Shown here: piece after piece, positions 1 through 45,085 of the stretch | Numbering within the stretch: the stretch's first letter is position 1 | How the letters are laid out: each line of letters opens with the position of its first letter | Origin: a virus | Lineage: Duplodnaviria; Heunggongvirae; Uroviricota; Caudoviricetes | Direction: 5' to 3' (one strand) | DNA: 45,085 bases | Virus record (IMG/VR): IMGVR_UViG_2718217859_000005 | Program-made: the position numbers and the translations under genes | Notes under the pieces: model-generated | Databases searched by the model: none | The model's input: the letters and a program-made list of their open reading frames with translations, nothing else | Told to the model about the DNA's origin: nothing

Positions 1-1314
1 CTAACCCACTGATTTTAATAGGCCTCTTGTGTCACTTTGGTGACTATGGGACATCATTGGGACATAATCTGCCAGCTTCTGATTCAGCATTGCGATCTGT
101 TCTGCATTGCTGTCAGTCATCCATGCTCCGTATACATTGAAAACCATCTGGGCACTTGCATGGCCCATCTGGCTGGCAATGAAGCTTGGATTTGCTCCGG
201 CAGATAATGACCAGCACGCATAAGTGTGTCGTGACTGGTATGCCTTTCGATGCCTGATGCCTGCACGCTTAATGGCTGTTTCCCATGAGTCGCCAATGGA
301 ATCTACCTTGTAGATAAAACCTACCTGTTTGCTTTTTCTAACCACCTGGGGGTTGAATACGAAAGTACATTCATGATTCACTGAACGTCCATATTCACGT
401 AGTTGAACCTTGATGTGGTGCTGCTTACCCAGTCTTGTCATTTCAGCCTGATTTTTCAGGACACTGATAGCGGGCTGGATAAGATGCACAACCCTGTTTG
501 TACTTGCTTCAGTTTTAGGTAGAGTGAACTCACCGAGTTTCGTATAATTGCGCCTGATAGTAATTGTTCCTGCTTTCAGATCGATATCTTCCCAGGCCAG
601 GGAGACCAGCTCACCATGACGCATTCCTGTGTACACAGCCAATGACCACAGGTTTTTTGTCTGCTGATGCCGGCAAGCATCTATCAGGCGAATAAATTCG
701 TCACGAGTTAGCGGATCTGGCTCTGCCCTGGCTTTTTTAAGAGGCTTAATTCCCTCGAAGGGGTTTGCTTCTAAGTAACCGTGATCTGCAGCAAACTGAA
801 ACATTCCAGCGATTGTCGTCATATAATAATTTACAGTAACGACGCTCCGTCCTCTTGCTGGTGCTTTGTCTTTCGTTGAATTCTGATATCCGGTCAGCAA
901 ATCTTTCCTGATATACAGCAATTCCTCTTTGGTCACCGTTGACACCAGTCTGCTACCTCCAATTTTCGGAATCATTGTTCTTGCAACGGACTCATAGCGA
1001 TTGAATGCATTTGCAGAGATTTCCATGCGTTTCAGATCCAGCCACTTTTTTTCAAGTTCTTTCACCGTAATTTCTTTTTTATTTACCCCAAAAGCCTTGA
1101 GGTTAGGAGAGTCAGGGAACTGCGCAGCGTAATCAAAGTTTCCTGTACGAATGGCAAAACATACAGATGTCCGCAGCTCTCCGGCGATCTTCCTGTTCTT
1201 GGCAGTGTCAGGGACACCAAGATTTTCCCTGACACGTTTACCTTTAAAATTAAACCAGATGCGTAATGTGCCACCGTGGTTTTCGACGCCTGTTGGATAT
1301 TTGACTTTATCCAT
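1..1314 (-). CDS. int: Phage tyrosine integrase (lambdoid Int family)
   Basis: 437-aa ORF ending exactly at the window start (stop TAG = reverse complement of nt 1-3). C-terminal region has a tyrosine-recombinase-like catalytic stretch (..RHTYACW..GHASAQMVFNVYGAW..). Sits at the prophage end next to an excisionase-like gene, as in lambda. Confidence 0.9.
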   Translation of the reverse strand: MDKVKYPTGVENHGGTLRIWFNFKGKRVRENLGVPDTAKNRKIAGELRTSVCFAIRTGNFDYAAQFPDSPNLKAFGVNKKEITVKELEKKWLDLKRMEISANAFNRYESVARTMIPKIGGSRLVSTVTKEELLYIRKDLLTGYQNSTKDKAPARGRSVVTVNYYMTTIAGMFQFAADHGYLEANPFEGIKPLKKARAEPDPLTRDEFIRLIDACRHQQTKNLWSLAVYTGMRHGELVSLAWEDIDLKAGTITIRRNYTKLGEFTLPKTEASTNRVVHLIQPAISVLKNQAEMTRLGKQHHIKVQLREYGRSVNHECTFVFNPQVVRKSKQVGFIYKVDSIGDSWETAIKRAGIRHRKAYQSRHTYACWSLSAGANPSFIASQMGHASAQMVFNVYGAWMTDSNAEQIAMLNQKLADYVPMMSHSHQSDTRGLLKSVG

Positions 1315-1369
1315 CGATACCTCCAGACGCCCAAGAGCGATATGAGCTTACATATTTCATGGTATTAAA

Positions 1370-1606
1370 TCACCCAGGTTGTTTGTTTTTCATTGAAGCG
1401 ACCCAGGCATCGATTGCTTTTCTGTTATACATACATTCGCTGGAAGGTTTTGGATTACCGTCAGGCGATACGTGAATATACTCTCTTCCTACCATCCAGC
1501 ATTCTTTCCGGGCCCGGAGAATTGTGCCTGGTTTGAGCCCGGTAATTGCGATAAGAACGCTTTCACAAACCCATTCATTGGGAGCCAGTTGAATCACATT
1601 GCCCAT
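1370..1606 (-). CDS. Putative excisionase-like small DNA-binding protein
   Basis: 78-aa ORF immediately upstream of and co-oriented with int; small and basic. Assignment is positional with weak sequence memory. Confidence 0.5.
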   Translation of the reverse strand: MGNVIQLAPNEWVCESVLIAITGLKPGTILRARKECWMVGREYIHVSPDGNPKPSSECMYNRKAIDAWVASMKNKQPG

Positions 1607-1614
1607 GCATTACC

Positions 1615-1761
1615 TCACACAACACTCAGCCCACGGCAGTGGCACCACACTTCAAACATTCGTTTCACAATTTCACGGCAGTAGAAACCGTCAACATCTC
1701 GCGTCAGGTCATAGCGATTGCCGTAACGCTGGCGTACCCATAGCTCAAACGCTTTATTCAT
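1615..1761 (-). CDS. Hypothetical small Cys-containing protein (48 aa)
   Basis: ORF not in the track (under 60 aa): ATG at 1761 preceded by AAGGA, stop at 1615; MNKAFELWVRQRYGNRYDLTRDVDGFYCREIVKRMFEVWCHCRGLSVV. Packed between neighbouring genes in the same operon. Confidence 0.3.
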   Translation of the reverse strand: MNKAFELWVRQRYGNRYDLTRDVDGFYCREIVKRMFEVWCHCRGLSVV

Positions 1762-1764
1762 TCT

Positions 1765-2007
1765 TTATTTCCTTTTCATGGCCCGTAATTTTTTCAGATG
1801 AGTTTCCTGTTCTGTATCTGCCAGAATTTGTCGGTATTCCTGGTGATCGAGCCGTTCAAACAGTTCATTAAAATCGTTTATTATTACCGACTGTATTCGC
1901 CCATCCATTCTTCTGTACAACACAGTGTTATTTATGCAGCGAATAATTTTTACCGGGTAACCGGCACTGTCGGTATACAGTTGTCCCTGATTAATCAAAG
2001 CGAACAT
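1765..2007 (-). CDS. Hypothetical early-left protein (81 aa)
   Basis: Internal ATG of track ORF 1765..2130 with an AGGAGA RBS (MFALINQGQ...); the longer ORF would overlap the upstream gene by about 90 nt. Confidence 0.4.
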   Translation of the reverse strand: MFALINQGQLYTDSAGYPVKIIRCINNTVLYRRMDGRIQSVIINDFNELFERLDHQEYRQILADTEQETHLKKLRAMKRK

Positions 2008-2038
2008 TTTTTCTCCTGCTCTCTGAATAGTGAGAACT

Positions 2039-2410
2039 TCAGAGTCGTATGTTTGTAGCGGGTTCAATACTGATAATTTCTGCTGAGATAAGCATCCCGG
2101 CAAGCCAGAGTTCTCCGGACAGGTCTTCATCCTGACATATCAGTTCGCCAATATTAATGGTGGCCATGATATCTGTTCCCCCTGTGCGCTCATCCTCGAC
2201 TTCTTCATAAGGCAGTGTTGCGTACAGGCTTTCAATAGCGCAACTGATAACATCCAGTCCGGTCAGATTGCCGCCGACAGTAACTTCGAATGTTTCGCGG
2301 TATTCCCATAACCCGAAAGTTAATCGAACGGTTTGTTTTGTCATGCGTCCGCATGACGTCAGATTCGGGTCATAGTTCATTATTTGCGGTTGGGCATTAT
2401 GGGTGTTCAT
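2039..2410 (-). CDS. Hypothetical early-left protein (123 aa)
   Basis: Track ORF with an AAGGGA RBS upstream of the ATG at 2410; acidic protein with no recognised motifs. Confidence 0.45.
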   Translation of the reverse strand: MNTHNAQPQIMNYDPNLTSCGRMTKQTVRLTFGLWEYRETFEVTVGGNLTGLDVISCAIESLYATLPYEEVEDERTGGTDIMATINIGELICQDEDLSGELWLAGMLISAEIISIEPATNIRL

Positions 2411-2424
2411 CTGCTTTTCCCTTA

Positions 2425-2443
2425 GCCCGGCGACCTGCCGGGC
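2425..2443 (-). promoter_or_regulatory. Intercistronic GC-rich hairpin (GCCCGGC-5 nt-GCCGGGC), no U-tract
   Basis: Perfect 7-bp inverted repeat between the SPFH gene stop (2451) and the next start (2410); not followed by a T-run on the transcribed strand, so more likely an mRNA stability or processing element than an intrinsic terminator. Confidence 0.4.
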
Positions 2444-2450
2444 ATATAAG

Positions 2451-3278
2451 TTATTTAACCTGGATAAATGGTGTACTGGCGCCGCTGGTCATGTATTGCG
2501 GCAGTGTGCCGTTCCATTTATTGATGGCTTCCAGCTCCATAACACCGGGGTTCTGGCGCAGAGCTTCACCGCGTAAACGAATAGCATCGGCTTCAGCCTG
2601 GGCTTTTGTGCGAATCGCATCTGCCTGTCCGGCAGCTTCCGCGCGCAACATGTTGGCTTCCGCTTCGCGCTGTTTAACTTCCTGCTCGCGCTGCAGTGTT
2701 TTCTGGTTCGCCGTGACTTTGGCATTAATGCTGTCGAGAACGGTTGGCGGATACTCCGGCTTACCCACATATGAGAGGCTCATTACCTGAATACCGATGG
2801 GCGTCATTTCTTCCTGAATGTCTTTAAGAGCAGCATCCAGCAGCTCAGACTTGCCGCCGTCGATAAATTTGTCGGTGGTCATTTTGCTGGCCAGTCGGTT
2901 AAGTGCGTCGGCGATCTTCTGACGCAGGTCGGTGTCGGTAATGTCATCCACGCCTTTGCGGTAGGTCTGAAACACCGTGGTAACTTTGGATGGATCAACT
3001 TTGTAGGCCACGCCAATGTGATAGCCGATGGTTGTACCGTCACTCATCTGGAAACTGAACGGTTCATCGTAGGTCTTCATTTGCTTGAAGGTGGGGAAGA
3101 TGTAAACTTCAGTATTCCAGCCAGTCCAGTAGCGACCAACACCGACCACCTCACCGACGCCTTTGTCGTCGCCCAGTTTATTTACCTTGATGCCAACATT
3201 ACCTGGTTCAACGCGATCGCAACCGACAAGGCCAATAGTCGGCAGAACAATGGCTAAAGCAAAAATAATTTTTTTCAT
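2451..3278 (-). CDS. SPFH/band-7 (stomatin/prohibitin/HflK-C-like) family lipoprotein
   Basis: 275 aa. N-terminal signal peptide with lipobox (..PTIGLVGC), then a body with SPFH-like features and a C-terminal Ala/Glu/Arg-rich coiled coil (QREQEVKQREAEANMLRAEAAGQADAIRTKAQAEADAIRLRGEA). AAGGA RBS; ATGA stop/start overlap with the upstream small gene. Confidence 0.75.
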   Translation of the reverse strand: MKKIIFALAIVLPTIGLVGCDRVEPGNVGIKVNKLGDDKGVGEVVGVGRYWTGWNTEVYIFPTFKQMKTYDEPFSFQMSDGTTIGYHIGVAYKVDPSKVTTVFQTYRKGVDDITDTDLRQKIADALNRLASKMTTDKFIDGGKSELLDAALKDIQEEMTPIGIQVMSLSYVGKPEYPPTVLDSINAKVTANQKTLQREQEVKQREAEANMLRAEAAGQADAIRTKAQAEADAIRLRGEALRQNPGVMELEAINKWNGTLPQYMTSGASTPFIQVK

Positions 3279-3463
3279 CTTTTATCCTTAGTGAAAGAAA
3301 GACCCTTGTAAATGGCATAAATGCAGGGCGGGGTCAGAAACGCCAGTGCAAAGCCAGAAATAACTGCTATCGTATCCTTCATGGATATAAGGAACGGAAC
3401 AAGTAATCCGTAAATACATGCGATAATTGCCAGTAAAATTACTATTGTGAAATACAGTCTCAT
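3275..3463 (-). CDS. Small hydrophobic membrane protein (62 aa, two predicted TM segments)
   Basis: Track ORF MRLYFTIVILLAIIACIYGLLVPFLISMKDTIAVISGFALAFLTPPCIYAIYKGLSFTKDKR; translationally coupled (ATGA) to the SPFH gene. Confidence 0.5.
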   Translation of the reverse strand: MRLYFTIVILLAIIACIYGLLVPFLISMKDTIAVISGFALAFLTPPCIYAIYKGLSFTKDKR

Positions 3464-3486
3464 TGGTCTGTGGTATCCCGATATTT

Positions 3487-3594
3487 TTAACCGACTGACA
3501 GCACAATAAAGAGAATAATGATTTCAGTTAGTGTCAGTACTGTGGCAAGGATTAAAATCAGTTTTACTCTGTTTAATTCACGGTTGCTTTTCAT
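3487..3594 (-). CDS. Tiny hydrophobic peptide (35 aa, one predicted TM segment)
   Basis: ORF found by eye (MKSNRELNRVKLILILATVLTLTEIIILFIVLSVG); no strong RBS. First position of the SPFH operon. Confidence 0.3.
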   Translation of the reverse strand: MKSNRELNRVKLILILATVLTLTEIIILFIVLSVG

Positions 3595-3639
3595 ACAAAC
3601 GGTTAGTAAAAAACGGAAGAATTATATTCTTCTTAATAT

Positions 3640-4221
3640 TTAATGTGTCACTGGCGCTTCTGGCATACTATGAGTATTCAGGTCGTTAATCATTTCATCC
3701 AGAAGGAGTTCAAGCCCTTCGCGCCCCATAGCAGAGACAATGAAACCATTATCAGGATCTGCGATGAGCATTTTTTGATAGAGAAACAGAACTCGCCCCA
3801 TGCCTTCAGCTTCGCCATATTTTTCAATAAATCCCCATTCGACATGGTTTTGCAGGGCAATGCGAAGTGGTCCGGGGTAGATACTCAGGCAACCATGTTT
3901 CCCCTTGTAAATAACTGCGCGATCTGTAGTTCCATTATCGTTAGGGATATCAACAGTGCCGTTCTTGTCTTCCTCTTCATTTATAAATGTCGTCACATAC
4001 AGCCATCGCCACTGAGCAACCTTCATATCGACTGAAAATCGTCCCAGCAACCCTGCATCATCGGCTTCAGCAATACATTGCATGATTCTTAAACCGTGTG
4101 AGTTTGGATAATCGTATTCACCATCATTAAGTCGCTGTACGGCATCAACAAAATCAATGGTTGTATTGCCAATTTTTATGCCATGTGGCGTAACTTCTGG
4201 TCGGAACTCTGAATGATTCAT
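3640..4221 (-). CDS. Hypothetical protein (193 aa), unknown function
   Basis: Internal ATG of track ORF 3640..4296 with an AGGAG RBS (MNHSEFRPEV...); ATGA overlap with the upstream 62-aa gene. Confidence 0.55.
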   Translation of the reverse strand: MNHSEFRPEVTPHGIKIGNTTIDFVDAVQRLNDGEYDYPNSHGLRIMQCIAEADDAGLLGRFSVDMKVAQWRWLYVTTFINEEEDKNGTVDIPNDNGTTDRAVIYKGKHGCLSIYPGPLRIALQNHVEWGFIEKYGEAEGMGRVLFLYQKMLIADPDNGFIVSAMGREGLELLLDEMINDLNTHSMPEAPVTH

Positions 4222-4406
4222 AATGTTTGCTCCTTTGCTGGTGGAATAATCGTGTAGCCAGCTCTTTTTGCCATCCACAGAAATGTATCCATGCAACCAA
4301 CGAATTCATTATCCAACAGATGTTTTGAGTAAATTACTTCACCATTTTCAATGGTTAGCAACACTCTTACTTTTTTATGTGTTATGTTTTGTTGTTTTTC
4401 TTCCAT
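4218..4406 (-). CDS. Hypothetical small protein (62 aa)
   Basis: Track ORF 4218..4421 trimmed to the ATG at 4406 (MEEKQQN...), which has a GGGAG RBS; coupled to the downstream 193-aa gene. Confidence 0.45.
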   Translation of the reverse strand: MEEKQQNITHKKVRVLLTIENGEVIYSKHLLDNEFVGCMDTFLWMAKRAGYTIIPPAKEQTL

Positions 4407-4410
4407 TGAC

Positions 4411-4524
4411 TTATCTCCCATATGCTTTGCGCAAATACAGGCTGGCTATATGAAGATAAGAATCTCCATGTTGTGCAATGAGGCAGGCAGTTTTATACGA
4501 TGCCTTATGTTTCAGGAAAGTCAT
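4411..4524 (-). CDS. Hypothetical small protein (37 aa)
   Basis: ORF found by eye: ATG at 4524 with an AGGAG RBS 9 nt upstream; stop overlaps the RBS region of the next gene. Confidence 0.25.
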   Translation of the reverse strand: MTFLKHKASYKTACLIAQHGDSYLHIASLYLRKAYGR

Positions 4525-4602
4525 AACATAATCTCCTGCGAATAAAGGTTGCAACAATCCCCGGCGATAAAACCGTAATAAACATTCAGGGAATATTTAT
4601 TG

Positions 4603-4968
4603 TTATTGCGCTAATTCTTTTTCGGCAGCAGATTTTGCATATTCACATGCAAAATTCAGAATTTCGCTGCCAAGTGTTTTTGTTTCGTGATTACTGGACA
4701 TATGTAATACCTGTGTTGCATGCAATAAATGATAAACATTTACCGCAAATGAGTCCGGCTCCAGACAAATGCCTTCATAATCATCTTGTTGTGAGGTTGT
4801 TTCTGTCATTGCTCCTGAAGTGCATGCGAGTCTGTTTTTGACAATTCTCTTTCCTCTAATCACTATATCGGCAACATCTATTGCCTTTACAACCTCCGGG
4901 AGAAGTTCCGGGTTTGTATAATCAAAGTCATCAACATGGAGAACGGTTATGTTTTCGAACTTTTTCAT
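4603..4968 (-). CDS. Hypothetical protein (121 aa) whose C-terminal half is paralogous to the N-terminal domain of the upstream HTH protein
   Basis: ATG at 4968 overlaps the TGA of the upstream gene (ATGA) and has an AGGAG RBS. Its C-terminal segment (ICLEPDSFAVNVYHLLHATQVLH...LGSEILNFACEYAKSAA) aligns by eye with the N-terminus of the 153-aa protein (LEGLELDSFALNIANLLSAVRTFH...LGIEVMEFIHEYALSAA). Confidence 0.55.
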   Translation of the reverse strand: MKKFENITVLHVDDFDYTNPELLPEVVKAIDVADIVIRGKRIVKNRLACTSGAMTETTSQQDDYEGICLEPDSFAVNVYHLLHATQVLHMSSNHETKTLGSEILNFACEYAKSAAEKELAQ

Positions 4969-5426
4969 GCGCAAGTATCTCCTGCTGTTGGTTTACCGGT
5001 TAACAGCCACATCGGGTCGCAACCAAGGACATTTGCCAGCGGGATAAGCATACTGATAGTTGGTTCATAGTCTCCGCTCTCCCACTGAATGATGATTTCT
5101 TCATCGAGATCGAGCAGCCTGGCGAGTTCGGCGGTTGTTAAGCCGCAGGCTTCGCGTTGGGTGCGAAGGTTAACCAGCCAGCCTTTAGGGAAGGATTGTT
5201 TTTGTTGTGCAGGAGAAGCCGCAGATAGAGCATATTCATGGATAAATTCCATTACCTCAATGCCCAGTTCCTTTGAGCGAGCACAATCCAGAAGATGGAA
5301 TGTGCGTACAGCACTTAGCAAATTTGCAATATTTAATGCAAAGGAATCAAGTTCTAAGCCTTCAAGCGTAACACAGCCGCAGTTGATAAAATTAGTTGTT
5401 TCTGGAGTTGCTTTTAGTGTCTTCAT
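4965..5426 (-). CDS. Two-domain protein: unknown N-terminal domain plus C-terminal XRE-family helix-turn-helix
   Basis: 153 aa; C-terminal segment LRTQREACGLTTAELARLLDLDEEIIIQWESGDYEPTISMLIPLANVLGCDPMWLL matches the XRE/Cro-CI HTH pattern. First gene of a cassette with its own promoter. Confidence 0.7.
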   Translation of the reverse strand: MKTLKATPETTNFINCGCVTLEGLELDSFALNIANLLSAVRTFHLLDCARSKELGIEVMEFIHEYALSAASPAQQKQSFPKGWLVNLRTQREACGLTTAELARLLDLDEEIIIQWESGDYEPTISMLIPLANVLGCDPMWLLTGKPTAGDTCA

Positions 5427-5479
5427 ATACCCACCAACAATTTTAAATTGAATTTAATCAAGTTATAATTGATGGTGCG

Positions 5480-5508
5480 ATATTATGCTTTGAGAAATAG
5501 GCTGTCAA
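5480..5508 (-). promoter_or_regulatory. Near-consensus sigma70 promoter (TTGACA-17 nt-TAATAT) driving the 4965..5426 cassette
   Basis: On the minus strand, -35 TTGACA at 5508-5503 and -10 TAATAT at 5485-5480 with a 17-nt spacer; about 50 nt upstream of the ATG at 5426 and downstream of the cI terminator. Confidence 0.55.
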
Positions 5509-5535
5509 GAAAAAATTGATATCGTGTGTTTTAGG

Positions 5536-5560
5536 CAGAAAAAAACGGGCAAAGCCCGTT
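5536..5560 (-). terminator. Rho-independent terminator downstream of cI
   Basis: Hairpin AACGGGC-AAA-GCCCGTT followed on the minus strand by a 7-8 T run, 12 nt after the cI stop. Confidence 0.55.
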
Positions 5561-5571
5561 AAAATCAAAGA

Positions 5572-6261
5572 CTAACCAAATCTGTTTATATTGAATGGTA
5601 CTGATGAGATCACTTTAGACTGGATATAAAGCAGAGCTAACCCCTCTTTTTCGATGCTCCATGGTTGATAATTGGGGTTATCAGATAACACCATGATTTT
5701 GCTTCCAATTTTTTGAAGTCTTTTCACGTAGCATTCTCCATCAAAACAAAATGCATAAATGCCATCGCCATCAAAATAAGTTACTGTCTTATCAAGAAAA
5801 AGAAGGTCGCCAGGTGAGATTGTGGGAGCCATACTGTCTCCTCTGGCGTTACCTATTTCTATATTTTTGAATGCCCGATTTCCAACAAGGCGTCGGGCAT
5901 ATTCAGGATCAAGTTCTATTGAGCGCACTACATCTATCAAGTCACCACGGACATGAGTTCCATCACCGCAACTAAACTCAACATCAAGGACATTAAACAC
6001 GACGCTATCTGTTCTTGTCTGGTGTTTCTCTTGCGAGGAAAAGGTTGGTGAGGAGTCTTCACCTAAGAACCAGGATTGTGGATAACCGCTAATCTCGGAT
6101 AAATGCGCGAGCTTATCACTCCGTGGAAATGTTTTTCCTGTTGTCCAGTACTGCACTGATTGCGCACTCACACCTAACTTGCGGGCCAGTTGAGCCTGAG
6201 TCCATCCTTTTGCTTTCAGCATCGCGGCTATTCGATTTTCCGTGTTTTTGACGTTCTTCAT
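5572..6261 (-). CDS. cI: CI-type prophage repressor (N-terminal XRE HTH plus C-terminal S24/LexA-like autopeptidase domain)
   Basis: N-terminal HTH (LKAKGWTQAQLARKLGVSAQSVQYW); C-terminal S24 motifs (GDSMAPT with Ser nucleophile, and ..YVKRL.. with Lys). ATG at 6261 has an AGGA RBS; the track start at 6267 is a TTG. Confidence 0.9.
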   Translation of the reverse strand: MKNVKNTENRIAAMLKAKGWTQAQLARKLGVSAQSVQYWTTGKTFPRSDKLAHLSEISGYPQSWFLGEDSSPTFSSQEKHQTRTDSVVFNVLDVEFSCGDGTHVRGDLIDVVRSIELDPEYARRLVGNRAFKNIEIGNARGDSMAPTISPGDLLFLDKTVTYFDGDGIYAFCFDGECYVKRLQKIGSKIMVLSDNPNYQPWSIEKEGLALLYIQSKVISSVPFNINRFG

Positions 6262-6394
6262 GACCAAATCCTGTGGGTTTCTTTACAAGGATAAATCTTT
6301 ACTTGATTTTAGTGTATTCGATCCTTTTGCAACTTGCATGTTAATTTAAACTTGATGTATTTTTGATTTATAAAGTTAATATTGGTGCTTTGTT
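6262..6394. promoter_or_regulatory. Divergent immunity control region (putative PRM/PR and operators)
   Basis: 133-bp AT-rich spacer between divergent cI and cro-like genes. Contains repeated ACTTGAT/TTGAT(T)T motifs (near 6301, 6351, 6364), an AAGGAT/ATCCTT inverted repeat, and a candidate rightward promoter (TTGATG..TAATAT near 6352-6378). Confidence 0.4.
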
Positions 6395-6694
6395 ATGAAA
6401 GGAAATGATTACGACAAACTTCGTGCATTAATTGCGCAAAATGCCATAGCGCGAAATCTTGGTGTGACGCCGCAAGCGGTGAATCAGTGGTTTTCAAAAA
6501 ACACAATTCCTGCTCGTTTCGTTTTACGCGTATGTGAAGTAGTTGCATGGAAGGTCACGCCACATGGCTTAAGGCCAGATCTTTATCCTCACCCTGAAGA
6601 TGGAATTCCTGATTCGTTACGCAAAATTTCAAATCCAAGCCTAGCGCGCACGGAAGATGGGCAGAGTGATTCATCAGAAATGTCCACGCGATGA
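6395..6694 (+). CDS. Cro-like HTH regulator
   Basis: 99-aa ORF divergent from cI, first gene of the rightward operon; HTH-like segment IARNLGVTPQAVNQWFSKNTIP. Confidence 0.65.
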   Translation: MKGNDYDKLRALIAQNAIARNLGVTPQAVNQWFSKNTIPARFVLRVCEVVAWKVTPHGLRPDLYPHPEDGIPDSLRKISNPSLARTEDGQSDSSEMSTR

Positions 6695-6770
6695 ACGGTT
6701 ACTGAACGAAAAAAGAAAAGCCGGGCCGCACTCCGTCAGCCCGACTTATTCTGATTAGTAAGGGGATTTC

Positions 6771-7625
6771 ATGATGATCAATAAACAAAAATTAGTCAAC
6801 CCTGAAAACTTGCCAGTTATTGAGTGGCAGGGAGTACGTGTAGTTACCACCGAAACGTTGGCGGCGGGATATGGAACAACGCCAATCCGTATACAACAGA
6901 ACTACATTCGAAACGAAGATCGTTTCGTTGAGGGTAAACACTTTTTCAAAATCAGCGGTGATGAGCTGAAATCTTTCCGACTATCTTTTAGCGAGTCGGT
7001 TAATAAACATACAACATCACTTGTCCTCTGGACAGAACGCGGCGCTGCCCGCATGTCAAAAATCGTCGATACAGACGAGGCCTGGTTGTTCTTCGAAAAA
7101 ATGGAGCAGGCGTATTTTCGTAAAGCAACGCCTTCTTCAAACACTATTCCAGACTTTGACGATCCGATCGCTGCTGCTGAAGCGTGGATTGAAGCCAAAA
7201 AATCCGAACGCCTTGCTCTCGGGTATGCAGAGCGTCAGGCTCGCTACATCAGCAAACTCGAAAGCCATCTCGCCGATGGCATCACTCCTGTGCAGTTCTG
7301 CAAACAGCTCAACGGTGTAAACACTCGTCAGATTAATGCGTTCCTTGAAGAGCGTAACTGGCTGTATGACGACCGTCCGGAGGCTATGTATCCGCGCTGG
7401 CGTGTAAAAGCGTATGCACGTGACCAATACCTGACTGAGCGTTCTGGGCAGGTTGAGCAGGAAAACGGGGAAATGCGCGAGATTTTCAAACCACTCCTGA
7501 AGAAAAAAGGTGCCGCCTGGTTATATCGCCATTATCTGAACGGCGAACTACCTATGAAGAAAACATGGGATGGGCAATTTACCCATAACACTGAGCTCGC
7601 GAATCTTTTACAGGAGAGCAAATGA
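6771..7625 (+). CDS. Phage antirepressor-like protein (KilA-N/ORF6N-type N-terminus, KilAC-type C-terminus)
   Basis: 284 aa; AAGGGGA RBS. Domain organisation typical of prophage Ant proteins as recalled; occupies the cII position. Confidence 0.65.
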   Translation: MMINKQKLVNPENLPVIEWQGVRVVTTETLAAGYGTTPIRIQQNYIRNEDRFVEGKHFFKISGDELKSFRLSFSESVNKHTTSLVLWTERGAARMSKIVDTDEAWLFFEKMEQAYFRKATPSSNTIPDFDDPIAAAEAWIEAKKSERLALGYAERQARYISKLESHLADGITPVQFCKQLNGVNTRQINAFLEERNWLYDDRPEAMYPRWRVKAYARDQYLTERSGQVEQENGEMREIFKPLLKKKGAAWLYRHYLNGELPMKKTWDGQFTHNTELANLLQESK

Positions 7626-7834
7626 TGCAAACCAAGACATGTGTAACTGGTGATGTCGATCTGAAACCTTGCCCGTTCTGCGGAAATCCGGAAGTACAAC
7701 TCATTGAGGTGAAATATTTTCTGGATGGCGATGATGGTTATTACGTCGCATGTACTTGCTGTAACGCAAACCAGATTCCTGATTCGAAAGAACGTGCTGT
7801 TCATGACTGGAACCAGCGCGAAAACGCGGATTGA
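7622..7834 (+). CDS. Lar-family restriction-alleviation protein (zinc ribbon)
   Basis: 70 aa with CPFCG...(17 aa)...CTCC, matching the Lar/RalR-type restriction alleviation fold as recalled; CAGGAGAG RBS. Confidence 0.65.
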   Translation: MMQTKTCVTGDVDLKPCPFCGNPEVQLIEVKYFLDGDDGYYVACTCCNANQIPDSKERAVHDWNQRENAD

Positions 7835-8148
7835 CGGCGAGTAGGTACAAAATGATCCGCAACCAACATATTGATTCTGCAATTTCGGGACGTTACACTG
7901 TTCCTGCACCTTATAAAGCGGGTGCCGGGGGTCGCAGCCCGGAATTGCATACGGCGATATATGACGCGCCTGCGTCTTTTTTATCGTCCGCGCTCACGCA
8001 CGCCAGAATTATGGTGGGCTGGGCAGGGGAGCCGAAAGGCTCGCCGGTTTCCGTATGCGCCGGTACTGCGAACCCTGTTCAGTTCACCACCCATGAGTTT
8101 CGCAGCTCCGGTGGTGGAAGTTATCCATTGCATACGGAGGCTGCCATC

Positions 8149-8514
8149 ATGGCTACAGTCCCAACTTCCCCATACCTGAAAATCGAAGTCGTCAACGGCA
8201 AAGCTGTTATTTTCTCCCTGCATGTTGCCTGCCACTTTAAGCGCATGCACCAGAACATCGTCGACAAAATCGAGTATCTGAACTGCTCGCGTGAATTCTT
8301 CTCCCGTAATTTCATACCGGGTACTTACCACGTGTATGGCGATTCCCTGCGTGGTTATTACATCACCCTTGACGGCCTGATGATGCTTCAGCTTGGGTTA
8401 AGTCTGCGCACAATGCGGTACTACGAGAGCTGTATTGAAGCATTCCATAAGGCAGAAACCAGCCTCAGTCACACCGCTTTTCGCCGTAATCAATGGGAGG
8501 CGCGCCATGTGTAA
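8149..8514 (+). CDS. Hypothetical protein (about 121 aa); N-terminal extent uncertain
   Basis: Internal ATG of track ORF 7831..8514 with a GGAGG RBS. The upstream 300 nt is GC-rich with ORFs in several frames, so the gene may extend to 7852. Confidence 0.4.
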   Translation: MATVPTSPYLKIEVVNGKAVIFSLHVACHFKRMHQNIVDKIEYLNCSREFFSRNFIPGTYHVYGDSLRGYYITLDGLMMLQLGLSLRTMRYYESCIEAFHKAETSLSHTAFRRNQWEARHV

Positions 8515-8740
8515 TAACCATTATTCAGACACCTCTGTTACGGTAATTAAAACCCTGATGGATGCACTGATTGACATCTCTGTTATCGCAGATATGGCGC
8601 ATAAACACGCCACCAGTGAAACAGAATATGCCGGTGCTTTCGTTCCTTATTCACTGGCTGCCATGCAAATTAGCGCCGACCAGGCGCTGGAAACAGCCAG
8701 CAAAATGCTCATGGCTGATGTGCAGGAGGTACATCCATGA
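8507..8740 (+). CDS. Hypothetical protein (77 aa)
   Basis: ATG at 8507 with a GGAGG RBS, overlapping the previous stop (MCNNHYSDTS...). Confidence 0.4.
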   Translation: MCNNHYSDTSVTVIKTLMDALIDISVIADMAHKHATSETEYAGAFVPYSLAAMQISADQALETASKMLMADVQEVHP

Positions 8741-8970
8741 TTCGCCGCAGCGTTAATTTCCTGTATCACCGATACAACCGTTGCCCCCGTGTGGGGCAGT
8801 GGTTTGCCACCAGCAACGGTCACGTTCTGCGGGTTTGCCTGGTCAATACAGAAAGCCAGAAGGTTGTCTGCCAGGTTCAGGGGCGTACTCATACCCTGAG
8901 TTATCCGCTGGTGGCGTTTCAGTCCGGAAAAATGTTTAAACGCCTGGGAGGTGGCTATGCGTCCGTCTGA
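8737..8970 (+). CDS. Hypothetical protein (77 aa)
   Basis: Track ORF; ATGA overlap with the upstream gene. Confidence 0.35.
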   Translation: MIRRSVNFLYHRYNRCPRVGQWFATSNGHVLRVCLVNTESQKVVCQVQGRTHTLSYPLVAFQSGKMFKRLGGGYASV

Positions 8971-9865
8971 TCTTCTGCTCGATTTTGGACATCCGGTTGC
9001 TTATTACCCTGGGCTCGTTAAATACATGGGAAGTCCGCACGCTGTTATTTTCTTTGGTCAGATTTTTTACTGGCAGGATAAAGCACATGCAGCGGAAGGC
9101 GTACATAAAACGCGTGAAGAGATACAACACGAAACCGGACTTACATTTGAACAACAGGCTGTAGCGCGTAAGCATCTTGTGTCCAGAGGCATTTTGGTTG
9201 AAACCAACAAGCGTCTTGAGCACAAAATGTTCTACCGTATAGATTGTGAGCGCCTTAATGAAATTATCAATGAAAACAATCAGTTTTCCCGAAATGGGGA
9301 AACCCGTTTTCGGGAAACTGTAAAACCCAATTTCGCGGAGGAGGGAAAGCCTTCACCGCGGACACGGGAAACCCCTCACCGCGGAGAAGGGAAAACCAAT
9401 TTCGATCTTACAGAGAATACAACAGAGATTACTTCAGAGAATACTACAGAGAGTAAAAACACTATTGGCGCATCCGCTGACGCGTCTGCACCAGCACGTT
9501 CTGCCCGACAGGAATATTCACCGGAATTTGAACAGGCCTGGCAGGAATATCCCAAACGTGCTGGTGGTAATTCCAAGTCAGCAGCCTTCAAAGCCTGGAA
9601 AGCCCGTCTCAGGGAGGGAATAAAACCTGAAGTCATGCTTGATGGCGTGAAGCGGTATGCCGCCTGGGTACGTGCAACAGGAAATACCGGCACACAGTTC
9701 GTGAAGCAGGCCGCAACGTTCTTTGGCCCCGATCGTCATTTCGAAGATTTCTGGCAACAGCCAGCCGCTCCCGGAGGTGGGCGACAGCGACAGGTCGATG
9801 TCCTGTCTGGCCTTGGTGCCATGTCTGACAAATTCGGTAAATCCAGTGACAAATTGACATTCTGA
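8957..9865 (+). CDS. Replication initiation / origin-binding protein (O-like replisome organiser)
   Basis: ATG at 8957 with a GGAGG RBS (the track start at 8951 is GTG). Winged-helix-like N-terminus; the gene carries internal iteron repeats as lambda O does; followed by helicase-loader and helicase genes. Confidence 0.7.
   Translation: MRPSDLLLDFGHPVAYYPGLVKYMGSPHAVIFFGQIFYWQDKAHAAEGVHKTREEIQHETGLTFEQQAVARKHLVSRGILVETNKRLEHKMFYRIDCERLNEIINENNQFSRNGETRFRETVKPNFAEEGKPSPRTRETPHRGEGKTNFDLTENTTEITSENTTESKNTIGASADASAPARSARQEYSPEFEQAWQEYPKRAGGNSKSAAFKAWKARLREGIKPEVMLDGVKRYAAWVRATGNTGTQFVKQAATFFGPDRHFEDFWQQPAAPGGGRQRQVDVLSGLGAMSDKFGKSSDKLTF
9281..9460. repeat. Putative replication origin: iterons plus a flanking A/T-richer repeat segment inside the initiator gene
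   Basis: Two repeat families, each in two copies: (G)AAA(A/C)CCAATTTCG at about 9322 and 9392, and GGGAAA(G/C)CC(T/C)TCACCGCGGA at 9343 and 9366; an inverted repeat CCCGAAA/TTTCGGG at 9284-9317; then CAGAGAATAC direct repeats at 9411-9450. Confidence 0.6.
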
Positions 9866-9875
9866 GGTGACAGCG

Positions 9876-10754
9876 ATGATGACGTTTAACCTGCGTGAAC
9901 AACAAACAAGACTACAGGCGCGAATGGATGAGTTACGGGCAGAGATTGCATTTGCTCAGAAGGGCGAAAAGCCATGGCCTTATCGTTCCTGCCTGATGCG
10001 TGAAGGTCGCGGGTATTGCGAAAAACACGGTAAATACCATACGCATATACTGGTGTGGAGCGATCGCAATGGCGAGGACAGAGAAAAAATTTCATGCTGC
10101 CCTGACTGCTTGATCGCTGAGGCCAACGATTTGACCATGGAGCTGTCGTCCCTCAAGGCGGAAGAGCTGACTGATAACGCCGGAATTGCCCTGCGTTTTC
10201 GGGACTGTGAGTTTGATAACTATCTGGAGGTTAATCCTGACGCAGCCAGAAATCTTGCAGCCTGTCGCCGCTATGCGGAGAACTGGCCAGATATGCTGGA
10301 GAACGGCACCAGTCTTGTTATGACTGGCAGTTGCGGTACCGGGAAAAATCATCTGGCGGTATCAATGGCAAAACACATCATCCGTAATCATCTGGCCAGT
10401 GTGGAGATTACTGATGTGATGCGCCTTACCCGTGCTGTGAAAAACTGCTGGCGGAATGACAGCGAAAAAACAGCGGATGAAGTTATTGAGCATTATGCGT
10501 CATTGGATTTGCTGATCATCGACGAAGTCGGCGTTCAGTTTGGCAGCGCGGCTGAAATGGCTATTTTGCAGGAAATTATCAATGCCCGGTACGAAAGCAT
10601 CCTGCCCACCATCCTGATCAGCAACCTTTCACCGGAAGAGTTGTGGGCGTTCATCAGCCCCCGCATTGCCGACAGGATCACAGACGGGGGACGCAACTGG
10701 TTGTCGTTTAACTGGCCCAGCTATCGTGCGCATATTGGAGGTGTGGCTGCATGA
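9876..10754 (+). CDS. DnaC/IstB-like AAA+ ATPase (putative helicase loader) with N-terminal Cys-rich motif
   Basis: Walker A GSCGTGKNHLA and Walker B LLIIDEVG; N-terminal C..C/CCPDC cluster. ATG at 9876 after GAGG (the track start at 9867 is GTG). Confidence 0.75.
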   Translation: MMTFNLREQQTRLQARMDELRAEIAFAQKGEKPWPYRSCLMREGRGYCEKHGKYHTHILVWSDRNGEDREKISCCPDCLIAEANDLTMELSSLKAEELTDNAGIALRFRDCEFDNYLEVNPDAARNLAACRRYAENWPDMLENGTSLVMTGSCGTGKNHLAVSMAKHIIRNHLASVEITDVMRLTRAVKNCWRNDSEKTADEVIEHYASLDLLIIDEVGVQFGSAAEMAILQEIINARYESILPTILISNLSPEELWAFISPRIADRITDGGRNWLSFNWPSYRAHIGGVAA

Positions 10755-12142
10755 CCACTCCAGTATGGCGTAACGATGATCTGGAAGGCGCTGTCATTGG
10801 CGCGTTTTTTCTGCGTGGGGCAGATCATGAAGTGATGGATATTCTGGCCACACTGCCAGCGGACGTTTTTTCTGTACGAGCGTATAGGGATATCTACACA
10901 GGCATCTGCCGACAGGCTCGTGTTTCAGGTGTGATTGATCCTGTGCTGCTGTGTAATGAAATGCCGGAACTTGCTCCGGTGATTACTGATACCGGGCGTA
11001 AAAGCTGGGTGAAGTCGTCACTGGAGCACTATGTTGCAGCGTTGCGTCGCAATGCCGCACTGCGTGATGCAGAAAAGACGCTGAATGAGGCGTTGCAGAA
11101 ATTACGTGATGCGCATACCTGTGAAGCAGCTGAAGATGCCCTGAAGGATGCGCAGAACATGATGGCCTCATTGTCGATGGAAAAAGGCGCAATTCAGCCG
11201 GTACATATTGATGATGTGCTTCCGGAAGTGGTTGACCGTGTTGAATGCCGGAATCAGGGGCTGGAGAAATCCAGGACGTTGATGACCGGTATTGATGAAC
11301 TGGACGCAAAAACAGGCGGCATGGAGCCCGGCGACCTGGTATTTATTGCGGCTCGTCCGTCAATGGGCAAAACCGAACTGGCGCTGGATATCATCGACAA
11401 AGTGACTGAACAGGGGCGCGGTGTTCTTCTGTTCACAATGGAAATGGCGAACATTCAGATCGGTGAACGCATGGTGTCTGCTGCCGGAGGAATGCCTGTA
11501 TCGCGCCTGAAATCTGTCTCTCACTTTGGTGACGAAGACTGGGCGCGTTTCATTAAGGGTGTGGAGCTGATGACCGGACGCAATATCTGGATGGTGGACC
11601 AGGCGAACCTGACCATTGACGAGATATGCGTAACAACGAAACACCATTTGATTAAACATCCGGAAACGGCACTGGTGGTGGTTGATTATCTCGGGCTGAT
11701 AAAAACCCGAACCACGGGGCGTCATGACCTTGCCGTGGGTGAAATCTCAAAGGGGCTTAAAGGCCTGGCAAAATCCGGCGGATTACCGGTGGTTGCGCTG
11801 AGCCAGCTTTCCCGTGGTGTGGAGTCCAGGCCCAATAAACGCCCTATGAACTCAGACCTGAAAAACTCCGGAGAAATAGAGGCGGATGCAGACATCATTC
11901 TGATGCTTTACAGGGATGAAGTGTACAACCCGGATACGCAGGCCAGAGGCATTGCAGAAATCAATATCACGAAACAACGTAACGGTTCTCTGGGGACGAT
12001 TTACCGACGTTTTTATAACGGACATTTTCTGCCTGTAGACCAGGAAAGCGCGCAGGTTCTTTCCACATCAATGCAGCCGTCCAGACCGCGCAGATACAGT
12101 AACAAACGAACCGACAGTAGTAAGATGGAGCGTTTCTTTTGA
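10751..12142 (+). CDS. DnaB-like replicative helicase
   Basis: 463 aa; RecA-like C-terminal domain with Walker A ARPSMGKT and DnaB-like motifs (VVVDYLGLI, LSQLSRGVE). Confidence 0.8.
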   Translation: MTTPVWRNDDLEGAVIGAFFLRGADHEVMDILATLPADVFSVRAYRDIYTGICRQARVSGVIDPVLLCNEMPELAPVITDTGRKSWVKSSLEHYVAALRRNAALRDAEKTLNEALQKLRDAHTCEAAEDALKDAQNMMASLSMEKGAIQPVHIDDVLPEVVDRVECRNQGLEKSRTLMTGIDELDAKTGGMEPGDLVFIAARPSMGKTELALDIIDKVTEQGRGVLLFTMEMANIQIGERMVSAAGGMPVSRLKSVSHFGDEDWARFIKGVELMTGRNIWMVDQANLTIDEICVTTKHHLIKHPETALVVVDYLGLIKTRTTGRHDLAVGEISKGLKGLAKSGGLPVVALSQLSRGVESRPNKRPMNSDLKNSGEIEADADIILMLYRDEVYNPDTQARGIAEINITKQRNGSLGTIYRRFYNGHFLPVDQESAQVLSTSMQPSRPRRYSNKRTDSSKMERFF

Positions 12143-12153
12143 ACAACCAGACA

Positions 12154-12396
12154 ATGACTTTTACCCCTGAACAATTACGCAAACAGGCGCAGGAAATGCT
12201 GCGACAGGCGGAACAACTGGAAAAATCAGGCGTAACAAAAGATGCCATTCGTCGGGATATGGTACCCGCGCTCAGAGAACTGATGCAGGCAAAACACCGC
12301 GCACAAAAAGCAGTGGATGAGCTGGTGGATTGTGTGGCAGAGCTGGAAACCAAAGTTGGAAAGTTTGAAAAACTAGTGCAGGAGGTACTGCGCTGA
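12154..12396 (+). CDS. Hypothetical coiled-coil protein
   Basis: Track ORF 12139..12396; the first ATG is at 12154 and a TTG at 12139 has a GGAG RBS. Highly charged helical sequence. Confidence 0.35.
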
Positions 12397-12761
12397 TGCG
12401 TGATATTCAGATGGTTCTTGAGCGTTGGGGGGCGTGGGTGGCAAATAACCACGAAGATGTTACCTGGTCGTCGATTGCTGCGGGATTCAAAGGACTGATT
12501 CCGTCAAAGGTTAAGTCACGTCCGCAATGTTGTGACGATGACGCGATGATCATTTGTGGTTGCATGGCTCGTCTGAAAAAGAACAACCGTGACTTGCATG
12601 ATCTGCTCGTGGATTATTACGTTGGGGGAATGACTTTTATGGCGCTTGCAAGGAAACATGGACGTTCAGATTGCTGGGTTGGTCGTTTGTTGCAAAAAGC
12701 AGAGGGGATCGTGGCTGGTATGTTAATGATGTTGGATGTCAAACTAGAGATGGAATATTAA
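12396..12761 (+). CDS. Q: Late-gene antiterminator Q-like protein (small Phage_antitermQ type)
   Basis: 121 aa with a Cys cluster ([12 protein letters not shown]); last gene of the early-right operon immediately before the late region; resembles the small Q proteins of E. coli cryptic lambdoid prophages as recalled. Confidence 0.6.
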
Positions 12762-12928
12762 TTTAATTCTCATAGAATTCTTTTCTTTATGAGGGGCGAA
12801 TAATGCCCCTAAACTAGAATATTATAGCTGCCTCATTATCTGGGCAGCATTAGGTTGTTGAGTGGTTTTCGCTATTAAAGCAATCATTCAAAAGGTATAA
12901 AATATGAAGCTGGGTTCTATATTAACGC

Positions 12929-14116
12929 TTACTCCATGCTAAGTGAATCCTGATAGCGCTTAAATGCCTCCGCGAAAGCTAGAGCAGCATCAGCATTTGA
13001 TACCATGTATTCTTCTGTAATGCCTGTTTGGGACTGGAAATATAACTTTCCATAAATGCAAATTGGGATTTGATAGTTATCTTTAAATCGTCGGTCTGGT
13101 GAGCCATCTTTATTTGTTTTTGCCCATGTATGCCCAGCTATGCTGGCATCACTCGGAACACCATCCTCTTCATGGAACCCTTGATGCTGCGCATTAATTT
13201 GTAATTCCCGTAAGTCAATCAGAGCAAATGCCCCATCGGGGCGAGGAATTACAGCAATACCCGGATAAAGCAATATATCGTCGCCATTGACATTTTCAAA
13301 TCGCATTGCTCTTCCAGTAAAACGAATTAGATCTGTTGAAGCGAAATCAAATACGACTGGATGACGATCAACTGCTCGTGTAGCTAACGTCCTTTCTGCA
13401 AACTGATCTATAGCTTTATCTGCGGTAATATCCCATTTTTTGATACTTGATTTTAAAATATCGAAAGCACGAATCATTGCTGCATAAGCCCGCTGTGAGG
13501 AATCGCTGGTTTCGAAATTAATGACGATTTTAGTGTTATCTTCCCAGGATACAAGACGAGATACTTCTGCTTGTATTTGTGGTAGCGTTGCTTCAAGTTC
13601 TGCAATGCGACGTTTATAAAACCATCGAAACAGGCTTGATTTACGTCGAGCCAATTCACTCTTTTGTCTTGATTCTTCTGCAAGAGCCTCTTGTAAGTCA
13701 GATGCTATTTCCGCTCTTTGTTCTCGTGCTTTAACGATCAAGTCTCGTAAAGGTAAAAGAGATGTACTTGTCAAGGCCTCTACTGAGGCACTGGAGATTT
13801 CATTCATGCCTGTTTGTGGCATGTACATTTTTGCGTTTGATGGGGTGTTGTCTGAAATTAACTCGGGTGCATCAATATGAGATTCTACAGACGACGGATT
13901 TAGCTGAATGGTTGTGGATGGTTTGTCTTTGTATGGTAAACGAGGGGATGTATACGATAAACCAGATCCTGGTAACCCTAGAGTTGCTTTAATTCCTTTT
14001 TGGTTAACATTAACTGTGGCTCCGGGGACACCAAAACTTGCGCTTACCCCATGTTTACCGATGTTAAGGCGTACTCCGGGGAAAATGGTAAAAGTTTGTC
14101 TGAAGCGAAGAGACAT
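12929..14116 (-). CDS. DUF4236-like N-terminal domain protein with central coiled coil and unknown C-terminal domain
   Basis: 395 aa; AGGGA RBS. N-terminus MSLRFRQTFTIFPGVRLNIGKHGVSASFGVPGATVNVNQKGIKATLGLPGSGLSY matches the DUF4236 pattern as I remember it; central segment is charged and helical. Convergent with Q. Confidence 0.7.
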   Translation of the reverse strand: MSLRFRQTFTIFPGVRLNIGKHGVSASFGVPGATVNVNQKGIKATLGLPGSGLSYTSPRLPYKDKPSTTIQLNPSSVESHIDAPELISDNTPSNAKMYMPQTGMNEISSASVEALTSTSLLPLRDLIVKAREQRAEIASDLQEALAEESRQKSELARRKSSLFRWFYKRRIAELEATLPQIQAEVSRLVSWEDNTKIVINFETSDSSQRAYAAMIRAFDILKSSIKKWDITADKAIDQFAERTLATRAVDRHPVVFDFASTDLIRFTGRAMRFENVNGDDILLYPGIAVIPRPDGAFALIDLRELQINAQHQGFHEEDGVPSDASIAGHTWAKTNKDGSPDRRFKDNYQIPICIYGKLYFQSQTGITEEYMVSNADAALAFAEAFKRYQDSLSME

Positions 14117-14146
14117 AAGATAATCCCTGTGTAGTAATGTCTAAAG

Positions 14147-14169
14147 TTACATTCCATACTGGAATGTAA
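14147..14169. promoter_or_regulatory. Perfect 9-bp inverted repeat (TTACATTCC-5 nt-GGAATGTAA) in the promoter/5-prime region of the DUF4236-like gene
   Basis: Seen directly, 31-53 nt upstream of the ATG at 14116, within the AT-rich divergent intergenic region 14117-14454. Confidence 0.45.
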
Positions 14170-14454
14170 TACTGCGATGAGACACGAGGCTCATTAAGGA
14201 TTTTTGCATTTTGCTGACATAAATTCTATAAAAATTATGGTGATAAACGTTTTACAATCGTAAAAAAACAAATATGCTGTTAAGAGTGGTACTACGCCAC
14301 ACAGCTTAAACCTGCCGTCGAGCGGTTTTTTTGTACCTGTAAACCTAGTGCAGTACAGTAAACTCGCTGGTGGTTGTGAATACTGACTTTTTATCTTGCT
14401 GGCTTTTTAGACAAGAGTTATTGGTATGTCATGTTAACCAGAAGGGAAAAAGAC

Positions 14455-14652
14455 ATGCTAAAACAGCAGGATATGACCGAAACCGCCAGAGTGGTGTTTA
14501 ATGAATTAAGCGTCACCGAACCGGCGACCGTCGGGGAAATTGCGCAGAATACTTACCTTTCACGCGAACGCTGCCAGTTAATACTGACTCAGCTTGTTAT
14601 GGCGGGTCTGGCAGATTATCAGTTCGGTTGTTACAGACGTCTTCCGCAGTGA
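14455..14652 (+). CDS. Small winged-helix regulator, PapI/FaeA-like
   Basis: ATG at 14455 with an AAGGGA RBS (track ORF starts at 14431). About 66 aa; pattern ...ATVGEIAQNTYLSRERCQLILTQLVMAGL... resembles PapI-family regulators. Confidence 0.45.
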   Translation: MLKQQDMTETARVVFNELSVTEPATVGEIAQNTYLSRERCQLILTQLVMAGLADYQFGCYRRLPQ

Positions 14653-14788
14653 AGGCTTTTTAATTCGTGGTAATGGGCGGCTGGTGGGTGTTAGCGGCAC
14701 CTGTCAGTCATTTGCTTATGTGTTGATGAGAATTTACTTTTTGGGGCTATAATTAAGCTAACCAATTGCTAATTAAAGTAAAATTATA

Positions 14789-15502
14789 ATGGATGTTGTC
14801 TGTTCAGTTATCATGGTTTGCTCCCCAATTAATATTTTTCTTGAAAAGGATACGTTGTCACTTAAGCCCGGCTCAGTCGTTCTGGCCACCAAATGCATCA
14901 GGGAGCTTTTCCTTATGCATTATGGCAAAGTAAAAATTGTCGATATAAGCCATTCTATAGTAAGTCAATATCTGGAAAGCCAGCATAAGCTGACAAGAGG
15001 TCCTCTGACTGACATTCCACTTTACTTGTTGCTGGACCCCAACAATCCTGCGCTGGCTGCAGCTTTAATTACCAGCCAGAGATTTTCCGGAGAGACCACG
15101 GATATGTTTCTTATGATGGCCTGCCTGTCGCTGTTTGAATCAGATGAACGGATGTCATTATTTTTAAGTGGATGTGTATCCAGTATAAGTGTCAAAGTCA
15201 GAGCGATTATTCAAACAGATATATCATCAAGCTGGACGCTTGGTGCGATTGCTCTACAGTTGCATATGAGTGAGAGCTTGTTAAAGAAAAAACTCAAGGA
15301 TGAAGGTCTCAGGTTCAGTAATTTGTTACTTGAGGAACGGATGCGGGTTGCTGTAAATATGTTATGTTCCCGACATGGATATGGACAGGCTGTAGCAGAA
15401 AAATGCGGTTATTCAAGTAGGTCCTACTTTATCTCTGTATTTCACCGCTATTATGGCTTCCCGCCAGACAGATATGTATCTATGCAAGGGCTTGATTTTT
15501 GA
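14789..15502 (+). CDS. AraC-family transcriptional regulator (Rns/AggR-like size and layout)
   Basis: C-terminal AraC-type double HTH (LGAIALQLHMSESLLKKKLKDEG... and ...VAEKCGYSSRSYFISVFHRYYGFPPDRY); AT-rich gene; true start may be an internal Met. Confidence 0.75.
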   Translation: MDVVCSVIMVCSPINIFLEKDTLSLKPGSVVLATKCIRELFLMHYGKVKIVDISHSIVSQYLESQHKLTRGPLTDIPLYLLLDPNNPALAAALITSQRFSGETTDMFLMMACLSLFESDERMSLFLSGCVSSISVKVRAIIQTDISSSWTLGAIALQLHMSESLLKKKLKDEGLRFSNLLLEERMRVAVNMLCSRHGYGQAVAEKCGYSSRSYFISVFHRYYGFPPDRYVSMQGLDF

Positions 15503-15528
15503 TTTCATCTGATTATTATTTTCGGCCC

Positions 15529-15604
15529 GGCCCTTTAGCTCAGTGGTGAGAGCGAGCGACTCATAATCGCCAGGTCGCTGGTTCAAATCCAGCAAGGGCC
15601 ACCA
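15529..15604 (+). tRNA. tRNA with CAU anticodon (Ile2/lysidine-type or Met), ileX-like
   Basis: 76 nt; 7-bp acceptor stem GGCCCTT/AAGGGCC, anticodon loop CTCATAA, T-loop TTCAAAT, encoded CCA. Closely resembles E. coli ileX as recalled. Confidence 0.85.
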
Positions 15605-15605
15605 A

Positions 15606-15682
15606 CCGCCACTAGCTCATCAGGAAAGAGAGTCAACCCTTTAAGTTGAGAGTGCGAGGTTCGAGTCTCCGGTGGCGGTCCA
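15606..15682 (+). tRNA. Degenerate tRNA-like element (possible pseudo-tRNA; anticodon-loop CCTTTAA)
   Basis: Perfect acceptor stem (CCGCCAC/GTGGCGG) and anticodon stem (TCAAC/GTTGA), but a mismatch in the D-stem and in the T-stem, and C instead of U at position 33. Confidence 0.4.
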
Positions 15683-15684
15683 GT

Positions 15685-15760
<76 letters not shown>

Positions 15761-15763
15761 TAT

Positions 15764-15838
<75 letters not shown>

Positions 15839-16106
15839 GCAGAGGACGATACTAGGTTGTTTTTGGGCACTGACACTTTATGTGGGGCGTTTTTACCTGA
15901 CTCCTTACCGCGTCCTGTTCTGTAATGAATGCTATTTATTACGGTACCAGTGCTATTTTTTTACAATAGTGGAATGGTGCATTACCGGTGGAGATTTTGT
16001 ATTTCCTGGCAGGGTCGGTGATGCATCATTCCGATGTTGTAAGCATCGCTCAGAATAACGTTGAGATTAATCGCGTACTAAGCAAAACCTGGAAATACAT
16101 CCTTAA

Positions 16107-16130
16107 CCGCCGCACCAGGCGGTTTTTTTT
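16107..16130 (+). terminator. Rho-independent terminator
   Basis: Hairpin CCGCC-GCACCA-GGCGG followed by an 8-T run. Confidence 0.55.
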
Positions 16131-16305
16131 ATTCATTTTTTTCATGGCTCGCTACGGCGGGCCTTTTTCATATCCGCGCCACGCCCGGCGCACATCAAAA
16201 ACCACAGAGCCTTTCAGGGGTGAGCTTACGGGATGGTCAGTGTGACTTTCTCTGTGGGCTGGTCACCCCCGGGCGGAGGCTCACCCACTAAAAGGAAAAG
16301 TCACG

Positions 16306-16731
16306 ATGTTTGGTATTTTCAAAAAGAAAACCCGCAAGGCCATTACCGAAGTGAAGAAGATGGAGAACCGCGACGCAGTGGAGGCGACCGTCTGGGGTGC
16401 GTATTCCATTGCATATGCTGACGGCACCTGTGACGCGAAAGAAATCGCGGTACTGGAGAAAACCATTGCAGCACTTCCTGCCTTTGCGCCGTTCTCGGGT
16501 GAGATTGCACAAATGAGTGCAAATATCCGCGCCCGTTATGAAGCATCGCCGCGTTCTGCCAATGCCGAAGCCCTCCGCCAGCTGGCTGATATTGCAGGTA
16601 CTGATGACGCAGTTAATGTGCTGTGCCTGTGTCTGGATATCGCTGACCAGGATGGTATTGGTCCGGATGAAGAAGCACAGCTCAAGAAAATTGCTCAGGC
16701 GCTGCAGCTACCACTGGAGCAGTACCTGTGA
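16306..16731 (+). CDS. TerB-like domain protein
   Basis: 141 aa; AAGGA RBS. All-helical pattern aligning by eye with TerB (VEATVWGAYSIAYADGTCDAKEIAVLEK...; ...VLCLCLDIADQDGIGPDEEAQLKKIAQAL). Confidence 0.65.
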   Translation: MFGIFKKKTRKAITEVKKMENRDAVEATVWGAYSIAYADGTCDAKEIAVLEKTIAALPAFAPFSGEIAQMSANIRARYEASPRSANAEALRQLADIAGTDDAVNVLCLCLDIADQDGIGPDEEAQLKKIAQALQLPLEQYL

Positions 16732-16892
16732 AAAGTGCGCGCCTTGTGCTGGCTGCCATCCTGCTGTTTCTGGTAGTGGCAGTGGATTTCACCGGACGGC
16801 TGATGTCGGTACTGGCAGATGGTGTGCTGGTGGCGGGGATGGTGATAATGGTGTTGCCTTTGCTGAAGAGTGTAAAAAATACACAGACGTGA
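16728..16892 (+). CDS. Small hydrophobic protein (54 aa, GTG start overlapping the TerB-like stop)
   Basis: ORF found by eye (V/MKSARLVLAAILLFLVVAVDFTGRLMSVLADGVLVAGMVIMVLPLLKSVKNTQT); two predicted TM segments. Confidence 0.3.
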   Translation: MKSARLVLAAILLFLVVAVDFTGRLMSVLADGVLVAGMVIMVLPLLKSVKNTQT

Positions 16893-17086
16893 AATGTTAA
16901 ATCCATCACAATTAAGTTGATTGGGCATTGCTGGTTGACGGAGCTTTTGTTAGAAAAAATTTGCATGGTGGATCCCCCCGGGTGGTGGGCATATGAGTGA
17001 TGTATGTTTCTGTTCTGCTCCTTTATTATGCTGATTCGGGTACTGATACTGAATTCATCGGGAGGCACCCGGCACCATGCAAGCAT

Positions 17087-17109
17087 GCCCCTCTCCTGAG
17101 GGGCTTTTT
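17087..17109 (+). terminator. Rho-independent terminator
   Basis: Hairpin GCCCCTC-TCCT-GAGGGGC followed by TTTTTA. Confidence 0.5.
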
Positions 17110-17153
17110 ATATAAACAGGTTCTACAGATTCTATCAGACATGCGTAAACTTA

Positions 17154-17489
17154 TTATGGCCTGTGTCGTTTTAGTCCGTAGGGGCATATTTGCAGAATGC
17201 AACGGTTATTAAAGCATTCATTAAATACGTTATCTGAATTTGCAGGGCATTCCTGGCTGTTTTTGATTAAATCCCAGAATCTTTTATTGAATGGTACAAC
17301 GTTGTAAATGGTTACAGGTAGCACTTTGTTATTGAGTACGATACCTGTGTGAGTCAGCGTAAATATACTTTCAGGAGGTAAGAAAACATCCGATTGATAC
17401 CAGATTATTAATTTTATTTTACTCCATATGGCTGAAAAAGATATTCCACATGATGGCTGGATAACTGTGTCAATCACAATCCACTTCAT
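17154..17489 (-). CDS. Hypothetical Cys-rich protein (111 aa)
   Basis: Track ORF with a good AAGGA RBS 7 nt upstream of the ATG at 17489; AT-rich; Cys-rich C-terminus ([27 protein letters not shown]). Confidence 0.35.
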
Positions 17490-17661
17490 TTAGTTTCCTT
17501 ATTTATGCCTTGCTGGTGATGTTCTGAAAAGTATAAATGATAATTTTGAATGTAAACCATAGAGCAGAATTATTTTTCTGATGTATGAGGTATCAGGACC
17601 ATCAGTAATTAACGGGTGGCTTTTTTATTGTTGTCAGCTTCCGGATAACGGGAGACGGGGT

Positions 17662-17877
17662 ATGTACCAGATGGAAAAAATCACAACAGGTGTGTCATAC
17701 ACCACGTCAGCGGTGGGGACGGGATACTGGTTACTGCAGCTGCTGGACAAAGTCTCTCCGTCCCAGTGGGTGGCAATAGGCGTGCTGGGGAGTCTGCTGT
17801 TTGGTCTGCTGACGTACCTGACGAACCTGTATTTCAAAATTAAAGAAGACCGGCGTAAGGCGGCGCGGGGAGAGTAG
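17662..17877 (+). CDS. S: Class II holin, phage 21 S-type (pinholin), with dual-start motif MYQM
   Basis: 71 aa from the ATG at 17662 (GGGAGACGGGG RBS). Strong resemblance to S21 as recalled (..[34 protein letters not shown]). Confidence 0.8.
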
Positions 17878-17880
17878 ACG

Positions 17881-18522
17881 ATGAACCATGAAGAAATGAA
17901 TCAGCGCATAAGTTGCCTGGAAAATGAAATCACTGAACTGAATAAAAAACTGTCGGTGCTGATGGTTTCTGAAGATGAAAAAAAACGCCGCGATGAGCAG
18001 GAAGCAGCGTTTTACGATGATTGCATCAAAATTGCTCGCAGGACCTTTGAGAAGATTTTGCAGGAAAAGTTTTTACCGACCGCATTGTCAGAAAAGTACT
18101 CCATTACAGTTAAAAGTGCCGGAGAGGAAGGCAATAAACGTTATTTTATTGCGTCTGCACCGGATAAAGACCAGGAATGGGGGGATAATCGGCCATCTTT
18201 TATTGTGACAAGCGATGACTGGAATATCACGATCCGTGAAGATGGAAAAGTAACACCAGCATCGCACCAGCACAGTGAGGCGCTCATTGAATTTGCCATT
18301 GATTACCTGAAGAACAATAAAAAGCAGGGACTAATGAAGCGCATTGGTCGTTGCATGGGATATCTGCAGGTAGCTGCTGAGATTGAAGCGCTGGCCAGTG
18401 GTGCGGACAAGGATGCAGTTGTGCGGGAGGCTCTTCTTCGTGATTTTGATAATCCGCCCTTTAAAAAAGTGCCGGCTTACTGGTTTCATCCAGGACTGAC
18501 TTATCTTAAAGGACGTATATAA
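17881..18522 (+). CDS. Hypothetical protein (213 aa) with N-terminal coiled coil, inserted between holin and endolysin
   Basis: Starts 4 nt after the holin stop with a GGGAGAG RBS; N-terminal heptad-like helix (MNHEEMNQRISCLENEITELNKKLSVL...); no lysozyme motifs. Confidence 0.6.
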   Translation: MNHEEMNQRISCLENEITELNKKLSVLMVSEDEKKRRDEQEAAFYDDCIKIARRTFEKILQEKFLPTALSEKYSITVKSAGEEGNKRYFIASAPDKDQEWGDNRPSFIVTSDDWNITIREDGKVTPASHQHSEALIEFAIDYLKNNKKQGLMKRIGRCMGYLQVAAEIEALASGADKDAVVREALLRDFDNPPFKKVPAYWFHPGLTYLKGRI

Positions 18523-18531
18523 GCTGGCTCG

Positions 18532-18846
18532 TTATCTGTTGCCGGATAATCGACGGAAGATGCGTTCTTTTTGTGATTTGGCGTAATGATGATCCCACTC
18601 ACATTCAAGGTAGTTTAATTCTTCGTTTAACCAGTCATTTATATTGTCTTTCAGACGTAGAAGCATGGCTGGTGTTAATATTCTGGACATAATGTCGAGA
18701 GTTGGTGGTGTGAGGTGTCCATACGGCTCAGCCTGAATGGATTTTACTGCTTCGTGGTTTTGCTGAATGAGTTTAAGGAATGCTGATTTAAATTGTTCAT
18801 TCATGGCCTGCATGCAGGCGGTATATTTATGTTCATCGTTATACAT
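18532..18846 (-). CDS. Hypothetical protein (about 104 aa), convergent with the preceding gene
   Basis: Track ORF 18532..18900 trimmed to the ATG with a GAGGA RBS (MYNDEHKYTA...). Confidence 0.4.
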   Translation of the reverse strand: MYNDEHKYTACMQAMNEQFKSAFLKLIQQNHEAVKSIQAEPYGHLTPPTLDIMSRILTPAMLLRLKDNINDWLNEELNYLECEWDHHYAKSQKERIFRRLSGNR

Positions 18847-18974
18847 TGCTAAATCCTCGACGGGAATTGTCAGATATATTTCAGCCATCAGGTAAAACAC
18901 CAGTGCCCACCACTGGCGGGCTGAAGACTTAACATATCCAGGGATTCGGAACCGATAAATCCTGATAAATATCC

Positions 18975-19508
18975 ATGAACACCAAAATCAAATACGGTCT
19001 GTCGGCTGCCGTTCTGGCGCTGATTGCCGCAGGTGCGCCTGCGCCTGAAATCCTCGACCAGTTTCTGGATGAAAAGGAAGGTAACCACACCACGGCATAC
19101 CGTGATGGTGCGGGGATCTGGACCATCTGCCGTGGAGCCACCCGGGTGGATGGTAAGCCTGTTATTCCTGGCATGAAGCTGTCAAAGGAAAAATGCGACC
19201 GGGTTAACGCCATTGAACGTGACAAGGCGCTGGCATGGGTGGCGAAAAACATCAAAGTGCCACTGACTGAACCCCAGAAAGCGGGGATCGCGTCATTCTG
19301 TCCGTATAACATTGGCCCCGGTAAGTGTTTCCCGTCGACGTTTTATAAACGAATTAATGCAGGCGATCGCAGGGGAGCGTGTGAAGCGATTCGCTGGTGG
19401 ATTAAGGACGGTGGCAGAGACTGCCGTATCCGCTCAAATAATTGCTACGGTCAGGTATCCCGGCGAGATCAGGAAAGTGCGCTGGCGTGCTGGGGAATCG
19501 ACAGATAA
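18975..19508 (+). CDS. R: SAR (signal-anchor-release) endolysin, T4-lysozyme-like glycoside hydrolase (phage 21 R-type)
   Basis: N-terminal weakly hydrophobic Gly/Ala-rich SAR segment (YGLSAAVLALIAAGAPAPEIL), then a catalytic E-8aa-D-5aa-T triad (EGNHTTAYRDGAGIWT). Pairing with a pinholin is the phage 21 arrangement. Confidence 0.85.
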   Translation: MNTKIKYGLSAAVLALIAAGAPAPEILDQFLDEKEGNHTTAYRDGAGIWTICRGATRVDGKPVIPGMKLSKEKCDRVNAIERDKALAWVAKNIKVPLTEPQKAGIASFCPYNIGPGKCFPSTFYKRINAGDRRGACEAIRWWIKDGGRDCRIRSNNCYGQVSRRDQESALACWGIDR

Positions 19509-19601
19509 GCAGAATATTTTGCTGAAAAATGACGTTGACCAACGCGGACGGATAACACGAAATCCTGCGAACTGGCAAAACCTAAGTGAATAAAAGTAAA
19601 A

Positions 19602-19640
19602 CCCCGTTTGTTGGCAGCAAGCGGGGTTTTGTGTTTCTGA
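19602..19640 (+). terminator. Rho-independent terminator-like hairpin after the endolysin gene
   Basis: AACCCCG-loop-CGGGGTT followed by TTTTGTGTTT. Confidence 0.45.
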
Positions 19641-19663
19641 CCTTGGATAAGGCAAGGGAGAAC

Positions 19664-19846
19664 ATGGAAAAGTATAAACGAATTCTGTTGAGGTTGACTA
19701 TGAAAAACGGCCTTGAACTGAAAGCGCCTGTAACTGATGACATCAGCAGAGCGCTGGCTTTTGCTATTAAGTGGGTGGCGGTCGGTATTGCTGTGTCTCC
19801 GATGCTGTATGGGCTGGCAAAACTGGTCATTGCGTTGAAATCGTGA
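19664..19846 (+). CDS. Small protein with C-terminal TM segment (60 aa)
   Basis: Internal ATG of track ORF 19586..19846 with a GGGAGAA RBS; the longer ORF would span the hairpin at 19602-19640. Confidence 0.3.
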   Translation: MEKYKRILLRLTMKNGLELKAPVTDDISRALAFAIKWVAVGIAVSPMLYGLAKLVIALKS

Positions 19847-19858
19847 AGAGGATTAAGC

Positions 19859-19990
19859 ATGTCAGACAAGCTCATAACGCTGGCGAAGATCCTCTGTGTA
19901 ATCGTCGGCATTTCATTTTCACTAATGCTGGTTGCTCTTAGGCTGGATGATGTTGTCTTCGTCGGGGATGCTGGGGTGAGGGGGATATGA
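19859..19990 (+). CDS. Small membrane protein (43 aa)
   Basis: ORF found by eye; GAGGA RBS; stop overlaps the Rz start (ATGA). Confidence 0.3.
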
Positions 19991-20454
19991 ACCGTGTTCT
20001 GTGTGTGGTGATTATTGTCCTGCTGGTAGCCTGTGGTGCGCTTGGTCTGGGGCTGAATCATTACCGCGATAACGCCATCACCTACAAAGCGCAGCGCGAT
20101 AAAAAAGTCAGAGAGCTGGAGCTGGCGAACGCGACAATTACTGATATGCAGATACGCCAGCGTGATGTCGCTGCACTTGATGCCAGATACTCGAGGGAAT
20201 TAGCCGATGCGAGAGCTGAAAATGAAACTCTGCGTGCTGATGTTGCCGCTGGTCGTAAGCGCCTGCGGATCAACGCCACCTGCTCCGGTACCGTGCGTGA
20301 AGCCACCGGCACCTCCGGCGTGGATAATGCAACCGGCCCCCGACTGGCAGACACAGTTGAACGGGATTATTTCACTCTCAGAGAGCGGTTGATGATGATG
20401 CAGAAGCAGCTGGAAGGGGCGCAGGAATATATCCGCACTCAGTGTATTAACTAG
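19987..20454 (+). CDS. Rz: Rz-type inner-membrane spanin (i-spanin)
   Basis: 155 aa; N-terminal TM segment ([20 protein letters not shown]) and periplasmic coiled coil; contains the embedded Rz1 frame. Confidence 0.8.
20222..20392 (+). CDS. Rz1: Rz1-type outer-membrane lipoprotein spanin (o-spanin), embedded in the +1 frame of Rz
   Basis: [15 protein letters not shown] lipobox followed by a Pro-rich segment ([24 protein letters not shown]); entirely within Rz in another frame. Confidence 0.7.
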
Positions 20455-20477
20455 TATTTTTGTTATCCGGAGAATGC

Positions 20478-20702
20478 ATGAAGAAATTACTGGTAACCGT
20501 AAAGCCTTTTCAGGGAACAATTCTGTTCCGTATTTTGCAGCGTGGTCGTGTTCTTGTTGAAGGTTCGTTCAGTGGTAAATGTACGCAATTACACTCCCGG
20601 ATCTTTCAGGTGAATGCCACGAATGAAGAGCTAACCGTTGAGTGTACGATGAATGCCGCTAAATGCCGCATGGTATCGGCTGCATTACAGCCAGTGTGTT
20701 GA
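20478..20702 (+). CDS. Hypothetical protein (75 aa)
   Basis: Internal ATG of track ORF 20460..20702 (MKKLLVTVKPFQ...) with a GGAGAA RBS. Confidence 0.3.
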   Translation: MKKLLVTVKPFQGTILFRILQRGRVLVEGSFSGKCTQLHSRIFQVNATNEELTVECTMNAAKCRMVSAALQPVC

Positions 20703-20908
20703 GCGACCTTATTATCCATGCGCGGTATTGTCGCCGTATTTCCGCATTAACAGAGACCGCAGCCCGACAGGGAGACTCCTCTGCGCGAGTGTGCGGGGAT
20801 AATCAAAAACGATACACACCGGGGTTTACTGCGTTAACGGAGCGCGGCGTTGTCCCCTCATAGTCGCCTGGCCGGTGCGATGGTGGAAGAAACCGGAAAT
20901 TTATTCAA

Positions 20909-20938
20909 TAAAAAAACCTGCCGGGTTGTTACGGCAGG
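20909..20938 (-). terminator. Rho-independent terminator (minus strand)
   Basis: Hairpin CCTGCCG-8 nt-CGGCAGG preceded on the plus strand by A7, which is a T-run after the hairpin on the minus strand. Confidence 0.45.
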
Positions 20939-21562
20939 TTATGGCACATGCAGAAGAGAATGTTGTTGTTATGACGAATTTTTTATCAGATTTTAATGCA
21001 AGTATTCAATTCGAAATAACCGAGCCTGAATTACAATATATGTTATGAATTATTCTCTTATTTTTTGAGCCATTCAACAAGACTGGCATGGAGCCGTTAC
21101 CCGATCTCCATAAAGGAATAACAGGAAATATCTTATTATTAAGCATTTCTGAATAATAAATGAGGTCGCTGGATTAATATATTGTCTTTTTAACTGGAGT
21201 TGCGGTAGTTTTGCCCGATGTTTTTTGATGACTTATTATTTATTCTTATGCAATATGCGATTTTAAGTATGTTAAGTCTTTATCGGATTGTTTATGTAAG
21301 CACGATGGTTAAATTTTATGATTCTCTGCCGTCTGACATGGATTGAATTTGCTCATTATTTGACTGGGTGAATACATCATAAAACGAAAACGGGGCAACT
21401 GCACTCGCAGGCTCTTTGTCAGTGTCGCTGGTGTGTTTTGGGGCTGATAACGATGAAGACCTCTCCCGGAGGAGATTCAGACATACCTGCACAAAGCCTG
21501 AATTGAAAAGCAACAGTTATAATGTGCAGTGCGGTGGGGATGAAAAATATGTGAGCATAATC

Positions 21563-21591
21563 AAAAAAACTGCTGTGTTGGAGCACAGCAG
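21563..21591 (-). terminator. Rho-independent terminator (minus strand), downstream of the RHH-like gene
   Basis: Hairpin CTGCTGTG-TTGGAG-CACAGCAG preceded on the plus strand by A7. Confidence 0.45.
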
Positions 21592-21737
21592 TAAAGGTAC
21601 TGATAAGGGTAGAAGATTATTATTGTTATTCTTTTTTATTTTATATGACGGATGATTTCAATTCGGAATAAATACGACTAATAACTGCGACTTTTTGTAA
21701 ATTCAGCAATATAAAGAAATGGTTATATGAACAGTTA

Positions 21738-21950
21738 TCACAGAGCAGACGGTGTATCATTCTTTGTTACAGTTAACTGACGGGCACATTTTATGTCTGC
21801 TGCCAGCCTCCGGCGACAGGCTTCAATAACCCATGCCGAAAAGTTGCCGGAGCCTTTATGCTCAAGGGCGATATTGATCTGCTCAATCATGTGATTGGGA
21901 AAACGGATGTTACGGGTTGTTGTTTTGCTGGTTTTGTTCTTCGATGACAT
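21738..21950 (-). CDS. Small ribbon-helix-helix-like DNA-binding protein
   Basis: 70 aa; RNIRFPNHMIEQINIALEH...NFSAWVIEACRRRL fits a beta-strand/helix/helix RHH layout; basic N-terminal tail. Confidence 0.45.
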   Translation of the reverse strand: MSSKNKTSKTTTRNIRFPNHMIEQINIALEHKGSGNFSAWVIEACRRRLAADIKCARQLTVTKNDTPSAL

Positions 21951-22149
21951 TGTCTTTTTCCATATTCACTGCAGTGTTCTGTATTGTCCAAAGATGTTTT
22001 TACTTAAATTTGATGCAGATCAATTAATGCATTGAGACCGAACTCATTATTTGTCCTCTTTCATGGTGAACTTGTCGGTTGAGATAACTTTTATTTAATT
22101 GATAATTATTATCATTTTCGGGTCCTTTCTGGCGATCCGGCCTGTTACG

Positions 22150-22161
22150 GGGCGGCGACCT
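22150..22161. other. cosN-type cohesive-end site (GGGCGGCGACCT), lambda-type
   Basis: Exact match to the lambda 12-nt cohesive end as I recall it; the 40 nt that follow (CGCGGGTTTTCGCTATTTATGAAAATTTTCCGG) also match the lambda left end. Lies about 190 nt upstream of the small terminase gene. Confidence 0.8.
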
Positions 22162-22190
22162 CGCGGGTTTTCGCTATTTATGAAAATTTT

Positions 22191-22302
22191 CCGGGATCCA
22201 TGTCCGGTTTCTCTTCAAGTTAACTATATGAAAAATATAAAAACAGGTTTTCTGTGAACCGGACATGAACAAAAATAGACATGTAAGCCGGACATGACCG
22301 GT
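22191..22302. repeat. Putative cosB: three CCGGACATG repeats (one inverted) flanking an A-rich IHF-like segment
   Basis: CATGTCCGG at 22199-22207, CCGGACATG at about 22260 and 22289; A-rich AAAAATATAAAAACA between them. Differs from the lambda R-site sequence, implying a different small-terminase specificity. Confidence 0.5.
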
Positions 22303-22343
22303 TTTGTTGTGATTGTGAGGTGAGAGTTTTTGCGAGGTGAGGA

Positions 22344-22853
22344 GTGGCTACGCAGACTGAAGTTGCCAGGCATTTAAGTCTGACCGATCGCCAGCTTCGC
22401 AGATTGCAGAAATTGCCGGGTGCCCCGATATCGAATAAGAGAGGGCAACTGGATCTGGATGCCTGGCGCGATTTTTACATATCGTATCTGAGGAGAAGTA
22501 AAAACGATGTGCCTGATGGCGATAGCGAAGACGACTATGAGGAGAAATTGCTTATTGCCAGATGGGAACTGACAGCAGAACAGGCTGTTACACAGCAGTT
22601 AAAAAATGAGGTGTCAAAAGGAAAACTTATTGACACCGGGTTCTGTATTTTTGCCCTCAGTAAGCTGGCAATGGCGTTATCCAGTACGCTTGATTCCATC
22701 CCTTTATCCATGCAGCGACAGTTTCCTGATTTAACACCGCGCCATCTTGACCATCTGAAAACCCTTATTGCGAAGGGGGCAAATCAGTGTGCGCGGGCGG
22801 GGGATAAATTACCGGATTTACTCGATGAATATATCAGAGCAACAACTGAATAA
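22344..22853 (+). CDS. Terminase small subunit (Nu1-like, N-terminal HTH)
   Basis: GTG start with a GAGGTGAGGA RBS; N-terminal HTH-like segment (TQTEVARHLSLTDRQLRRL); immediately upstream of and overlapping the large terminase gene. Confidence 0.75.
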   Translation: MATQTEVARHLSLTDRQLRRLQKLPGAPISNKRGQLDLDAWRDFYISYLRRSKNDVPDGDSEDDYEEKLLIARWELTAEQAVTQQLKNEVSKGKLIDTGFCIFALSKLAMALSSTLDSIPLSMQRQFPDLTPRHLDHLKTLIAKGANQCARAGDKLPDLLDEYIRATTE

Positions 22854-24753
22854 TATGATGAGCGCTGTCACAACAGCATTACAGCCCCTGATAAGGGCAT
22901 TGCCGGTGACGCCAGTTGAATGGGCTGATCAAAATTATTATCTGCCTAAAGAATCTTCATATGGTGAGGGAGAATGGAAAACGCTGCCATTCCAGATCGC
23001 CATCATGAACAGCATGGGGAATGATCAGATCCGCACTGTTAATCTGATTAAATCTGCCCGTGTTGGCTATACAAAGATGTTGCTGGGGGTGGTCGGGTAT
23101 TTTATTGAGCATAAATCCCGAAACAGTCTGCTTTTTCAGCCTACGGATTCTGCCGCTGAAGATTTTATGAAGTCTCACGTGGAGGCGACGATTCGGGACG
23201 TGCCATGCCTGAAAGACCTTTCCCCATGGCTGGGTCGTAAACATCGTGACAATACTCTCACGCTGAAACGCTTTTCATCGGGTGTGGGCTTCTGGTGCCT
23301 GGGCGGCGCTGCCGCCAAAAACTACCGTGAAAAATCCGTGGACGTGGTCTGCTATGACGAACTTTCCTCGTTCGAGCCGGATGTCGAAAAAGAGGGCTCG
23401 CCAACCCTGCTGGGGGATAAGCGTATTGAGGGCTCTGTATGGCCAAAATCCATTCGCGGCTCGACGCCTAAAATCAAAGGCACCTGTCAGATCGAAAAAG
23501 CCGCTAACGAGTCGGCACATTTCATGCGTTTTTATGTGCCCTGCCCGCACTGTGGGGAGGCGCAGTATCTGAAATTTGGCGATGAATCCACGCCTTTTGG
23601 CCTTAAATGGGAGAAGGACAGCCCCGAAAGCGTTTTCTACCTCTGTGAACATTATGGCTGCGTGATCCATCAGTCTGAGCTTGACCAGAGCAACGGGCGG
23701 TGGATCTGTGAAAACACGGGCATGTGGACCCGTGACGGCCTGATGTTTTTCTGCGCCCGGGGTGATGAAATTCCGCCGCCGCGCTCCATCACTTTCCATA
23801 TCTGGACGGCGTACAGTCCGTTCACCACCTGGGTACAGATAGTCTATGACTGGCTGGATGCACTGAAAGATCCCAACGGCCTGAAAACCTTTGTGAACAC
23901 CACGCTGGGCGAGACCTGGGAAGAGGCCGTGGGCGAAAAACTCGATCACCAGGTACTGATGGATAAGGTTGTGCGTTACACGGCGGCGGTGCCTGCCCGG
24001 GTGGTTTATCTGACGGCGGGCATTGACTCGCAGCGAAACCGTTTTGAGATGTATGTCTGGGGATGGGCTCCGGGAGAGGAAGCCTTTCTGGTGGATAAAA
24101 TCATCATTATGGGGCGTCCCGATGAGGAAGAGACGCTGTTACGTGTGGATGCGGCGATCAACAAAAAATACCGCCATGCAGACGGAACCGAAATGACCAT
24201 TTCCCGTGTCTGCTGGGACACCGGGGGGATCGATGGCGAAATCGTTTATCAGAGGTCAAAAAAACACGGTGTTTTCCGGGTGCTGCCGGTAAAAGGCGCA
24301 TCTGTCTATGGCAAGCCGGTGATCACCATGCCAAAAACCCGCAATCAGCGGGGCGTGTATCTGTGTGAAGTGGGGACGGACACCGCAAAAGAAATTCTCT
24401 ATGCCCGTATGAACGCTGAACCCACGCCTGCGGATGAAGCCACGTCGTATGCCATCCGTTTTCCTGATGATCCGGAGATTTTTTCGCAGACAGAAGCGCA
24501 GCAACTGGTCGCGGAAGAGCTTGTGGAGAAGTGGGAAAAAGGAAAGATGCGTCTGCTGTGGGATAACAAAAAGCGGCGTAACGAAGCGCTGGACTGTCTG
24601 GTGTATGCCTACGCGGCATTACGTGTGTCCGTGCAACGCTGGCAGCTTGATCTGGCTGTACTGGCAAAATCCCGGGAAGAAGAGACGACCCGGCCAACCC
24701 TTAAAGAACTGGCAGCGAAGCTGTCCGGAGGAGTGAATGGTTACAGTCGCTGA
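22825..24753 (+). CDS. A: Terminase large subunit (lambda gpA family)
   Basis: Extensive near-colinear similarity to lambda gpA as recalled (..AVEWADQNYYLPKESSYGEGEWKTLPFQIAIMNSMG..; ..SVWPKSIRGSTPK..; ..WDNKKRRNEALDC..). Start taken at the ATG at 22825 (MNISEQQ). Confidence 0.9.
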   Translation: MNISEQQLNNMMSAVTTALQPLIRALPVTPVEWADQNYYLPKESSYGEGEWKTLPFQIAIMNSMGNDQIRTVNLIKSARVGYTKMLLGVVGYFIEHKSRNSLLFQPTDSAAEDFMKSHVEATIRDVPCLKDLSPWLGRKHRDNTLTLKRFSSGVGFWCLGGAAAKNYREKSVDVVCYDELSSFEPDVEKEGSPTLLGDKRIEGSVWPKSIRGSTPKIKGTCQIEKAANESAHFMRFYVPCPHCGEAQYLKFGDESTPFGLKWEKDSPESVFYLCEHYGCVIHQSELDQSNGRWICENTGMWTRDGLMFFCARGDEIPPPRSITFHIWTAYSPFTTWVQIVYDWLDALKDPNGLKTFVNTTLGETWEEAVGEKLDHQVLMDKVVRYTAAVPARVVYLTAGIDSQRNRFEMYVWGWAPGEEAFLVDKIIIMGRPDEEETLLRVDAAINKKYRHADGTEMTISRVCWDTGGIDGEIVYQRSKKHGVFRVLPVKGASVYGKPVITMPKTRNQRGVYLCEVGTDTAKEILYARMNAEPTPADEATSYAIRFPDDPEIFSQTEAQQLVAEELVEKWEKGKMRLLWDNKKRRNEALDCLVYAYAALRVSVQRWQLDLAVLAKSREEETTRPTLKELAAKLSGGVNGYSR

Positions 24754-24943
24754 ACTGCAGGCGCTGCGTCAGGCGCGCCTTGATTTATTAACCGGTAAAC
24801 GGGTGGTGTCTGTCCAGAAAGATGGTCGCAGAATTGAATATACGGCAGCTTCTCTGGATGAGCTTAACCGGGCGATCAATGATGCGGAGTCGGTACTGGG
24901 GACAACCCGACGTCGCCGTCGTCCGCTGGGAGTGAGGTTATGA
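24737..24943 (+). CDS. W: Head-tail joining protein (lambda gpW-like)
   Basis: 68 aa; ..LTGKRVVSVQKDGRRIEYTAASL.. matches gpW as recalled. Confidence 0.8.
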   Translation: MVTVAELQALRQARLDLLTGKRVVSVQKDGRRIEYTAASLDELNRAINDAESVLGTTRRRRRPLGVRL

Positions 24944-26532
24944 AACGAACGCCTGTCCTGATTGATGTGAACGGCGTTCCGCTTCGTGAGAGTCTCAGCT
25001 ACAACGGGGGCGGCGCAGGATTTGGCGGGCAAATGGCTGAGTGGTTGCCACCGGCGCAGAGTGCCGATGCGGCCCTGCTGCCCGCGTTGCGTCTGGGGAA
25101 TGCCCGGGCAGATGATCTGGTGCGCAATAACGGAATAGCGGCTAATGCGGTGGCTCTGCATAAGGATCACATTGTCGGGCATATGTTTCTGATCAGCTAC
25201 CGTCCGAACTGGCGCTGGCTGGGGATGCGGGAGACCGCAGCAAAAAGCTTTGTCGATGAGGTGGAGGCGGCCTGGTCGGAATACGCCGAAGGGATGTCTG
25301 GCGAGATCGACGTGGAAGGAAAACGCACGTTCACGGAATTTATCCGTGAAGGTGTGGGCGTTCATGCGTTTAACGGCGAAATCTTTGTGCAGCCGGTCTG
25401 GGATACGGAAACCACGCAGTTATTCCGTACGCGTTTTAAAGCCGTGAGTCCGAAACGGGTGGACACGCCTGGACACGGTATGGGGAACCGTTTTCTGCGG
25501 GCTGGTGTGGAGGTCGATCGATATGGCCGTGCCGTCGCGTACCATATCTGTGAGGATGATTTTCCGTTCTCTGGTAGTGGACGATGGGAACGGATCCCGC
25601 GTGAACTTCCCACCGGGCGTCCGGCCATGCTGCATATTTTCGAGCCGGTGGAGGACGGGCAGACCCGTGGGGCTAATCAGTTTTACAGCGTCATGGAACG
25701 GCTGAAGATGCTCGATTCCCTGCAGGCAACACAGCTTCAGTCGGCCATAGTGAAGGCGATGTATGCAGCGACGATTGAAAGTGAACTTGATACCGAAAAG
25801 GCCTTTGAATATATCGCCGGCGCGCCACAGGAGCAGAAGGATAATCCGCTTATTAATATTCTGGAGAAGTTCTCCAGCTGGTATGACACGAATCACGTGA
25901 CACTGGGCGGTGTCAAAATTCCGCACCTTTTCCCTGGTGATGATCTGAAACTACAGACTGCGCAGGATTCAGACAATGGATTTTCTGCGCTTGAACAGGC
26001 GCTTCTGCGGTATATCGCCGCCGGTCTTGGCGTTTCCTACGAACAGTTGTCCCGTGATTACTCGAAGGTCAGTTACTCAAGTGCCCGCGCCTCCGCCAAT
26101 GAGTCGTGGCGCTATTTTATGGGGCGGCGAAAATTTATTGCGGCCCGGCTGGCCACGCAGATGTTTTCCTGCTGGCTGGAAGAGGCACTTCTTCGGGGGA
26201 TTATTCGTCCGCCACGGGCACGTTTTGATTTTTATCAGGCGCGATCAGCCTGGTCACGGGCAGAGTGGATTGGTGCCGGAAGAATGGCCATTGACGGGCT
26301 CAAGGAAGTCCAGGAATCGGTGATGCGCATTGAGGCCGGACTGAGCACGTATGAGAAAGAGCTGGCGCTGATGGGCGAGGATTATCAGGACATTTTCCGC
26401 CAGCAGGTCAGGGAATCTGCAGAGCGGCAAAAAGCCGGACTCTCACGTCCGGTGTGGATAGCGCAGGCGTATCAGCAGCAGATAGCGGAGAGTCGCAGGC
26501 CGGAAGAGGAGACAACACCACGTGAGACGTAA
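24940..26532 (+). CDS. B: Portal protein (lambda gpB family)
   Basis: 530 aa; position and size match lambda B; ATGA overlap with W. Confidence 0.85.
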   Translation: MKRTPVLIDVNGVPLRESLSYNGGGAGFGGQMAEWLPPAQSADAALLPALRLGNARADDLVRNNGIAANAVALHKDHIVGHMFLISYRPNWRWLGMRETAAKSFVDEVEAAWSEYAEGMSGEIDVEGKRTFTEFIREGVGVHAFNGEIFVQPVWDTETTQLFRTRFKAVSPKRVDTPGHGMGNRFLRAGVEVDRYGRAVAYHICEDDFPFSGSGRWERIPRELPTGRPAMLHIFEPVEDGQTRGANQFYSVMERLKMLDSLQATQLQSAIVKAMYAATIESELDTEKAFEYIAGAPQEQKDNPLINILEKFSSWYDTNHVTLGGVKIPHLFPGDDLKLQTAQDSDNGFSALEQALLRYIAAGLGVSYEQLSRDYSKVSYSSARASANESWRYFMGRRKFIAARLATQMFSCWLEEALLRGIIRPPRARFDFYQARSAWSRAEWIGAGRMAIDGLKEVQESVMRIEAGLSTYEKELALMGEDYQDIFRQQVRESAERQKAGLSRPVWIAQAYQQQIAESRRPEEETTPRET

Positions 26533-28027
26533 TCTTTCACACATTATTGCCGCAGCATTCAATGAACCGCTGCTTCTGGAGCCCGCCTATGCGCGGGTTT
26601 TCTTTTGCGCGCTCGGGCGCGAGATGGGGGCAGCAAGTCTTTCGGTACCACAACAGCAGGTACAGCTTGATGCTCCCGGAATGCTGGCTGAAACGGACGA
26701 GTACATGGCCGGAGGTAAACGACCGGCCCGTGTTTACCGGGTGGTGAACGGTATTGCTGTACTGCCGGTGACCGGCACGCTGGTGCACAGGCTGGGTGGT
26801 ATGCGGCCATTTTCCGGAATGACAGGCTATGATGGCATTGTCGCCTGTCTTCAGCAGGCAATGGCGGATAGCCAGGTGCGGGGCGTACTGCTGGACATTG
26901 ACAGTCCGGGCGGGCAGGCCGCCGGCGCGTTTGACTGCGCTGACATGATTTATCGCCTCCGCCAGCAGAAGCCGGTCTGGGCACTGTGCAATGACACGGC
27001 CTGTTCTGCAGCCATGCTGCTGGCGTCGGCCTGCTCCCGACGGCTGGTTACCCAGACATCCCGTATCGGCTCCATTGGCGTGATGATGAGCCATGTCAGC
27101 TATGCCGGGCATCTGGCACAGGCCGGTGTGGATATCACGCTGATTTACTCAGGGGCGCATAAGGTGGATGGCAATCAGTTTGAAGCCTTACCGGCAGAGG
27201 TTCGCCAGGACATGCAGAAGCGCATTGATGCGGCGCACCGGATGTTTGCCGAAAAAGTGGCGATGTATACCGGGTTGTCTGTGGATGCGGTCACGGGAAC
27301 AGAGGCCGCCGTTTTTGAAGGTCAGTCCGGCATTGAGGCCGGGCTGGCGGATGAATTAATCAATGCGTCGGATGCCATCAGTGTGATGGCAACGGCGCTG
27401 AACACACATGATACAGGAGGCACTATGCCGCAATTAACTGCAACGGAAGCCGCCGTGCAGGAGAACCAGCGAGTAATGGGGATCCTGACATGCCAGGAAG
27501 CGAAAGGACGTGAACAGCTTGCCACGATGCTGGCAGGACAACAGGGCATGAGCGTTGAACAGGCCCGGGCGATTCTGGCCGCGGCGGCACCGCAGCAGCC
27601 GGTGGCATCCACGCAGAGTGAAGCCGATCGCATTATGGCGTGTGAAGAGGCGAAAGGTCGTGAACAACTGGCGGCAACGCTGGCGGCGATGCCGGAGATG
27701 ACGGTGGAAAAAGCCCGCCCTGTCCTGGCTGCTTCACCGCAGGCGGATGCCGGACCCTCACTCCGTGATCAGATCATGGCACTGGATGAGGCAAAAGGGG
27801 CTGAGGCGCAGGCTGAACAGCTGGCTGCCTGCCCGGGAATGACCGTGGAGAGCGCCCGGGCTGTGCTGGCTGCGGGATCAGGTAAGGCAGAGCCGGTCTC
27901 TGCATCCACAACCGCCATGTTTGAACATTTCATGGCGAACCATTCACCGGCAGCGGTACAGGGTGGCGTGCCACAGACGTCAGCAGACGGTGATGCGGAC
28001 GTGAAAATGCTCATGGCCATGCCATGA
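26522..28027 (+). CDS. C: Prohead protease / scaffold (lambda gpC-Nu3-like, S49/ClpP-type protease with C-terminal scaffold repeats)
   Basis: 501 aa; position matches lambda C/Nu3. C-terminal region contains three tandem repeats of about 50 aa (..EAKGREQLA..M.VE.AR.VLAA..). Confidence 0.8.
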   Translation: MRRNLSHIIAAAFNEPLLLEPAYARVFFCALGREMGAASLSVPQQQVQLDAPGMLAETDEYMAGGKRPARVYRVVNGIAVLPVTGTLVHRLGGMRPFSGMTGYDGIVACLQQAMADSQVRGVLLDIDSPGGQAAGAFDCADMIYRLRQQKPVWALCNDTACSAAMLLASACSRRLVTQTSRIGSIGVMMSHVSYAGHLAQAGVDITLIYSGAHKVDGNQFEALPAEVRQDMQKRIDAAHRMFAEKVAMYTGLSVDAVTGTEAAVFEGQSGIEAGLADELINASDAISVMATALNTHDTGGTMPQLTATEAAVQENQRVMGILTCQEAKGREQLATMLAGQQGMSVEQARAILAAAAPQQPVASTQSEADRIMACEEAKGREQLAATLAAMPEMTVEKARPVLAASPQADAGPSLRDQIMALDEAKGAEAQAEQLAACPGMTVESARAVLAAGSGKAEPVSASTTAMFEHFMANHSPAAVQGGVPQTSADGDADVKMLMAMP

Positions 28028-28063
28028 AGTCAGTGCTGACCATCAACAGGAGGTTTTTACAAT

Positions 28064-28411
28064 ATGGTAACGAAAACCATCACTGAACAGCGTGCGGAAG
28101 TACGTATTTTTGCAGGTAATGATCCGGCTCACACCGCCACAGGCAGCAGCGGGATTTCCTCGGCAACACCGGCACTGACGCCCCTGATGCTGGATGAAGC
28201 CAGCGGGAAACTGGTGGTCTGGGACGGACAGAAAGCCGGTAGTGCGGTTGGCATACTGGTACTGCCGCTTGAAGGCACAGAGACGGTACTGACCTATTAC
28301 AAGTCGGGGACCTTTGCGACGGAGGCAATCCGCTGGCCTGAAAGTGTGGATGAACACAAAAAGGCAAATGCCTTTGCCGGCAGTGCCCTGAGTCACGCGG
28401 CGCTGCCGTAA
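28064..28411 (+). CDS. D: Head decoration protein (lambda gpD-like)
   Basis: 115 aa; ..DPAHTAT...PALTPLMLD...KLVVWDG....AVGIL...YYKSGTF.. matches gpD as recalled. Confidence 0.85.
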   Translation: MVTKTITEQRAEVRIFAGNDPAHTATGSSGISSATPALTPLMLDEASGKLVVWDGQKAGSAVGILVLPLEGTETVLTYYKSGTFATEAIRWPESVDEHKKANAFAGSALSHAALP

Positions 28412-28468
28412 CACGTTATCAGGCCACCGCGGTGGCCTGACTGATTTCTGAATGAAAGGAACTGATTT

Positions 28469-29497
28469 ATGGGATTGTTTACGACCCGCCAGTTGCTCGG
28501 TTATACCGAACAAAAAGTGAAATATCGTGCGCTGTTTCTGGAGCTGTTTTTCCGCCGTACGGTGAATTTCCATACCGAAGAGGTGATGCTGGACAAAATT
28601 ACCGGAAAAACGCCGGTGGCGGCCTATGTTTCCCCGGTTGTTGAAGGAAAAGTGCTGCGTCATCGTGGTGGTGAAACCCGCGTGTTACGTCCGGGCTACG
28701 TCAAGCCGAAACACGAATTTAATTACCAGCAGGCGGTTGAGCGTCTTCCCGGTGAAGATCCGGCTCAGCTGAACGACCCGGCCTACCGTCGTCTGCGTAT
28801 CATCACAGATAACCTCAAACAGGAAGAGCACGCCATTGTCCAGGTGGAAGAAATGCAGGCGGTGAATGCCGTGCTGTATGGCAAATACACCATGGAAGGA
28901 GACCAGTTCGAGAAAATTGAGGTTGATTTTGGACGCTCTGAAGGAAATAACATTGAGCAGGCCGACGGTAAAAAATGGTCTGAGCAGGACCGTGATACGT
29001 TTGATCCGACGCATGATATTGACCTTTACTGCGATCAGGCCAGCGGTCTTGTGAATATTGCCATTATGGACGGTACTGTCTGGCGTCTGCTGAATGGCTT
29101 TAAGCTTTTCCGCGAAAAACTGGATACCCGTCGCGGCTCAAATTCACAACTCGAAACGGCAGTGAAAGACCTGGGGGCTGTGGTGTCTTTCAAAGGGTAT
29201 TACGGTGATCTGGCCATTGTGGTGGCAAAAACGTCTTATGTGGCAGAAGACGGTACCGAAAAACGTTATCTGCCGGAGGGTACACTGGTCCTGGGGAATA
29301 CGGCAGCAGAGGGCATTCGTTGCTATGGTGCCATTCAGGATGCACAGGCGTTGTCCGAAGGTGTGGTGGCCTCTTCCCGTTATCCGAAACACTGGCTGAC
29401 CGTGGGCGATCCGGCCCGTGAATTTACCATGACGCAGTCCGCACCGCTGATGGTGCTGCCGGATCCGGATGAGTTTGTGGTGGTGCAGGTGAAATAA
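28469..29497 (+). CDS. E: Major capsid protein (lambda gpE-like)
   Basis: 342 aa; strong similarity to lambda E as recalled (..GSNSQLETAVKDLG..; ..GDPAREFTMTQSAPLMVLPDPDEFVVVQV). Confidence 0.9.
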   Translation: MGLFTTRQLLGYTEQKVKYRALFLELFFRRTVNFHTEEVMLDKITGKTPVAAYVSPVVEGKVLRHRGGETRVLRPGYVKPKHEFNYQQAVERLPGEDPAQLNDPAYRRLRIITDNLKQEEHAIVQVEEMQAVNAVLYGKYTMEGDQFEKIEVDFGRSEGNNIEQADGKKWSEQDRDTFDPTHDIDLYCDQASGLVNIAIMDGTVWRLLNGFKLFREKLDTRRGSNSQLETAVKDLGAVVSFKGYYGDLAIVVAKTSYVAEDGTEKRYLPEGTLVLGNTAAEGIRCYGAIQDAQALSEGVVASSRYPKHWLTVGDPAREFTMTQSAPLMVLPDPDEFVVVQVK

Positions 29498-29505
29498 TCC
29501 GTGAG

Positions 29506-29534
29506 CGGGGGCGAAATGCCCCCGTGTCTTTTTT
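29506..29534 (+). terminator. Rho-independent terminator-like hairpin immediately after the major capsid gene
   Basis: CGGGGGC-GAAAT-GCCCCCG followed by TGTCTTTTTT, 9 nt after the E stop. Confidence 0.5.
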
Positions 29535-29548
29535 CACAGGGGGCTGAT

Positions 29549-29932
29549 ATGGCAACAAAAGAAGAAAATCTGAATCGTCTTCGTCAACTGGCTGGCCTGC
29601 TGGGGCGCGAGGCGGATATATCGGGGAGTGCTGCGGATATTGCGCAACGTGTGTCTGAGTGGGAAGAGGAGCTTGCTGCTTCCCGGGAGGGCATTATGCC
29701 TGGTGATGAGAGCGGGCCTGAGCAAAATCACACAGACGATGGTGAGCAGTTGCACAACACTGATGCTACGGATGATGTTAAAGCGGTTCGTGTGCGGAAA
29801 TGCCTGCATGTGATGGGGTATTGCCCGGAGACAGGCCGTCCCGTTGAACTGACGTACCGGGGCATGCGTGTTCTGGTGCCATCACCACTGGCGACAGCCA
29901 TGATACAGCACGGAACGGCTGAGCATGCGTGA
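29549..29932 (+). CDS. FI: DNA-packaging protein FI-like
   Basis: ATG at 29549 with an AGGGGG RBS; acidic protein in the FI position between E and FII. Confidence 0.6.
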   Translation: MATKEENLNRLRQLAGLLGREADISGSAADIAQRVSEWEEELAASREGIMPGDESGPEQNHTDDGEQLHNTDATDDVKAVRVRKCLHVMGYCPETGRPVELTYRGMRVLVPSPLATAMIQHGTAEHA

Positions 29933-30278
29933 TTTTCAGAATGCCTTTGATGCTGCCCTTGCCGGGGTGGACAGCACGATTATTGAAGTGATGGGGCTCT
30001 GTGCGCAGTTCACCTCGGGGGCACAGTGTGGCAGCGAAGTTCAGGGGGTTTTTGACGATCCGGAGTCGCTGGGGTTTGCCGGTAGCGGGGTCCGTATTGA
30101 AGGAAGCTGCCCGTCATTATTTGTACGGACGGATACGGTTCGTGCTGTGCGGCGTGGTGACACGCTGACCATTAATGGTGAGACATTCTGGGTGGATCGT
30201 GTTTCTCCGGATGACGGGGGCAGTTGTTATCTCTGGCTCAACCGTGGGCAACCACCGGCAGTTAACCGGCGACGATAA
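29925..30278 (+). CDS. FII: Head completion protein (lambda gpFII-like)
   Basis: 117 aa; ..GVFDDPESLGFAGSGVRIEGS.PSLFVRTD.V......GDTLTI.GE.FWVDRVSPDDGGSC.LWL.RG.PPAVNRRR matches FII as recalled. Confidence 0.85.
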   Translation: MRDFQNAFDAALAGVDSTIIEVMGLCAQFTSGAQCGSEVQGVFDDPESLGFAGSGVRIEGSCPSLFVRTDTVRAVRRGDTLTINGETFWVDRVSPDDGGSCYLWLNRGQPPAVNRRR

Positions 30279-30292
30279 ACGCAGGGTGAATT

Positions 30293-30826
30293 ATGGCGAT
30301 AAAAGGGCTTGATCAGGCGATTGAAAATCTGAGCCGGGTTCGTAAAAACGCCATTCCGGCGGCTTCAGCAATGGCCATTAACCGCGTGGCCACAACGGCG
30401 ATTAATCAGTCTTCGTCACAGGTTGCCCGGGAGACCAGGGTGAGCCGGAAACTGGTAAAGGAACGGTCCAGACTGAAACGGGCCACGGTCAGAAATCCGA
30501 ATGCCAAAATTATCGTTAAACGCGGTGATCTCCCGGTGATTAAGCTGGGGATCAGGATGCTGGGCCGTCGTCCGAACAGCATACTCAAAGCCGGTCAGCA
30601 TCGTTATCAGCGGGCATTTATTCAGCGATTAAAAAATGGTCGCTGGCATGTAATGCAGCGTGTGGCCGGGAAAAACCGTTACCCCATTGATGTGGTGAAA
30701 ATCCCGATGGCGGCCCCACTGAAACAGGCGTTTGATGAAAACGTTGACCGTATCCGGCGTGAACGCCTGCCCGGAGAACTGGCATATGCGCTGAAACAAC
30801 AACTGAGGATTGCGATAAAACGATGA
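30293..30826 (+). CDS. Z: Tail completion protein (lambda gpZ-like)
   Basis: 177 aa; ..NGRWHVMQRVAGKNRYPIDVVKIPMA.. matches gpZ as recalled. Confidence 0.85.
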   Translation: MAIKGLDQAIENLSRVRKNAIPAASAMAINRVATTAINQSSSQVARETRVSRKLVKERSRLKRATVRNPNAKIIVKRGDLPVIKLGIRMLGRRPNSILKAGQHRYQRAFIQRLKNGRWHVMQRVAGKNRYPIDVVKIPMAAPLKQAFDENVDRIRRERLPGELAYALKQQLRIAIKR

Positions 30827-31218
30827 AACATACTGATATCCGTGCTGCAGTGCTGGATGCACTGGAGCAGCATGAACACGGGGCGACGCTGTTTGATGGT
30901 CGCCCCGTTGTTTTTGACGAAGAGGATTTTCCCGCGGTCGCGGTTTATCTGACGGATGCAGAGTATACCGGTGAAGAGCTGGATGCAGATACCTGGCGGG
31001 CCACACTGCATATTGAGGTGTTTTTACCGGCACAGGTACCGGATTCAGAGCTTGATCAGTGGATGGAAAGCCGGATTTACCCGGCGATGGCGGCGATCCC
31101 TGCACTGGCAGGCATGATTACCACGATGGTTACGCAGGGCTATGACTATCGTCGTGATGACGATATGGCATTGTGGAGTTCTGCAGATCTGACTTATTCC
31201 ATTACATACGAGATGTGA
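30823..31218 (+). CDS. U: Tail terminator protein (lambda gpU-like)
   Basis: 131 aa; ..[48 protein letters not shown].. matches gpU as recalled. Confidence 0.85.
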
Positions 31219-31225
31219 GGACGAT

Positions 31226-31897
31226 ATGGCAACACCAAATCCCCTGGCGCCGGTAAAAGGTGCCGGTACCACACTGTGGGTTTACACCGGCACGGGTGAT
31301 GCTTATGCAAACCCGTTGTCAGACGATGACTGGCAGCGACTGGCTAAGGTGAAGGATCTGACACCCGGCGAGATGACGGCAGAATCCTACGATGATAACT
31401 ACCTGGATGATGAAGACGCGGACTGGACCGCGACCGGGCAGGGACAGAAATCTGCGGGTGATACCAGTTTTACGCTGGCCTGGAAACCGGGAGAGGAAGG
31501 CCAGAAAGGGCTTATAGGCTGGTTTGAAAGCGGCGATGTCCGGGCCTATAAAATCCGTTTTCCGAATGGCACGGTGGATGTGTTTCGTGGCTGGGTCAGC
31601 AGTATCGGTAAGGCCGTGACGGCGAAAGAAGTGATCACCCGAACAGTGAAAGTTACCAACGTGGGCAAACCCTCCGTGGCGGAAGAACGCAGCGAAATTA
31701 CGCCGGTCACTGCAATTAAGGTGACGCCGACATCCGGTACCGTGGAAAAAGGGAAAGCAACCACCCTGACTGTTTCTTTTGAGCCGGAAAGTGCAACCGA
31801 CAAGACGTTCAGAGCGGTTTCCGCCGATCCGTCAACGGGAACCATTGCTGTGAAAGATATGGTGATCACTGTGACGGGGTTAAGGCTGGAAAAGTGA
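31226..31897 (+). CDS. V: Major tail protein (lambda gpV-like); C-terminal Ig-like domain interrupted by a frame disruption
   Basis: Strong similarity to gpV over residues 1-215. The ORF then ends prematurely (..[10 protein letters not shown]), while the expected C-terminus ([29 protein letters not shown]) is encoded in another frame through 31977. Confidence 0.85.
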
Positions 31898-31990
31898 GTA
31901 TCCCCGTGATTTCCGGTAATGGTCAGTTTGCCACGGTAGCTGAAGTCACCGTTACTGAAGCGGGCGCTGCAGGGTAAACGGAGGTTATAC

Positions 31991-32422
31991 ATGTTTCTGA
32001 AAACAGAACAATTTGAATATAACGGTGTGTCCGTCACGCTTTCTGAACTGTCTGCGCTGCAGCGTATCGAGCATCTTGCCCTCCTGAAACGGCGGGCAGA
32101 AGAGTCTGAAGCCAGCGGCAACCTGCAGGTGAGCGTGGAAGACATTGTCAGAACCGGGGCGTTTCTGGTGGCGATGTCCCTGTGGCATAACCATCCGCAG
32201 AAAACGGAGTCACCGTCAATGAATGAGGCTGTGATGCAGATTGAGCAGGAAGTCCTGACCACCTGGCCTGCTGATGCCATTGCCCGGGCGGAAGACGTGG
32301 TGTTGCATCTGTCCGGGATGAGTGAGCCTGTTCATGTGGATACGGATATCACCGAAGTGGCGAAAAATAATGCGCTTACTGATGATGATTTTTCTGCGGG
32401 AAAGTCTTCGACGGCGAGCTGA
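31991..32422 (+). CDS. G: Tail assembly chaperone (lambda gpG-like)
   Basis: 143 aa; strong similarity to gpG as recalled; ends after the slippery sequence GGGAAAG (32398-32404). Confidence 0.85.
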   Translation: MFLKTEQFEYNGVSVTLSELSALQRIEHLALLKRRAEESEASGNLQVSVEDIVRTGAFLVAMSLWHNHPQKTESPSMNEAVMQIEQEVLTTWPADAIARAEDVVLHLSGMSEPVHVDTDITEVAKNNALTDDDFSAGKSSTAS

Positions 32423-32861
32423 ATTTTGCCCTCAGACTGGCGCGTGAGATGGGGAGGCCTGACTGGCGCGCCATGCTTGCCGGGATGACATCCACCGAAT
32501 ATGCCGACTGGCACCGTTTTTACCGCACGCATTATTTTCACGATACCCAACTGGATATGCATTTTTCCGGGTTGACGTACACCGTACTCAGCCTGTTTTT
32601 TTGCGATCCGGATATGTATCCCTCGGACTTCAGTCTGCTTGCCCCCGGCGTGAGGAAGAGCAGACGGAAATGCCGGATGAGGAAAAAATGCTGATGCAGA
32701 AAGCGGCAGGACTTGCCGGAGGCATCCGGTTTGGTGGGGAAGGAGGGGGCGATATTTCACCTTCTGCGGATGTGGTGGATGTCAGTGAGGATGATGTCGC
32801 ATTAATGATGGCTTCAGCGGGGATTCCTGGAGGTGTGAGATATGTCCCAGCCGGTTGGTGA
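32398..32861 (+). CDS. T: T segment of the G-T tail assembly chaperone (reached by -1 programmed frameshift at GGGAAAG); carries a second, non-programmed frame disruption
   Basis: The -1 frame after the slippery site encodes gpT-like sequence (..GRPDWRAMLAGMTSTEYADWHRFY..HFSGLTYTVLSLFF..). At the C5 run at 32641-32648 the gpT-like sequence switches to a third frame (..REEEQTEMPDEEKMLMQKAAGLAGG..GGVRY..) that ends at 32861 overlapping the H start. Confidence 0.55.
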
Positions 32862-35421
32862 TCTTGTTATTGACCTGAGTCTGGATGCGGTCCGTTTCGA
32901 TGAGCAGATAAGCCGGGTAAGGCGTCATTTTTCAGGACTGGATACCGACGCCAGAAAAACCGCCAGTGCTGTTGAACAGGGCCTGAGCCGTCAGGCGCTG
33001 GCTGCACAAAAAGCCGGGATTTCCGTCGGGCAGTATAAAGCGGCCATGCGTACCCTGCCTGCACAGTTTACGGATATCGCCACGCAGCTTGCCGGTGGTC
33101 AGAATCCCTGGCTGATCCTGCTGCAACAGGGCGGTCAGGTGAAGGACGCCTTCGGCGGGATGATCCCCATGTTCAGGGGGCTTGCCGGTGCGATCACCCT
33201 GCCGATGGTCGGGGTCACCTCGCTGGCGGTGGCGACAGGTGCGCTGGCGTATGCCTGGTACCAGGGGGATTCCACGCTTTCAGCGTTTAATAAAACCCTG
33301 GTTCTTTCCGGTAATCAGTCCGGACTGACTGCCGATCGCATGCTGACGCTCTCCAGAGCCGGACAGGCAGCAGGGCTGACGTTTAACCAGGCGAGCGAGT
33401 CACTGGCAGCCCTGGTGAATGCCGGTGTGCGTGGTGGTGAACAGTTTGATGCCATCAACCAGAGTGTGGCGCGTTTTGCTTCTGCATCCGGTGTGGAAGT
33501 GGACAAGGTTGCAGAGGCTTTTGGAAAGCTGACCACCGACCCGACGTCGGGACTGATGGCTATGGCGCGCCAGTTCCGTAACGTGACGGCAGAGCAGATT
33601 GCGTATGTTGCGCAGCTGCAGCGTTCGGGGGATGAGGCAGGGGCCTTACAGGCGGCGAACGATATCGCCACAAAAGGCTTTGATGAGCAGACCCGTCGCC
33701 TGAAAGAAAACATGGGGACGCTGGAAACCTGGGCGGATAAAACCGGGAAGGCATTCAAATTGATGTGGGATGCCATCCTGGATATCGGTCGTCCTGAATC
33801 CTCAGCGGATATGCTCGCCAGTGCGCAGAAGGCATTTGATGAGGCGGATAAAAAATGGCAGTGGTACCAGAGCCGGAGTCAGCGCCGGGGAAAGACCTCC
33901 TCTTTCCGTGCCAACCTTCAGGGTGCATGGGATGACCGTGAAAATGCCCGTCTGGGGCTGGCGGCAGCCACGCTGCAGTCGGATATGGAAAAAGCCGGTG
34001 AACTGGTGGCAAGGGACCGGGCTGAGCGTGAGGCGTCACAGCTGAAGTATACCGGAGAGGCGCAGAAGGCGTATGAGCGCCTGCTGACGCCACTGGAGAA
34101 ATATACTGACCGGCAGGAAGAGCTGAATAATGCCCTGAAAGACGGGAAAATCCTGCAGGCGGATTACAACACGCTGATGGCGGCGGCGAAAAAGGATTAT
34201 GAATCGACGCTGAAAAAACCGAAGTCGTCAGGTGTCAAAGTGTCAGCCGGGGAGCGTCAGGAAGACCGGGCGCATGCAGCCCTGCTGACGCTTCAGGCAG
34301 AACTCCGGACGCTGGAGAAGCATGCCGGAGCGAATGAGAAAATCAGCCAGCAGCGCCGGGATTTGTGGAAGGCGGAGAGTCAGTTCGCGGTACTGGAGGA
34401 GGCGGCGCAACGTCGCCAGCTGTCTGTACAGGAGAAATCCCTGCTGGCGCATAAAGACGAGACGCTGGAGTACAAACGCCAGCTGGCTGCACTTGGTGAC
34501 AAGGTTACGTATCAGGGGCGCCTGAACACGCTGGCGCAGCAGGCGGATAAATTCGCACAGCAGCAACGGGCAAAACGGGCCGCCATTGATGCGAAAAGCC
34601 GGGGGCTGACTGACCGGCAGGCAGAACGGGAAGCCACGGAACAGCGCCTGAAGGAACAGTATGGCGATAATCCTCTGGCGCTGAATAACGTCATGTCAGA
34701 GCAGAAAAAGACCTGGGCGGCTGAAGACCTGCTTCGCGGGAGCTGGATGGCAGGCCTCAGGTCCGGCTGGAGCGAGTGGAAAGAGAGCGCCACGGACAGT
34801 ATGTCGCAGGTTAAAAGTGCTGCCACGCAGACCTTTGATGGTATTGCACAGAATATGGCGGCGATGCTGACCGGCAGTGAACAGAACTGGCGCAGCTTCA
34901 CCCGTTCCGTGCTGTCCATGATGACAGAAATTCTGCTTAAGCAGGCAATGGTGGGGATTGTCGGGAGTATCGGCAGCGCCATTGGCGGGGCTGTTGGTGG
35001 CGGCGCATCCGCGTCAGGCGGTACAGCCATTCAGGCCGCTGCGGCGAAATTCCATTTTGCGACCGGGGGATTTACGGGAACCGGCGGCAAATACGAGCCT
35101 GCGGGGATTGTTCACCGCGGGGAGTTTGTCTTCACGAAGGAGGCAACCAGCCGGATTGGTGTCGGTAACCTGTACCGCCTGATGCATGGCTATGCGGAAG
35201 GTGGTTATGTGGGTGGTGCCGGAATTCCGGCGCAGATGCGGCGGGTGGAAGGCATTAATTTTAATCAGAACAATCACGTGGTGATTCAGAACGACGGTAT
35301 CAACGGACAGGCGGGGCCGCAGATGCTGAAGGCTGTGTATGACATGGCCCGTAAGGGGGCGCAGGATGAGCTCCGGCTGCAGTTACGTGATGGCGGTATG
35401 TTATCAGGGAGCGGGCGATGA
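32842..35421 (+). CDS. H: Tape measure protein (lambda gpH-like)
   Basis: 859 aa; near-colinear similarity to lambda H as recalled over most of its length. Confidence 0.9.
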   Translation: MSQPVGDLVIDLSLDAVRFDEQISRVRRHFSGLDTDARKTASAVEQGLSRQALAAQKAGISVGQYKAAMRTLPAQFTDIATQLAGGQNPWLILLQQGGQVKDAFGGMIPMFRGLAGAITLPMVGVTSLAVATGALAYAWYQGDSTLSAFNKTLVLSGNQSGLTADRMLTLSRAGQAAGLTFNQASESLAALVNAGVRGGEQFDAINQSVARFASASGVEVDKVAEAFGKLTTDPTSGLMAMARQFRNVTAEQIAYVAQLQRSGDEAGALQAANDIATKGFDEQTRRLKENMGTLETWADKTGKAFKLMWDAILDIGRPESSADMLASAQKAFDEADKKWQWYQSRSQRRGKTSSFRANLQGAWDDRENARLGLAAATLQSDMEKAGELVARDRAEREASQLKYTGEAQKAYERLLTPLEKYTDRQEELNNALKDGKILQADYNTLMAAAKKDYESTLKKPKSSGVKVSAGERQEDRAHAALLTLQAELRTLEKHAGANEKISQQRRDLWKAESQFAVLEEAAQRRQLSVQEKSLLAHKDETLEYKRQLAALGDKVTYQGRLNTLAQQADKFAQQQRAKRAAIDAKSRGLTDRQAEREATEQRLKEQYGDNPLALNNVMSEQKKTWAAEDLLRGSWMAGLRSGWSEWKESATDSMSQVKSAATQTFDGIAQNMAAMLTGSEQNWRSFTRSVLSMMTEILLKQAMVGIVGSIGSAIGGAVGGGASASGGTAIQAAAAKFHFATGGFTGTGGKYEPAGIVHRGEFVFTKEATSRIGVGNLYRLMHGYAEGGYVGGAGIPAQMRRVEGINFNQNNHVVIQNDGINGQAGPQMLKAVYDMARKGAQDELRLQLRDGGMLSGSGR

Positions 35422-35747
35422 AAACATTTCGCTGGAAAGTGAAGCCGGATATGGAGGTGATGTCGCAGCCATCGGTGCGTGAAGTGCGTTTTGGTGACGG
35501 GTATTCGCAGCGCATGGCTGCAGGACTGAATGCAGACCTTAAGACGTACAGGGTGACGCTTTCCGTGACCCGGGAGGAGGCCCGGCATCTGGAAGCGTTC
35601 CTGGCAGAGCACGGGGGCTGGAAGGCGTTTTTGTGGACACCGCCTTATGCATACCGGCAGATAAAAGTGAACTGTGCCGGGTGGTCTGCGCGGGTCGGGA
35701 TGTTGCGCGTTGAGTTCAGCGCGGAGTTTAAGCAGGTGGTGAACTGA
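35418..35747 (+). CDS. M: Minor tail protein (lambda gpM-like)
   Basis: 109 aa; MKTFRWKVKP...FGDGYSQR...FLWTPPY..RQIKV.CA.WS.RV.MLRVEFSAEF.QVVN. Confidence 0.85.
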   Translation: MKTFRWKVKPDMEVMSQPSVREVRFGDGYSQRMAAGLNADLKTYRVTLSVTREEARHLEAFLAEHGGWKAFLWTPPYAYRQIKVNCAGWSARVGMLRVEFSAEFKQVVN

Positions 35748-36445
35748 TGCAGGATATTCACGAAGAAAGTCTTGGCGAGTCGGTTAAATCAGAGCAGTCA
35801 CCGCGGGTGGTACTCTGGGAAATCGACCTGACGGTGCAGGGCGGTGGGCGGTATTTTTTCTGCAATGAGCTGAATGAGAAAGGGGAGCCGGTGACCTGGC
35901 AGGGGCGGAAGTACCAGGCATACCCGATTGACGGCAGCGGCTTTGAGATGAACGGGAAGGGCAGCAGTGCCCGCCCGTCGCTGACGGTGTCCAATCTGTT
36001 TGGCCTTGTCACCGGGATGGCGGAGGACCTGCAGAGTCTGGTGGGGGCCACGGTGGTCCGCCGCCGGGTGTATGCGCGTTTTCTGGATGCGGTGAATTTT
36101 GTGGCAGGTAATCCTGAGGCAGACCCGGAGCAGGAGCTGGCGGACCGCTGGGTGGTGGAGCAGATGTCAGAGCTGACGGCCATGACGGCCTCGTTTGTGC
36201 TGGCCACTCCGACCGAGACGGACGGGGCGTTGTTTCCCGGTCGCATTATGCTGGCGAATACCTGTATGTGGGATTACCGGGGAGATGAATGCGGGTATAA
36301 CGGTCCGGCAGTGGCGGATGAGTTCGATAAACCCACCACAGATATCCGTAAGGACAAATGCAGCAAGTGCATGCGCGGGTGTGAGCTGCGCGGTATGGTG
36401 GCTAATTTCGGCGGTTTCCTTTCCATTAATAAACTTTCGCAGTAA
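35747..36445 (+). CDS. L: Minor tail protein (lambda gpL-like)
   Basis: 232 aa; ..FPGRIMLANTC.W.YRGDECGY.GPAVADE.D.PT.DI.KDKCSKC..GC..R...NFGGFLSINKLSQ. Confidence 0.85.
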   Translation: MQDIHEESLGESVKSEQSPRVVLWEIDLTVQGGGRYFFCNELNEKGEPVTWQGRKYQAYPIDGSGFEMNGKGSSARPSLTVSNLFGLVTGMAEDLQSLVGATVVRRRVYARFLDAVNFVAGNPEADPEQELADRWVVEQMSELTAMTASFVLATPTETDGALFPGRIMLANTCMWDYRGDECGYNGPAVADEFDKPTTDIRKDKCSKCMRGCELRGMVANFGGFLSINKLSQ

Positions 36446-36455
36446 ATCCCATTTT

Positions 36456-37199
36456 ATGACACAGACTGAATCAGCGATTCTGGCGCATGCCCGGCGGTGT
36501 GCGCCTGCGGAGTCGTGCGGCTTCGTGGTGAGAACGCCGGAGGGAGACAGGTATCTTCCCTGCGTGAATACCTCCGCAGAGCCTGAGGCATATTTTCGTA
36601 TTGCACCGGAGGACTGGCTGCGGGCAGAGATGCAGGGGGAGATTGTGGCACTGGTCCACAGTCATCCCGGTGGTCTGCCCTGGCTGAGCGAGGCGGACCG
36701 GCGACTGCAGATAAAGAGTGCCCTGTCCTGGTGGCTGGTCTGCCGGGGGGCGATTCACAAGTTCCGCTGTGTTCCGCACCTGACCGGACGGCGCTTTGAA
36801 CATGGTGTGACGGACTGTTACACCCTGTTCCGGGATGCATACCATCTGGCAGGGATAACGCTGCCGGATTTTGCGCGCGAGGATGAGTGGTGGCGCAACG
36901 GCCAGAACCTGTACCTGGACAATATGGAGGCCACGGGATTTTACCGGGTGCCCCTGCCCTCTGCACAGCCGGGCGATATCCTGCTGTGCTGCTTTGGCGC
37001 ATCGGTGGCCAATCACGCCGCCATTTACTGCGGTAACGGTGAACTGCTTCACCATATACCTGAACAACTGAGTAAACGGGAGAGGTATTCTGAAAAATGG
37101 CAACGACGAACGCATTCTGTCTGGCATCACCGCCACTGGTCCGCATCTGCCTTCACGGGGATTTACAACGATTTGGCCGCCGCCTCAGCCTGTATGTGA
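36456..37199 (+). CDS. K: Tail assembly protein (lambda gpK-like, JAB/MPN plus NlpC/P60-like)
   Basis: ATG at 36456 (MTQTESAILAHARRCAPAESCGFVV...); near-identical N-terminus to gpK as recalled. The track ORF 36195..37199 starts too far upstream. Confidence 0.85.
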   Translation: MTQTESAILAHARRCAPAESCGFVVRTPEGDRYLPCVNTSAEPEAYFRIAPEDWLRAEMQGEIVALVHSHPGGLPWLSEADRRLQIKSALSWWLVCRGAIHKFRCVPHLTGRRFEHGVTDCYTLFRDAYHLAGITLPDFAREDEWWRNGQNLYLDNMEATGFYRVPLPSAQPGDILLCCFGASVANHAAIYCGNGELLHHIPEQLSKRERYSEKWQRRTHSVWHHRHWSASAFTGIYNDLAAASACM

Positions 37200-37741
37200 A
37201 TACGGCAGCGGAAGCTATTCGTGCCCTGTCGCTGCAGCTGTCGGGATTCCGCCGTCAGATGAATGAAGGCTGGTACCGGGTACGTATTCGCGGTGAGGAT
37301 ACGGCACCTGAGGCAGTGTATGCCCGCCTTCATGAGCCACTGAACCCGGGGGATGTCATTCATCTGGTACCCCGGACTGAAGGAGCCAAAAGTGGGGGTG
37401 TTTTTCAGACGGTGCTGGGTGCGGCACTGGTTGTTGCCTCCATCTGGATGCCGGGTATCGGTATTGCAGCCAGCAATATTATGTTTTCCATGGGGGCTGC
37501 CATGTCGCTGGGTGGGGTGGCTCAGATGCTGGCCCCGAAGGCAAAAACACCGGATTACCGGACAACGGATAACGGCAGACAGAACACCTACTTTTCCTCG
37601 CTGGACAATATGATTGCTCAGGGTAATCCTGTGCCGGTGCCATACGGTGAAATGCTGGTTGGTTCCCGACGGATATCCCAGGACATCAGTACCCGTGATG
37701 AAGGTGGTGACGGGAAAGTGGTGGTTATCGGCAGAGGATAA
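37097..37741 (+). CDS. I: Tail assembly protein (lambda gpI-like)
   Basis: 214 aa; ..RICL.GDLQRFGRR..; ..GAKSGGVFQ.VLGAA..; ..MLAPKA.TP...TTDNG.QNTYFSSLDNM.AQGN..PV.YGEM.VGSR.. Confidence 0.8.
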   Translation: MATTNAFCLASPPLVRICLHGDLQRFGRRLSLYVNTAAEAIRALSLQLSGFRRQMNEGWYRVRIRGEDTAPEAVYARLHEPLNPGDVIHLVPRTEGAKSGGVFQTVLGAALVVASIWMPGIGIAASNIMFSMGAAMSLGGVAQMLAPKAKTPDYRTTDNGRQNTYFSSLDNMIAQGNPVPVPYGEMLVGSRRISQDISTRDEGGDGKVVVIGRG

Positions 37742-37746
37742 AAAAA

Positions 37747-37778
37747 TCTCCCGTAATACTCACGAATATTACGGGAGA
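37747..37778. promoter_or_regulatory. 11-bp perfect inverted repeat hairpin (CTCCCGTAATA-8 nt-TATTACGGGAG) flanked by A-runs, in the I-J intergenic insertion
   Basis: Seen directly; A6 precedes and AAA follows on the plus strand (a T6 run after the hairpin if read on the minus strand). Confidence 0.4.
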
Positions 37779-37920
37779 AACGAATAGTCACCTTGATTAG
37801 TTAAGTTTTGACCAATTGCCTTTATCAGTCTGAAGAACTGTAAAAATGTGGAGTTATTCCTGCAACCGTCAGTTTCCGGAAATGTGAATAAACTCATAAT
37901 TTTTATTCAGTCATTATGAT

Positions 37921-37950
37921 ACAGGCATCCCCCGGGGTGCCTGTTCTTTT
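37921..37950 (+). terminator. GC-rich hairpin (ACAGGCA-TCCCCCGGGG-TGCCTGT) followed by a T-rich tract, about 35 nt upstream of J
   Basis: Seen directly; terminator-like or attenuator-like structure directly before the J start at 37985. Confidence 0.4.
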
Positions 37951-37984
37951 GTGCGTAACAGTTATCACAGTAAAGGGTGAGGCA

Positions 37985-40900
37985 ATGGGAAAAGGTGGCG
38001 GCAAGGCGCACACGCCAGTTGAGGCAAAGGACAATCTTAAGTCCACGCAGATGATGAGCGTGATTGATGCGATTGGAGAGGGACCGATAGAAGGCCCGGT
38101 GAAGGGACTGCAGAGTATCCTGGTGAATAAAACCCCGCTGACGGACACGGACGGCAATCCCGTGATACACGGTGTGACCGCCGTCTGGCGCGCCGGGGAG
38201 CAGGAGCAGACCCCGCCGGAAGGTTTTGAGTCCTCCGGGGCTGAAACTGCACTGGGCGTGGAAGTGACGAAGGCAAAGCCGGTGACGCGCACCATTACGT
38301 CCGCGAACATTGACCGCCTGCGGGTCACCTTCGGGGTACAGTCACTGGTGGAGACCACCTCCAGGGGCGACCGTAATCCGGCTTCTGTTCGTCTGCTGAT
38401 TCAGCTGCAGCGTAACGGTAGCTGGGTGACGGAAAAGGATGTCACCATTAACGGTAAGACCACCTCGCAGTACCTGACGTCGGTGATTCTGAATAATCTG
38501 CCTGAGCGCCCCTTTAACATCCGGATGGTCAGGGAGACGGCTGACAGCACCACGGACCAGCTGCAGAACAGAACGCTGTGGTCGTCATACACCGAAATCA
38601 TCGATGTGAAACAGTGCTACCCGAACACGGCCATTGTGGGCCTGCAGGTGGATGCGGAGCAGTTTGGCGGTCAGCAGATAACTGTGAACTACCATATCCG
38701 CGGTCGCATCATTCAGGTGCCGTCAAACTATGACCCGGAAAAACGTACTTACAGCGGTATCTGGGACGGGAGTATGAAACCGGCCTGGAGCAACAACCCG
38801 GCCTGGTGCCTGTGGGACATGCTGACCCACCCGCGCTACGGGATGGGGAAACGTCTGGGGGCCGCAGACGTGGACAAATGGGCACTGTATGCCATTGCGC
38901 AGTACTGCGACCAGCCGGTGCCGGATGGCTTCGGGGGGACCGAACCGCGGATGACGTTTAATGCGTACCTGTCACAACAGCGTAAGGCGTGGGATGTGCT
39001 CAGTGATTTCTGCTCGGCGATGCGCTGTATGCCGGTATGGAACGGGCAGACGCTGACGTTCGTGCAGGACCGCCCATCGGATGTGGTGTGGCCCTACACC
39101 AACAGCGATGTGGTGGTGGATGATAACGGTGTGGGCTTCCGCTACAGCTTCAGCGCCCTGAAGGACCGGCACACGGCGGTGGAGGTGAATTACACCGACC
39201 CGCAGAACGGCTGGCAGACCTCCACTGAACTGGTGGAAGACCCGGAAGCCATACTGCGCTACGGACGCAATCTGCTGAAGATGGATGCGTTCGGCTGTAC
39301 CAGTCGCGGTCAGGCTCACCGTGCCGGACTGTGGGTGATAAAGACCGAACTGCTGGAAACGCAGACGGTGGATTTCACGCTCGGATCACAGGGGCTGCGC
39401 CACACGCCCGGTGACATCATTGAAGTCTGTGATAACGACTACGCCGGGACCCTGACCGGCGGGCGCATTCTGAACATCGATGCCGCCAGTCTCACCCTGA
39501 CGCTGGACCGGGAGGTGAGGCTTCCGGAGACCGGTACCGCCACGGTGAACCTGATTAATGGCAGCGGTAAGCCGGTGAGTGTGGACATCACGGCACAGCC
39601 TGCTCCTGACCGGATACAGGTCAGCGCCCTGCCTGATGGCGTGGCGACATACGGGGTATGGGGGCTGAAAATTCCCGGTCTTCGACGTCGCCTGTTCCGC
39701 TGTGTGGCCATCCGGGAAAACACGGACGGCACCTTTGCCATCACGGCGGTGCAGCACGTACCGGAAAAAGAAGCCATTGTGGATAACGGGGCCACCTTTG
39801 AGCCGCTGTCCGGCTCCCTGAACAGCGTCACTCCTCCGGCAGTGCAGCACCTCACGGTGGAGGTGAGCGCGGATGATGGCCAGTATCTGGCGCAGGCGAA
39901 ATGGGACACGCCGCGGGTGGTGAAGGGTGTGCGCTTCAGTCTGCGCCTGAACCGTGGAAGCGGTGAAGACAGCCGTCTGGTGACCACCGCCATCACTGCA
40001 GACACGGCGCACCGTTTCAGTGGTCTGCCACTGGGGGAATACACCCTGACGGTGCGGGCGATAAACAGTTATGGCCAGCAGGGGGAACCCGCCACCACCT
40101 CATTCCGGATTAACGCCCCGGCAGCGCCTGCCACAATTGAACTGATACCGGGGTATTTTCAGATAACGGCAGTCCCGCGTCTTGCGGTGTATGACCCGAC
40201 GGTGCAGTTTGAGTTCTGGTTCTCGGAAAATCAGATTACGGATATCCGGCAGGTTGAAACCACAGCCCGCTATCTCGGTACGGCGATGTACTGGACAGCT
40301 GCCAGTATTAATATCAGGCCGGGCCATGATTATTACTTTTATATCCGCAGTGTGAACATCGTCGGTAAATCAGCGTTTGTGGAAGCTGTCGGCCAGCCGG
40401 TTAATGATGCTGAGGTGTATCTCAATTTTTTTGAAGGGAAAATAAACAGCACCCTGCTGGGGCAGGAGCTGAACGATCGTATTAATGCCTCGGCATTGCG
40501 CAGTGAAGTTGAGCAACTGGAGGATGAGATCAATCAGCAGATAGAGAGTGATATTGCTGAAGTGACCCAAAAAATCGGGGAGACAGAAAACAGCCTCACG
40601 CAGCTGGTTGCGAAAAAAAATGATGAGCTGTCACTGGGTATATCACAGGTGAGCCAGAGAGTGGATAACGTCAGCAGCGAACTCACGCAGACGGTCAGTC
40701 AGAGTAATGAGGAGAATGCACGCCAGATAGCGCAGGTTCGCCAGTATGTGGATCAAAAAAGCAGTGAAATCATGACGACAACGGACCAGAAGCTGGGAGA
40801 TCAGGAGGCCACCATCCAGCAGATACAAAAGGTTCAGACGGACACCAGTAATAACCTGAACAGTATGTGGGCCGTGAAACTGCAGCAGATGCAGGATGGT

Positions 40901-41677
40901 CGCCTTTATATTGCGGGTATCGGTGCCGGTATTGAGAACACCCCCGACGGCATGCAGAGTCAGGTGCTGCTGGCGGCAGACAGGATTGCGATGATTAATC
41001 CTGCAAATGGCAACACAAAACCGATGTTTGTTGGTCAGGGTGATCAGATATTCATGAATGAAGTGTTCCTGAAATATCTGACGGCCCCCACCATTACCAG
41101 CGGTGGAAATCCACCGGCATTTTCCCTGACACCGGACGGAAAGCTGACTGCTAAAAATGCGGATATCAGTGGCAGTGTGAATGCGAACTCCGGGACGCTC
41201 AACAACGTCACGATTAATGAGAACTGTCAGATTAAGGGGAAACTGTCAGCCAATCAGATTGAAGGCGATATTGTCAAAACAGTGGGTAAGGCTTTCCCGC
41301 GGGACTCCCGGGCACCGGAGCGGTGGCCATCAGGGACCATTACCGTCAGGATTTATGACGATCAGCCTTTTGACAGGCAAATTGTTATTCCAGCGGTGGC
41401 ATTCTGCGGCGCTAAACATGAGCGGGAGAATAACGATATTTATTCGTCATGCCGCCTGATAGTGAAGAAAAATGGTGCTGAAATTTATAACCGTACCGCG
41501 CTGGATAATACGCTGATTTACAGTGGTGTTATTGATATGCCAGCTGGTCACGGCCACATGACGCTGGAGTTTTCGGTGTCAGCATGGCTGGTAAATGACT
41601 GGTATCCCACAGCAAGTATCAGCGATTTGCTGGTTGTGGTGATGAAGAAAGCCACCGCAGGCATCAGTATCAGCTGA
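37985..41677 (+). CDS. J: Central tail fibre / host-specificity protein (lambda gpJ-like)
   Basis: ATG at 37985 ([22 protein letters not shown]...) with a GGTGAGG RBS. Similarity to lambda J as recalled through the conserved N-terminal two-thirds; the C-terminal receptor-binding region is divergent. Confidence 0.9.
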
Positions 41678-41743
41678 ATTTTATAACCCCAATACGGGCG
41701 CCAGAAATGGCGCTTTTTTATTGCAGAAAAGCGAGAGGTAATT

Positions 41744-42343
41744 ATGCGTAAATTATGTGCTGTTATTCTGTCTGCAGTAGTCTGGCTGGTCGCCGCTGGT
41801 ACGCCAGCGAGTGCAGCAGAGCATCAGTCCACACTAAGCGGCGGGTATCTTCAGTCCCATACTGATATGCCCGGAAACGATGACCTGAAGGGCATTAACG
41901 TGAAATACCGTTATGAATTTACGGACACGCTGGGGCTGATTACGTCATTCAGTTATGCCAACGCTGAAGATGAGCAAAAAACGCATTACAGCGATACCCG
42001 CTGGCATGAAGATTCCGTGCGTAACCGCTGGTTCAGCGTGATGGCGGGGCCGTCTGTGCGCGTGAATGAATGGTTCAGCGCGTATGCGATGGCGGGTATG
42101 GCTTACAGCCGTGTTTCGACTTTCTCCGGAGATTATATCCGCGTAACTGACAACAAGGGGAAAAAGCACGATGTGCTGACCGGAAGTGATGACGGTCGCC
42201 ACAGCAACACGTCTCTGGCGTGGGGGGCTGGCGTGCAGTTTAACCCGACCGAATCCGTGGCCATTGATATTGCTTATGAAGGCTCCGGCAGTGGTGACTG
42301 GCGCACTGACGGTTTCATCGTGGGTGTCGGTTATAAATTCTGA
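41744..42343 (+). CDS. lom: Lom/Ail-family outer-membrane beta-barrel protein (moron)
   Basis: Signal peptide; C-terminus identical to the lambda Lom ending as recalled (..[25 protein letters not shown]). Confidence 0.85.
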
Positions 42344-42368
42344 TTAGCCAGGTAACACAGTGTTATGA

Positions 42369-42397
42369 CAGCCCGCCGGGTTCAGGCGGGCTTTTTT
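42369..42397 (+). terminator. Rho-independent terminator after lom
   Basis: GCCCGCC-GGGTTCA-GGCGGGC followed by TTTTTTG. Confidence 0.6.
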
Positions 42398-42408
42398 GTG
42401 GGGTGAAT

Positions 42409-44499
42409 ATGGCAGTAAAGATTTCAGGTGTCCTGAAGGACGGAGCGGGTGAGCCTGTCGTAAACTGTGCGATTGAATTGCGTGCCAGAAGAACCAGTCC
42501 GACAGTTGTGGTTAATATTGTGGCAACCTGTCTTACGGGAAGTGATGGCGGGTATACTATTAATGCTGAGCCGGGATTTTATGATGTATTTTTGTCCCGC
42601 TCAGGGCATCCTACTGTAAAGGCGGGGGAAATTTATGTTGCACCGACAGATGAGCCGGATACGCTGAATGCTTTTCTGGATGCACCAAAGGAGGGTGATT
42701 TACGCCCTGAGGTAATGAAGCGTTTTGAGGAAATGGTAAATACCGTTGTTCGCTTGTCTGAGCAGGTGGTCAGTGACAGGGAGAGAGCAGAAACAGCTGC
42801 TGATGATGCAATCAATGCAGCAACATCTGCGGCGGTTAGTAAGGATGAGGCAGAAGAGCTAAAAAATCAGACACAGCAGAGCGCCGAAGCTGCAGCCGGA
42901 AACGCACAGCAGACCGCGCAGGATGTGGAGGCAACGGTCACCGCCCGTGATGATGCGGAACGTTTTGCGGGTGAGGCAGAAAACAGCGCACAGTCATCAG
43001 GCACAGCGCGGGACGAATCAGTCGATGCCGCCGAACGTGCCCGCCTTTATCATAATGCCGCATCATCAGCTGCAACCAGCGCGGAAAATGCAGCAAATGC
43101 TGCACTCGGGCATGAAAACAGCGCCGCTGAATACGCCCGACAGGCTAAAGACAGCCAGGATGCAGGTGCAGACAATGCGCAGGAAGCGAAACAGTACAGG
43201 GATGAGGCACAGCAGATAGTTGATGACCTGAATGCAACAAATGCCAGCACGACAGAAAAAGGTCTGGTGCAACTCTGTAGTGATACGGACAACGACAGCG
43301 AGGAACTGGCTGCCACGCCAAAGGCTGTCAAAGACGTCATGGACGAGACGAAAACAAAAGCGCCACTGGACAGCCCGGCCTTCACCGGCACCCCAACCAC
43401 CCCAACCCCACCGGATGATGCCGCCGGTCTGGAAGCAGCGAACGCAGCGTTTGTGCGCAAACTGCTTGCTGCGCTGGTTGGCTCATCGCCGGAAGTTCTG
43501 GACACCCTGAACGAGCTGGCAGCGGCGCTGGGCAATGACCCGAACTTTGCGACGACAATCACAAACGCGCTGGCAGGCAAACAACCGCTTAATGACGTCT
43601 TAACGGCAATCAGCGCACTGACGCAACGGGCAGATAATCTTCTGTACTTCAATACAGACGGGAATGCCTCACTGTCTCTGCTGTCAGAGAAGGGCCGCGC
43701 ATTGCTGGCGCATGACACGGCTGAAGCCATGCGCACGGAGCTTGAGCTGAGCGCGGCTGCGACGATGGAACCCCAGAGTGATATCCGCGACCGCACACCG
43801 GGCAGGCTGGCACTGTCCGGCATGCATGGATTTGGTCAGGCATTTACCAGCACTGAAGCCCTGGCGTTTGAGGGACTGTCTGATTTCGTTGAATGGCTGA
43901 AGAAAGTCACGCCGGGGCGGTATGCGGTCAGTATTACAGATTCATCACAACTGCTTACCGGTACCACGCAATTTAACGGCATTATTGACGTGATGTGGTC
44001 CCCGTACGCCAACAGTGAATCTGACACAGCCCGCAAATTTAAAACCCTGATGTGTTACAACCAGTATTATCAGGGTGAACACTGTATTCACTATATGCAG
44101 TACCGGTACAACGACAGCGATAACAGCTGGAACATGTCATCGCGGGTAGTTGTTTACGACGGAGATTCACTGGCGTACCTGTTGTCCAGGACAGCAGGCT
44201 CAGGCTCATATTACAAATATCCGGCGGTTGGTGTGCCAATACTGGCGGCATATCAGGGAACTGAGACGGGTGATACGTCCATAAAAATTGGCCTGGGCGA
44301 CGTGGTGCCGGGGTCCCGTCTGGGGCCGGTTCGTATCGCATCCACGTTCAGTGAGACGGGCTCATACACCTATTCAGCACAACTTACAGTTTATGGTGCA
44401 GGCAGCTACAGTTTTCCGGGGCGTTATATGGCGCTGTCCGGTTACAGCGGCGTGGCTACCAATGGGGCTTTAACATGCCTGTTTGTGCGCATCGAGTAA
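42409..44499 (+). CDS. stf: Side tail fibre protein (lambda Stf-like N-terminus, divergent distal region)
   Basis: N-terminus MAVKISGVLKDG...VVNCAIELRA matches lambda Stf as recalled; long Ala/Ser/Glu-rich low-complexity shaft. Confidence 0.8.
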   Translation: MAVKISGVLKDGAGEPVVNCAIELRARRTSPTVVVNIVATCLTGSDGGYTINAEPGFYDVFLSRSGHPTVKAGEIYVAPTDEPDTLNAFLDAPKEGDLRPEVMKRFEEMVNTVVRLSEQVVSDRERAETAADDAINAATSAAVSKDEAEELKNQTQQSAEAAAGNAQQTAQDVEATVTARDDAERFAGEAENSAQSSGTARDESVDAAERARLYHNAASSAATSAENAANAALGHENSAAEYARQAKDSQDAGADNAQEAKQYRDEAQQIVDDLNATNASTTEKGLVQLCSDTDNDSEELAATPKAVKDVMDETKTKAPLDSPAFTGTPTTPTPPDDAAGLEAANAAFVRKLLAALVGSSPEVLDTLNELAAALGNDPNFATTITNALAGKQPLNDVLTAISALTQRADNLLYFNTDGNASLSLLSEKGRALLAHDTAEAMRTELELSAAATMEPQSDIRDRTPGRLALSGMHGFGQAFTSTEALAFEGLSDFVEWLKKVTPGRYAVSITDSSQLLTGTTQFNGIIDVMWSPYANSESDTARKFKTLMCYNQYYQGEHCIHYMQYRYNDSDNSWNMSSRVVVYDGDSLAYLLSRTAGSGSYYKYPAVGVPILAAYQGTETGDTSIKIGLGDVVPGSRLGPVRIASTFSETGSYTYSAQLTVYGAGSYSFPGRYMALSGYSGVATNGALTCLFVRIE

Positions 44500-44512
44500 C
44501 GGGGAATAAAAC

Positions 44513-45085
44513 ATGAAAATCAGAGCGGTAAAAGGCATCAGAAACGCGCATTACCTTGAAAATGGTGCGGTTGACTGCGAGGTGTTATTTGAAGGTGAAA
44601 CGGAGTTTGCCCTGTATACCGCCATACAGGATGACACGGCCCCGACAGGCCAGCATGTCTGGCAGGAGCTGCAAAGCGGGAAATGGGGCGAAATCGCCCC
44701 GTTCACTGTCACGCCTGAACTTATTGCAGCGGCAAAGGATGCCAAAAGGCGGGAAATTGAGGCATGGCGCGACAGTCAGGAAAACGTTGAGTTTATTTTC
44801 ACGTTTGATGGCCGTCGTTTTGATGGCGGAAAAACCTCGCAGTCACGCCTTGCGCCCGTGGTTGCAACAGCGCAGGCCGGACTGCTTCCGGAGGGTTTTT
44901 TCTGGACTGATGCGGATAATAACAACGTCGTACTGACCAGGGAGAAACTTATTGCGCTGAACGATGCCATGATGGTGGCCATGGTGGCGGAGGGCTTTAA
45001 AATCCACGAACGCCAGCGCGAGATGAAGGAACAACTGAATAATCTGAATGACTTGGCTTCAATTCGAGCGCTTGACGTTACGTAA
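44513..45085 (+). CDS. Putative tail fibre assembly / chaperone protein (atypical; not clearly lambda Tfa-like)
   Basis: 190-aa ORF immediately downstream of stf, ending with TAA at the last three bases of the window. Assignment is positional; the sequence does not obviously match lambda Tfa. Confidence 0.4.
   Translation: MKIRAVKGIRNAHYLENGAVDCEVLFEGETEFALYTAIQDDTAPTGQHVWQELQSGKWGEIAPFTVTPELIAAAKDAKRREIEAWRDSQENVEFIFTFDGRRFDGGKTSQSRLAPVVATAQAGLLPEGFFWTDADNNNVVLTREKLIALNDAMMVAMVAEGFKIHERQREMKEQLNNLNDLASIRALDVT

Follow-up and report, generated by a model that had tools for sequence, protein, structure and literature searches.

In the window, the whole 45,085-nucleotide stretch of Caudoviricetes DNA that was analysed, a gene for a 275-aa SPFH/Band-7 lipoprotein (2451..3278, minus strand) lies directly downstream of a gene for a 62-aa protein with two transmembrane (TM) segments (3275..3463, minus strand). 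The former was assigned from the ORF list and its Pfam and PHROG matches, the latter from the ORF list, a PHROG match and PGAP annotation (WP_001242070.1). A third minus-strand ORF, a 35-aa one-TM reading frame at 3487..3594 that is doubtful as a gene, appeared in the ORF list only. These positions and an ATGA overlap had been reported in a sequence-only reading and were confirmed in the ORF list and in the sequence. The 62-aa and 275-aa ORFs overlap by 4 nt, ATGA, through which the two genes are translationally coupled, and the SPFH gene has a good Shine-Dalgarno sequence, AGGA, 6 nt 5′ of its ATG.

Immediately after the SPFH stop codon, sequence and fold revealed a GC-rich hairpin, GCCCGGC-aggtc-GCCGGGC (2425..2443, minus strand), that folds at -17.1 kcal/mol (z -2.1) and has no U-tract; it is the 3′ edge of the cassette and not a canonical terminator. 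On the other side, an AT-rich 7-bp hairpin, GAAGAAT-ata-ATTCTTC, followed by CGTTTTTT, was read from the sequence at 3608..3632 (minus strand), upstream of the 35-aa ORF and directly 3′ of the stop codon of a 218-aa gene. This hairpin carries a TATAAT hexamer in its loop and looks like a weak terminator; its fold was no better than those of shuffled sequences (z -0.33), and it was not called as a terminator in the consensus scan. A weak promoter belonging to the module may lie upstream of the 35-aa ORF. Neither the consensus scan nor the contexts read made such a promoter evident in related prophages, and in Enterobacter prophages the pair is coupled to the gene before it. The consensus scan also identified a PL-like promoter, TTGACA-17-TAATAT, at 5480..5508 (minus strand), downstream of a cI-like repressor gene and its terminator (5544-5560). 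Judging from its position and consensus, leftward early transcription that crosses the cassette towards xis-int probably starts here. Gene order and PGAP annotation placed the cassette between the repressor gene with its PL-like promoter and xis-int, in the same orientation, which agrees with the early-left location given in the sequence-only reading. The SPFH and two-TM pair belongs to the repressor-controlled early-left operon.

The 275-aa protein is a member of the SPFH/Band-7 superfamily. It matched Pfam Band_7 (PF01145) with an E-value of 8.8e-31 and 107.7 bits against a cut-off of 23.6, the match spanning residues 22-208 and the entire profile, and it matched PHROG 200 'lipoprotein' with an E-value of 2.4e-114. 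The AlphaFold2 (AF2) model (mean pLDDT 75) consisted of an alpha/beta SPFH domain at residues 20-175 and a single 65-residue helix at 178-242, which corresponds to the long C-terminal coiled coil noticed earlier; a conserved KWNGxLP...PF tail follows at the C-terminus. The top Foldseek matches of this model were prohibitin, erlin, HflK/C, stomatin and flotillin (E-values of about 1e-13, probability 1.00), and QmcA was also a structural match. By sequence, the closest solved relatives were HflK (E-value 2.8e-4) and prohibitin-2. Scores against the NCBIfam equivalog profiles, in contrast, were 24.9 for hflC (TIGR01932; cut-off 134.4) and 23.1 for hflK (TIGR01933; cut-off 159.4), 5 to 7 times under the cut-offs. 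The locus and its relatives contain a single Band_7 gene with no adjacent SPFH paralog. Over 48 loci, the ratio of synonymous to non-synonymous substitutions in the SPFH gene was 162:22. Relatives of this gene had been labelled 'serine protease' in phiP27 (L05) and in copies of that annotation; Pfam, NCBIfam and Foldseek yielded only the SPFH domain and no protease family or fold.

The N-terminus of the 275-aa protein reads MKKIIFALAIVLPTIGLVGC and continues with DR. As the earlier reading had proposed, it forms a signal peptide (residues 1-19) and a lipobox, LVGC, with Cys20 followed by Asp21 at the +2 position; the sequence satisfies the pattern [LVI][ASTVI][GAS]C. These features suggest that the protein is a bacterial lipoprotein and a substrate of Lgt and LspA. 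The lipobox was present in 110 of 150 family representatives, and the residue at +2 was variable across the family. Asp at +2 with Arg at +3 is not the strongest known Lol-avoidance signal.

The 62-aa protein has two hydrophobic segments, at residues 6-22 and 32-48, a predicted N-in/C-in topology with a basic C-terminus, and a P-x-L-I-S-x-x-D-T motif in the predicted periplasmic loop. It matched PHROG 1130 'membrane protein' (E-value 2.5e-23). The gene had accumulated 13 synonymous and 12 non-synonymous substitutions, when 25% synonymous would be expected, indicating moderate purifying selection. Its homologs formed 35 clusters down to 63% identity, and a Band_7 gene was adjacent in every context read. 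The 62-aa ORF is a real gene. NfeD (PF01957), the partner in other SPFH operons, was sought and rejected as its identity: there was no Pfam match at E ≤ 0.1, no meaningful NCBIfam match and no PDB sequence match at E ≤ 10, and the protein is too short for an OB fold. An assignment as a class II holin was also rejected because no holin family matched and the gene lies outside the lysis cassette.

The 35-aa ORF behaved differently. Its 8 synonymous and 17 non-synonymous substitutions over the 48 loci amount to 32% synonymous against 27% expected. About 28 of 79 near-identical viral loci do not have it, nor do the cassettes of P88, RCS47 and Enterobacter; it also lacks a Shine-Dalgarno sequence, is not annotated by PGAP and had no match in Pfam, PHROG, PADLOC or NCBIfam. 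Because its substitution pattern is near-neutral, other cassettes lack it and no annotation exists, the ORF is unsupported as a gene and is probably not a real one. A type I toxin was considered for this ORF and dismissed, given the near-neutral substitution and the absence of a toxin family or an antisense RNA; a scan of 1300-6500 against Rfam for antisense and small RNAs returned only a chance snoRNA match below threshold. Consequently, of the two small membrane partners originally suggested, the 62-aa protein is upheld by its PHROG 1130 match, PGAP annotation and purifying selection, whereas the 35-aa peptide is not, and the proposed three-gene operon does not hold because its first ORF is near-neutral and dispensable.

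The two-gene arrangement is conserved well beyond the window. In lambda-like, P2-like, P1-like, N4-like and rV5-like phages the two-TM gene immediately precedes the SPFH gene, and P88 gp11 and a 78-aa ORF of RCS47 overlap the SPFH start. Enterobacter and Klebsiella prophages share the arrangement, as do the virulent phages Ro1, Gekk3-15 and the N4-like SPSP; DL54 and phiEa104 lack a PHROG 1130 partner. An independent HMM placed the partner 5′ of the SPFH gene in 29 of 33 unrelated environmental viral loci, and 8 of 10 sampled upstream proteins matched PHROG 1130 in the same gene arrangement. In some family members the two proteins are fused in frame (13 of 150 representatives by HMM and at least 18 of 150 by eye), in the order two-TM module, retained signal-like helix, Cys and SPFH domain. 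These in-frame fusions indicate that the two-TM and SPFH proteins form one unit, and they fit a subunit rather than a toxin, which speaks against the earlier suggestion that small toxic peptides are restrained by the scaffold. One fused homolog came from a bacterial locus that is not a phage. When a natural fusion was modelled with AF2, three N-terminal helices preceded the SPFH domain; the pLDDT of the membrane part was 47-64, and this low confidence makes the model uninformative on packing. The fused three-helix forms point to a periplasmic SPFH topology at the inner membrane. Together with their low-confidence model and the Asp at +2, they lead us to infer that the SPFH protein of the window is periplasmic and located at the inner membrane. 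Among the lambda-like, P2-like and P1-like versions, mature SPFH proteins were 96-98% identical, whereas their partners were just 25-46% identical, so any specific contact between the two would have to involve the signal helix or the short conserved motif in the loop.

SPFH relatives were found in 775 phage records, many of them of obligately lytic phages (Kayvirus, Schitoviridae, Ackermannviridae, Vequintavirinae and Ounavirinae), and the family extends to haloarchaeal viruses. Neither outcome that the sequence-only reading had named as refuting, absence of an SPFH fold or homologs confined to core-genome contexts, was observed. The lambda-like, P2-like and P1-like phages that carry nearly identical mature proteins differ in their lysogeny circuits. 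In a P1-like genome the module replaces tciABC in a hypervariable slot, the tciABC context of P1-like phages having been described previously (PMC9603915, PMC10695390). When the region upstream of the RCS47 cassette was searched for P1 C1 operators, the dmt promoter was the only place with sites, and we therefore make no claim of C1 control for the P1-like copy. In an N4-like phage the module is flanked by annotated terminators. In two unrelated virulent families, it adjoins a gene of PF17420, 'superinfection exclusion gene product 17', although the cases are few. Taken together, PHROG 1130 and PHROG 200 form a two-gene accessory module at this locus that is portable among phages. Why phages carry SPFH genes 'remains unclear' according to a 2026 paper (PMC13239085).

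We propose, with an even chance of being right, that the pair is an inner-membrane scaffold or cage with a two-TM subunit that is built during lytic growth on a conserved host target. The pair would be transcribed with the early-left operon upon induction or infection. The SPFH protein would be exported and anchored by lipid on the periplasmic face of the inner membrane, where it may assemble into a ring or cage by analogy with HflK/C, prohibitin, erlin, stomatin, flotillin and QmcA, because every solved protein with an SPFH domain, a long helix and a C-terminal tail forms one. The two-TM protein would serve as the integral-membrane subunit, in a role like that of NfeD in SPFH-NfeD operons. 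Since the same module is passed among unrelated phage types, the target is presumed to be a conserved host inner-membrane protein or lipid patch rather than a phage-specific partner. The net effect would likely be that the inner membrane of the infected cell is partitioned or stabilised, or that a host membrane protein is sequestered, in lytic growth. FtsH would be the leading, still unproven, candidate client; it is a legitimate one because HflK is the closest solved sequence relative and the topology matches. Carriage by lytic phages and membership in a repressor-controlled early-left operon argue against a lysogeny-specific or prophage-defence role.

FtsH is also central to another explanation, which we consider distinctly unlikely, in which the SPFH cage mimics HflK/C, captures or modulates FtsH and thereby makes CII/CIII-type regulators more or less stable, which would tilt the choice between lysis and lysogeny for the resident or incoming phages. 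The idea is already in the literature, having been proposed independently for other phage SPFH genes (PMC8540360, PMC10269572). It is consistent with the kinship to HflK, the weak HflC and HflK NCBIfam matches, the periplasmic orientation that HflK/C has (PMC2636767) and the location in a PL operon, the place of lambda cIII, where a neighbouring gene matches the PHROG 'CII-like regulator' family. However, the equivalog scores were far under the HflK/HflC cut-offs, there is a single SPFH gene and no K/C heteropair, and the predicted anchor is a lipid instead of a TM helix. In addition, many obligately lytic phages and also haloarchaeal viruses carry family members, a near-identical mature protein serves phages with unrelated lysogeny circuits, and the product of a repressed early operon would not affect incoming phages. 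An FtsH-dependent bias of lysis-lysogeny, as first suggested, is thus not supported as the role of the family. Superinfection exclusion or membrane defence is unlikely as well. Here scaffold and partner, acting like T4 Imm/Sp or lipoprotein exclusion factors, would keep secondary phages from passing DNA into the cell or damaging its envelope and so shelter the infected or lysogenic cell. Small inner-membrane proteins and lipoproteins are typical products of exclusion genes, the module behaves as accessory cargo (tciABC replacement in the P1 slot and terminator flanks in the N4-like phage), and both the adjacent PF17420 genes and one fused form that adjoins rIIA-like and rIIB genes fit this explanation. 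Yet, the neighbour association is based on few cases, and such factors are usually specific for an entry route, whereas the phages that share the module differ widely in their receptors and injection machinery. A scan of eight local proteins against PADLOC-DB 2.0 (E ≤ 0.1) gave no match for any of the three products, no promoter active in the lysogen was evident, and literature searches that paired SPFH proteins with phage infection, anti-phage defence or superinfection exclusion yielded annotations and speculation only, without an SPFH-exclusion link. A literature search on P22 gene 17 yielded nothing of use. The lack of a PADLOC match and the early-left operon without an evident promoter of the module's own likewise count against the defence or abortive-infection module envisaged in the sequence-only reading.

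Two further explanations concern the envelope of the lysogen and the timing of lysis. Production of the lipoprotein in the lysogen as a conversion factor, which would reach the outer membrane or vesicles and alter the envelope or immune signalling, has a precedent in Pasteurella PM0222, a prophage-borne protein detected in cultures and outer-membrane vesicles with deletion phenotypes (PMC9872710), and the prophage of the window was found in STEC and in pig or cattle isolates. We nevertheless judge this explanation very unlikely: PM0222 is likened by description and not by sequence, the Asp at +2 and the fused three-TM forms indicate the inner membrane, virulent phages carry the module, and its own promoter was not found in related prophages. 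A device for lysis timing or toxin control, with small hydrophobic proteins that are holin-like or toxic and are restrained or organised by the SPFH scaffold, is highly improbable. Its appeal lies in the 62-aa protein, whose size, two TM helices and basic C-terminus are typical of class II holins, and in Kayvirus, where mbpS follows holA-lysK-mbpV in the lysis region (PMC7150955). In contrast, the 62-aa protein had no holin or toxin family match in Pfam, PHROG or NCBIfam, and the holin, endolysin and spanin genes of the window (17581-20454) are about 14 kb from the cassette on the other strand. The in-frame fusions to the scaffold are what would be expected of a subunit rather than of a toxin under restraint, Rfam yielded no antisense-RNA family, and the 35-aa ORF evolves near-neutrally.

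The preferred scaffold reading can be widened into a more tentative one, which we regard as possible but rather unlikely, in which a 'viral SPFH cage' is common to many tailed phage families as a homo-oligomeric periplasmic scaffold that, with its two-TM subunit, encloses part of the host inner membrane at an early stage of infection. The carriers would include lambda-like, P1, P2, N4-like, rV5-like and jumbo phages and, by analogy, Kayvirus. Such a cage could shield the infected cell from membrane-directed threats, for instance superinfecting phages, effectors of abortive infection that form pores, or premature depolarisation; or it might cage a host protease or translocon. If this wider reading were true, it would define a new class of viral machinery for host takeover and offer a minimal, naturally occurring system in which to study how SPFH cages choose their clients. 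Capture of FtsH or another host membrane machine by the cage would represent a new viral takeover strategy, and membrane protection would bear on the resistance of phages to membrane-targeting defences. SPFH scaffolds (prohibitin, stomatin, flotillin and HflK/C) are a very active structural topic, and phages with SPFH genes include therapeutic candidates among Kayvirus, Kuttervirus and N4-like phages. Our analysis replaces vague labels ('lipoprotein', 'serine protease') with a module of two defined components, about 1 kb long and open to cloning and testing, that travels as a unit between unrelated phage types with a conserved and sometimes fused partner. The new element, of moderate novelty, is that a viral SPFH protein predicted to be periplasmic has a partner other than NfeD.

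Several known systems resemble the module to different degrees. The same genes are present in phiP27 (L05), at 97% nucleotide identity, and in P88 (gp11-gp12); the mature SPFH proteins of P88 and RCS47 are 96-98% identical to that encoded in the window. The phiP27, P88 and PHROG entries offer annotation only ('putative serine protease', 'lipoprotein', 'membrane protein'), and our literature searches found no description of the PHROG 1130 and PHROG 200 pair as a unit and no function given for it. In the literature found by these searches, the P. multocida PM0222 protein (Pmorf0222, OAZ06802.1), which by description is a prophage-encoded HflK/C-like SPFH protein, was the sole phage-borne SPFH protein with experimental phenotypes. 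It occurs in outer-membrane vesicles and was reported as a TLR1/2 agonist and virulence factor, and its deletion alters capsule, serum sensitivity, biofilm and mouse virulence (PMC9872710). In the Staphylococcus phage K/G1 group, the Kayvirus MbpV-MbpS pair likewise has a coupled small membrane protein preceding the SPFH protein. However, MbpS is about 25% identical to the phage SPFH protein described here and has a TM anchor without a lipobox, MbpV has one TM helix and does not belong to PHROG 1130, and the pair belongs to the lysis region of a virulent phage of Gram-positive bacteria. The function of MbpS has only been speculated upon, as an aid to Sec export of Tgl (PMC7150955). Caulobacter phage Karma (gp183-gp182) also encodes a distant SPFH protein with a coupled small membrane protein.

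Among host systems, HflK/HflC-FtsH of E. coli (PDB 7vhp/7vhq, 7wi3 and 9cz2) shares with the phage protein the SPFH domain, long helix and C-terminal tail, and probably the periplasm-facing position on the inner membrane. In HflK/C, two paralogs with TM-helix anchors make up a heteropair, whereas the phage locus has one SPFH gene, a predicted lipid anchor and a separate two-TM partner. The SPFH-NfeD operons (QmcA-YbbJ, PDB 8z5g; YuaF-FloT; archaeal stomatin-NfeD) have an NfeD/OB-fold partner and a cytoplasmic SPFH protein, in contrast to the phage module, whose partner has no OB fold and whose SPFH protein is predicted to be periplasmic. Both arrangements nevertheless couple a scaffold gene to a small integral-membrane partner, with occasional fusion of the two.

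All three minus-strand ORFs of the sequence-only reading were present in the window: a 275-aa SPFH ORF (2451-3278), a 62-aa ORF with two transmembrane (TM) segments (3275-3463) and a 35-aa ORF (3487-3594). The 275-aa product is clearly an SPFH/Band-7 lipoprotein, as had been proposed. It matched the whole Pfam SPFH/Band-7 profile (E 8.8e-31) and PHROG 200 'lipoprotein' (E 2.4e-114), and carries a lipoprotein signal at its N-terminus (MKKIIFALAIVLPTIGLVGC|DR). In the AlphaFold2 model (pLDDT 75), an SPFH alpha/beta domain leads into a single helix of 65 residues, with a short tail at the end; Foldseek grouped it with SPFH proteins that form cages (prohibitin, erlin1/2, HflK/C, stomatin, flotillin and QmcA). 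Among proteins of solved structure, HflK (E 2.8e-4) and prohibitin-2 were closest in sequence. Identity with HflK or HflC itself was rejected, with scores of 23-25 bits against cut-offs of 134-159 and no second SPFH gene. Public annotation of this family is uneven. The phiP27 copy (L05, 2480-3307) and many Stx2a-phage copies are called 'serine protease', a label left unsupported by family and fold searches, which returned no protease match. In phiP27 the 62-aa partner is unannotated, and the called start of L04 (2068-2511) overlaps the 3′ end of the SPFH gene.

Two hydrophobic helices and a basic C-terminus characterise the 62-aa protein, which matched PHROG 1130. The ATGA overlap with the SPFH gene noticed in the first reading was borne out, and the pairing is conserved. 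Homologs down to 63% identity were found in E. coli, Salmonella, Klebsiella and Enterobacter, and in every context read they lay directly upstream of, and overlapping, a Band_7 gene in a prophage early-left arm. The same partner-then-SPFH order occurs in P2-like P88, P1-like RCS47, a Klebsiella prophage and Burkholderia PhiBt-E264.1, as well as in the virulent phages Raoultella Ro1, Aeromonas Gekk3-15 and N4-like vB_Eco_SPSP. In RCS47, the pair occupies the hypervariable tciABC slot; tciABC, of which TciA is TerB-like (PMC9603915), is what the SPFH pair replaces in P1-like phages. Eight of 10 upstream proteins sampled matched PHROG 1130 (E 1e-10 to 1e-26). With an HMM trained on only seven enterobacterial and Aeromonas partners, 29 of 33 environmental viral contigs, drawn from a different SPFH subclade, proved to have a homolog as the next gene upstream of SPFH. 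Partners have in common the loop motif P-x-[LM]-[IV]-S-[AS]-x-[DS]-T. Across 48 loci, the 62-aa gene showed 13 synonymous and 12 non-synonymous changes. In the 62-aa product the SPFH protein has a genuine and conserved partner.

At least 18 of 150 SPFH representatives by eye, and 13 by HMM, are in-frame fusions with the extra module at the N-terminus, in the order two-TM module, retained signal-like helix, Cys and SPFH domain. The predicted model of one fusion showed three N-terminal helices followed by the SPFH domain. Such 'Rosetta-stone' fusions show that the pair functions as a single unit, and point to a topology in which the partner is N-in/C-in and the SPFH domain is at the periplasmic face of the inner membrane. 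On a 115-kb contig resembling a virulent phage (L095, 7001-11809), the gene immediately downstream of a fused gene (P0310) encodes 725 aa and has no Pfam match on record; a PF26926 rIIB gene comes next, and from this position only we took the 725-aa gene as rIIA-like.

The linkage of three genes held for the ORFs, but the status of the 35-aa ORF as a gene was not supported. Over the 48 loci, 162 synonymous and 22 non-synonymous changes were counted in the SPFH gene and 8 and 17 in the 35-aa ORF, a synonymous share for the latter of 32% versus 27% expected by chance. The ORF had no family match, Shine-Dalgarno sequence or PGAP annotation. Of 79 near-identical viral loci, about 28 had unrelated sequence in its place, as did every other context of the cassette. 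One environmental subclade has an extra 43-47-aa one-TM ORF wedged between partner and SPFH gene (1825-1968 in viral loci L126, L128, L129 and L131; 1846-1977 in L130 and L132). Its sequence is unrelated to the 35-aa ORF, and it makes tiny accessory peptides at SPFH loci possible in principle.

The left end of the window is a minus-strand lambdoid prophage arm, 97% identical to phiP27 and 93% to several Stx2a phages. It carries an integrase (1-1314, -), an excisionase (1370-1606, -), small accessory genes, and a cI-like S24 repressor (5572-6267) facing a cro-like gene (6395-6694); lambda-like structural genes are carried in the right half of the window. In E. coli 08-00022, yecN and a DUF72 gene adjoin an identical stretch. 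A PL-like promoter (5508-5480, -) lies upstream of the pair, which is co-oriented with xis-int; in Enterobacter prophages, the pair lacks a separate promoter and is coupled to the gene before it. Directly 3′ of the SPFH stop is a GC-rich 7-bp hairpin (2425-2443, -; -17.1 kcal/mol, z -2.1) without a U-tract, which, rather than acting as a terminator, could stabilise the transcript or mark a recombination boundary. Two overlapping early-left neighbours (4603-4974 and 4965-5426, both -) have a homologous segment in common and both match PHROG 4587 and PHROG 5451; the latter gene also has an HTH_3 domain and a PHROG 'CII-like regulator' match (E 2e-77). Farther right, four tRNA genes (Met, Lys, Thr, Gly; 15529-15838) precede a PHROG 632 'tellurite resistance' gene (16306-16731, +; E 6e-65), in what we take to be roughly the position of stx in Stx-converting relatives. 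None of eight ORFs scanned between 14789 and 20454 gave an stx-like match.

SPFH relatives were found in 775 of 50,697 phage records and 575 of 5,426 complete E. coli genomes, where 241 of the matched places were plasmid-borne. Obligately lytic carriers include Kayvirus, Schitoviridae, Ackermannviridae, Vequintavirinae, Ounavirinae, jumbo phages and haloarchaeal viruses, and in more distant members, too, the SPFH gene follows a translationally coupled gene for a small membrane protein (MbpV-MbpS, Karma gp183-gp182). Among the lambda-like, P88 and RCS47 coliphage copies (window 2451-3463 as the lambda-like form), the mature SPFH domain is nearly fixed at 96-98% identity, and the signal peptides (32-42%) and two-TM partners (25-46%) diverge together, indicating a mosaic recombination junction at the lipobox cysteine. 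Two unrelated virulent families, represented by vB_Eco_SPSP (2407-3831, +) and Kuttervirus PhiSH19 (1641-2958, -), have one gene order: a PF17420 'superinfection exclusion gene product 17' gene of the P22 gene-17 family, a small two-TM ORF (in PhiSH19 an unannotated 72-aa ORF, 2432-2650) and the SPFH lipoprotein gene.

Since the pair moves between phages that differ in lifestyle, receptor and lysogeny circuit, its most likely target is a conserved feature of the host inner membrane, acted on during lytic growth. Judging from solved relatives, fused forms and gene order, the SPFH protein would sit at the inner membrane and assemble as a ring or cage, and the pair would be expressed early in lytic growth. 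Among candidate clients FtsH is a reasonable one; a bias on lysogeny through FtsH has been floated for SPFH genes of other phages, along with the reservation that these genes also occur in lytic phages (PMC8540360, PMC10269572). The proposal of a defence or abortive-infection module, with an SPFH scaffold restraining small toxic peptides, did not find support: PADLOC returned no match for the SPFH, two-TM or 35-aa products, and in-frame fusion of the two-TM and SPFH proteins speaks against a restrained toxin. A role of the pair in exclusion is possible.

The sequence-only reading did not recognise the gene set as a described system; its genes entered the databases with the phiP27 sequence and belong to named PHROGs. 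What appears new, as far as the literature found shows, is that the pair is portable and that its two-TM partner, of a non-NfeD kind, is conserved and sometimes fused; in a 2026 paper, the occurrence of SPFH lipoproteins in phages is still described as unexplained (PMC13239085). The sole experimental precedent in that literature is Pasteurella PM0222, a possible relative of this family, for which a lysogen-expressed envelope or virulence role was indicated (PMC9872710). The pair belongs to the known kind of SPFH-plus-partner operons, but its partner is non-NfeD.

Follow-up and report, generated by a model that had tools for sequence, protein, structure and literature searches.

Three translationally coupled, conserved genes in the putative leftward early operon of a phiP27-like prophage: candidate accessory early proteins

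The leftward early operon of phage lambda includes small non-essential genes (Kil, cIII, Ral, Gam and SieB), which have the immunity region on one side and xis/int on the other and are expressed after derepression; Pfam contains models for Kil, cIII, Ral and Gam. Named relatives of the locus analysed here are found in phage phiP27 (L06 and L07) and in Fels-1 (STM0898.2n): L06 (NP_543058) is 91% identical to the largest of our three genes (p193, 193 aa) and has the same genome position, and L07 and STM0898.2n are, like the second gene (p62, 62 aa), members of PHROG 340, widespread in Enterobacterales prophages. The window (the whole stretch of 45,085 nucleotides that was analysed, IMG/VR record IMGVR_UViG_2718217859_000005) is a phiP27-like lambdoid prophage: in this region it matches a prophage of E. 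coli O141:H4 P13-6 at 100% identity and phiP27 at 96%. In the RefSeq genome the prophage adjoins a DUF72 gene. The literature searched gave nothing on the three genes, expression data included.

Positions 3640-4524 of the window are filled exactly by three head-to-tail minus-strand ORFs of 37, 62 and 193 codons (p37, p62 and p193), whose features, the three Shine-Dalgarno sequences by direct sequence reading, are:

4411-4524, minus strand: the 37-aa gene (p37), ATG at 4524 to TAA at 4413-4411, first gene of the module.
4218-4406, minus strand: the 62-aa gene (p62; phiP27 L07, RefSeq WP_000391589.1), ATG at 4406 to TGA at 4220-4218.
3640-4221, minus strand: the 193-aa gene (p193; phiP27 L06, RefSeq WP_021558722.1), ATG at 4221 to stop at 3642-3640.
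4533-4537, minus strand: Shine-Dalgarno sequence AGGAG of p37, 8 nt 5' of the ATG at 4524.
4415-4419, minus strand: Shine-Dalgarno sequence GGGAG of p62, within the final p37 codons, 8 nt 5' of the ATG at 4406.
4230-4234, minus strand: Shine-Dalgarno sequence AGGAG of p193, 8 nt 5' of the ATG at 4221.

The three genes are translationally coupled: the p37 stop is 4 nt from the p62 ATG, and the p62/p193 junction is an ATGA stop/start overlap (4221-4218, minus strand). A preliminary description of this DNA, made from the sequence alone, had given the same interval and gene sizes, the same three ribosome-binding sites, translational coupling and an ATGA overlap; re-reading of the ORF coordinates and of the sequence reproduced all of these, the interval exactly. 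In 50 related loci p62 and p193 overlap by 4 nt, in 25 they are separated by a 5-nt spacer, and the allele types co-vary, proteins of 62/193 aa being found with the ATGA overlap and proteins of 60/190 aa with the 5-nt spacer. RefSeq labels p62 and p193 as hypothetical proteins; p37 is unannotated in the RefSeq prophage record, and the phiP27 record lists no CDS at that place. The phiP27 record also begins L06 further upstream (639 nt, overlapping L07) than the 193-codon p193 given here, and L07 is annotated there as 67 aa. Both phiP27 start sites are probably too far upstream: the 62-aa form agrees better with where the homologues begin, and the comparison of homologues together with the ribosome-binding site favours the 193-codon start over that of L06. 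A 130-codon ORF on the opposite strand (3643-4035) was considered as a further gene and rejected; it has only 43-74 codons in the homologues.

The minus strand reads leftward from a cI-like repressor gene (5572-6267) through two HTH-related genes (4603-5426) to p37, p62 and p193, and then to the SPFH part (operon at 2451-3278, plus two small membrane ORFs). The genes 3' of the trio are the two small membrane ORFs and the SPFH gene, DUF5406, DUF4222, a 48-aa ORF, xis and int. The trio is placed as pL-operon genes are, between a cI-type repressor and xis/int and on the strand of xis/int, and both the position between the SPFH operon and the HTH cassette and the lambdoid early-left setting claimed beforehand were borne out. 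Crude consensus scans for promoters and terminators, and the alignment of related loci, add two features upstream:

5480-5508, minus strand: pL-like promoter candidate TTGACA-17-TAATAT (consensus scan, 10/12 matches), outside the cassette.
4556-4568, minus strand: conserved element of the untranslated 5' leader, the 13-mer ATCGCCGGGGATT, which ends 31 nt 5' of the p37 ATG.

The promoter candidate is located just downstream of a terminator-like hairpin (5560-5544) that follows the cI-like gene. The same scans gave no terminator-like site on the minus strand within 3640-5480, and neither a promoter-like nor a terminator-like site on this strand within 3640-4600, so that the candidate at 5508-5480 would be the likely source of a leftward read-through transcript; with scans this crude, an internal promoter active in lysogens may have been missed. 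A terminator-like hairpin just 3' of the p193 stop was rejected as weak (-4.9 kcal/mol, z = -0.34), and the 5' leader does not fold better than shuffled sequence (z = -0.73). The 13-mer of the leader, present as a single copy in the window, is more conserved than the coding sequence: it does not vary among aligned loci that have diverged to about 78% in their coding sequence, and was matched exactly in 72 retrieved loci, with no match among the loci of other genera.

All three ORFs are genuine genes, beyond chance, because they are intact across diverged homologues and in 76 of 80 related IMG/VR viral contigs, and because of their dN/dS values. These values, calculated against diverged homologues in which synonymous sites are near saturation, were 0.06-0.27 for p37, 0.09-0.24 for p62 and 0.13-0.20 for p193; all three genes are under purifying selection. 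Of 78 related loci, 76 have p37 at exactly 37 codons, and this length is kept at protein identities of 61-81% (Stx1a and Stx2a phages, PhiR49_2, Citrobacter and Phytobacter); in Citrobacter and Phytobacter the gene is intact at 61-73% identity, with synonymous sites saturated, and its motif LFLR(K/A)AYG is still recognisable in Pantoea. A tblastn search located p37 in 36 phage records, several of which leave it unannotated (e.g. Fels-1), and several GenBank phage records do annotate it. This corrects the annotation by a conserved 37-codon gene that RefSeq misses here and that the records of phiP27 and Fels-1 lack.

The order p37, p62, p193 was found in all of the 80 IMG/VR contigs wherever the contig reaches upstream, and the block directly 3' of the trio (orf35-mem62-SPFH) is present in some of these contigs and absent in others. 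The similarity to Stx1a-converting phages is likewise confined to the trio:

3663-4580, minus strand: module common to Stx1a-converting phages (megablast, query 264-1181 of 3400-4800), both flanks differing.

The left edge of this shared block falls within p193, about 20 nt from the 3' end of the gene, and its right edge about 55 nt upstream of the p37 start, and the Stx1a phages and PhiR49_2 carry, according to their annotations, quite different neighbour genes. Since the order of the trio is constant while the flanks and the SPFH block vary, and since the Stx1a phages share 3663-4580 only, the trio is inherited in Escherichia phages as one recombination module of about 0.9 kb. The region is present in 319 of 5426 complete E. 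coli genomes (about 6%), always on the chromosome and in up to 4 copies per genome, and homologues were located in prophages and phage-sized replicons only.

Outside Escherichia the arrangement is looser. In Citrobacter, Klebsiella, phage CharmingMan and phi467 the order p37, p62, p193 is kept with up to three other genes intercalated: in Citrobacter youngae the genes are p37, PHROG 1737, p62, a ParE-like gene (PF24732), PHROG 1886 and p193, followed by a clamp-like gene, and in the other loci with the intercalated array an ORF6N- or Rha-type gene comes after p193. The p62 homologues of Fels-1, Klebsiella and Citrobacter follow a PHROG 1737 gene, unlike p62 here, and those of Klebsiella and Citrobacter, not that of Fels-1, precede a ParE-like gene instead of abutting p193. 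Each of the two larger genes also occurs without the other, p62 in Fels-1, and p193 in Morganella, Yersinia, Rahnella and Pantoea, where it is coupled to whichever gene is upstream (ORF6N or ParE-like genes in Morganella, Yersinia and Rahnella). No ParE-like, PHROG 1737 or PHROG 1886 gene was found in the window. The Escherichia trio is therefore a compact version of an early-left array of Enterobacterales temperate phages that is mosaic but keeps its gene order: p37, PHROG 1737, p62, ParE-like, PHROG 1886, p193 and then an Ant, Rha or ORF6N gene. Because genes are intercalated elsewhere and p62 and p193 are each found alone, the trio is not an obligate three-component system. Conservation and synteny, proposed for checking in the preliminary description and examined here across related loci, gave a divided answer: its cassette stands as one module within Escherichia phages, and outside Escherichia the genes are split or single.

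The p193 protein belongs to PHROG 1515, a family annotated 'unknown function', which it matches over its full length (E = 9.8e-92; residues 1-193, aligned to positions 12-203 of the 203 in the profile). A p193 profile search of 1.84 billion representatives found 137 clusters only, and the homologues that could be located are in prophages or phage-sized 'plasmids', nearly all of Enterobacterales; some are frameshifted or split. p193 itself is an acidic (pI 4.8), soluble protein of the alpha/beta class, and in its confident AlphaFold model (pLDDT 88.9, pTM 0.84) seven helices pack against three small beta-meanders. Fold searches with this model, among them the Foldseek search suggested beforehand for the 193-aa protein, gave no convincing match among solved or viral structures (BFVD: 0 matches at E<=0.001), and no PDB match was found by sequence or by fold. 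With p193 alone, Pfam-A gave only sub-threshold noise, and 47 diverse family members showed no consistent or above-threshold Pfam domain (E<=1). The near-invariant residues of these 47 members are G34, D37, R72, W73, R120, E128, Y148, G166 and the C-terminal H193, which ends a G-x-P-x-x-P-(V/T)-x-H tail that is disordered in the model (pLDDT <50).

The p62 protein is a member of PHROG 340 (E = 4.5e-24, residues 2-61), also annotated 'unknown function' and matched by 30 of 30 aligned relatives; its profile search found at least 635 homologues in Enterobacterales, some of which carry Pfam PF27490. The AF2 model of p62 (pLDDT 85) consists of a beta-hairpin (14-30) and one helix (39-48). The p37 protein (MTFLKHKASYKTACLIAQHGDSYLHIASLYLRKAYGR) is small and basic (pI 9.8), with a conserved C-terminus HIAxL(F/Y)LRKAYG(R), and had no match in Pfam, PHROG, NCBIfam, PADLOC or PDB; neither p37 nor p62 matched a Pfam-A family at E<=1.

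Searches for a known function, in Pfam, NCBIfam, PADLOC and PDB sequences and with both single sequences and profiles, gave nothing above threshold for the three proteins. No toxin or antitoxin family of Pfam, NCBIfam or PADLOC was above threshold for p37, p62 or p193, the PADLOC-DB v2 defence HMMs matched neither the three proteins nor their neighbours at E<=1, and no catalytic, DNA-binding, membrane, toxin-antitoxin or defence signature was seen in the three proteins. A profile match to a characterised housekeeping phage protein, named beforehand as one result that would refute the preliminary description, was looked for and none was found. The statement that the genes have no recognisable homology needs rewording: homologues are abundant, with PHROG 1515 and 340 available, and none of them has a known function. 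By these searches, p193 and p62 belong to catalogued but uncharacterised families (PHROG 1515 and 340), and the genes fail all of the toxin-antitoxin, defence, antirepressor and oxidoreductase tests that were run.

Our preferred reading, to which we give a probability of about 0.5, is that the trio encodes three early accessory proteins, independent of one another, which bind partners of host or phage origin. The genes would be accessory members of a leftward early (pL-type) operon, co-transcribed and translationally coupled; p37, p62 and p193 are mutually unrelated and would act separately rather than as one machine. Their products would be made only after infection or induction, like the lambda early-left proteins, as suggested by the pL-like promoter upstream and the trio having no promoter-like or terminator-like site of its own. 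They would be stoichiometric binders, not enzymes, toxin-antitoxin pairs or lysogen-expressed defence: p193 may dock on a partner through its flexible C-terminal tail ending in the near-invariant His, p62 may act as a free-standing antirepressor C-terminal module (beta-hairpin plus helix), and p37 would be the small basic peptide of the scheme. We infer the timing, the action by binding, and any part that the proteins play in host takeover, in anti-defence or in the choice between lysis and lysogeny; binding in particular is argued from position and from missing enzyme signatures, and the D37, R72, W73, R120, E128, Y148 and H193 residues could equally form a catalytic site. The strict linkage in Escherichia and the co-varying alleles are also what a functional complex would be expected to show. 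The role in host takeover, anti-restriction or exclusion suggested in the preliminary description is a reasonable guess.

A bolder version, in which p193 represents a new-fold early-effector family docking via its His tail and forms, with p62 (the antirepressor C-terminal module) and p37, an undescribed counter-defence or lysis-lysogeny device of Stx-type and other Enterobacterales prophages, is speculative and, in our judgement, unlikely.

It is similarly doubtful that p62 and p193 constitute a two-part antirepressor-like lysis-lysogeny regulator, with p62 as an Ant C-terminal module and p193 as its partner. The 'anti-repressor' families PHROG 4792 and PHROG 2379 were matched by 24 and 17 of the 30 p62 relatives, respectively (best E = 1.7e-6 for PHROG 4792); at most of the loci examined outside Escherichia p193 adjoins, by ORF lists and annotations, a gene of the ORF6N, Rha or Ant type, and the module is just downstream of HTH regulators. 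However, p62 aligns to positions 192-239 of the 268 of the PHROG 4792 profile (about 48 residues), and the 'anti-repressor' label of these PHROGs probably derives from N-terminal domains. The p62 profile did not match the ORF6N protein of the window or three Ant/Rha proteins of related loci (hhalign), an HMM search of all the ORFs in the retrieved loci found p62-like ORFs only as free-standing genes, and tblastn with the Klebsiella p62 homologue revealed no fused antirepressor in the phage collection; p62 and p193 are also unrelated by hhalign, and neither has a DNA-binding or Bro-N/KilA-N domain. The antirepressor likeness of p62 extends over about 48 residues only and was not reproduced on any of the Ant, ORF6N and Rha proteins of the retrieved loci.

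An improbable alternative is that p62 and p193 (perhaps with p37) are a toxin-antitoxin or abortive-infection/exclusion module which protects the lysogen or stabilises the prophage, a small upstream antitoxin being translationally coupled to a larger downstream toxin. The ATGA overlap of the small gene with the larger one, their tight linkage in Escherichia, the occasional frameshifting or splitting of p193, and the place of p62 in other genera, directly upstream of and overlapping the ParE-like gene (PF24732), would all agree with such a pair. But the three proteins gave no match to toxin, antitoxin or defence models, a DNA-binding domain is missing from p62, and a ParE-like gene from the window; the adjacency of partners across taxa that characterises type II systems is not found for p62 and p193, given p62 alone in Fels-1, p193 alone in Morganella, Yersinia and Rahnella, and the coupling of p193 to whatever gene happens to be upstream. 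Furthermore, the genes are inside a repressed pL operon and have no promoter-like site of their own.

That p193 is an enzyme is very improbable. This reading comes from six Klebsiella phage records, whose homologues (46-47% identical) bear the product name '2-polyprenylphenol hydroxylase-related flavodoxin oxidoreductase', and the family-wide set of polar and aromatic residues (D37, R72, W73, R120, E128, Y148, H193) would suit it. Against it, p193 and the 47 diverse members have no FAD- or NAD-binding Pfam domain (E<=1), no glycine-rich nucleotide-binding motif is visible in the sequence, and neither sequence nor fold finds a PDB match. The oxidoreductase label on the Klebsiella phage homologues looks like legacy annotation passed between records and is unsupported, because the 47 members match no Pfam family consistently or above threshold; the domain scans contradict this specific function.

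Finally, that the 37-codon ORF is a chance ORF or a mere leader, leaving only two real genes, is scarcely credible: RefSeq/PGAP leaves it unannotated here, the phiP27 record has no CDS at that place and no searched library holds a family for it, but its constant length, its conservation in Citrobacter and Phytobacter with the dN/dS given above, the motif reaching as far as Pantoea, a strong Shine-Dalgarno sequence at optimal spacing and its annotation in several GenBank phage records all argue for a gene. The probability left over from these readings belongs to 'something else'.

The interest of the locus is modest and lies in a p193 model without a convincing structural match and with a conserved tail, in a p37 gene that is conserved across genera and missed by standard annotation, and in a p62 that is perhaps linked to antirepressors. 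Well folded and phage-restricted, p193 would be a sensible choice for structural work and for a search for its partners. The module occurs in many Shiga-toxin-converting prophages (Stx1a, Stx2a, Stx2d and phiP27-type), so that it could matter to the biology of Stx phages if it affects induction, lysogeny or the physiology of the host.

Compared with known systems, the trio resembles type II toxin-antitoxin loci in the small p62 gene followed by the larger p193 with a 4-nt stop/start overlap, and in p62 relatives that adjoin a gene with a ParE-like toxin domain in other phages; it differs from them in having no toxin or antitoxin domains, conserved pairing or promoter-like site of its own, and no ParE-like gene in the window. 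The resemblance to antirepressors (PHROG 4792 and 2379, Ant-type) is in the profile segment of about 48 residues over which most p62 relatives align, whereas p62 has only 62 residues and, by Pfam, no N-terminal Bro-N, AntA, KilA-N, ORF6N or Rha domain, and the Ant-type proteins at the examined loci contain no p62-like segment. The family of p193, PHROG 1515, is without a characterised member, a Pfam model or a solved structure. The accessory early-left proteins of lambda (Kil, cIII, Ral, Gam and SieB) occupy the same kind of position, but sequence similarity to them was not found in the trio (no above-threshold Pfam family). The module is otherwise typical of the uncharacterised content ('dark matter') of lambdoid early operons.

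The leader of the 37-aa gene contains a 13-mer, ATCGCCGGGGATT, that is unchanged across loci whose coding sequence falls to about 78% identity. An exact match was found in 72 fetched Escherichia-type loci and none in the loci from other genera, and the sequence occurs only once in the whole window; candidate roles for it include an operator, an RNA element or a recombination boundary. This element and the genes flanking the trio (p37, p62 and p193, the coupled genes of 37, 62 and 193 aa) are:

4556-4568, minus strand: ATCGCCGGGGATT, conserved leader 13-mer of the 37-aa gene
4603-4974, minus strand: 120-aa L08-like protein, directly upstream of the trio
4965-5426, minus strand: 153-aa HTH protein, upstream of the trio and beside the L08-like gene
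3275-3594 and 2451-3278, minus strand: 35-aa ORF, 62-aa membrane protein and SPFH gene, immediately 3' of the trio

About 50 residues of the L08-like protein form a domain that is paralogous to one in the 153-aa HTH protein (42-47% identity, tblastn). L08 also matches a PHROG labelled 'CII-like regulator', and it seems to be a paralogue of the adjoining regulator that lacks the HTH. On the downstream side, the three-gene block (35-aa ORF, 62-aa membrane protein, SPFH gene) is an indel separate from the trio: it is present in most of 80 related viral contigs, and in others DUF5406 or DUF4222 directly adjoins the trio without the SPFH block. Broken copies of the trio genes were also found: the p193 homologue of phage phi467 (L006 3419-3996) is divided into two ORFs, in the Stx2a phage Stx2_EH2201 (L003 4306-4506) the p62 homologue is frameshifted in its C-terminal half, and the database p193 variants P0034 and P0047 are frameshifted, indicating that these genes are dispensable in at least some prophages.

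Two further genes accompany the p62 and p193 homologues in related loci (locus handles precede the coordinates):

L014 3346-3564; L106 3685-3903; L025 3420-3635; L006 3164-3379: 72-aa ParE-like toxin-domain gene (PF24732, PHROG 1525)
L014 4569-5147; L008 5584-6177; L023 4538-5071: protein of about 190 aa encoded by the next gene after p193, several genera

The ParE-like gene lies immediately 3' of the p62 homologue, overlapping it, in Citrobacter, Klebsiella and some E. coli phages; elsewhere it sits directly after a PHROG 1737 gene, ahead of p193. No obvious antitoxin was found for it. The protein of about 190 aa is labelled 'RusA-like resolvase' through PHROG 3007; a PHROG for DNA polymerase processivity factors matches it too, its N terminus has a beta-clamp-like motif, and the resolvase annotation looks doubtful.

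The phiP27 record NC_003356.1, which has no CDS entry for the 37-aa gene, places the p193 and p62 counterparts as follows:

3669-4307: L06, deposited coordinates
4247-4450: L07, deposited coordinates

The deposited starts give products of 212 and 67 aa, overlapping one another or the 37-aa gene. Lengths of 193 (L06) and 62 (L07) codons agree better with where the RBSs lie and where the homologues start. The p193 homologues in six Klebsiella phage records (MF695815.1, MK416014.1, MN166823.1, MK422455.1, MK433579.1, MK416019.1) are labelled '2-polyprenylphenol hydrolase/hydroxylase-related flavodoxin oxidoreductase', a name without domain support. The p62 homologues P0309, P0311 and P0312 carry the precomputed Pfam tag PF27490.1, so a Pfam family for the p62 domain may now exist.

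Features farther right in the window are:

6771-7625: ORF6N protein
7622-7834, plus strand: Lar-family restriction-alleviation protein (RefSeq annotation), rightward operon
7906-7982, plus strand: isrK (Rfam, above the gathering score)
8007-8094, plus strand: C4 antisense RNA (Rfam, above the gathering score)
15529-15835 and 16934-17109, plus strand: three tRNA genes, plus a match to the sRNA STnc100
16306-16731: 141-aa ORF, among those directly downstream of the tRNAs

The ORFs just 3' of the tRNAs, such as the 141-aa ORF, do not at first sight look like Shiga toxin subunits. By its RefSeq annotation, the Lar-family gene, which adjoins the ORF6N gene, is a candidate for anti-restriction, so the phage already carries one separate from the trio. 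isrK and the C4 antisense RNA lie within or beside a RefSeq 'ash family protein' gene, and the pair suggests an immI-like antisense control module of the P1/P7 type in the right arm.

Follow-up and report, generated by a model that had tools for sequence, protein, structure and literature searches.

The window, by which we mean the whole analysed stretch of 45,085 nucleotides, contains two overlapping minus-strand open reading frames just beyond the cI gene, one of 153 codons (4965-5426) and one of 121 codons (4603-4968). The stop codon of the first and the start codon of the second overlap in an ATGA, the arrangement from which the initial annotation had proposed translational coupling of the two genes, a proposal that the analysis supports. 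The features of the locus are collected in Table 1.

Table 1. Features of the cassette and its surroundings (positions are those of the window)
Feature	Position	Strand	Remarks
Two following operon genes: phrog_340 (67 aa) and phrog_1515 (193-218 aa)	3640..4421	-	
37-aa ORF	4411..4524	-	Conserved; AGGAG ribosome-binding site; next operon gene; two DNA alleles, similar peptides
Free helical hairpin of type a, 68 aa from M54	4603..4809	-	Conserved core of the partner; paralog of X
N-terminal extension of the 121-aa ORF	4810..4968	-	Predicted beta-alpha-beta-beta unit and disordered linker
153-aa gene, 3' part	4965..5168	-	Conserved XRE HTH, 434/P22-c2 type
153-aa gene, 5' part	5169..5426	-	Leader and helical hairpin X, residues 1-86; immunity-specific block
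Immunity substitution block	5169..7867		X-coding part, PL/OL, cI, OR, cro, ORF6N gene, Lar; blastn breakpoints
Possible weaker third operator CAATTTTAAATTGA	5438..5451		Inverted-repeat partner of 5505-5518; inference only
Operator-like palindrome TCAAGTTATAATTGA	5458..5472		Spans transcript positions ~+1 to +15
Sigma-70 promoter TTGACA-17-TAATAT	5480..5508	-	Read as early-left (PL-type) promoter
Operator-like palindrome TCAAGAAAAAATTGA	5505..5519		Overlaps the -35 hexamer; same motif as the two cI-cro intergenic sites
Intrinsic terminator 3' of cI	5536..5560	-	Stem 5544-5560, then T-run; present in all loci of this cI type
cI-type repressor, 229 aa	5572..6261	-	HTH_3 and Peptidase_S24 (Pfam); annotated as XRE family regulator
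OR operator-like site TCAAGTAAAGATTTA	6292..6306		cI-cro intergenic region
OR operator-like site TCAAGTTTAAATTAA	6341..6355		cI-cro intergenic region

The 153-aa protein was initially described as an N-terminal region of unfamiliar sequence followed by an XRE helix-turn-helix (HTH) domain, and this description is borne out. Pfam assigns residues 87-141 to HTH_3 (PF01381) with 43.6 bits against a curated cut-off of 23 (E=3.1e-11) and finds no match for the N-terminal ~85 residues; beyond generic HTH matches, neither Pfam nor PADLOC recognises anything in the protein. In the AF2 model the N-terminal region forms a helical hairpin, which we call X (helices 26-45 and 49-69), followed by the HTH domain. 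The models of both proteins are single-chain predictions of moderate confidence, with a mean pLDDT of ~70 and a pTM of ~0.43. The five-helix fold of the HTH domain was matched by Foldseek to the N-terminal domains of P22 c2, 434 Cro, CapH and SinR, with target-normalised TM scores of 0.85-0.91 and r.m.s. deviations of 1-2 Å. Most relatives of the protein contain two HTH domains (~230 aa). The window protein is the one-HTH form, and the tail of its HTH domain is that of the second HTH domain in the two-HTH relatives.

PGAP annotates only the C-terminal 68 residues of the 121-aa ORF, starting at M54. This part, the free hairpin, has a pN/pS of 0.27, indicative of purifying selection. The N-terminal 50 codons have a pN/pS of 0.69, no better than out-of-frame controls (0.62-0.63); relatives keep the frame of the extension through a compensated frameshift, an in-frame deletion and the loss of M54. 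We considered and rejected the idea that the extension is a degenerate second HTH domain, the blastn similarity being confined to the ribosome-binding site and ATGA junction. In the predicted structure the partner hairpin occupies residues 71-89 and 94-120 with a pLDDT of ~90. The 121-aa protein has no significant structural match, no Pfam or PADLOC match, and an NCBIfam match at chance level only. Neither protein has a non-HTH Pfam match at E≤0.1, the SinI domain, CII and CIII included. An exhaustive profile search with the hairpin (type a in our classification) retrieved only 19 cluster representatives among 1.84 billion, none of them an informative distant relative: leaving aside two probably spurious matches to long, repetitive proteins, all are small stand-alone proteins or regulators of the same family.

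The two proteins had been thought to share a domain on the basis of a common residue pattern, and alignment confirms their paralogy. BLASTP aligns the C-terminal hairpin of the 121-aa protein with X over exactly that pattern, 22 of 47 residues being identical (47%; E=3e-11), and profile-profile comparison with hhalign gives a probability of 97.9%. Across every six-frame ORF of the window, no other such match turned up (here E~2.5e-9); apart from this paralog, X resembles neither cI nor Cro nor any other of these ORFs.

The sigma-70 promoter that the initial annotation placed directly past the cI terminator is present, with 10/12 matches, and is the top-scoring site within 3400-6800. The interval shows no excess of promoter-like sites in general (8 found, 8.2 expected), so the case for this one comes from its context and its conservation in related loci, the hexamers being kept in the a, a' and a'' subtypes. 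Two palindromes of the form TCAAG-N5-ATTGA flank or overlap the promoter. The more permissive motif TCAAG-N5-ATTNA, defined post hoc and expected 0.56 times in 45 kb, occurs there four times, as one pair of sites bracketing the promoter and another pair between cI and cro. Across related loci the promoter intergenic region is wholly different for each of 6-7 cI types, while the HTH domain of the regulator stays >90% identical. Exact 8/9-mers proved too noisy for comparing OL-like with OR regions and were replaced by 15-mers with mismatches; by shared near-identical 15-mers, the OL-like region is closest to its own OR in six of the seven immunity types, and types 2-4 have type-specific palindromes common to OL and OR. 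The operator motif shared with the OR sites, together with the change of the promoter region with the cI allele, strongly indicates at the sequence level a PL/OL-type early-left promoter. Sandwiched as it is between OR-like operators, the promoter should, we infer, be kept off by cI in the lysogen.

These results contradict two proposals of the initial annotation, namely that the promoter is autonomous and active in the lysogen, and that the cassette sits at the rex position. The palindromes that bracket the promoter are of OR type, and the whole region is replaced whenever the cI type changes. In lambda, rexAB lies between cI and OL/PL, and N lies downstream of PL. The present cassette is downstream of the operator-controlled promoter and thus occupies the "N position", not the rex position.

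The edges of the immunity substitution block were located by blastn against five heteroimmune loci. Nucleotide identity to the heteroimmune phages is 95-99.7% up to 5167-5176, absent from there to 7867, and back at 7868. One edge of the block falls inside the regulator gene, at the junction of X and the HTH domain. When cI clusters are tabulated against X clusters, the table is strictly diagonal (125 loci), with a 1:1 correspondence of X type and cI type. Physical linkage to OL alone could account for this association, given that there is no conserved DNA between X and OL. Within one cI cluster, X is only 50-61% identical, versus 86-99% for the neighbouring cI. Sequence comparison strongly indicates that the 153-aa product is a modular DNA-binding protein, made of an immunity-specific hairpin X and a nearly invariant HTH domain. 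The locus is a clean case of domain-level mosaicism: the block always brings its own hairpin, and the HTH domain and the small hairpin partner remain constant. As to the DNA target of the conserved HTH domain, no 10-12-mer is common to the seven immunity regions, nor does a convincing conserved palindrome occur in the conserved DNA that separates the partner gene from the 37-aa ORF (~4545-4575).

Of 5426 complete E. coli genomes, 306 contain the family, with up to three copies per genome, and in 125/125 related loci a member opens the leftward operon. It heads the early-left operon of P27-like lambdoid prophages, among them STEC phages that convert for Stx1a, Stx2a and Stx2d. The annotation of all copies goes no further than "helix-turn-helix protein" or "hypothetical", and we found no functional study of phiP27 L08/L10 or of an early-left HTH gene of Stx phages in the literature. 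None of the annotated genes of the window prophage is named N, cII or cIII, which makes the first early-left gene a strong candidate for a missing regulator of lysis/lysogeny and induction.

Hairpins of three independent sequence types (a, c and h) exist both fused to an HTH domain and free-standing; types d and h have no detectable homology to a. Fused and free forms are only 34-53% identical, so the duplications are old. A free hairpin gene of type a is present in 118 of 123 loci whatever the X of the regulator, following regulators of type a (53/55), d (38/40), h (10/10), c (8/9) and b (5/5). A matched pair predicted that the hairpin types of partner and regulator would co-vary, and such covariation was absent in 77 and then in 123 loci. 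Given that the a-type partner stands beside a non-homologous regulator hairpin in more than half of the loci, its retention is unlikely to depend on a matched X-X contact; titration of the regulator may play no part, or do so in a-type phages only. Most architectures show ATGA or near-ATGA coupling again, and the coupled slot is filled interchangeably by other small ORFs (the 80-aa C7 and the 63-aa C13 and C14).

Our overall reading, to which we give a probability of about 45%, is that the cassette is the head of the early-left operon and encodes a regulator and a small hairpin partner of the lysis/lysogeny programme, with SinI-like damping in a-type phages. The promoter, presumably silenced by cI in the lysogen, should fire only after infection or induction. 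By sequence comparison, the first product is the modular DNA-binding protein and the second, made by translational coupling, is the small helical hairpin protein whose core nearly all relatives have. The hairpins are very hydrophobic and may be oligomerisation modules that form four-helix bundles, and the regulator would bind a conserved DNA target that lies elsewhere than in the immunity region. Where X and the free hairpin are paralogs, as in phages of the present immunity type, the small protein could enter mixed bundles with the regulator and so damp or delay its activity, as SinI does with SinR and AimX with AimC. Such a module would act in the early lysis/lysogeny programme, and not as a lysogen-expressed exclusion or toxin system. 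The titration of an early regulator in the manner of SinR/SinI is a tentative best guess.

An extended version of this reading, which we consider a long shot, takes X to be the immunity-specific working part of an early regulator, making type-specific contacts with itself or with the cognate cI or Cro, and the free hairpins (a, c, h) to be SinI/AimX-like anti-regulators acting across co-resident prophages in polylysogenic STEC. The free hairpins could act across prophages because they assort independently of immunity. If this were true, Stx and P27-like phages would have a layer of immunity or cross-talk at the protein level, beyond repressor-operator specificity.

Two familiar designs fit the cassette poorly. 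A type II toxin-antitoxin pair would need a toxin, and none is recognisable; such a pair would also have an autoregulated promoter whose operator goes with the HTH domain, but here the HTH domain is invariant and the promoter region changes with cI. In an Acr-Aca operon the HTH protein would autoregulate a conserved inverted repeat at its own promoter, but the sequence upstream of the gene is wholly different between loci with the same HTH domain. The initial annotation had offered a regulator/anti-regulator or an antitoxin/toxin-like pair: the former agrees with the known logic of SinR/SinI and AimC/AimX, although the hairpin types do not co-vary, and for toxin or exclusion functions there is no matching signature. 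A constitutive, lysogen-expressed moron at the rex position, acting in exclusion or as a toxin/antitoxin-like pair, is very improbable. The near-consensus promoter directly after the cI terminator and the coupling of an HTH protein to a small partner are what such a moron would show, but the operators shared with OR, the co-variation of the promoter region with cI type, the placement of the cassette beyond the operators instead of between them and cI, the invariable position of the family at the head of the leftward operon, and the lack of any toxin-like or defence-family match all argue against it.

More weight is due to the view that regulator and small protein do not interact at all. On this view the paralogy is a relic of shuffled domains, the free a-type hairpin is a conserved early protein in its own right, and X is just the oligomerisation hairpin that happened to arrive with the immunity block. 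The independence of partner type from X type, the age of the duplications and the interchangeable occupants of the coupled slot all fit this view. It does not explain why a small hairpin gene remains tightly coupled to the regulator across architectures, or why three hairpin types occur both fused and free, which would be unexpected without a functional link; we regard it as rather doubtful. Equivalence to lambda CII/CIII is unlikely. Here the HTH protein would activate lysogeny-establishment promoters and the small helical protein would shield it from proteolysis. Lambda CIII is small and helical, as is the partner; both genes belong to the early operon, the prophage has no annotated N, cII or cIII, and the best PHROG family of the regulator is phrog_4836, 'CII-like regulator' (E=2.3e-77). 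That label is an annotation only, however, and is not echoed by the Pfam search for CII and CIII; a PRE-like target would also be expected in the immunity region, where the seven types share no motif despite the invariant HTH domain. Quite improbable, in our estimate, is a locus for anti-defence or inter-phage competition, in which fast-evolving small early proteins are inhibitors or decoys, the HTH protein is Aca-like, and free hairpins sabotage the regulators of co-resident prophages. The faster evolution of X relative to cI, the exchangeable small genes after the regulator, the multiple copies per E. coli genome and the predicted early expression from a strong promoter would suit such a locus. 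Yet 'self' is not avoided, the a-type free hairpin being equally frequent in a-type phages and in the rest; there is no conserved autoregulatory site beside the conserved HTH domain, since the promoter region varies with cI; and PADLOC returned generic HTH matches only, with no known anti-defence homology found.

Our preferred reading, an early-left regulator with a small hairpin partner, bears on Stx phages because their lysis/lysogeny and induction programme governs toxin release. The domain-level edge of the immunity block suggests an undescribed immunity-specific protein function. The result also guards against taking such cassettes, as is tempting, for defence morons expressed in the lysogen.

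Among known systems, lambda PL/OL offers a close parallel in layout: the promoter comes immediately after the repressor gene, and operators of the OR family overlap it. As in the imm434 and imm21 substitutions, heteroimmune phages swap the entire block as one piece, and in imm21 the immunity block likewise takes in N, the first PL gene. Unlike in lambda, the first gene encodes an HTH protein instead of an N-type antiterminator, and the edge of the block lies inside the gene, at a domain junction. With rexAB and sieB the cassette shares the general neighbourhood of cI and the leftward strand. The rexAB genes, however, are co-transcribed with cI in the lysogen, whereas the present cassette is downstream of an operator-controlled promoter and lacks membrane or toxin features; no similarity to rexAB or sieB was found in Pfam, PHROGs or PADLOC. 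An atypical 'Clade VIII CI' has been described in Stx phages that adjoins the regulatory region, lacks an S24 peptidase domain and contains two HTH_3 domains (Fagerlund et al. 2022, PMC8951638). The ~230-aa relatives from Stx1 and Stx2 phages have the same architecture, a likeness by description only, but the loci of this analysis have an ordinary S24 cI upstream as well.

The molecular logic can be compared with SinR/SinI of Bacillus subtilis (and SlrR/SlrA), in which an XRE HTH domain of the 434/P22 type is joined to a helical multimerisation domain and the small protein is in essence a paralog of the latter; here a similar HTH domain is joined to the putative multimerisation hairpin X, of which the partner is a small paralog. 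SinI forms a heteromer with SinR and blocks its binding to DNA (PMC3163267). The HTH model superposes on the N-terminal domain of SinR, but the order of the domains is reversed, with the hairpin N-terminal and the HTH C-terminal; neither protein has a sequence match to the SinI domain in Pfam, the partner does not co-vary with the regulator hairpin, and most family members have two tandem HTH domains. A second precedent, from temperate phages, is AimX, a small helical protein that binds the oligomerisation domain of the XRE-type repressor AimC and prevents operator binding (bioRxiv 10.1101/2025.11.23.689978). Our cassette likewise combines a small helical protein with an XRE-type protein in a temperate phage, although a heteromer is only proposed here. 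AimC/AimX belong to Bacillus phages with peptide-signalling control, and AimX targets the main repressor; in the present phage that role falls to a separate, LexA-like cI, the HTH protein being a product of the early operon.

The prophage is lambdoid and phiP27-like and is integrated beside yecN/cmoA; E. coli 08-00022 is 100% identical to the window across the region. The two ORFs, the terminator, the near-consensus promoter and the ATGA overlap described in the initial annotation are all present, and the XRE helix-turn-helix (HTH) of the 153-aa regulator is matched with E=3.1e-11. Between cro and the ORF6N gene, the terminator scan picked out a G+C-rich minus-strand hairpin (6718-6747) of 11 pairs followed by a T-run, with a weak minus-strand promoter-like site just upstream (6799..6771); the hairpin may stop transcription in both directions after cro or belong to an antisense unit.

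Features of the cassette and its surroundings, in leftward order from the switch
Feature	Position	Strand	Remark
cro	6395-6694	+	first in leftward order
cI-cro intergenic region	133 bp		between cro and cI
cI	5572-6261	-	HTH_3 + Peptidase_S24
Intrinsic terminator after cI	stem 5544-5560 + T-run		leftward of cI
Promoter TTGACA-17-TAATAT	5508..5480	-	between terminator and 153-aa ORF
153-aa ORF (regulator)	4965-5426	-	XRE HTH, residues 87-141
121-aa ORF (partner)	4603-4968	-	ATGA overlap with 153-aa ORF
Hydrophobic 35-aa ORF MKSNRELNRVKLILILATVLTLTEIIILFIVLSVG	3487-3594	-	unannotated
62-aa membrane protein	3275-3463	-	phrog_1130, 'moron'
SPFH-domain lipoprotein	2451-3278	-	

A family search with the N-terminal part of the regulator gave no match. 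By BLASTP, regulator residues 24-70 align with residues 69-115 of the 121-aa partner (47% identity, E=3e-11), a match unique among all ORFs in the window, and profile comparison of the two segments gives 97.9%. The initial observation is thereby upheld. AlphaFold2 models the regulator segment, termed X, as a helical hairpin (26-45/49-69, pLDDT ~82) followed by a five-helix HTH, which superposes on the DNA-binding domains of P22 c2, 434 Cro, CapH and SinR with target-normalised TM scores of 0.85-0.91. The partner hairpin (71-89/94-120, pLDDT ~90) is preceded by a β-α-β-β unit (pLDDT ~75) and a disordered linker. Structural searches with the hairpin and the N-terminal extension returned no specific match.

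The promoter had been read as autonomous and the cassette as occupying the rex position, and we revise both points. Two copies of a 15-16-bp palindrome bracket the promoter: TCAAGAAAAAATTGA (5505-5519) overlaps the -35 element, and TCAAGTTATAATTGA (5458-5472) spans about +1 to +15. The motif TCAAG-N5-ATTNA, derived from these very sites, has four matches across the 45 kb against 0.56 expected, the remaining two sites (6292-6306 and 6341-6355) lying in the cI-cro intergenic region. Among 125 related loci, annotated phages included, the sequence from cI to the regulator is wholly different for each cI type, with an unchanged regulator HTH. The palindromes therefore cannot be operators of the regulator, whose HTH stays constant when the sites change. 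In six of seven types the OL-like region is closest to its own OR rather than to those of other types, and cI types 2-4 have their own palindromes at both places. The promoter is thus probably a PL/OL-type early-left promoter under predicted cI control, and the cassette should be silent in the lysogen. The control region as such is an ordinary lambdoid PL/OL. In lambda, rexAB lies between cI and OL; the cassette shares the position of N, not of rexAB.

Compared by blastn with five heteroimmune relatives (other cI types), the window is 95-99.7% identical from the left up to 5167-5176, which corresponds to codon ~86 of the regulator, at the X/HTH junction. Homology is absent from there to 7867 and resumes at 7868, in the ash gene. 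These breakpoints define an exchanged block comprising the X-coding part, PL/OL, cI, OR, cro, the ORF6N gene and Lar. A table of cI clusters against X clusters is strictly diagonal (125 loci, seven types). Inside one cI cluster, X is only 50-61% identical, compared with 98-99% for the C-terminal and 78-86% for the N-terminal domain of cI; X thus diverges faster than its neighbours. The promoter/operator layout is preserved. Linkage to cI and fast divergence may mean that X has a function specific to immunity, but the linkage could just as well result from hitch-hiking with OL, which lies within 100 bp.

The majority of the regulator's relatives have ~230 residues, arranged as X, HTH1, linker and a second HTH. 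The regulator in the window has a single HTH and ends in the HTH2 tail, DPMWLLTGKPTAGDTCA; it resembles the product of a deletion from one repeat to the other. This form is common; its exact sequence is found on 404 contigs. The HTH is near-invariant, whereas X falls into at least nine sequence types: a (present here), b and c show detectable similarity to one another, d, g and i make up another group, and h is isolated. An exhaustive profile search with the a-type hairpin recovered only 19 cluster representatives among 1.84 billion; the family is small. Its members identified in the analysis come from Escherichia, Shigella and Salmonella.

The partner occurs in two forms, of 121 aa and, hairpin only, 66-68 aa. 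Annotations of 4603-4968 conflict: phiP27 (L08) and PhiR49_2 have 121 aa, and PGAP records, including that of this same prophage, 68 aa from M54. AGGAG lies just 2 nt upstream of the M54 start and 9-10 nt upstream of the long one. The N-terminal 50 codons are no more constrained in their own frame (pN/pS 0.69) than in the other frames (0.62-0.63), and the hairpin codons are constrained (0.27). Despite this weak N-terminal constraint, four findings speak for translation of the long ORF: a frameshift that is compensated (P0128), a deletion that stays in frame (P0131), losses of the internal ATG (P0123, P0133, P0137) and a c-type hairpin carrying the same extension (P0148).

Irrespective of X, 118 of the 123 loci have a free a-type hairpin gene after the regulator (a 53/55, d 38/40, h 10/10, c 8/9, b 5/5). 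The general pattern is therefore not one of strictly matched regulator/anti-regulator pairs. The free hairpin gene belongs to the conserved core and is retained without need of a matching X. Other small ORFs can take or share the coupled slot, namely one 80-aa protein and two 63-aa proteins, the latter paralogous to c- and h-type regulator hairpins. The 80-aa ORF (MKNCDAYHICLIGELLD...) is unannotated and ATGA-coupled to the regulator (L10) in phiP27 (NC_003356; L002; ~4908-5150, minus strand) and 20 other loci. It lies within the ~580-bp insertion dividing L10 and L08; what the record annotates instead is L09, further along on the opposite strand. Locus L078 (IMG/VR contig 2541047688_000007), among the few without an a-type hairpin gene, has an IS3-family-like transposase pair in place of the partner gene, directly after the regulator.

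Downstream, a 37-aa ORF (MTFLKHKASYKTACLIAQHGDSYLHIASLYLRKAYGR, 4411-4524, minus strand) with an AGGAG ribosome-binding site is absent from the RefSeq annotation; its protein is kept across two DNA alleles differing at many positions. Between it and the partner stop, a non-coding block (TTACGGYTTWATCGCCGGGGATTRT, ~4545-4575, minus strand) is more conserved across divergent loci than flanking coding wobble positions; inspection revealed no clear palindrome or hairpin. An AT-rich hairpin with a T6 run (3608-3634), uncalled in the terminator scan, follows the 193-aa gene. The genes at 2451-3594 may form a moron cluster of their own, coding for membrane proteins. The region downstream of the Q antiterminator (~12,000-16,500; NZ_CP013662 2,216,000-2,221,200; L087 28,500-33,700) encodes three tRNAs (Ile, Thr, Gly), a TerB-family protein, a DUF3927 protein, an IraM-like anti-adapter and a 237-aa HTH protein. 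This is the place of stx in Stx phages; the prophage has no stx genes.

Sequence comparison strongly indicates that the cassette is an early, cI-repressed operon leader from which a small conserved hairpin protein is made together with a modular DNA-binding protein of the XRE type. In our preferred reading (probability about 0.45), the hydrophobic hairpins of this leader would oligomerise, the regulator would bind a conserved target outside the immunity region, and titration would be possible. A search for that target in the immunity regions and conserved downstream intergenic sequence did not find it. By analogy with SinI, which titrates SinR (PMC3163267), and AimX, which titrates AimC (bioRxiv 10.1101/2025.11.23.689978), the small protein might titrate the regulator in this phage, where the hairpins are paralogous; we consider this doubtful.

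The hairpin duplications are old, given 34-53% identity between free and fused forms; that regulator and partner do not interact at all, their paralogy being a fossil, is unlikely. Nothing in the prophage annotation is labelled N, cII or cIII, a regulatory gap that the cassette may fill. The only points in favour of a CII/CIII-like establishment pair, which we judge improbable, are the lack of genes annotated cII or cIII, the genomic position and a putative PHROG assignment. An anti-defence or inter-phage competition locus is more improbable still. The lysogen-expressed exclusion or toxin-antitoxin moron proposed initially, facing operator-like palindromes around its promoter, is very improbable.

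The gene family is new, being uncharacterised and carrying only generic names in all sources examined; an immunity boundary at domain level is also new, as is the occurrence of hairpins in both fused and free form. A survey of Stx phages (PMC8951638) describes an atypical "CI" that lacks a peptidase and carries two HTH_3 domains; this may be the same protein as the regulator family. The family is present in clinically relevant Stx phages. The regulatory logic resembles that of SinR/SinI and AimC/AimX, but the cassette lies outside these families: it has no SinI-domain match, its domain order is reversed, its HTH is frequently duplicated, and its partner is unmatched to the regulator.

What the first reader, a model, noticed from the sequence alone, without database searches (positions are those of the whole stretch)
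12762..14454. Convergent DUF4236-like gene immediately after Q with a perfect palindrome in its promoter region
The first gene after the Q antiterminator is on the opposite strand, so any Q-dependent late transcription heading for the lysis genes must run antisense through it. This is a typical cargo arrangement at the Q-to-S hotspot, where Stx phages carry toxin genes. The 395-aa product has an N-terminus resembling the DUF4236 signature, a central charged coiled coil and an unassigned C-terminal domain of about 200 aa. A perfect 9-bp inverted repeat (TTACATTCC-5 nt-GGAATGTAA, 14147-14169) sits 31-53 nt upstream of its start, suggesting a dedicated dimeric regulator or an RNA structure. The gene would be expressed in the lysogen and silenced by antisense transcription on induction, the pattern expected of a lysogen-protective function.
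Basis: partly seen in the sequence, partly recalled or inferred. Interest (0 to 1): 0.7.

Follow-up and report, generated by a model that had tools for sequence, protein, structure and literature searches.

The report
Prophage cargo gene between Q and late promoter
A strongly conserved gene of unknown function sits as swappable cargo between an E. coli prophage's late-gene activator (Q) and the late promoter; it is a reasonable but untested candidate anti-phage gene, and the proposed antisense switch and palindrome operator do not hold up.

Summary
The sequence facts are right. A 395-aa reverse-strand ORF (12929-14116) follows a Q21/QuuD-type Q gene. It has a DUF4236 N-terminus (E 2e-19), a long helix and a roughly 200-aa C-terminal domain. 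A perfect inverted repeat, really 10+3+10 nt, lies at 14147-14169.

Two parts of the interpretation fail.

1. The candidate late promoter, leader and terminator (14251-14333) lie to the right of the gene. This block stays put in related phages whose slot holds other cargo, and it starts 37 bp after Q in a phage with an empty slot. Q-modified late transcription therefore starts beyond the gene and runs away from it.
2. The palindrome is perfect only in this near-clonal lineage. Four 92-93% identical cassettes carry an imperfect version. It looks like a corrected quasi-palindrome, not a conserved operator.

The gene is real and strongly constrained (dN/dS 0.06-0.09, synonymous sites saturated between genera). 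It occurs alone in several prophage slots, an ICE, plasmids and chromosomes. It sits beside two Gabija subtypes, type I Zorya and candidate PDC-S31. It matches no PADLOC model and no solved structure. The C-terminal domain is weakly PH-like, and longer relatives add a membrane helix plus periplasmic SH3, PG-binding or PDZ domains.

Best reading: a moron in a variable slot between Q and the late promoter, probably an envelope-proximal defence or exclusion factor. Function is untested.

The parts
12396..12761 (+). Q antiterminator gene, 121 aa, Q21/QuuD type. Its stop codon is the left edge of the variable slot.
   Evidence: PF06530 at 1.9e-51. Q21 structures 6p18/6jnx at 3.5e-9. 82-84% nucleotide identity to quuD. 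Similarity to a phage with different cargo ends at the Q stop codon.
12792..12848 (.). Two hairpins in the 167-nt gap between the converging Q and cargo genes (GGGGC-N7-GCCCC and GCUGCC-N10-GGCAGC). On the minus strand the second is followed by a U-rich tail and may terminate the cargo transcript.
   Evidence: RNA folds: minus strand z = -3.5, plus strand z = -2.1. Neither was called a canonical terminator by the scan.
12929..14116 (-). Cargo CDS, 395 aa. Domain map: DUF4236 beta-hairpin repeats, residues 3-56 (nt 13949-14110); fast-evolving linker, residues 57-89; conserved N-x-P-x-x-A-x-x-Y-x-P motif region plus long helix, residues 90-195; PH-like C-terminal domain, residues 196-395 (nt 12932-13531).
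   Evidence: (phrog_17982 at 3.4e-172). dN/dS 0.06-0.09 against other genera.
14124..14128 (-). Shine-Dalgarno AGGGA, 7 nt before the ATG. It is part of the ACACAGGGAT motif conserved upstream of the Klebsiella copy, with one substitution in the Serratia ICE copy.
   Evidence: DNA similarity to those copies extends only 22-27 bp upstream of the CDS.
14147..14169 (.). Perfect inverted repeat TTACATTCCA-TAC-TGGAATGTAA. Lineage-specific, probably a corrected quasi-palindrome. If the cargo transcript starts upstream of it, it would form a hairpin in the 5' UTR.
   Evidence: Imperfect (TTAT-TGCCA left arm in gene orientation) in L003, L110, L111 and L112. The hairpin folds only in the window version.
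14251..14278 (+). Candidate late promoter pR': -35 TTTACA, 16-nt spacer, -10 TATGCT.
   Evidence: Promoter scan. Shared with phages carrying a different cargo. The hexamer at the -10 position keeps A at position 2 and T at position 6 in phiP27 (TATCCT), Edwardsiella (TAACAT) and 1720a-02 (CAGTAT). The transcription start is not mapped.
14279..14313 (+). Conserved leader GTTAAGAGTGGTACTACGCCACACAGCTTAAACC. Candidate initial transcribed region and Q-loading (qut) region.
   Evidence: Near-identical in five Q21/QuuD-type phages and conserved in an Edwardsiella prophage. Absent in SfV, which has another Q type.
14314..14333 (+). Short hairpin followed by T7: candidate tR', the terminator that Q must override.
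   Evidence: Terminator scan. The homologous site is annotated as a putative rho-independent terminator in SfV. The stem is kept with different loop bases across phages.
14455..14652 (+). First gene after the terminator: a 65-aa winged-helix (TrmB-like) protein conserved across these phages. It marks the start of the late-side conserved region.
   Evidence: RefSeq annotation. phrog_331 at 1.2e-37. Present in phiP27, SfV, PhiR40_1, Stx2a_1447, 1720a-02 and vB_EcoS-569R4.

Best explanation
The region 12762 to about 14250 is a self-contained cargo insertion (a moron). It sits in a variable slot between the stop codon of a QuuD/Q21-type Q gene and the phage's late promoter, leader and terminator.

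Shown by sequence comparison:
- The slot is empty in one related phage. In others it holds a 148-aa reverse gene, two different two-gene reverse cassettes, or a forward PD-Lambda-1-like nuclease gene. Here and in an Edwardsiella prophage it holds the DUF4236 gene.
- The conserved late block lies to the right of the cargo.

Inferred from that layout:
- Q-modified RNA polymerase starts beyond the gene and moves away from it. Only early rightward (pR) transcription reading through Q could collide with it.
- The gene is read leftward from a promoter somewhere in 14117-14250. That promoter is not identified.

Shown about the product:
- No transmembrane segment was seen in the sequence.
- It has an N-terminal DUF4236 module of about 2.5 beta-hairpin repeats, a variable linker, a conserved motif followed by an 80-residue helix, and a weakly PH-like C-terminal domain.
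- It is under strong purifying selection.
- It occurs as a single gene in prophages, an ICE, plasmids and chromosomes.

Inferred about its function:
- It provides an accessory function in the lysogen, most likely anti-phage defence or superinfection exclusion.
- It probably acts at the inner face of the cell envelope. Longer relatives tether the same core to the membrane and cell wall through one transmembrane helix plus periplasmic SH3, PG-binding or PDZ domains.
- The PH-like domain would be the ligand or peptide sensor, and the coiled coil and DUF4236 the assembly or output part.

The perfect palindrome is a recent lineage-specific change, probably a quasi-palindrome corrected by template switching. 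At most it adds a hairpin to the 5' UTR.
For: Slot and late block:
- Similarity to a phage with other cargo stops at the Q stop codon and resumes at about 14251.
- Five Q21-type phages carrying three kinds of cargo share the leader and terminator. SfV, with another Q type, shares only the terminator onward and annotates it as a terminator.
- In phage 1720a-02 the slot is empty and the block begins 37 bp after Q.
- Stx2a_1447 and vB_EcoS-569R4 carry two reverse genes there.
- The phiP27 cargo matches PD-Lambda-1 at 2e-89.
- The Edwardsiella prophage has Q, then reverse DUF4236, then the same leader and T-run, with holin genes further downstream.
- The canonical order Q, pR', pause element, terminator, late genes is described in bioRxiv 10.1101/651190.

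Foreign origin:
- GC is about 40% against 52% in the replication genes.
- The gene is in 13 of 5,426 E. coli genomes.

Protein:
- DUF4236 at 2e-19.
- 62-82% identity from Enterobacterales to Rhodobacterales.
- dN/dS 0.06-0.09 with saturated dS.
- AF2 model, mean pLDDT 72.8.
- Relatives carry a transmembrane helix plus SH3_3, PG_binding_1 or PDZ.

Mobile-element and defence context:
- Prophage end next to ssrA.
- After lambda P.
- An ICE beside Gabija.
- A plasmid beside a second Gabija subtype.
- Directly after ZorD in Roseibium and Labrenzia.
- Beside PDC-S31.

Palindrome.
Against: - No PADLOC model matches the protein. There is no NCBIfam name and no PDB sequence relative.
- No enzymatic or pore-forming effector domain was detected, which is unusual for a single-gene defence system.
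- Strong sequence conservation across proteobacterial classes is not typical of fast-evolving defence genes.
- Some copies sit among housekeeping genes with no mobile-element markers (Paracoccus; Phaeobacter). One lies next to avrBs3 on a Xanthomonas plasmid. A 35% identical homologue lies after the terminase in a Microcystis phage.
- The late-promoter assignment rests on comparison and consensus only. The -35 element is poor in phiP27, 1720a-02 and Edwardsiella, no clear sigma-dependent pause element was recognised, and no transcription start is mapped.
- No sigma-70 consensus promoter was found for the cargo gene itself.
Confidence: 0.5

Rival explanations
1. The gene lies inside the Q-dependent late transcription unit. 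It is expressed in the lysogen and silenced by antisense late transcription on induction. The palindrome is the operator of a dedicated dimeric regulator.
For: The gene is convergent with Q. There is a real precedent: in phi80 the reverse-strand defence gene taiEcA falls when Q is expressed (PMC11364771). The palindrome is unlikely to be pure chance.
Against: The conserved promoter, leader and terminator lie to the right of the gene in every cargo-bearing relative. In the relative with an empty slot the block directly follows Q. The sequence just after Q (12762-12928) belongs to the cargo and is absent from phages with about 90% identical Q. The palindrome is imperfect in four close relatives and absent in other genera. 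No adjacent regulator gene travels with the cargo.
Confidence: 0.07
2. A weaker version of the switch. Early rightward (pR) transcription that reads through Q continues into the cargo and dampens it by convergent collision during lytic growth, independently of Q.
For: No canonical + strand terminator lies between the Q stop and the cargo stop. Only two hairpins without U-tracts on the + strand are present. The same convergent Q/cargo layout recurs in Edwardsiella.
Against: This is purely inferred. In other prophages the same gene is co-oriented with early genes (after lambda P) or sits at the prophage end. Convergence with an upstream operon is therefore not a conserved feature of the family.
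Confidence: 0.3
3. The protein is an envelope- or cell-wall-associated lysogenic-conversion or host-physiology factor, for example a membrane-stress, morphology or virulence accessory. It has no role in phage defence.
For: Relatives carry a transmembrane helix plus PG_binding_1, SH3_3 or PDZ. One metagenomic relative lies next to a PspA_IM30 gene. Some copies sit among housekeeping genes or next to avrBs3. Sequence constraint is very strong. No defence model matches.
Against: The gene repeatedly sits directly beside Gabija (two subtypes), Zorya and PDC-S31, and it shares its slot with a PD-Lambda-1-like gene. The 395-aa form lacks the membrane anchor and wall-binding domains.
Confidence: 0.25
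4. The protein serves the mobile element's own life cycle or counter-defence, for example a lytic-cycle accessory, an anti-defence factor or a lysis helper, rather than protecting the host.
For: A 35% identical full-length homologue lies directly after the terminase in a Microcystis phage. The DUF4236 N-domain alone occurs in many phage genomes, including large Klebsiella and jumbo Brevundimonas phages. The wall-binding domains seen in relatives are typical of endolysins (own knowledge).
Against: In the window and in Edwardsiella the gene is on the strand opposite all lytic operons and outside the late unit. It also occurs on conjugative elements, plasmids and plain chromosome.
Confidence: 0.1

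Closest known systems
Classical lambdoid morons in the Q-to-lysis region (for example nmpC on the reverse strand after quuD in prophage DLP12; bor and lom of lambda), cited from my own knowledge of these genomes
   Same: A single low-GC gene placed between genes that are adjacent in a related phage, oriented independently of the phage operons and presumably expressed from the prophage. The Q here is 82-84% identical in DNA to quuD.
   Different: The product is not an outer-membrane protein. No signal peptide or transmembrane segment was seen in the sequence. Its own promoter and terminator are not demonstrated. The slot is specifically upstream of the late promoter.
TaiEcA/AtiEcA of phage phi80 (PMC11364771)
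   Same: A reverse-oriented prophage defence gene whose level is tied to Q-driven late transcription.
   Different: tai lies upstream of the packaging module and its expression falls when Q is expressed. The DUF4236 gene lies upstream of the candidate late promoter. There is no sequence relationship.
PD-Lambda-1-like GIY-YIG/T5orf172 gene L22 of Stx2e phage phiP27
   Same: It occupies exactly the same slot between Q and the late block and matches a defence model in PADLOC at 2e-89. This shows the slot can hold a defence-type gene.
   Different: It is on the forward strand, is a nuclease-type protein and is unrelated in sequence and fold.
Bacterial and eukaryotic PH/PTB-like domains (for example Sin1 PH 3voq, IRS-1 PTB 5u1m, Exiguobacterium bacterial PH 3b77)
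   Different: Sequence identity is 6-10%. No Pfam bPH family matches and Foldseek E-values are not significant. The domain is about 200 residues, roughly twice a canonical PH domain, and has many invariant charged residues.
Single-gene prophage defence proteins such as BstA
   Same: A solitary prophage gene, widespread in Gram-negative prophages and present at several positions. BstA lies about 3 kb from the DUF4236 gene in one Enterobacter prophage.
   Different: No homology, no demonstrated phenotype, and no recognisable DNA-binding or effector domain.

Membership tests
Pfam DUF4236 (PF14020) | HMM match above the gathering score, at the extreme N-terminus | tested here: met
   70.2 bits against a cut-off of 27, E 2e-19, residues 3-56 covering model positions 1-55 of 55. 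In 90 other DUF4236 ORFs taken from the first matched residue, the domain is again at the start.
PHROG phrog_17982 (phage protein family, function unknown) | Full-length HMM match | tested here: met
   E 3.4e-172, residues 1-393 against model positions 1-382 of 390.
Known or candidate anti-phage defence systems (PADLOC-DB 2.0) | Match to any defence protein model | tested here: not met
   No families at E <= 0.1.
Defence-island gene (guilt by association) | Recurrent location next to known defence systems in unrelated genomes | tested here: inconclusive
   Adjacent to Gabija in a Serratia ICE, to a different Gabija subtype on a Serratia plasmid, to type I Zorya in Roseibium and Labrenzia, and to PDC-S31 in E. 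coli prophages. Other contexts show nothing. No genome-wide enrichment statistic was computed.
Moron (independent cargo unit in a phage genome) | Inserted between genes or elements that are adjacent in a related phage | tested here: met
   In phage 1720a-02, Q is followed after 37 bp by the same late block.
Moron (independent cargo unit in a phage genome) | Base composition different from neighbouring phage genes | tested here: met
   38-43% GC across 12700-14500 against 52% across 10500-12100.
Moron (independent cargo unit in a phage genome) | Own promoter and terminator | tested here: inconclusive
   No minus-strand sigma-70 consensus match upstream of the gene and no canonical terminator. 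Two downstream hairpins have a minus-strand fold z of -3.5.
Reverse gene embedded in the Q-dependent late operon (antisense-regulated, as for phi80 tai) | Gene lies downstream of the late promoter and terminator, on the opposite strand | tested here: not met
   The conserved candidate promoter, leader and terminator at 14251-14333 lie beyond the 5' end of the gene.
Operator palindrome of a dedicated regulator | Inverted repeat conserved in orthologous upstream regions | tested here: not met
   Imperfect in L003, L110, L111 and L112. Absent in Edwardsiella, Klebsiella, Serratia and Phaeobacter.
PH-like fold superfamily | Seven-stranded beta-sandwich closed by a C-terminal helix, with significant structural similarity | tested here: inconclusive
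Pfam bacterial PH families (bPH_1 to bPH_6) | HMM match | tested here: not met
   No Pfam family other than DUF4236 at E < 0.04.
Q21-type Q regulatory cassette (Q, pR', QBE, sigma-dependent pause element, terminator) | Q protein homologous to Q21 | tested here: met
   phmmer E 3.5e-9 to 6p18/6jnx.
Q21-type Q regulatory cassette (Q, pR', QBE, sigma-dependent pause element, terminator) | Direct-repeat QBE and a -10-like pause element next to the promoter | tested here: inconclusive
   By eye I could not recognise two 8-bp direct repeats or a clear TAnnnT pause element in 14245-14313. The Q here is only distantly related to Q21, so its site may differ.

The most novel reading that the evidence does not exclude
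The DUF4236, coiled-coil and PH-like protein is a previously unrecognised single-gene anti-phage or superinfection-exclusion family, with membrane- and wall-anchored paralogues that mark it as an envelope-proximal sensor. In addition, the gap between QuuD/Q21-type Q genes and their late promoter is an unrecognised hotspot where lambdoid and Stx phages exchange defence cargo that escapes late-operon transcription.
Probability: 0.3. Interest if true: 0.6.

Novelty: new member of a known kind. Interest (0 to 1): 0.4.

Why it matters
If the protein does block phages, it would add a compact defence family with no nuclease, NTPase or pore domain. It is carried by prophages, ICEs and plasmids of Enterobacterales (including STEC, Klebsiella, Serratia and Enterobacter) and of marine alphaproteobacteria. 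It would also link the widespread but uncharacterised DUF4236 module to a function.

Separately, the slot between Q and the late promoter gives a simple anchor for mining cargo in lambdoid and Stx phages. The anchor is the Q stop codon on one side and the conserved GTTAAGAGTGG leader on the other. This slot is distinct from the stx slot, which lies downstream of the terminator. Cargo placed there is transcriptionally insulated from the late operon.

If the protein has no such role, this is one more conserved hypothetical moron.

Tried and rejected
- PADLOC, NCBIfam and a PDB sequence-profile search on the protein found nothing.
- A literature search for DUF4236 found one incidental mention and no functional data.
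- Rfam found no known RNA family in 12762-14454.
- The afdb50 fold library was unavailable. Foldseek against PDB gave only non-significant PH-domain hits. BFVD returned only other DUF4236 proteins.
- I looked for a shared mobile cassette with flanks. DNA similarity to the Serratia and Klebsiella copies covers only the CDS plus 22-27 bp, so no common promoter or terminator travels with the gene.
- I tried to place a sigma-70 promoter for the cargo gene by consensus and by comparison with the Edwardsiella, Klebsiella and Serratia upstream regions. No consistent candidate emerged. Edwardsiella has a plausible TTGCGT-N17-TATATT, but the window has no equivalent.
- I tried to recognise a Q21-style direct-repeat QBE and a pause element in the leader. 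Neither was recognisable.
- K-12 AB1157 was fetched to inspect the DLP12 slot. The record does not annotate nmpC or the lysis genes next to quuD, so it was uninformative.
- I considered the palindrome as a translational regulator and rejected it. The hairpin ends 22 nt 5' of the Shine-Dalgarno and does not pair with it in the predicted fold.
Full report
**1. Where the window comes from**

The window is an E. coli lambdoid prophage. Region 12396-14700 is 100% identical to the chromosome of strain 08-00022 and to about ten other isolates, mostly from cattle. Only 13 of 5,426 complete E. coli genomes carry the full segment. RefSeq annotates the local order as follows:
- replicative helicase
- an 85-aa protein
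- antiterminator Q
- a DUF4236 protein on the reverse strand
- a 65-aa hypothetical protein
- an AraC-like regulator
- tRNAs
- TerB, DUF3927 and IraM (reverse)
- holin and lysozyme

**2.

- ORF 12929-14116 (-) encodes 395 aa.
- Its N-terminus matches Pfam DUF4236 at 2e-19, residues 3-56. The upstream + strand gene is Q (PF06530, 1.9e-51).
- This Q is related to the structurally solved Q21 (E 3.5e-9). In DNA it is 82-84% identical to quuD of prophage DLP12.
- AF2, run on a 36-sequence alignment (mean pLDDT 72.8), predicts four parts:
  - six short strands over residues 7-56;
  - a low-confidence stretch over 64-116;
  - one long helix over 117-195;
  - an alpha/beta domain over 205-393.
- The inverted repeat is TTACATTCCA-TAC-TGGAATGTAA at 14147-14169, with 10-nt arms, 31-53 nt upstream of the ATG.
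- It exceeds chance. The window has 2 such perfect repeats, with 0.39 expected. The chance of one in a 134-nt region of this composition is about 0.002.

**3. The late promoter lies beyond the gene**

I aligned the window with prophages that have about 90% identical Q but different neighbours.
- Similarity ends at the Q stop codon (12761). It resumes at about 14251, at TTTACA-N16-TATGCT.
- That promoter-like element is followed by a 35-nt leader (GTTAAGAGTGG...CAGCTTAAAC), then a short hairpin with a T7 run at 14314-14333.
- Five Q21/QuuD-type phages share the block from the -10 hexamer rightwards, whatever lies between Q and it. SfV has a different Q type and shares only the terminator and what follows. 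Its record annotates that site as a putative rho-independent terminator.
- That pattern is expected if the promoter and leader co-vary with Q.

| Phage or locus | Content of the slot |
|---|---|
| Window, and O158:H23 locus L003 | DUF4236 gene, reverse |
| L002 and phage PhiR40_1 | 148-aa gene, reverse |
| Stx2e phage phiP27 | 409-aa gene, forward |
| Stx2a_1447 and vB_EcoS-569R4 | two different two-gene reverse cassettes |
| Stx2 phage 1720a-02 | empty; block starts 37 bp after Q |

- The 1720a-02 layout is the canonical order of Q, pR', pause element, terminator and late genes described for Q21 (bioRxiv 10.1101/651190).
- An Edwardsiella tarda prophage repeats the window's layout. It has Q (PF06530), then a convergent DUF4236 gene (73% identical protein), then the same leader (GTTAAGAGTGGTCACTTCG...) with a T-run, with holin genes further downstream.
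- At the position of the -10 hexamer the phages read TATGCT, TATCCT, TAACAT and CAGTAT. All keep A at position 2 and T at position 6.

My conclusion is that Q-modified transcription starts to the right of the cargo and runs away from it.
- This rests on comparison and consensus only. No transcription start is mapped.
- I could not recognise a Q21-style QBE or a pause element.
- The stx genes of phiP27 lie downstream of this block, so the toxin slot and this slot are different.
- What could still collide with the gene is early pR transcription reading through Q. There is no canonical + strand terminator in 12762-12928, only two hairpins. That is inference.

**4. The palindrome is lineage-specific**

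- Four cassettes with 92-93% identical proteins (L003, L110, L111, L112) are otherwise near-identical upstream. In gene orientation they read GTATTAT-TGCCAGTATGGAATGTAAC. The window reads GTATTACATTCCAGTATGGAATGTAAC.
- The difference is a tight cluster, one indel plus two substitutions within 5 nt. That cluster turns a bulged quasi-palindrome into a perfect one.
- Such clusters are the known signature of template-switch (quasi-palindrome) mutation. I cite that from established knowledge. The direction of change is inferred by parsimony, four lineages against one.
- The RNA hairpin forms only in the window version: -18.7 kcal/mol, z = -2.4, against z = 0.07 for L003. It does not pair with the Shine-Dalgarno.
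- No inverted repeat occurs at that position upstream of the Edwardsiella, Klebsiella, Serratia or Phaeobacter genes. The Klebsiella upstream contains an unrelated 14-nt repeat about 166 nt before the ATG.
- DNA similarity to the Serratia and Klebsiella copies stops 22-27 bp upstream of the CDS.
- A conserved operator for a dedicated regulator is therefore not supported. No regulator gene travels with the cargo either.

**5. The gene is real and strongly constrained**

- Full-length homologues are 62-82% identical from Enterobacterales to Rhodobacterales.
- Against Serratia, Klebsiella, Enterobacter and Edwardsiella copies, dN/dS is 0.06-0.09 with synonymous sites saturated. The high protein identity therefore reflects constraint, not recent transfer.
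- The linker (residues 57-89) evolves several times faster than the three conserved modules.
- The stretch 90-116 has low AF2 confidence (pLDDT below 50 over 94-116) but is nearly invariant. It includes N90, P92, A95, Y98 and P100. This suggests a docking motif, but that is speculation.

**6. What the protein resembles**

- No PADLOC model matches. There is no NCBIfam name, no PDB sequence relative and no functional literature.
- An exhaustive search with residues 196-395 found 2,940 cluster representatives at E <= 0.001.
- Many representatives are longer. Of the ten I scanned with Pfam, eight have DUF4236 at the N-terminus. Sequence inspection of four of the long ones shows a hydrophobic transmembrane helix after the core. 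Beyond the helix, Pfam finds SH3_3/SH3_4, PG_binding_1 or PDZ in six.
- That topology puts the conserved core on the cytoplasmic face of the inner membrane, tethered to the wall. The 395-aa form lacks the anchor.
- A census of 90 other DUF4236 proteins shows the module at the start of each ORF as extracted. Most carry no other known domain. Occasional fusions are to SH3_3, Zn-ribbon, Mrr-type nuclease, AAA or FtsK-gamma.

**7. Genomic contexts**

The gene travels alone and occupies several kinds of cargo position.

| Context |
|---|
| Slot between Q and the late promoter, E. coli and Edwardsiella |
| After lambda-P-like replication genes in Enterobacter prophages, with BstA about 3 kb away |
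| Prophage end next to tail-fibre genes and ssrA/smpB in Klebsiella |
| E. coli O8:H25, beside a DUF2971 protein that matches candidate PDC-S31 |
| Serratia ICE variable region, directly beside Gabija |
| Serratia conjugative plasmid, beside a different Gabija subtype, separated by an IS110 |
| Directly downstream of type I Zorya (ZorB, ZorC and ZorD matched) in Roseibium and Labrenzia |
| Xanthomonas plasmids near avrBs3 |
| After the terminase in a Microcystis phage (35% identity) |
| Plain chromosome in Paracoccus and Phaeobacter |

- One alternative occupant of the window's slot, phiP27 L22, matches the PADLOC defence model PD-Lambda-1 at 2e-89.
- Together this is suggestive guilt-by-association for a defence or exclusion role. 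It is not a test, and I computed no enrichment statistic.

**8. Best explanation and rivals**

- Most likely, the region is a moron in a variable slot between Q and the late promoter. It is insulated from the late operon. It encodes a protein with no detected membrane anchor that acts as an accessory factor in the lysogen, probably anti-phage defence or superinfection exclusion near the inner face of the envelope.
- In that reading the PH-like domain is the sensor, and the coiled coil and DUF4236 are the assembly or output part.
- The genomic layout is well supported. The function is inferred. Overall confidence is about 0.5.
- Rivals:
  - damping by read-through early transcription (about 0.3; it can coexist with the main explanation);
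  - an envelope or host-physiology factor unrelated to defence (about 0.25);
  - a phage life-cycle or counter-defence role (about 0.1).

**9. Novelty and interest**

- Reverse-strand morons after Q and prophage-borne defence genes are well known. An antisense link between late transcription and a defence gene has been shown for phi80 tai (PMC11364771).
- New here are the precise placement of a swappable slot upstream of the late promoter in QuuD/Q21-type phages, and the description of an uncharacterised, strongly constrained DUF4236, coiled-coil and PH-like family with membrane-anchored relatives.
- Without a phenotype this is a moderately interesting candidate, not a surprise. Interest is 0.4.

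Noticed in passing
window 17154-17489 (-): An IraM-like anti-adapter gene lies on the reverse strand between the TerB/DUF3927 genes and the holin. It is therefore inside the presumed late transcription unit.
   Followed up: no
window 14455-14652 (+): A 65-aa winged-helix (TrmB-like, phrog_331) gene is the first gene after the candidate late terminator. It is conserved at that position in phiP27 (L23), SfV (orf47), PhiR40_1, Stx2a_1447, 1720a-02 and vB_EcoS-569R4. Its function is unknown.
   Followed up: partly
window 14279-14313 (+); L104 5917-5885 (-): The 35-nt leader GTTAAGAGTGGT(T/C)ACTTCG(C/A)CACACAGCTTAA is conserved between E. coli phages and an Edwardsiella prophage, while the -35 region varies. 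It is a candidate Q-utilisation site for the short QuuD-type Q proteins. I could not see a Q21-style direct-repeat QBE in it.
   Followed up: partly
L015 1250-2479 (phiP27 L22); L106 561-2124 (Stx2a_1447); L108 658-2053 (vB_EcoS-569R4); L002 5447-5893: The same slot between Q and the late promoter holds other cargo in other phages. These are a PD-Lambda-1-like GIY-YIG/T5orf172 gene (PADLOC 2e-89), two different two-gene reverse cassettes with no matches in PADLOC, Pfam or (for the larger gene of each) NCBIfam, and a 148-aa reverse gene. The slot looks like an unexplored cargo hotspot.
   Followed up: partly
window 14789-15502 (+): An AraC-family regulator (phrog_1450) with its best NCBIfam similarity to YdeO and GadX. 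It resembles the prophage-encoded acid-resistance regulators of EHEC (my own knowledge). It sits between the late terminator and the tRNA cluster.
   Followed up: no
window 15529-15838 (+): Four tandem tRNA genes were called by ARAGORN with anticodons CAT, TTT, TGT and TCC. RefSeq labels the CAT one tRNA-Ile and does not annotate the tRNA-Lys(TTT), which scores only 33 bits in Rfam.
   Followed up: no
window 16934-17109 (+): A match to the sRNA family STnc100 (Rfam RF02076, 93.7 bits, E 5e-20) lies between the TerB/DUF3927 genes and IraM.
   Followed up: no
P0172, P0236, P0128, P0152 (relatives of the C-terminal domain): Longer relatives have the same DUF4236, coiled-coil and PH-like core followed by one transmembrane helix. 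P0172, P0236 and P0128 then carry periplasmic PG_binding_1, SH3_3 or PDZ domains. P0152 has no Pfam hit beyond DUF4236. This suggests a cytoplasmic core anchored to the cell wall.
   Followed up: partly
Klebsiella pneumoniae plasmids, for example NZ_CP089512.1 6333-7142: Six Klebsiella plasmids carry unannotated copies that match only residues 124-393 at 80% identity. These are probably 5'-truncated pseudogenes of the same family.
   Followed up: no
L012 9800-12605 and L010 9414-13012: Two different Gabija subtypes (best PADLOC models GajA 00102 with GajB 00148, against GajA 00101 with GajB 00145) each lie next to an 82% identical DUF4236 gene, one on a Serratia plasmid and one in a Serratia ICE. 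The repeated pairing with Gabija in particular is unexplained.
   Followed up: partly

Follow-up and report, generated by a model that had tools for sequence, protein, structure and literature searches.

Which functions do two neighbouring, co-oriented open reading frames (ORFs) of a lambdoid prophage encode, and do they act together? They lie on the plus strand at 14431-14652 (73 aa) and 14789-15502 (237 aa) of the window, the 45,085-nucleotide stretch of viral DNA (IMG/VR record IMGVR_UViG_2718217859_000005) that was analyzed. An earlier note, made from the letters alone, had taken them for a pair of transcriptional regulators carried as prophage cargo: a PapI/FaeA-like winged-helix protein and an AraC-family protein resembling Rns or AggR, with targets elsewhere in the host chromosome. 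Both ORFs are real. The reading that is considered likely is a different one: the larger gene adds a third allele to the Psr regulators, carried with its own promoter on a cassette in the late leader of a prophage at yecE and acting as an activator of gadE and hdeA, and the small gene is not its partner.

The window belongs to a lambdoid prophage that is inserted at yecE. The prophage of the bovine E. coli strain OkiPb01701 is identical to the window over the stretch compared. The Q antiterminator is of the phage-82 type and is 81% identical to that of the Sakai prophage Sp4 (ECs_1084). The position given previously, between Q and the tRNA cluster, is correct for both ORFs, with the addition that a DUF4236 gene on the opposite strand also separates Q from the small ORF. 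Genes for TerB and DUF3927 follow the AraC gene and tRNA block. No fimbrial, effector or pch/PerC genes were found in the window or in the rest of the prophage beyond it, as the earlier note had stated for fimbrial and virulence operons in the window, and the prophage contains no stx. The PADLOC defence models gave no meaningful match for the DUF4236 protein, the small ORF, the AraC protein, TerB or IraM. The features of the locus are listed below.

Table 1. Features of the prophage late region, in window coordinates.
Feature	Position	Strand	Remarks
Q antiterminator, phage-82-like type	12396..12761	+	Pfam Phage_antitermQ, E 1.9e-51
DUF4236 gene, 1.2 kb	12929-14116	reverse	between Q and small ORF
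Candidate late promoter P_R' (TTTACA-16-TATGCT) and start of qut/leader	14251..14278	+	promoter-like site
tR'-like intrinsic terminator, hairpin and T7	14314..14333	+	position conserved behind four Q types
Small conserved late-leader gene, 65 aa (73 aa from ATG at 14431)	14455..14652	+	PHROG 331, SfV orf47 family
Terminator-like hairpin and T-run over small-ORF stop codon	14639..14661	+	
Remnant 5' part of conserved methylase leader	14664..14720	+	hairpin 14679-14709; Chi octamer 14680-14687
psr cassette, AT-rich, ~800 bp, in place of methylase gene	~14720..15522	+	alignment with methylase-bearing loci
Promoter-like element, perfect TATAAT -10, poor -35	14726..14753	+	~35 nt before AraC start
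Psr-family AraC/XylS regulator, 237 aa	14789..15502	+	N-terminal β-rich domain and C-terminal double helix-turn-helix (HTH)
tRNA cluster, four genes: CAU (Ile2/Met), UUU Lys (weak), UGU Thr, UCC Gly	15529..15838	+	

[quoted passage not shown] Its double HTH is matched by the profiles HTH_AraC (E 5e-13; 49.3 bits for a Pfam cut-off of 26.6) and HTH_18 (E 2.2e-10; 41.1 bits for a cut-off of 33.6). The best NCBIfam models were YdeO, over the full length (E 4.7e-30), and GadX. The scores of 105 bits for YdeO and 90.8 bits for GadX fall far under the respective equivalog cut-offs of 348 and 500, indicating that the protein is the ortholog of none of GadW, GadX, YdeO and AppY. These chromosomal and DLP12 regulators of acid resistance nevertheless have the same two-domain architecture. 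Full-length identity amounts to 35% with GadW of K-12, 31% with YdeO and 30% with AppY, and to 36% with ECs_0287 of Sakai. All of these belong to the regulators of gadE/AR2, and they share with the window protein an N-terminal motif, M-x-x-x-C-S-V-I. Direct comparison with GadX of K-12 gave 44% identity, in the DNA-binding domain only.

The AlphaFold model (pLDDT 71.5) consists of a β-rich N-terminal domain and a C-terminal domain of seven helices. The latter superimposes onto the DNA-binding domain of GadX (3mkl) with a TM-score of 0.92 and 42% identity. Structural analogy over the full length was found in the PDB only with Rns, CsvR and ToxT (Foldseek E 6e-11 to 1e-6), which are of similar size. 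Their global TM-score is nevertheless only 0.41, and the sequence similarity is restricted to residues ~110-230 (66 bits for Rns) at ~20% identity, without fimbrial context in the prophage. The Rns/AggR-like assignment of the earlier note and its fimbrial framing are thus not supported, as homology over the full length is to GadW, PatE-like proteins, YdeO and AppY; the sequence comparison with this type was made with Rns.

The AraC gene is under purifying selection. Its dN/dS is 0.19-0.26 over the whole gene; the DNA-binding domain gives 0.13-0.19 and the N-terminal domain 0.27-0.57. Relaxed or diversifying selection, which the similar DNA and protein identities had suggested, is rejected on the values for the whole gene. 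With a GC content of 0.419, against 0.506 for the window, the gene is AT-rich.

Much closer relatives of the protein are encoded by prophages of E. coli O157. It aligns without gaps over 237 aa to ECs_1087 of Sakai, with 89.0% identity, and is 91.6% identical to a second O157 paralog, EDL933_RS10010; these two are 90.7% identical to each other. The gene ecs1087 has been named psrA, for a prophage-encoded type III secretion regulator that activates gadE (PMC13502914, a paper of 2026), and PsrB is reported in reviews to be 90% identical to PsrA (PMC10877973; PMC8565820). Since the identity between the O157 paralogs agrees with the published value, and the window protein stands at 89-92% from both, the latter is recognized as a third Psr allele. 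The assignment of the paralogs to PsrA and PsrB rests on the equivalence of ECs_1087 and psrA together with their 90.7% identity, the mapping of z1789 and z2104 to loci being uncertain: in the resequenced EDL933 genome, the prophage at potB/potC that carries nleL, espN and espK contains no AraC gene where psrA (z1789, OI-50) was sought.

The genomic setting is shared as well. In Sakai Sp4, Q (ECs_1084) is followed in turn by a CAAX protease gene, the small ORF (ECs_1086), the AraC gene (ECs_1087) and the tRNA genes ileZ-argN-argO, and the window is colinear with this locus at ~91% DNA identity across both genes and both intergenic regions, including the promoter region. The EDL933_RS10010 locus has the same layout, followed as in the window by TerB and DUF3927 genes. 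The order Q, small ORF, AraC gene and tRNAs is thereby common to the window, Sp4 and the EDL933 prophage, with TerB in some. The window protein thus belongs to the Psr clade both by its close identity to the named proteins and by its location in the late regulatory region of a prophage. It nevertheless differs from a simple copy of either, as it is as distant from each O157 paralog as these are from each other. The tRNA genes also differ (Ile2-Lys-Thr-Gly instead of ileZ-argN-argO), and so does the host prophage, which is found at yecE in a bovine isolate and lacks effector loci and pch. According to reviews, prophages with psr genes also tend to encode effectors and Pch regulators; Sp4 indeed carries pchA, and in the EDL933 prophage there are nleG7 and a gene of the PerC family. 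Their absence from the prophage studied here bears on an association, not on a molecular criterion.

Among 5,426 complete E. coli genomes, 725 (13%) contain psr copies at 80% DNA identity or above, with a median of two per genome; most are O157, O111, O103 and O145 strains. Phage phiSTEC1575 has a 99.6%-identical copy directly upstream of stx2k; a literature search on this phage returned nothing relevant.

According to reviews, PsrA and PsrB raise the levels of GadE and YhiF, and thereby repress type III secretion through an indirect effect on the LEE; PsrB makes cells more acid-resistant and binds to the promoters of gadE and hdeA, and PatE acts likewise at hdeA (PMC10877973; PMC8565820). AppY, another AraC protein of prophage origin, acts on gadE. 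PatE (z0321) is, like the window protein, an AraC-like regulator from a prophage, activates gadE and hdeA, and is homologous over the full length, including the N-terminal motif. Its probable counterpart in Sakai, presumed to be ECs_0287, is nevertheless the 36%-identical protein mentioned above and is encoded in Sp1 beside thrW, outside a late leader. By homology to PsrA and PsrB, whose loci have the same architecture, the window allele should activate gadE and hdeA and indirectly repress the LEE. The earlier suggestion of targets at other places in the host chromosome is supported by the action of these relatives on gadE, yhiF and hdeA. The idea of prophage-to-host crosstalk was right, but it had been published for the Psr family in 2011-2015.

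The window protein could instead have acquired another specificity within the Psr clade. Its targets would then be host genes other than gadE and hdeA, or genes of the phage itself, for instance the neighbouring tRNAs or late genes. About 10% of its amino acids have diverged. Residues K167 (I or T in the O157 proteins), D171 (N) and R211 (W in ECs_1087) are located in or next to the predicted recognition helices, so that its DNA targets could differ from those of the O157 proteins. The N-terminal domain evolves faster, and the effectors and Pch regulators reported to accompany psr genes are missing. Against this, PsrA and PsrB are equally divergent from each other and both act on gadE and yhiF, and relatives as remote as the PatE-like protein (36%) and AppY (30%) still converge on gadE or hdeA. 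A changed specificity is therefore regarded as unlikely, and gadE and hdeA are retained as the expected targets.

The small ORF belongs to the PHROG 331/SfV orf47 family, to which it is assigned by a profile match (E 1.2e-37) and by its conserved position. In many lambdoid phages of Enterobacterales it is the first ORF after Q and the terminator. The SfV protein is 87.5% identical and is encoded at the same position, directly after Q and the terminator; the difference lies downstream, where a PF01555 DNA methyltransferase gene follows orf47 in SfV and the psr cassette follows in the window. Conservation starts at Met9, which is preceded by GAAGGG and is also the start called by PGAP. The true start is therefore probably at 14455, giving 65 aa, and not at 14431 as first proposed. 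The dN/dS is 0.03-0.12 with respect to close relatives and 0.41 with respect to the distant cdtI homolog; the gene is real and, like the AraC gene, under purifying selection. Its GC content (0.48-0.50) is close to that of the window, so that of the two genes, both described previously as AT-rich, only the AraC gene is.

The similarity to PapI and FaeA comes down to small size and a possible winged-helix fold. The FaeA profile (PF04703) matched neither the window protein (E≤1) nor any of 24 homologs (E≤10), and a search of all PDB sequences with a profile of the family (E≤10) retrieved no PapI chain. Weak matches to generic winged-helix Pfam families (DprA_WH, best E 7e-6; TrmB; MarR_2) were obtained for the window protein and all 24 homologs. 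The AF2 model has a three-helix core of low confidence (pLDDT 63), with which Foldseek returned no significant match, and no PapI among the best 50 of 54 (E≤10); at this confidence of the model, the fold search is uninformative. The small protein is a probable winged-helix protein; the PapI/FaeA likeness proposed for it is not supported at the profile and PDB-sequence level, and no fimbrial operon is found nearby. PapI, moreover, works together with PapB and Lrp and is not known to pair with an AraC protein, which weakens the premise of a PapI-AraC pair.

The distribution of the two genes was compared. In the phage collection, the small ORF was present in 55 records and a Psr-type AraC gene in one. 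The records with the small ORF comprise Stx2a, Stx2c and Stx2d phages, phiP27, SfV, cdtI, mEp460 and phages of Klebsiella, Citrobacter and Hafnia. At loci whose AraC proteins are only 77%, 64% or 59% identical, the small ORF is still at 95-98%. The two genes can also be separated, by a methylase gene in one locus (L008), and by a methylase gene, tRNAs and a TolA-like ORF in another (L006). A further 103 small-ORF loci were collected from IMG/VR and from species-representative genomes, 93 of them with enough flanking sequence. A PF01555 DNA methyltransferase gene follows the small ORF in 88 of the 93, starting ~154 nt downstream, and psr in one; the viral sample is biased towards near-identical small ORFs, and the 23 genome loci, which are unbiased, gave the same picture. 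The loci surveyed are from Escherichia, Klebsiella, Kluyvera, Salmonella, Citrobacter, Pseudocitrobacter, Buttiauxella, Scandinavium, Enterobacter, Phytobacter, Mixta and Plesiomonas. The small ORF that precedes ECs_1087, the copy named psrA, carries a frameshift in Sakai Sp4. The two genes compared here do not form a pair, and the small ORF is an unrelated conserved phage gene.

It follows that a PapI-like co-regulator working with an Rns/AggR-like activator on a distant fimbrial or virulence operon is very improbable. That the genes are adjacent and co-oriented, that the small protein gives weak winged-helix signals, and that the AraC protein is built of two domains like Rns, CsvR and ToxT (Foldseek E 6e-11) agree with such a pair. 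It is largely refuted by the lack of any FaeA or PapI match by profile, PDB sequence or fold (the last among the best 50 of 54 matches of the pLDDT 63 model), by the independent occurrence and divergence of the genes and the presence of others between them, by the frameshift upstream of ECs_1087, and by the closer full-length relationship of the AraC protein to GadW, YdeO and PatE. The reading as a Psr allele next to an unrelated phage gene is thus kept.

The sequence upstream of the small ORF has the arrangement of a late promoter region. The segment 14225-14310, covering ~80 nt before the first hairpin, is common only to phages with the same type of Q and differs behind other Q types. From the tR'-like hairpin onward, the sequence is alike in all phages compared, and a rho-independent terminator is annotated at this position in SfV. 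A Q-type-specific segment followed by common sequence is the pattern of P_R'/qut and tR', from which we infer that the late operon begins with the small ORF. The promoter-like site within this segment is a probable P_R'. A second terminator-like hairpin overlaps the stop codon of the small ORF; in Sakai, phiSTEC1575, Salmonella and others its sequence has changed, but the hairpin persists.

The AraC gene is contained in a segment with sharp boundaries. Identity with the methylase-bearing loci ends at ~14720, exactly where the AT-rich segment with the TATAAT box begins, and resumes at ~15523, immediately upstream of the first tRNA. Ahead of the AraC start, a TATAAT or TATACT box recurs at a constant distance whatever the context, even behind the 3' end of a methylase gene. 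The sharp junctions and the -10 box that travels with the gene indicate that psr is a cassette of ~800 bp that has its own probable promoter and replaces the methylase gene. A moron, an independently transcribed piece of cargo, would have a deviant base composition and a promoter and terminator of its own. The gene has a GC content of 0.42 against 0.51, sharp junctions around it and a conserved -10 box in a putative promoter; no terminator follows it, since the first tRNA starts 27 nt later. No Shine-Dalgarno sequence is evident before the AraC gene. Operator-like inverted repeats around both genes are only short and unconvincing. The prophage small RNA HnrS raises psrA expression; it was sought here, with no Rfam match at 14100-14800, and the published account gives no usable position or sequence.

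A separate observation concerns the region between the small ORF and the methylase gene. In the methylase-bearing loci it forms a leader of ~125 nt that is more conserved than the flanking coding sequence. It is predicted to fold into an enclosing helix with internal hairpins: 98% of the positions are paired, against 23-46% when the partners are slid. There are 22 double-change cells, a number reached in none of 500 shuffles, and one clearly covarying pair. Rfam contains no match for the leader, and a literature search on the module of small ORF and methylase returned nothing relevant. The invariant arm of the leader contains a Chi octamer. The window, where only the 5' part is kept, has nine Chi sites for 1.8 expected, eight of them on the plus strand, and two, at 14366 and 14680, flank the small ORF. 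The module of small ORF, structured leader and methylase gene is conserved across lambdoid phages from at least a dozen genera, and the window has only its first half.

It can be asked whether the probable winged-helix protein and the Chi-containing leader form an undescribed control device of the late leader, which would normally gate the methyltransferase gene and now gates psr, the two genes being coupled through capture. The 5' part of the leader, including its hairpin, is kept in all psr-bearing loci examined. The cassette junction nevertheless cuts off the 3' half of the leader and with it the strand that closes the outer helix; the retained hairpin has gained extra G-U pairs, and the small ORF is frameshifted in Sp4. 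Control of psr by such a device is accordingly held to be improbable, and the existence of the module in this role is rated just as low. If it were true, a phage device of the late leader would gate a regulator of host acid resistance and virulence, the two genes would be a functional pair after all, and the putative module would extend over the lambdoid phages of Enterobacterales, including many Stx2 phages.

For the Psr allele on its own cassette, DNA targets, promoter use and timing of expression are matters of prediction. By homology to PsrA and PsrB, the C-terminal double HTH would bind the chromosomal gadE and hdeA promoters and raise yhiF. The acid-resistance regulon of GadE would be switched on, and type III secretion would be lowered indirectly in LEE-positive hosts. 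In the lysogen, psr would be transcribed from its own promoter-like element. Upon induction, RNA polymerase modified by Q would start from P_R', read through the terminators and co-transcribe psr and the tRNAs. The cassette has taken the place of the DNA methyltransferase gene that normally follows the small gene, the conserved first gene of the late leader.

As a finding, this is an ordinary one: a new allele of a known prophage regulator, which leaves the current understanding unchanged. The side observation on the small ORF, the leader and the methylase gene may outrank it in interest. The identification of the allele has a practical use for annotation, as Psr-type proteins are labelled in RefSeq only as "helix-turn-helix domain-containing protein". 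Psr-type regulators illustrate the rewiring, by prophages, of central circuits for stress and virulence in pathogenic E. coli, and the Psr clade is now extended to a toxin-free and effector-free prophage at yecE in a bovine isolate.

Between the small ORF (14455-14652), which encodes a probable winged-helix protein, and the phage DNA methyltransferase gene lies a leader of ~125 nt whose conservation, across at least a dozen Enterobacterales genera, exceeds that of the genes on either side. A multi-helix RNA fold is predicted, with 98% of cells paired. Covariation was found at one pair (CG/UA/AU/UG), and a search of Rfam returned no match for the leader. In the window, it is cut in half by the junction of the psr cassette, the AT-rich insert holding the Psr-family AraC/XylS gene.

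The Chi octamer GCTGGTGG occurs nine times in the window against 1.8 expected, a count reached in none of 100 shuffles, and eight of the nine sites are on the plus strand. Two sites flank the small ORF, the second being ~35 nt upstream of the psr cassette's left junction. The Chi sites may be tied to the mosaic swapping of cargo here, and may also bear on why the small-ORF region is nearly identical in phages that otherwise differ.

When the profile of the small ORF family was compared with PDB sequences, the best match was weak and not significant (E 0.2). It was to the N-terminal winged-helix dimerisation domain of SAM-dependent methyltransferases, which is curious, as the usual neighbour of the small ORF is itself a methyltransferase gene.

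In E. coli O157:H7 Sakai Sp4, the small ORF ECs_1086, 5' of psrA, carries a 1-bp deletion that alters its last third; probably, ECs_1086 is non-functional there while psrA is functional. Reviews assign psrA (z1789) to OI-50. No psr/AraC gene was found in the potC-potB prophage of resequenced EDL933 (L004; NZ_CP008957.1, 1628000-1677999), which bears nleL, espN and espK. This absence, against the OI-50 placement, may stem from an error in the Z-number mapping or in the original assembly.

Upstream of the small ORF, the part of a segment that lies 5' of the common terminator hairpin co-varies with the type of Q antiterminator across phages. This co-variation places the probable P_R'/qut site ~1.5 kb downstream of Q. 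The DUF4236 gene, on the reverse strand, is inserted between Q and this probable promoter; in cdtI and Stx2a_WGPS2, that position is taken by other genes on the reverse strand. Transcription from P_R' to tR' would be expected to yield a short RNA of ~50 nt.

Coordinates of the features (window positions unless a locus is given)
Feature	Coordinates	Strand	Remark
Q-linked segment	14225-14333
Leader, window copy	14664-14720		5' part only
Leader, intact copies	L012:2717-2865; L015:3214-3363		comparison loci; plus ~55 further loci
ECs_1086	L003:18344-18583		Sakai Sp4
Chi, flanking small ORF	14366-14373; 14680-14687	+
Chi, other	4237; 8907; 9560; 12321; 16826; 19393	+
Chi, other	8807	-
tRNA set	15529-15838		CAU, UUU Lys, UGU Thr, UCC Gly
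TerB-family protein	16306-16731		between tRNAs and holin
DUF3927	16728-16892		between tRNAs and holin
sRNA family STnc100	16934-17109		strong match, 93.7 bits; between tRNAs and holin
IraM homolog	17154-17489	-	between tRNAs and holin

The window has an Ile2/Met-Lys-Thr-Gly set in place of the ileZ-argN-argO tRNAs that follow psr or the methylase elsewhere, as in Sakai and phiSTEC1575 among other loci. The CAU tRNA is called Ile2 by PGAP and Met by ARAGORN. The Lys tRNA has a poor Rfam score of 33 bits, where the other three reach 65-72, and PGAP leaves it unannotated in the genome that carries the identical prophage. Further cargo follows the tRNAs, including a homolog of IraM, an anti-adaptor that stabilises RpoS. 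With Psr counted in, the prophage may carry several modulators of the stress response.

Follow-up and report, generated by a model that had tools for sequence, protein, structure and literature searches.

The stretch of DNA analysed here (45,085 nucleotides, called the window below) is a lambdoid prophage of E. coli. Its positions 16100-17300 are 100% identical to chromosomes of bovine E. coli isolates from Okinawa, on which RefSeq labels the two genes of interest as 'tellurite resistance TerB family protein' and 'DUF3927 family protein'. We call these genes tciA and tciB, after their counterparts in phage P1. They fill the cargo slot of the prophage, where the order is Q, tRNA genes, cargo, STnc100 and holin. 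On the left lie the Q antiterminator gene (12396-12761), a DUF4236 gene on the minus strand, a 66-aa ORF, an AraC-type HTH gene (14789-15502) and a cluster of tRNA genes (15529-15838). On the right, an iraM-like gene on the minus strand (17154-17489) is followed by a class II holin gene that begins at 17662 on the same strand as tciAB, about 0.7 kb downstream of the pair. A 213-aa ORF, a lysozyme gene and other lysis and morphogenesis genes come after the holin. The original prediction, which was made from the sequence alone, had placed the pair in a cargo region, and the interval from Q to the holin is indeed such a location. The flanks of tciAB are mosaic with variable breakpoints, and in other E. 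coli genomes tciA is accompanied by the segment 16137-16305.

The first gene, tciA (16306-16731, plus strand), runs from an ATG to a TGA and encodes a soluble TerB-fold protein of 141 aa. Reading the sequence, we find the Shine-Dalgarno motif AAGGA at 16292-16296, 9 nt 5′ of the ATG, as had been predicted. The claim that the protein is TerB-like passed its profile check: TciA matches Pfam PF05099 (TerB) with E 1.6e-7 and 32.0 bits, above the gathering cut-off of 24.4. It also matches PHROG 632 ('tellurite resistance') over its full length with E 6e-65. A profile built from five sequences, namely TciA and four homologues, matched the solved Klebsiella TerB structure 2JXU with E 1.7e-8 (query residues 15-135, chain residues 21-144). 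An AF2 model of TciA based on 55 homologues has a pLDDT of 87 and a pTM of 0.83, and consists of six helices after about 20 disordered residues. Judged by these profiles and this model, TciA is a full-length member of the TerB family with an all-helical, TerB-like fold. A sub-threshold match to DjlA in NCBIfam (E 0.066) fits a shared TerB-like domain, not membership in that family, and we rejected DjlA as the identity of TciA.

Charge is distributed unevenly in TciA. Residues 1-19 form a disordered basic tail with a net charge of +6, and the remaining six-helix body is acidic, with a net charge of -11. We found no transmembrane segment in the protein. The body contains two motifs of the form A-D-G-x2-D/E-x2-E, which correspond to D39 G40 D43 E46 and to D116 G117 E122. 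The residues D39, G40, E46, D116, G117 and E122 are invariant in both clades of TciA, one of which has the 141-aa length of the window protein and the other, the O157 type, a length of 143 aa. Both motifs align to acidic motifs in 2JXU (SDG..EE and SDG..DE). By analogy, we propose that the acidic DG motifs of TerB could be a metal or ligand site.

The second gene, tciB (16728-16892, plus strand), extends from a GTG to a TGA and encodes a 54-aa peptide. A likely Shine-Dalgarno sequence for coupled translation, GGAG (16716-16719, plus strand), lies within the 3′ end of tciA, 8 nt 5′ of the GTG. The peptide belongs to the Pfam family PF13064 (DUF3927), which it matches with E 3.3e-16 and 59.4 bits (cut-off 25), and to PHROG 1470 ('TciB-like'; E 4e-22). 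Its hydropathy profile has two hydrophobic peaks, at about residues 4-19 and 25-46, which are joined by the turn D20-F-T-G-R24, and there are K/R residues at both ends. R5, D20, F21, S27, D31 and P44 are invariant in an alignment of the loci. The overlapping GTG start, the length of 54 aa and the two membrane segments that had been read from the window sequence are thus all in place. DUF3927 is a small family, with 124 clusters (50% identity) at E ≤ 1e-3 among 1.84 billion representatives. A search of PDB sequences with the TciB profile gave nothing meaningful. We considered homology between TciB and TerC, and rejected it: the hhalign probability was 0.1, and Pfam gives DUF3927 alone. Given that TciB lacks similarity to TerC, the idea that TciB replaces TerC can be an analogy only.

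Is tciB a real gene? In 25 loci the reading frame is preserved, with products of 46-58 aa, and in 21 of these the mean pS is 0.65 and the median dN/dS is 0.27 (NG86). Since frame and length are conserved even though synonymous sites are saturated, we conclude that tciB is a genuine gene and no random ORF. For tciA, the median dN/dS is 0.19, with synonymous sites near saturation. These low ratios indicate that both genes are kept as proteins under purifying selection.

The two genes share 4 nt (GTGA, 16728-16731), the start codon of tciB running into the stop codon of tciA, and we read the pair as a translationally coupled two-gene operon. This arrangement is general. With the TerB protein as the only bait, and with each species represented by one genome alongside E. 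coli and P1, we found DUF3927 directly after TerB, with an overlapping start, in 21 of 21 complete loci. In the converse search, for which the bait was two DUF3927 proteins (from Klebsiella and Enterobacteriaceae), TerB was immediately upstream in all 10 places listed. The overlap takes three forms across the loci, namely GTGA, TGATG or TAATG, and TTG..TAA; in the last case (locus L022) a TTG start lies 7 nt into TAA. As far as these loci go, the pairing of TerB and DUF3927 is obligate and coupled by overlap.

Constant pairing does not extend to the divergence of the two proteins. Pairwise identities of TciA and of TciB are uncorrelated (r = 0.17, 300 pairs), and one pair of loci (L008 and L020) has 44% identity in TciA and 82% in TciB. 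This result argues against a tightly co-evolving interface. Rather, alignments indicate that tciA and tciB are always together and are reshuffled at their junction. We also looked for Rosetta-stone fusions of TciA and TciB, and the long hits (P0263, P0276, P0286 and P0336) were dismissed as frameshift or assembly chimeras. One read-through protein that occurs naturally, P0053 (196 aa), is probably the product of a 1-nt indel. AF2 modelled it as a single chain with a pTM of 0.39 and a continuous helix at 120-191; this model, which we discarded as evidence on a TciA-TciB contact, used a TciB-only MSA, as mixed MSAs misaligned TciB onto the N terminus of TerB, even with duplicated fusion rows.

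Downstream of tciB, with no ORF in between according to the ORF list of the window, is a gene for an sRNA of the STnc100 family (16934-17109, plus strand). It matches Rfam RF02076 along the full length of the model (positions 1-206), with 93.7 bits (gathering cut-off 47) and E 2e-20. The original prediction had assigned an intrinsic terminator at 17087-17109 to the TerB unit. A hairpin (GCCCCTC-TCCT-GAGGGGC, stem-loop 17087-17104) followed by T5 is present there, so the terminator itself stands. However, it is the 3′ end of STnc100, and thus does not specifically belong to the tciAB operon, although it probably also ends any Q-independent transcript of tciAB. STnc100 followed DUF3927 in every lambdoid late-region locus (the Q-tRNA type) that we tested, while the other contexts lack it; in O157 the gap between DUF3927 and STnc100 is 5 nt. 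In Stx2 phages, published work finds the sRNA 75 nt beyond stx2 (PMC12370729), and it is related to the PasD prophage sRNAs (bioRxiv 10.64898/2026.05.13.724894). Given that STnc100 follows both tciAB and stx2, tciAB sits in the slot that stx2AB occupies in Stx phages, and the terminator is part of the lambdoid backbone, not of the cargo. A practical consequence is that a clone of 16280-17110 would also contain this regulatory RNA, which would confound phenotypes.

Signals upstream of tciA suggest when the operon is expressed. A terminator-like hairpin found by a scan (AACCGCC-GCACCA-GGCGGTT plus T8, 16105-16132, plus strand) would stop transcripts of the tRNA cluster unless the polymerase is modified by Q. 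Directly after it, the scan gave a second terminator-like hairpin (7 bp, of which 6 are GC, plus T5; 16146-16168, plus strand). The 5′ leader of tciA contains a GC-rich hairpin predicted by ViennaRNA (16207-16282, plus strand), which ends 9 nt before the ribosome-binding site and has no T-tract; the folding energy for 16205-16320 is about -43 kcal/mol. Neither a consensus scan nor a relaxed scan found a sigma-70-like promoter matching at least 9 of 12 positions in 16125-16305. These scans use a simple consensus, which a weak or non-sigma-70 promoter in 16170-16305 would escape, and therefore tciAB might still be expressed in a lysogen. Further upstream, 14214-14278 contains promoter-like sites and 14314-14326 a terminator, an arrangement that resembles a pR′/tR′ pair; another promoter-like site (15492-15519) could drive the tRNAs. 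Given two upstream terminators and no detected promoter, transcription of tciAB is probably Q-dependent and late. The simplest reading of these signals is the one that holds for stx2. Late expression fits the setting in P1, where the genes are repressed by C1, the change of tci transcripts during lytic infection by P1vir (bioRxiv 10.64898/2025.12.28.696737), and the presence of the pair in lytic phages.

The pair is widespread. A blastn search with it matched 1554 of 5426 complete E. coli genomes, including O157:H7. A matched genome has a median of 2 such places, with a maximum of 8. Most of these matches are partial, and only 168 genomes have a place that covers at least 80% of the query. A tblastn search with TciA matched 129 phage records and 802 plasmid records, 783 of which are non-mobilizable and are taken to be P1-like phage-plasmids.

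We distinguish four contexts. In P1, the pair is in the region of the ban operon, between tRNA genes and downstream of Pban, which is controlled by a C1 operator. In the lambdoid late region, the order is Q, a methylase or HTH gene, tRNAs, TerB, DUF3927, STnc100 and holin; this arrangement occurs in the window, O157, UPEC and Klebsiella, and in most species-representative loci the pair is between Q and a holin. In Rac-like prophages, the order is CI, a terminator, operator-like repeats, TerB, DUF3927, a terminator, kilR, gam, recT and exo, and one locus of this type has the pair beside the BstA abortive-infection gene. We take this accessory slot between CI and kilR to be the sieB slot of Rac, lambda and P22. 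Virulent phages are the fourth context. N4-like phages carry the pair among replication genes, with TciB matches in E. coli phage Pollock (E 3e-28) and Salmonella phage FSL SP-058 (E 4e-27). TciB is also matched in Pseudomonas phage phiK7B1 (E 3e-11), and the Erwinia jumbo phage Asesino has a weak TciB-like ORF (E 5e-5) that adjoins tRNAs. A Vibrio N4-like phage encodes TerB-TerC-TerB, with a genuine TerC (PF03741, E 3e-41) in place of DUF3927. From these comparisons, tciAB is a mobile phage accessory module. The function of tciAB carries weight given its presence in so many E. coli genomes, in some 800 plasmid records and in several families of virulent phages, and O157:H7 prophages carry the pair in the slot equivalent to that of stx.

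The explanation that we consider best overall, at a probability of roughly 45%, is that tciA-tciB is an operon that serves lytic growth of the phage as a membrane-anchored TerB module. Transcription would come mainly from Q-modified polymerase that starts at pR′ late in lytic growth, with parallels in the C1-repressed ban operon of P1 and in the replication genes of N4-like phages. TciB would reside in the inner membrane, its N and C termini both facing the cytoplasm, and would localise or activate TciA there, aided by the basic N-terminal tail of TciA. TerB of the ter operon is described as membrane-associated and as interacting with TerC in Turkovicova 2016, as cited in PMC11003894, and these properties are also ascribed to Alekhina 2011. 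TciA-TciB could then be a pared-down form of this TerB-TerC unit at the membrane. In favour of this membrane logic we count the +6 tail of the otherwise soluble TciA, the two hydrophobic peaks of TciB and the TerB-TerC arrangement in the Vibrio phage.

That TciA and TciB act as a membrane-associated TerB complex for the lytic cycle is a tentative proposal, which draws on analogy. The acidic DG motifs may bind a cation or ligand, and the complex might condition the envelope or the proton-motive force of the infected cell. Until programmed lysis, possible gains are tolerance of pore-forming colicins, of oxidative damage, of abortive-infection effectors or of a superinfecting phage. Any benefit would be conditional, since the tci genes of P1 are dispensable for plaques.

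The pair might instead protect the lysogen against other phages, with TerB surveying the membrane and the peptide blocking DNA entry or aborting infection. Two validated defence systems, Shango and Bunzi, do contain TerB domains, and the TerB protein of Bunzi has TM helices (PMC10250203); ter operons confer phage inhibition and colicin resistance (PMC7371120; PMC9603915). Location also speaks for defence: the Rac-like pair is between the CI repressor gene and kilR, one locus adjoins the BstA gene, and the tci region is hypervariable in P1-like phage-plasmids (PMC9603915). On the other hand, no family in PADLOC-DB v2, the Shango and Bunzi models included, matched TciA, TciB or three neighbours at E ≤ 1, and the pair has no effector, helicase or ATPase partner. 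Moreover, in the window we detected no promoter of its own, and two terminators shield it. Obligately lytic phages (N4-like, jumbo and Pseudomonas phages) carry it as well; as these have no lysogen, their possession of the pair speaks against a function limited to protecting one. A caveat to this last argument is that lytic phages also encode exclusion proteins. Together, the missing PADLOC match, the virulent carriers and the lack of a detected promoter favour the phage's own lytic programme, and we regard defence of the lysogen as a doubtful explanation. A further and rather unlikely reading takes in phages of Enterobacterales and Pseudomonas, whether temperate or virulent. Here, TerB and DUF3927 would be a self-sufficient minimal membrane device that acts in lytic growth, either in superinfection exclusion or in countering abortive infection that depolarises the membrane. 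The conserved peptide (VDFT..MSvLADGvLV) would target a conserved component of the host inner membrane, and the TerB protein, which evolves fast, would act as a sensor of a cation or of a signal from the membrane. If true, this kind of system would be absent from catalogues of defence and anti-defence.

Three further readings are less likely still. TciB is the size of a holin and has two hydrophobic segments, and in the window the pair shares its strand and its late transcription unit with the class II holin gene, which begins about 0.7 kb further on; the position between Q and a holin also recurs in most species-representative loci. The peptide, with TerB as a regulator, could accordingly act like an antiholin and modulate the triggering of the holin. 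However, lysis genes are not adjacent in P1, in N4-like and jumbo phages or in the slot between CI and kilR, and the type of the neighbouring holin varies (class II, Phage_holin_8/3_7 or holin_3_3). In the window, the sRNA and the opposite-strand iraM-like gene separate the pair from the holin. We therefore find a role in the timing of lysis improbable. The family name and the homology to TerB of terZABCDEF point to tellurite resistance acquired by lysogenic conversion, but published resistance constructs need at least terBCDE(F), as in pLK18 with terBCDEF (PMC11003894), and the neighbourhood has no terC, terD or terE. The authors of the PMBT3 study argue likewise for a lone phage terB (PMC8421299), and this reading is highly improbable. 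We give equally little credence to a non-functional hitch-hiker or decaying remnant in a recombination hotspot. Such a remnant would fit the mosaic flanks, the variable breakpoints and the dispensable tci genes of P1. Yet both ORFs are intact and full length, their overlap is kept through three different start/stop solutions, the dN/dS values are low at saturated dS, and the pair is found across many families of phages and, mostly as matches over part of the query, in the E. coli genomes counted above. Altogether, an operon for lytic growth remains our preferred explanation.

The original prediction described a minimal unit of TerB and a membrane peptide, much smaller than known TerB-containing systems, that may be a membrane-stress or anti-phage module; such a role is still conjecture. 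The unit had not escaped recognition: the genes are tciA-tciB of P1 and are already covered by a P1 name, by Pfam DUF3927, by PHROGs 632 and 1470, and by RefSeq annotation. The literature that we found on tciA and tciB consists of annotation-level mentions and an essentiality table from CRISPRi. Genome papers go no further than mentioning lone phage terB genes (PMC8421299; PMC7371120). For experimenters, the useful points are the obligate, overlap-coupled pairing, the occurrence in lytic phages and the identity of the downstream 'terminator' as STnc100.

Among known systems, the ter cluster shares with TciA (141 aa) the family, the fold and the DG motifs of its TerB protein (2JXU, a chain of 153 aa). 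The order of genes is also alike, as terB is directly before terC, which encodes a membrane protein, and tciA is directly before tciB. By contrast, the window lacks TerC, TerD, TerE, TerZ, TerA and TerF of terZABCDEF, and the partner is a 54-aa peptide that is unrelated to TerC. Around tciA we found no terC, terD or terE, and the neighbours are tRNAs, DUF3927, STnc100, the iraM-like gene and the holin gene. The carriers differ too, given that ter clusters are on an IncHI2 plasmid or an O-island, and the pair is on a phage.

Shango, which consists of a TerB-like protein, an ATPase and a helicase, and Bunzi, which consists of a TM-containing TerB protein and a partner, have the TerB domain in common with the pair, and 'membrane surveillance' was proposed for TerB in both (PMC10250203). 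TerB is tied to the membrane in Bunzi, whereas the window encodes TerB and the TM segments as two different proteins. The pair also lacks the ATPase, helicase or other partner of these systems, and is borne by virulent phages as well. By gene content, then, tciAB is neither a ter operon nor a Shango or Bunzi system.

The closest named counterpart is in P1, whose annotation (NC_005856; Lobocka et al. 2004) has tciA-tciB-tciC between Pban and ban, with names given 'by homology'. P1 TciA is 85% identical to TciA of the window over 141/141 aa (E 3e-91) and equally long, and P1 TciB is 52% identical to that of the window, also with an equal length of 54 aa. At the DNA level, similarity begins at the ATG of tciA and stops just before its stop codon. 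Both loci have a tciB start that overlaps the tciA stop, adjoining tRNA genes and an upstream promoter for the lytic cycle. They differ in the form of the coupling (TGATG in P1, GTGA in the window) and in what comes after the pair, which is tRNA-Ile and ban in P1, and STnc100 within an integrated lambdoid prophage in the window. A tblastn search with P1 TciC found nothing in the window, and matched only P1-like loci (L001 and L012). It is thus almost certain, from sequence comparison, that the window has a P1-type tci module minus tciC. In P1, CRISPRi found tciA, tciB and tciC to be dispensable for plaques (PMC10695390), and the tci region is a hypervariable region among P1-like phage-plasmids (PMC9603915).

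The pair of the O157:H7 type, represented by Xuzhou21 (CDCO157_RS10995/RS10990), shares its setting with that of the window, with the same order of HTH gene, tRNAs, TerB, DUF3927, STnc100 and holin. Its TciB is about 60% identical to that of the window, whereas its TerB is just 43% identical and belongs to the second clade, with a length of 143 aa and two insertions of 1 aa.

The original prediction of an intrinsic terminator (17087-17109) downstream of tciA-tciB is borne out, and this hairpin and T-run sits inside a full-length match to the STnc100 sRNA (16934-17109, + strand; Rfam RF02076, 93.7 bits). STnc100 lies directly 3′ of the DUF3927 gene in every lambdoid late-region locus tested, with a gap of 5 nt in O157 Xuzhou21. 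Given this placement, the cargo transcript may give rise to STnc100 at its 3′ end.

Upstream of tciA, a non-coding stretch of about 270 nt (15839-16170, +) follows tRNA-Gly and closes with two tandem terminators. Hundreds of E. coli genomes contain copies of segments 15948-16042 and 16103-16197, which occur independently of each other and carry no annotation. The only Rfam match in the stretch, to mir-983 at 15957-16046, was judged spurious. The stretch could encode a further sRNA carried by prophages, similar to PasA/PasC or AgvB. The adjacent tRNA cluster (15529-15838, +) contains four tRNAs according to ARAGORN (CAT, Lys-TTT, Thr-TGT and Gly-TCC), but only three in the RefSeq annotation, where the CAT tRNA is a tRNA-Ile. 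With an Rfam score of 33 bits, the Lys-TTT candidate (15606-15682) falls below the 65-72 bits of the other tRNAs of the cluster and may therefore be degenerate.

Between Q and the tRNAs, two promoter-like sites (CTGACA-16-TATGGT and TTTACA-16-TATGCT) precede a short hairpin with a T7 run (14214-14326, +). This arrangement resembles a pR′/tR′ pair, and the putative pair would yield a short transcript like 6S or StxS. The inserted gene for a 395-aa DUF4236-domain protein (12929-14116, −) separates Q from the presumed pR′ region and lies on the strand opposite to Q.

On the other side of the cargo, an iraM-like prophage gene (17154-17489, −) is convergent to tciAB/STnc100 and lies just upstream of the holin gene. 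RefSeq calls its product an anti-adapter, and it matches PHROG 4407 and no Pfam family. IraM stabilises RpoS. A 213-aa ORF between the holin and lysozyme genes (17881-18522, +) had no significant Pfam match, and is convergent to a 122-aa ORF (18532-18900, −).

Among the TciA and TciB pairs of loci L001-L039, the two genes are always adjacent. The divergence of their products is uncoupled (r = 0.17), and the 50-aa peptide TciB is often more conserved than its TerB partner. For example, N4-like Pollock and an enterobacterial prophage (L008) share 69% in TciB and 33% in TciA. Despite their constant adjacency, the two genes recombine where tciA meets tciB.

Phage tRNA genes adjoin the pair in four unrelated phage types: P1 (L001), lambdoid phages (L003, L005 and L024), an Erwinia jumbo phage (L035) and Pseudomonas phiK7B1 (L037). 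This adjacency may stem from an accessory hotspot that these phages have in common, or from recombination mediated by tRNAs. The N4-like Vibrio phage BUCT194 (L038, 1-1926) encodes three consecutive proteins: TerB, a 339-aa TerC that matches PF03741 at E = 3e-41, and a TciA-like TerB. These genes make up a partial ter cluster, carried here by a virulent phage. In Rac-like prophages (L004, 3634-4594; L032), the pair is a unit of its own, closed by a downstream terminator and bounded on the other side by a CI terminator with operator-like TTTAGCAT repeats. One such locus has a BstA gene (KilA-N and BstA_C) between CI and TerB. The slot that the pair fills in these prophages is the one occupied by sieB in Rac.
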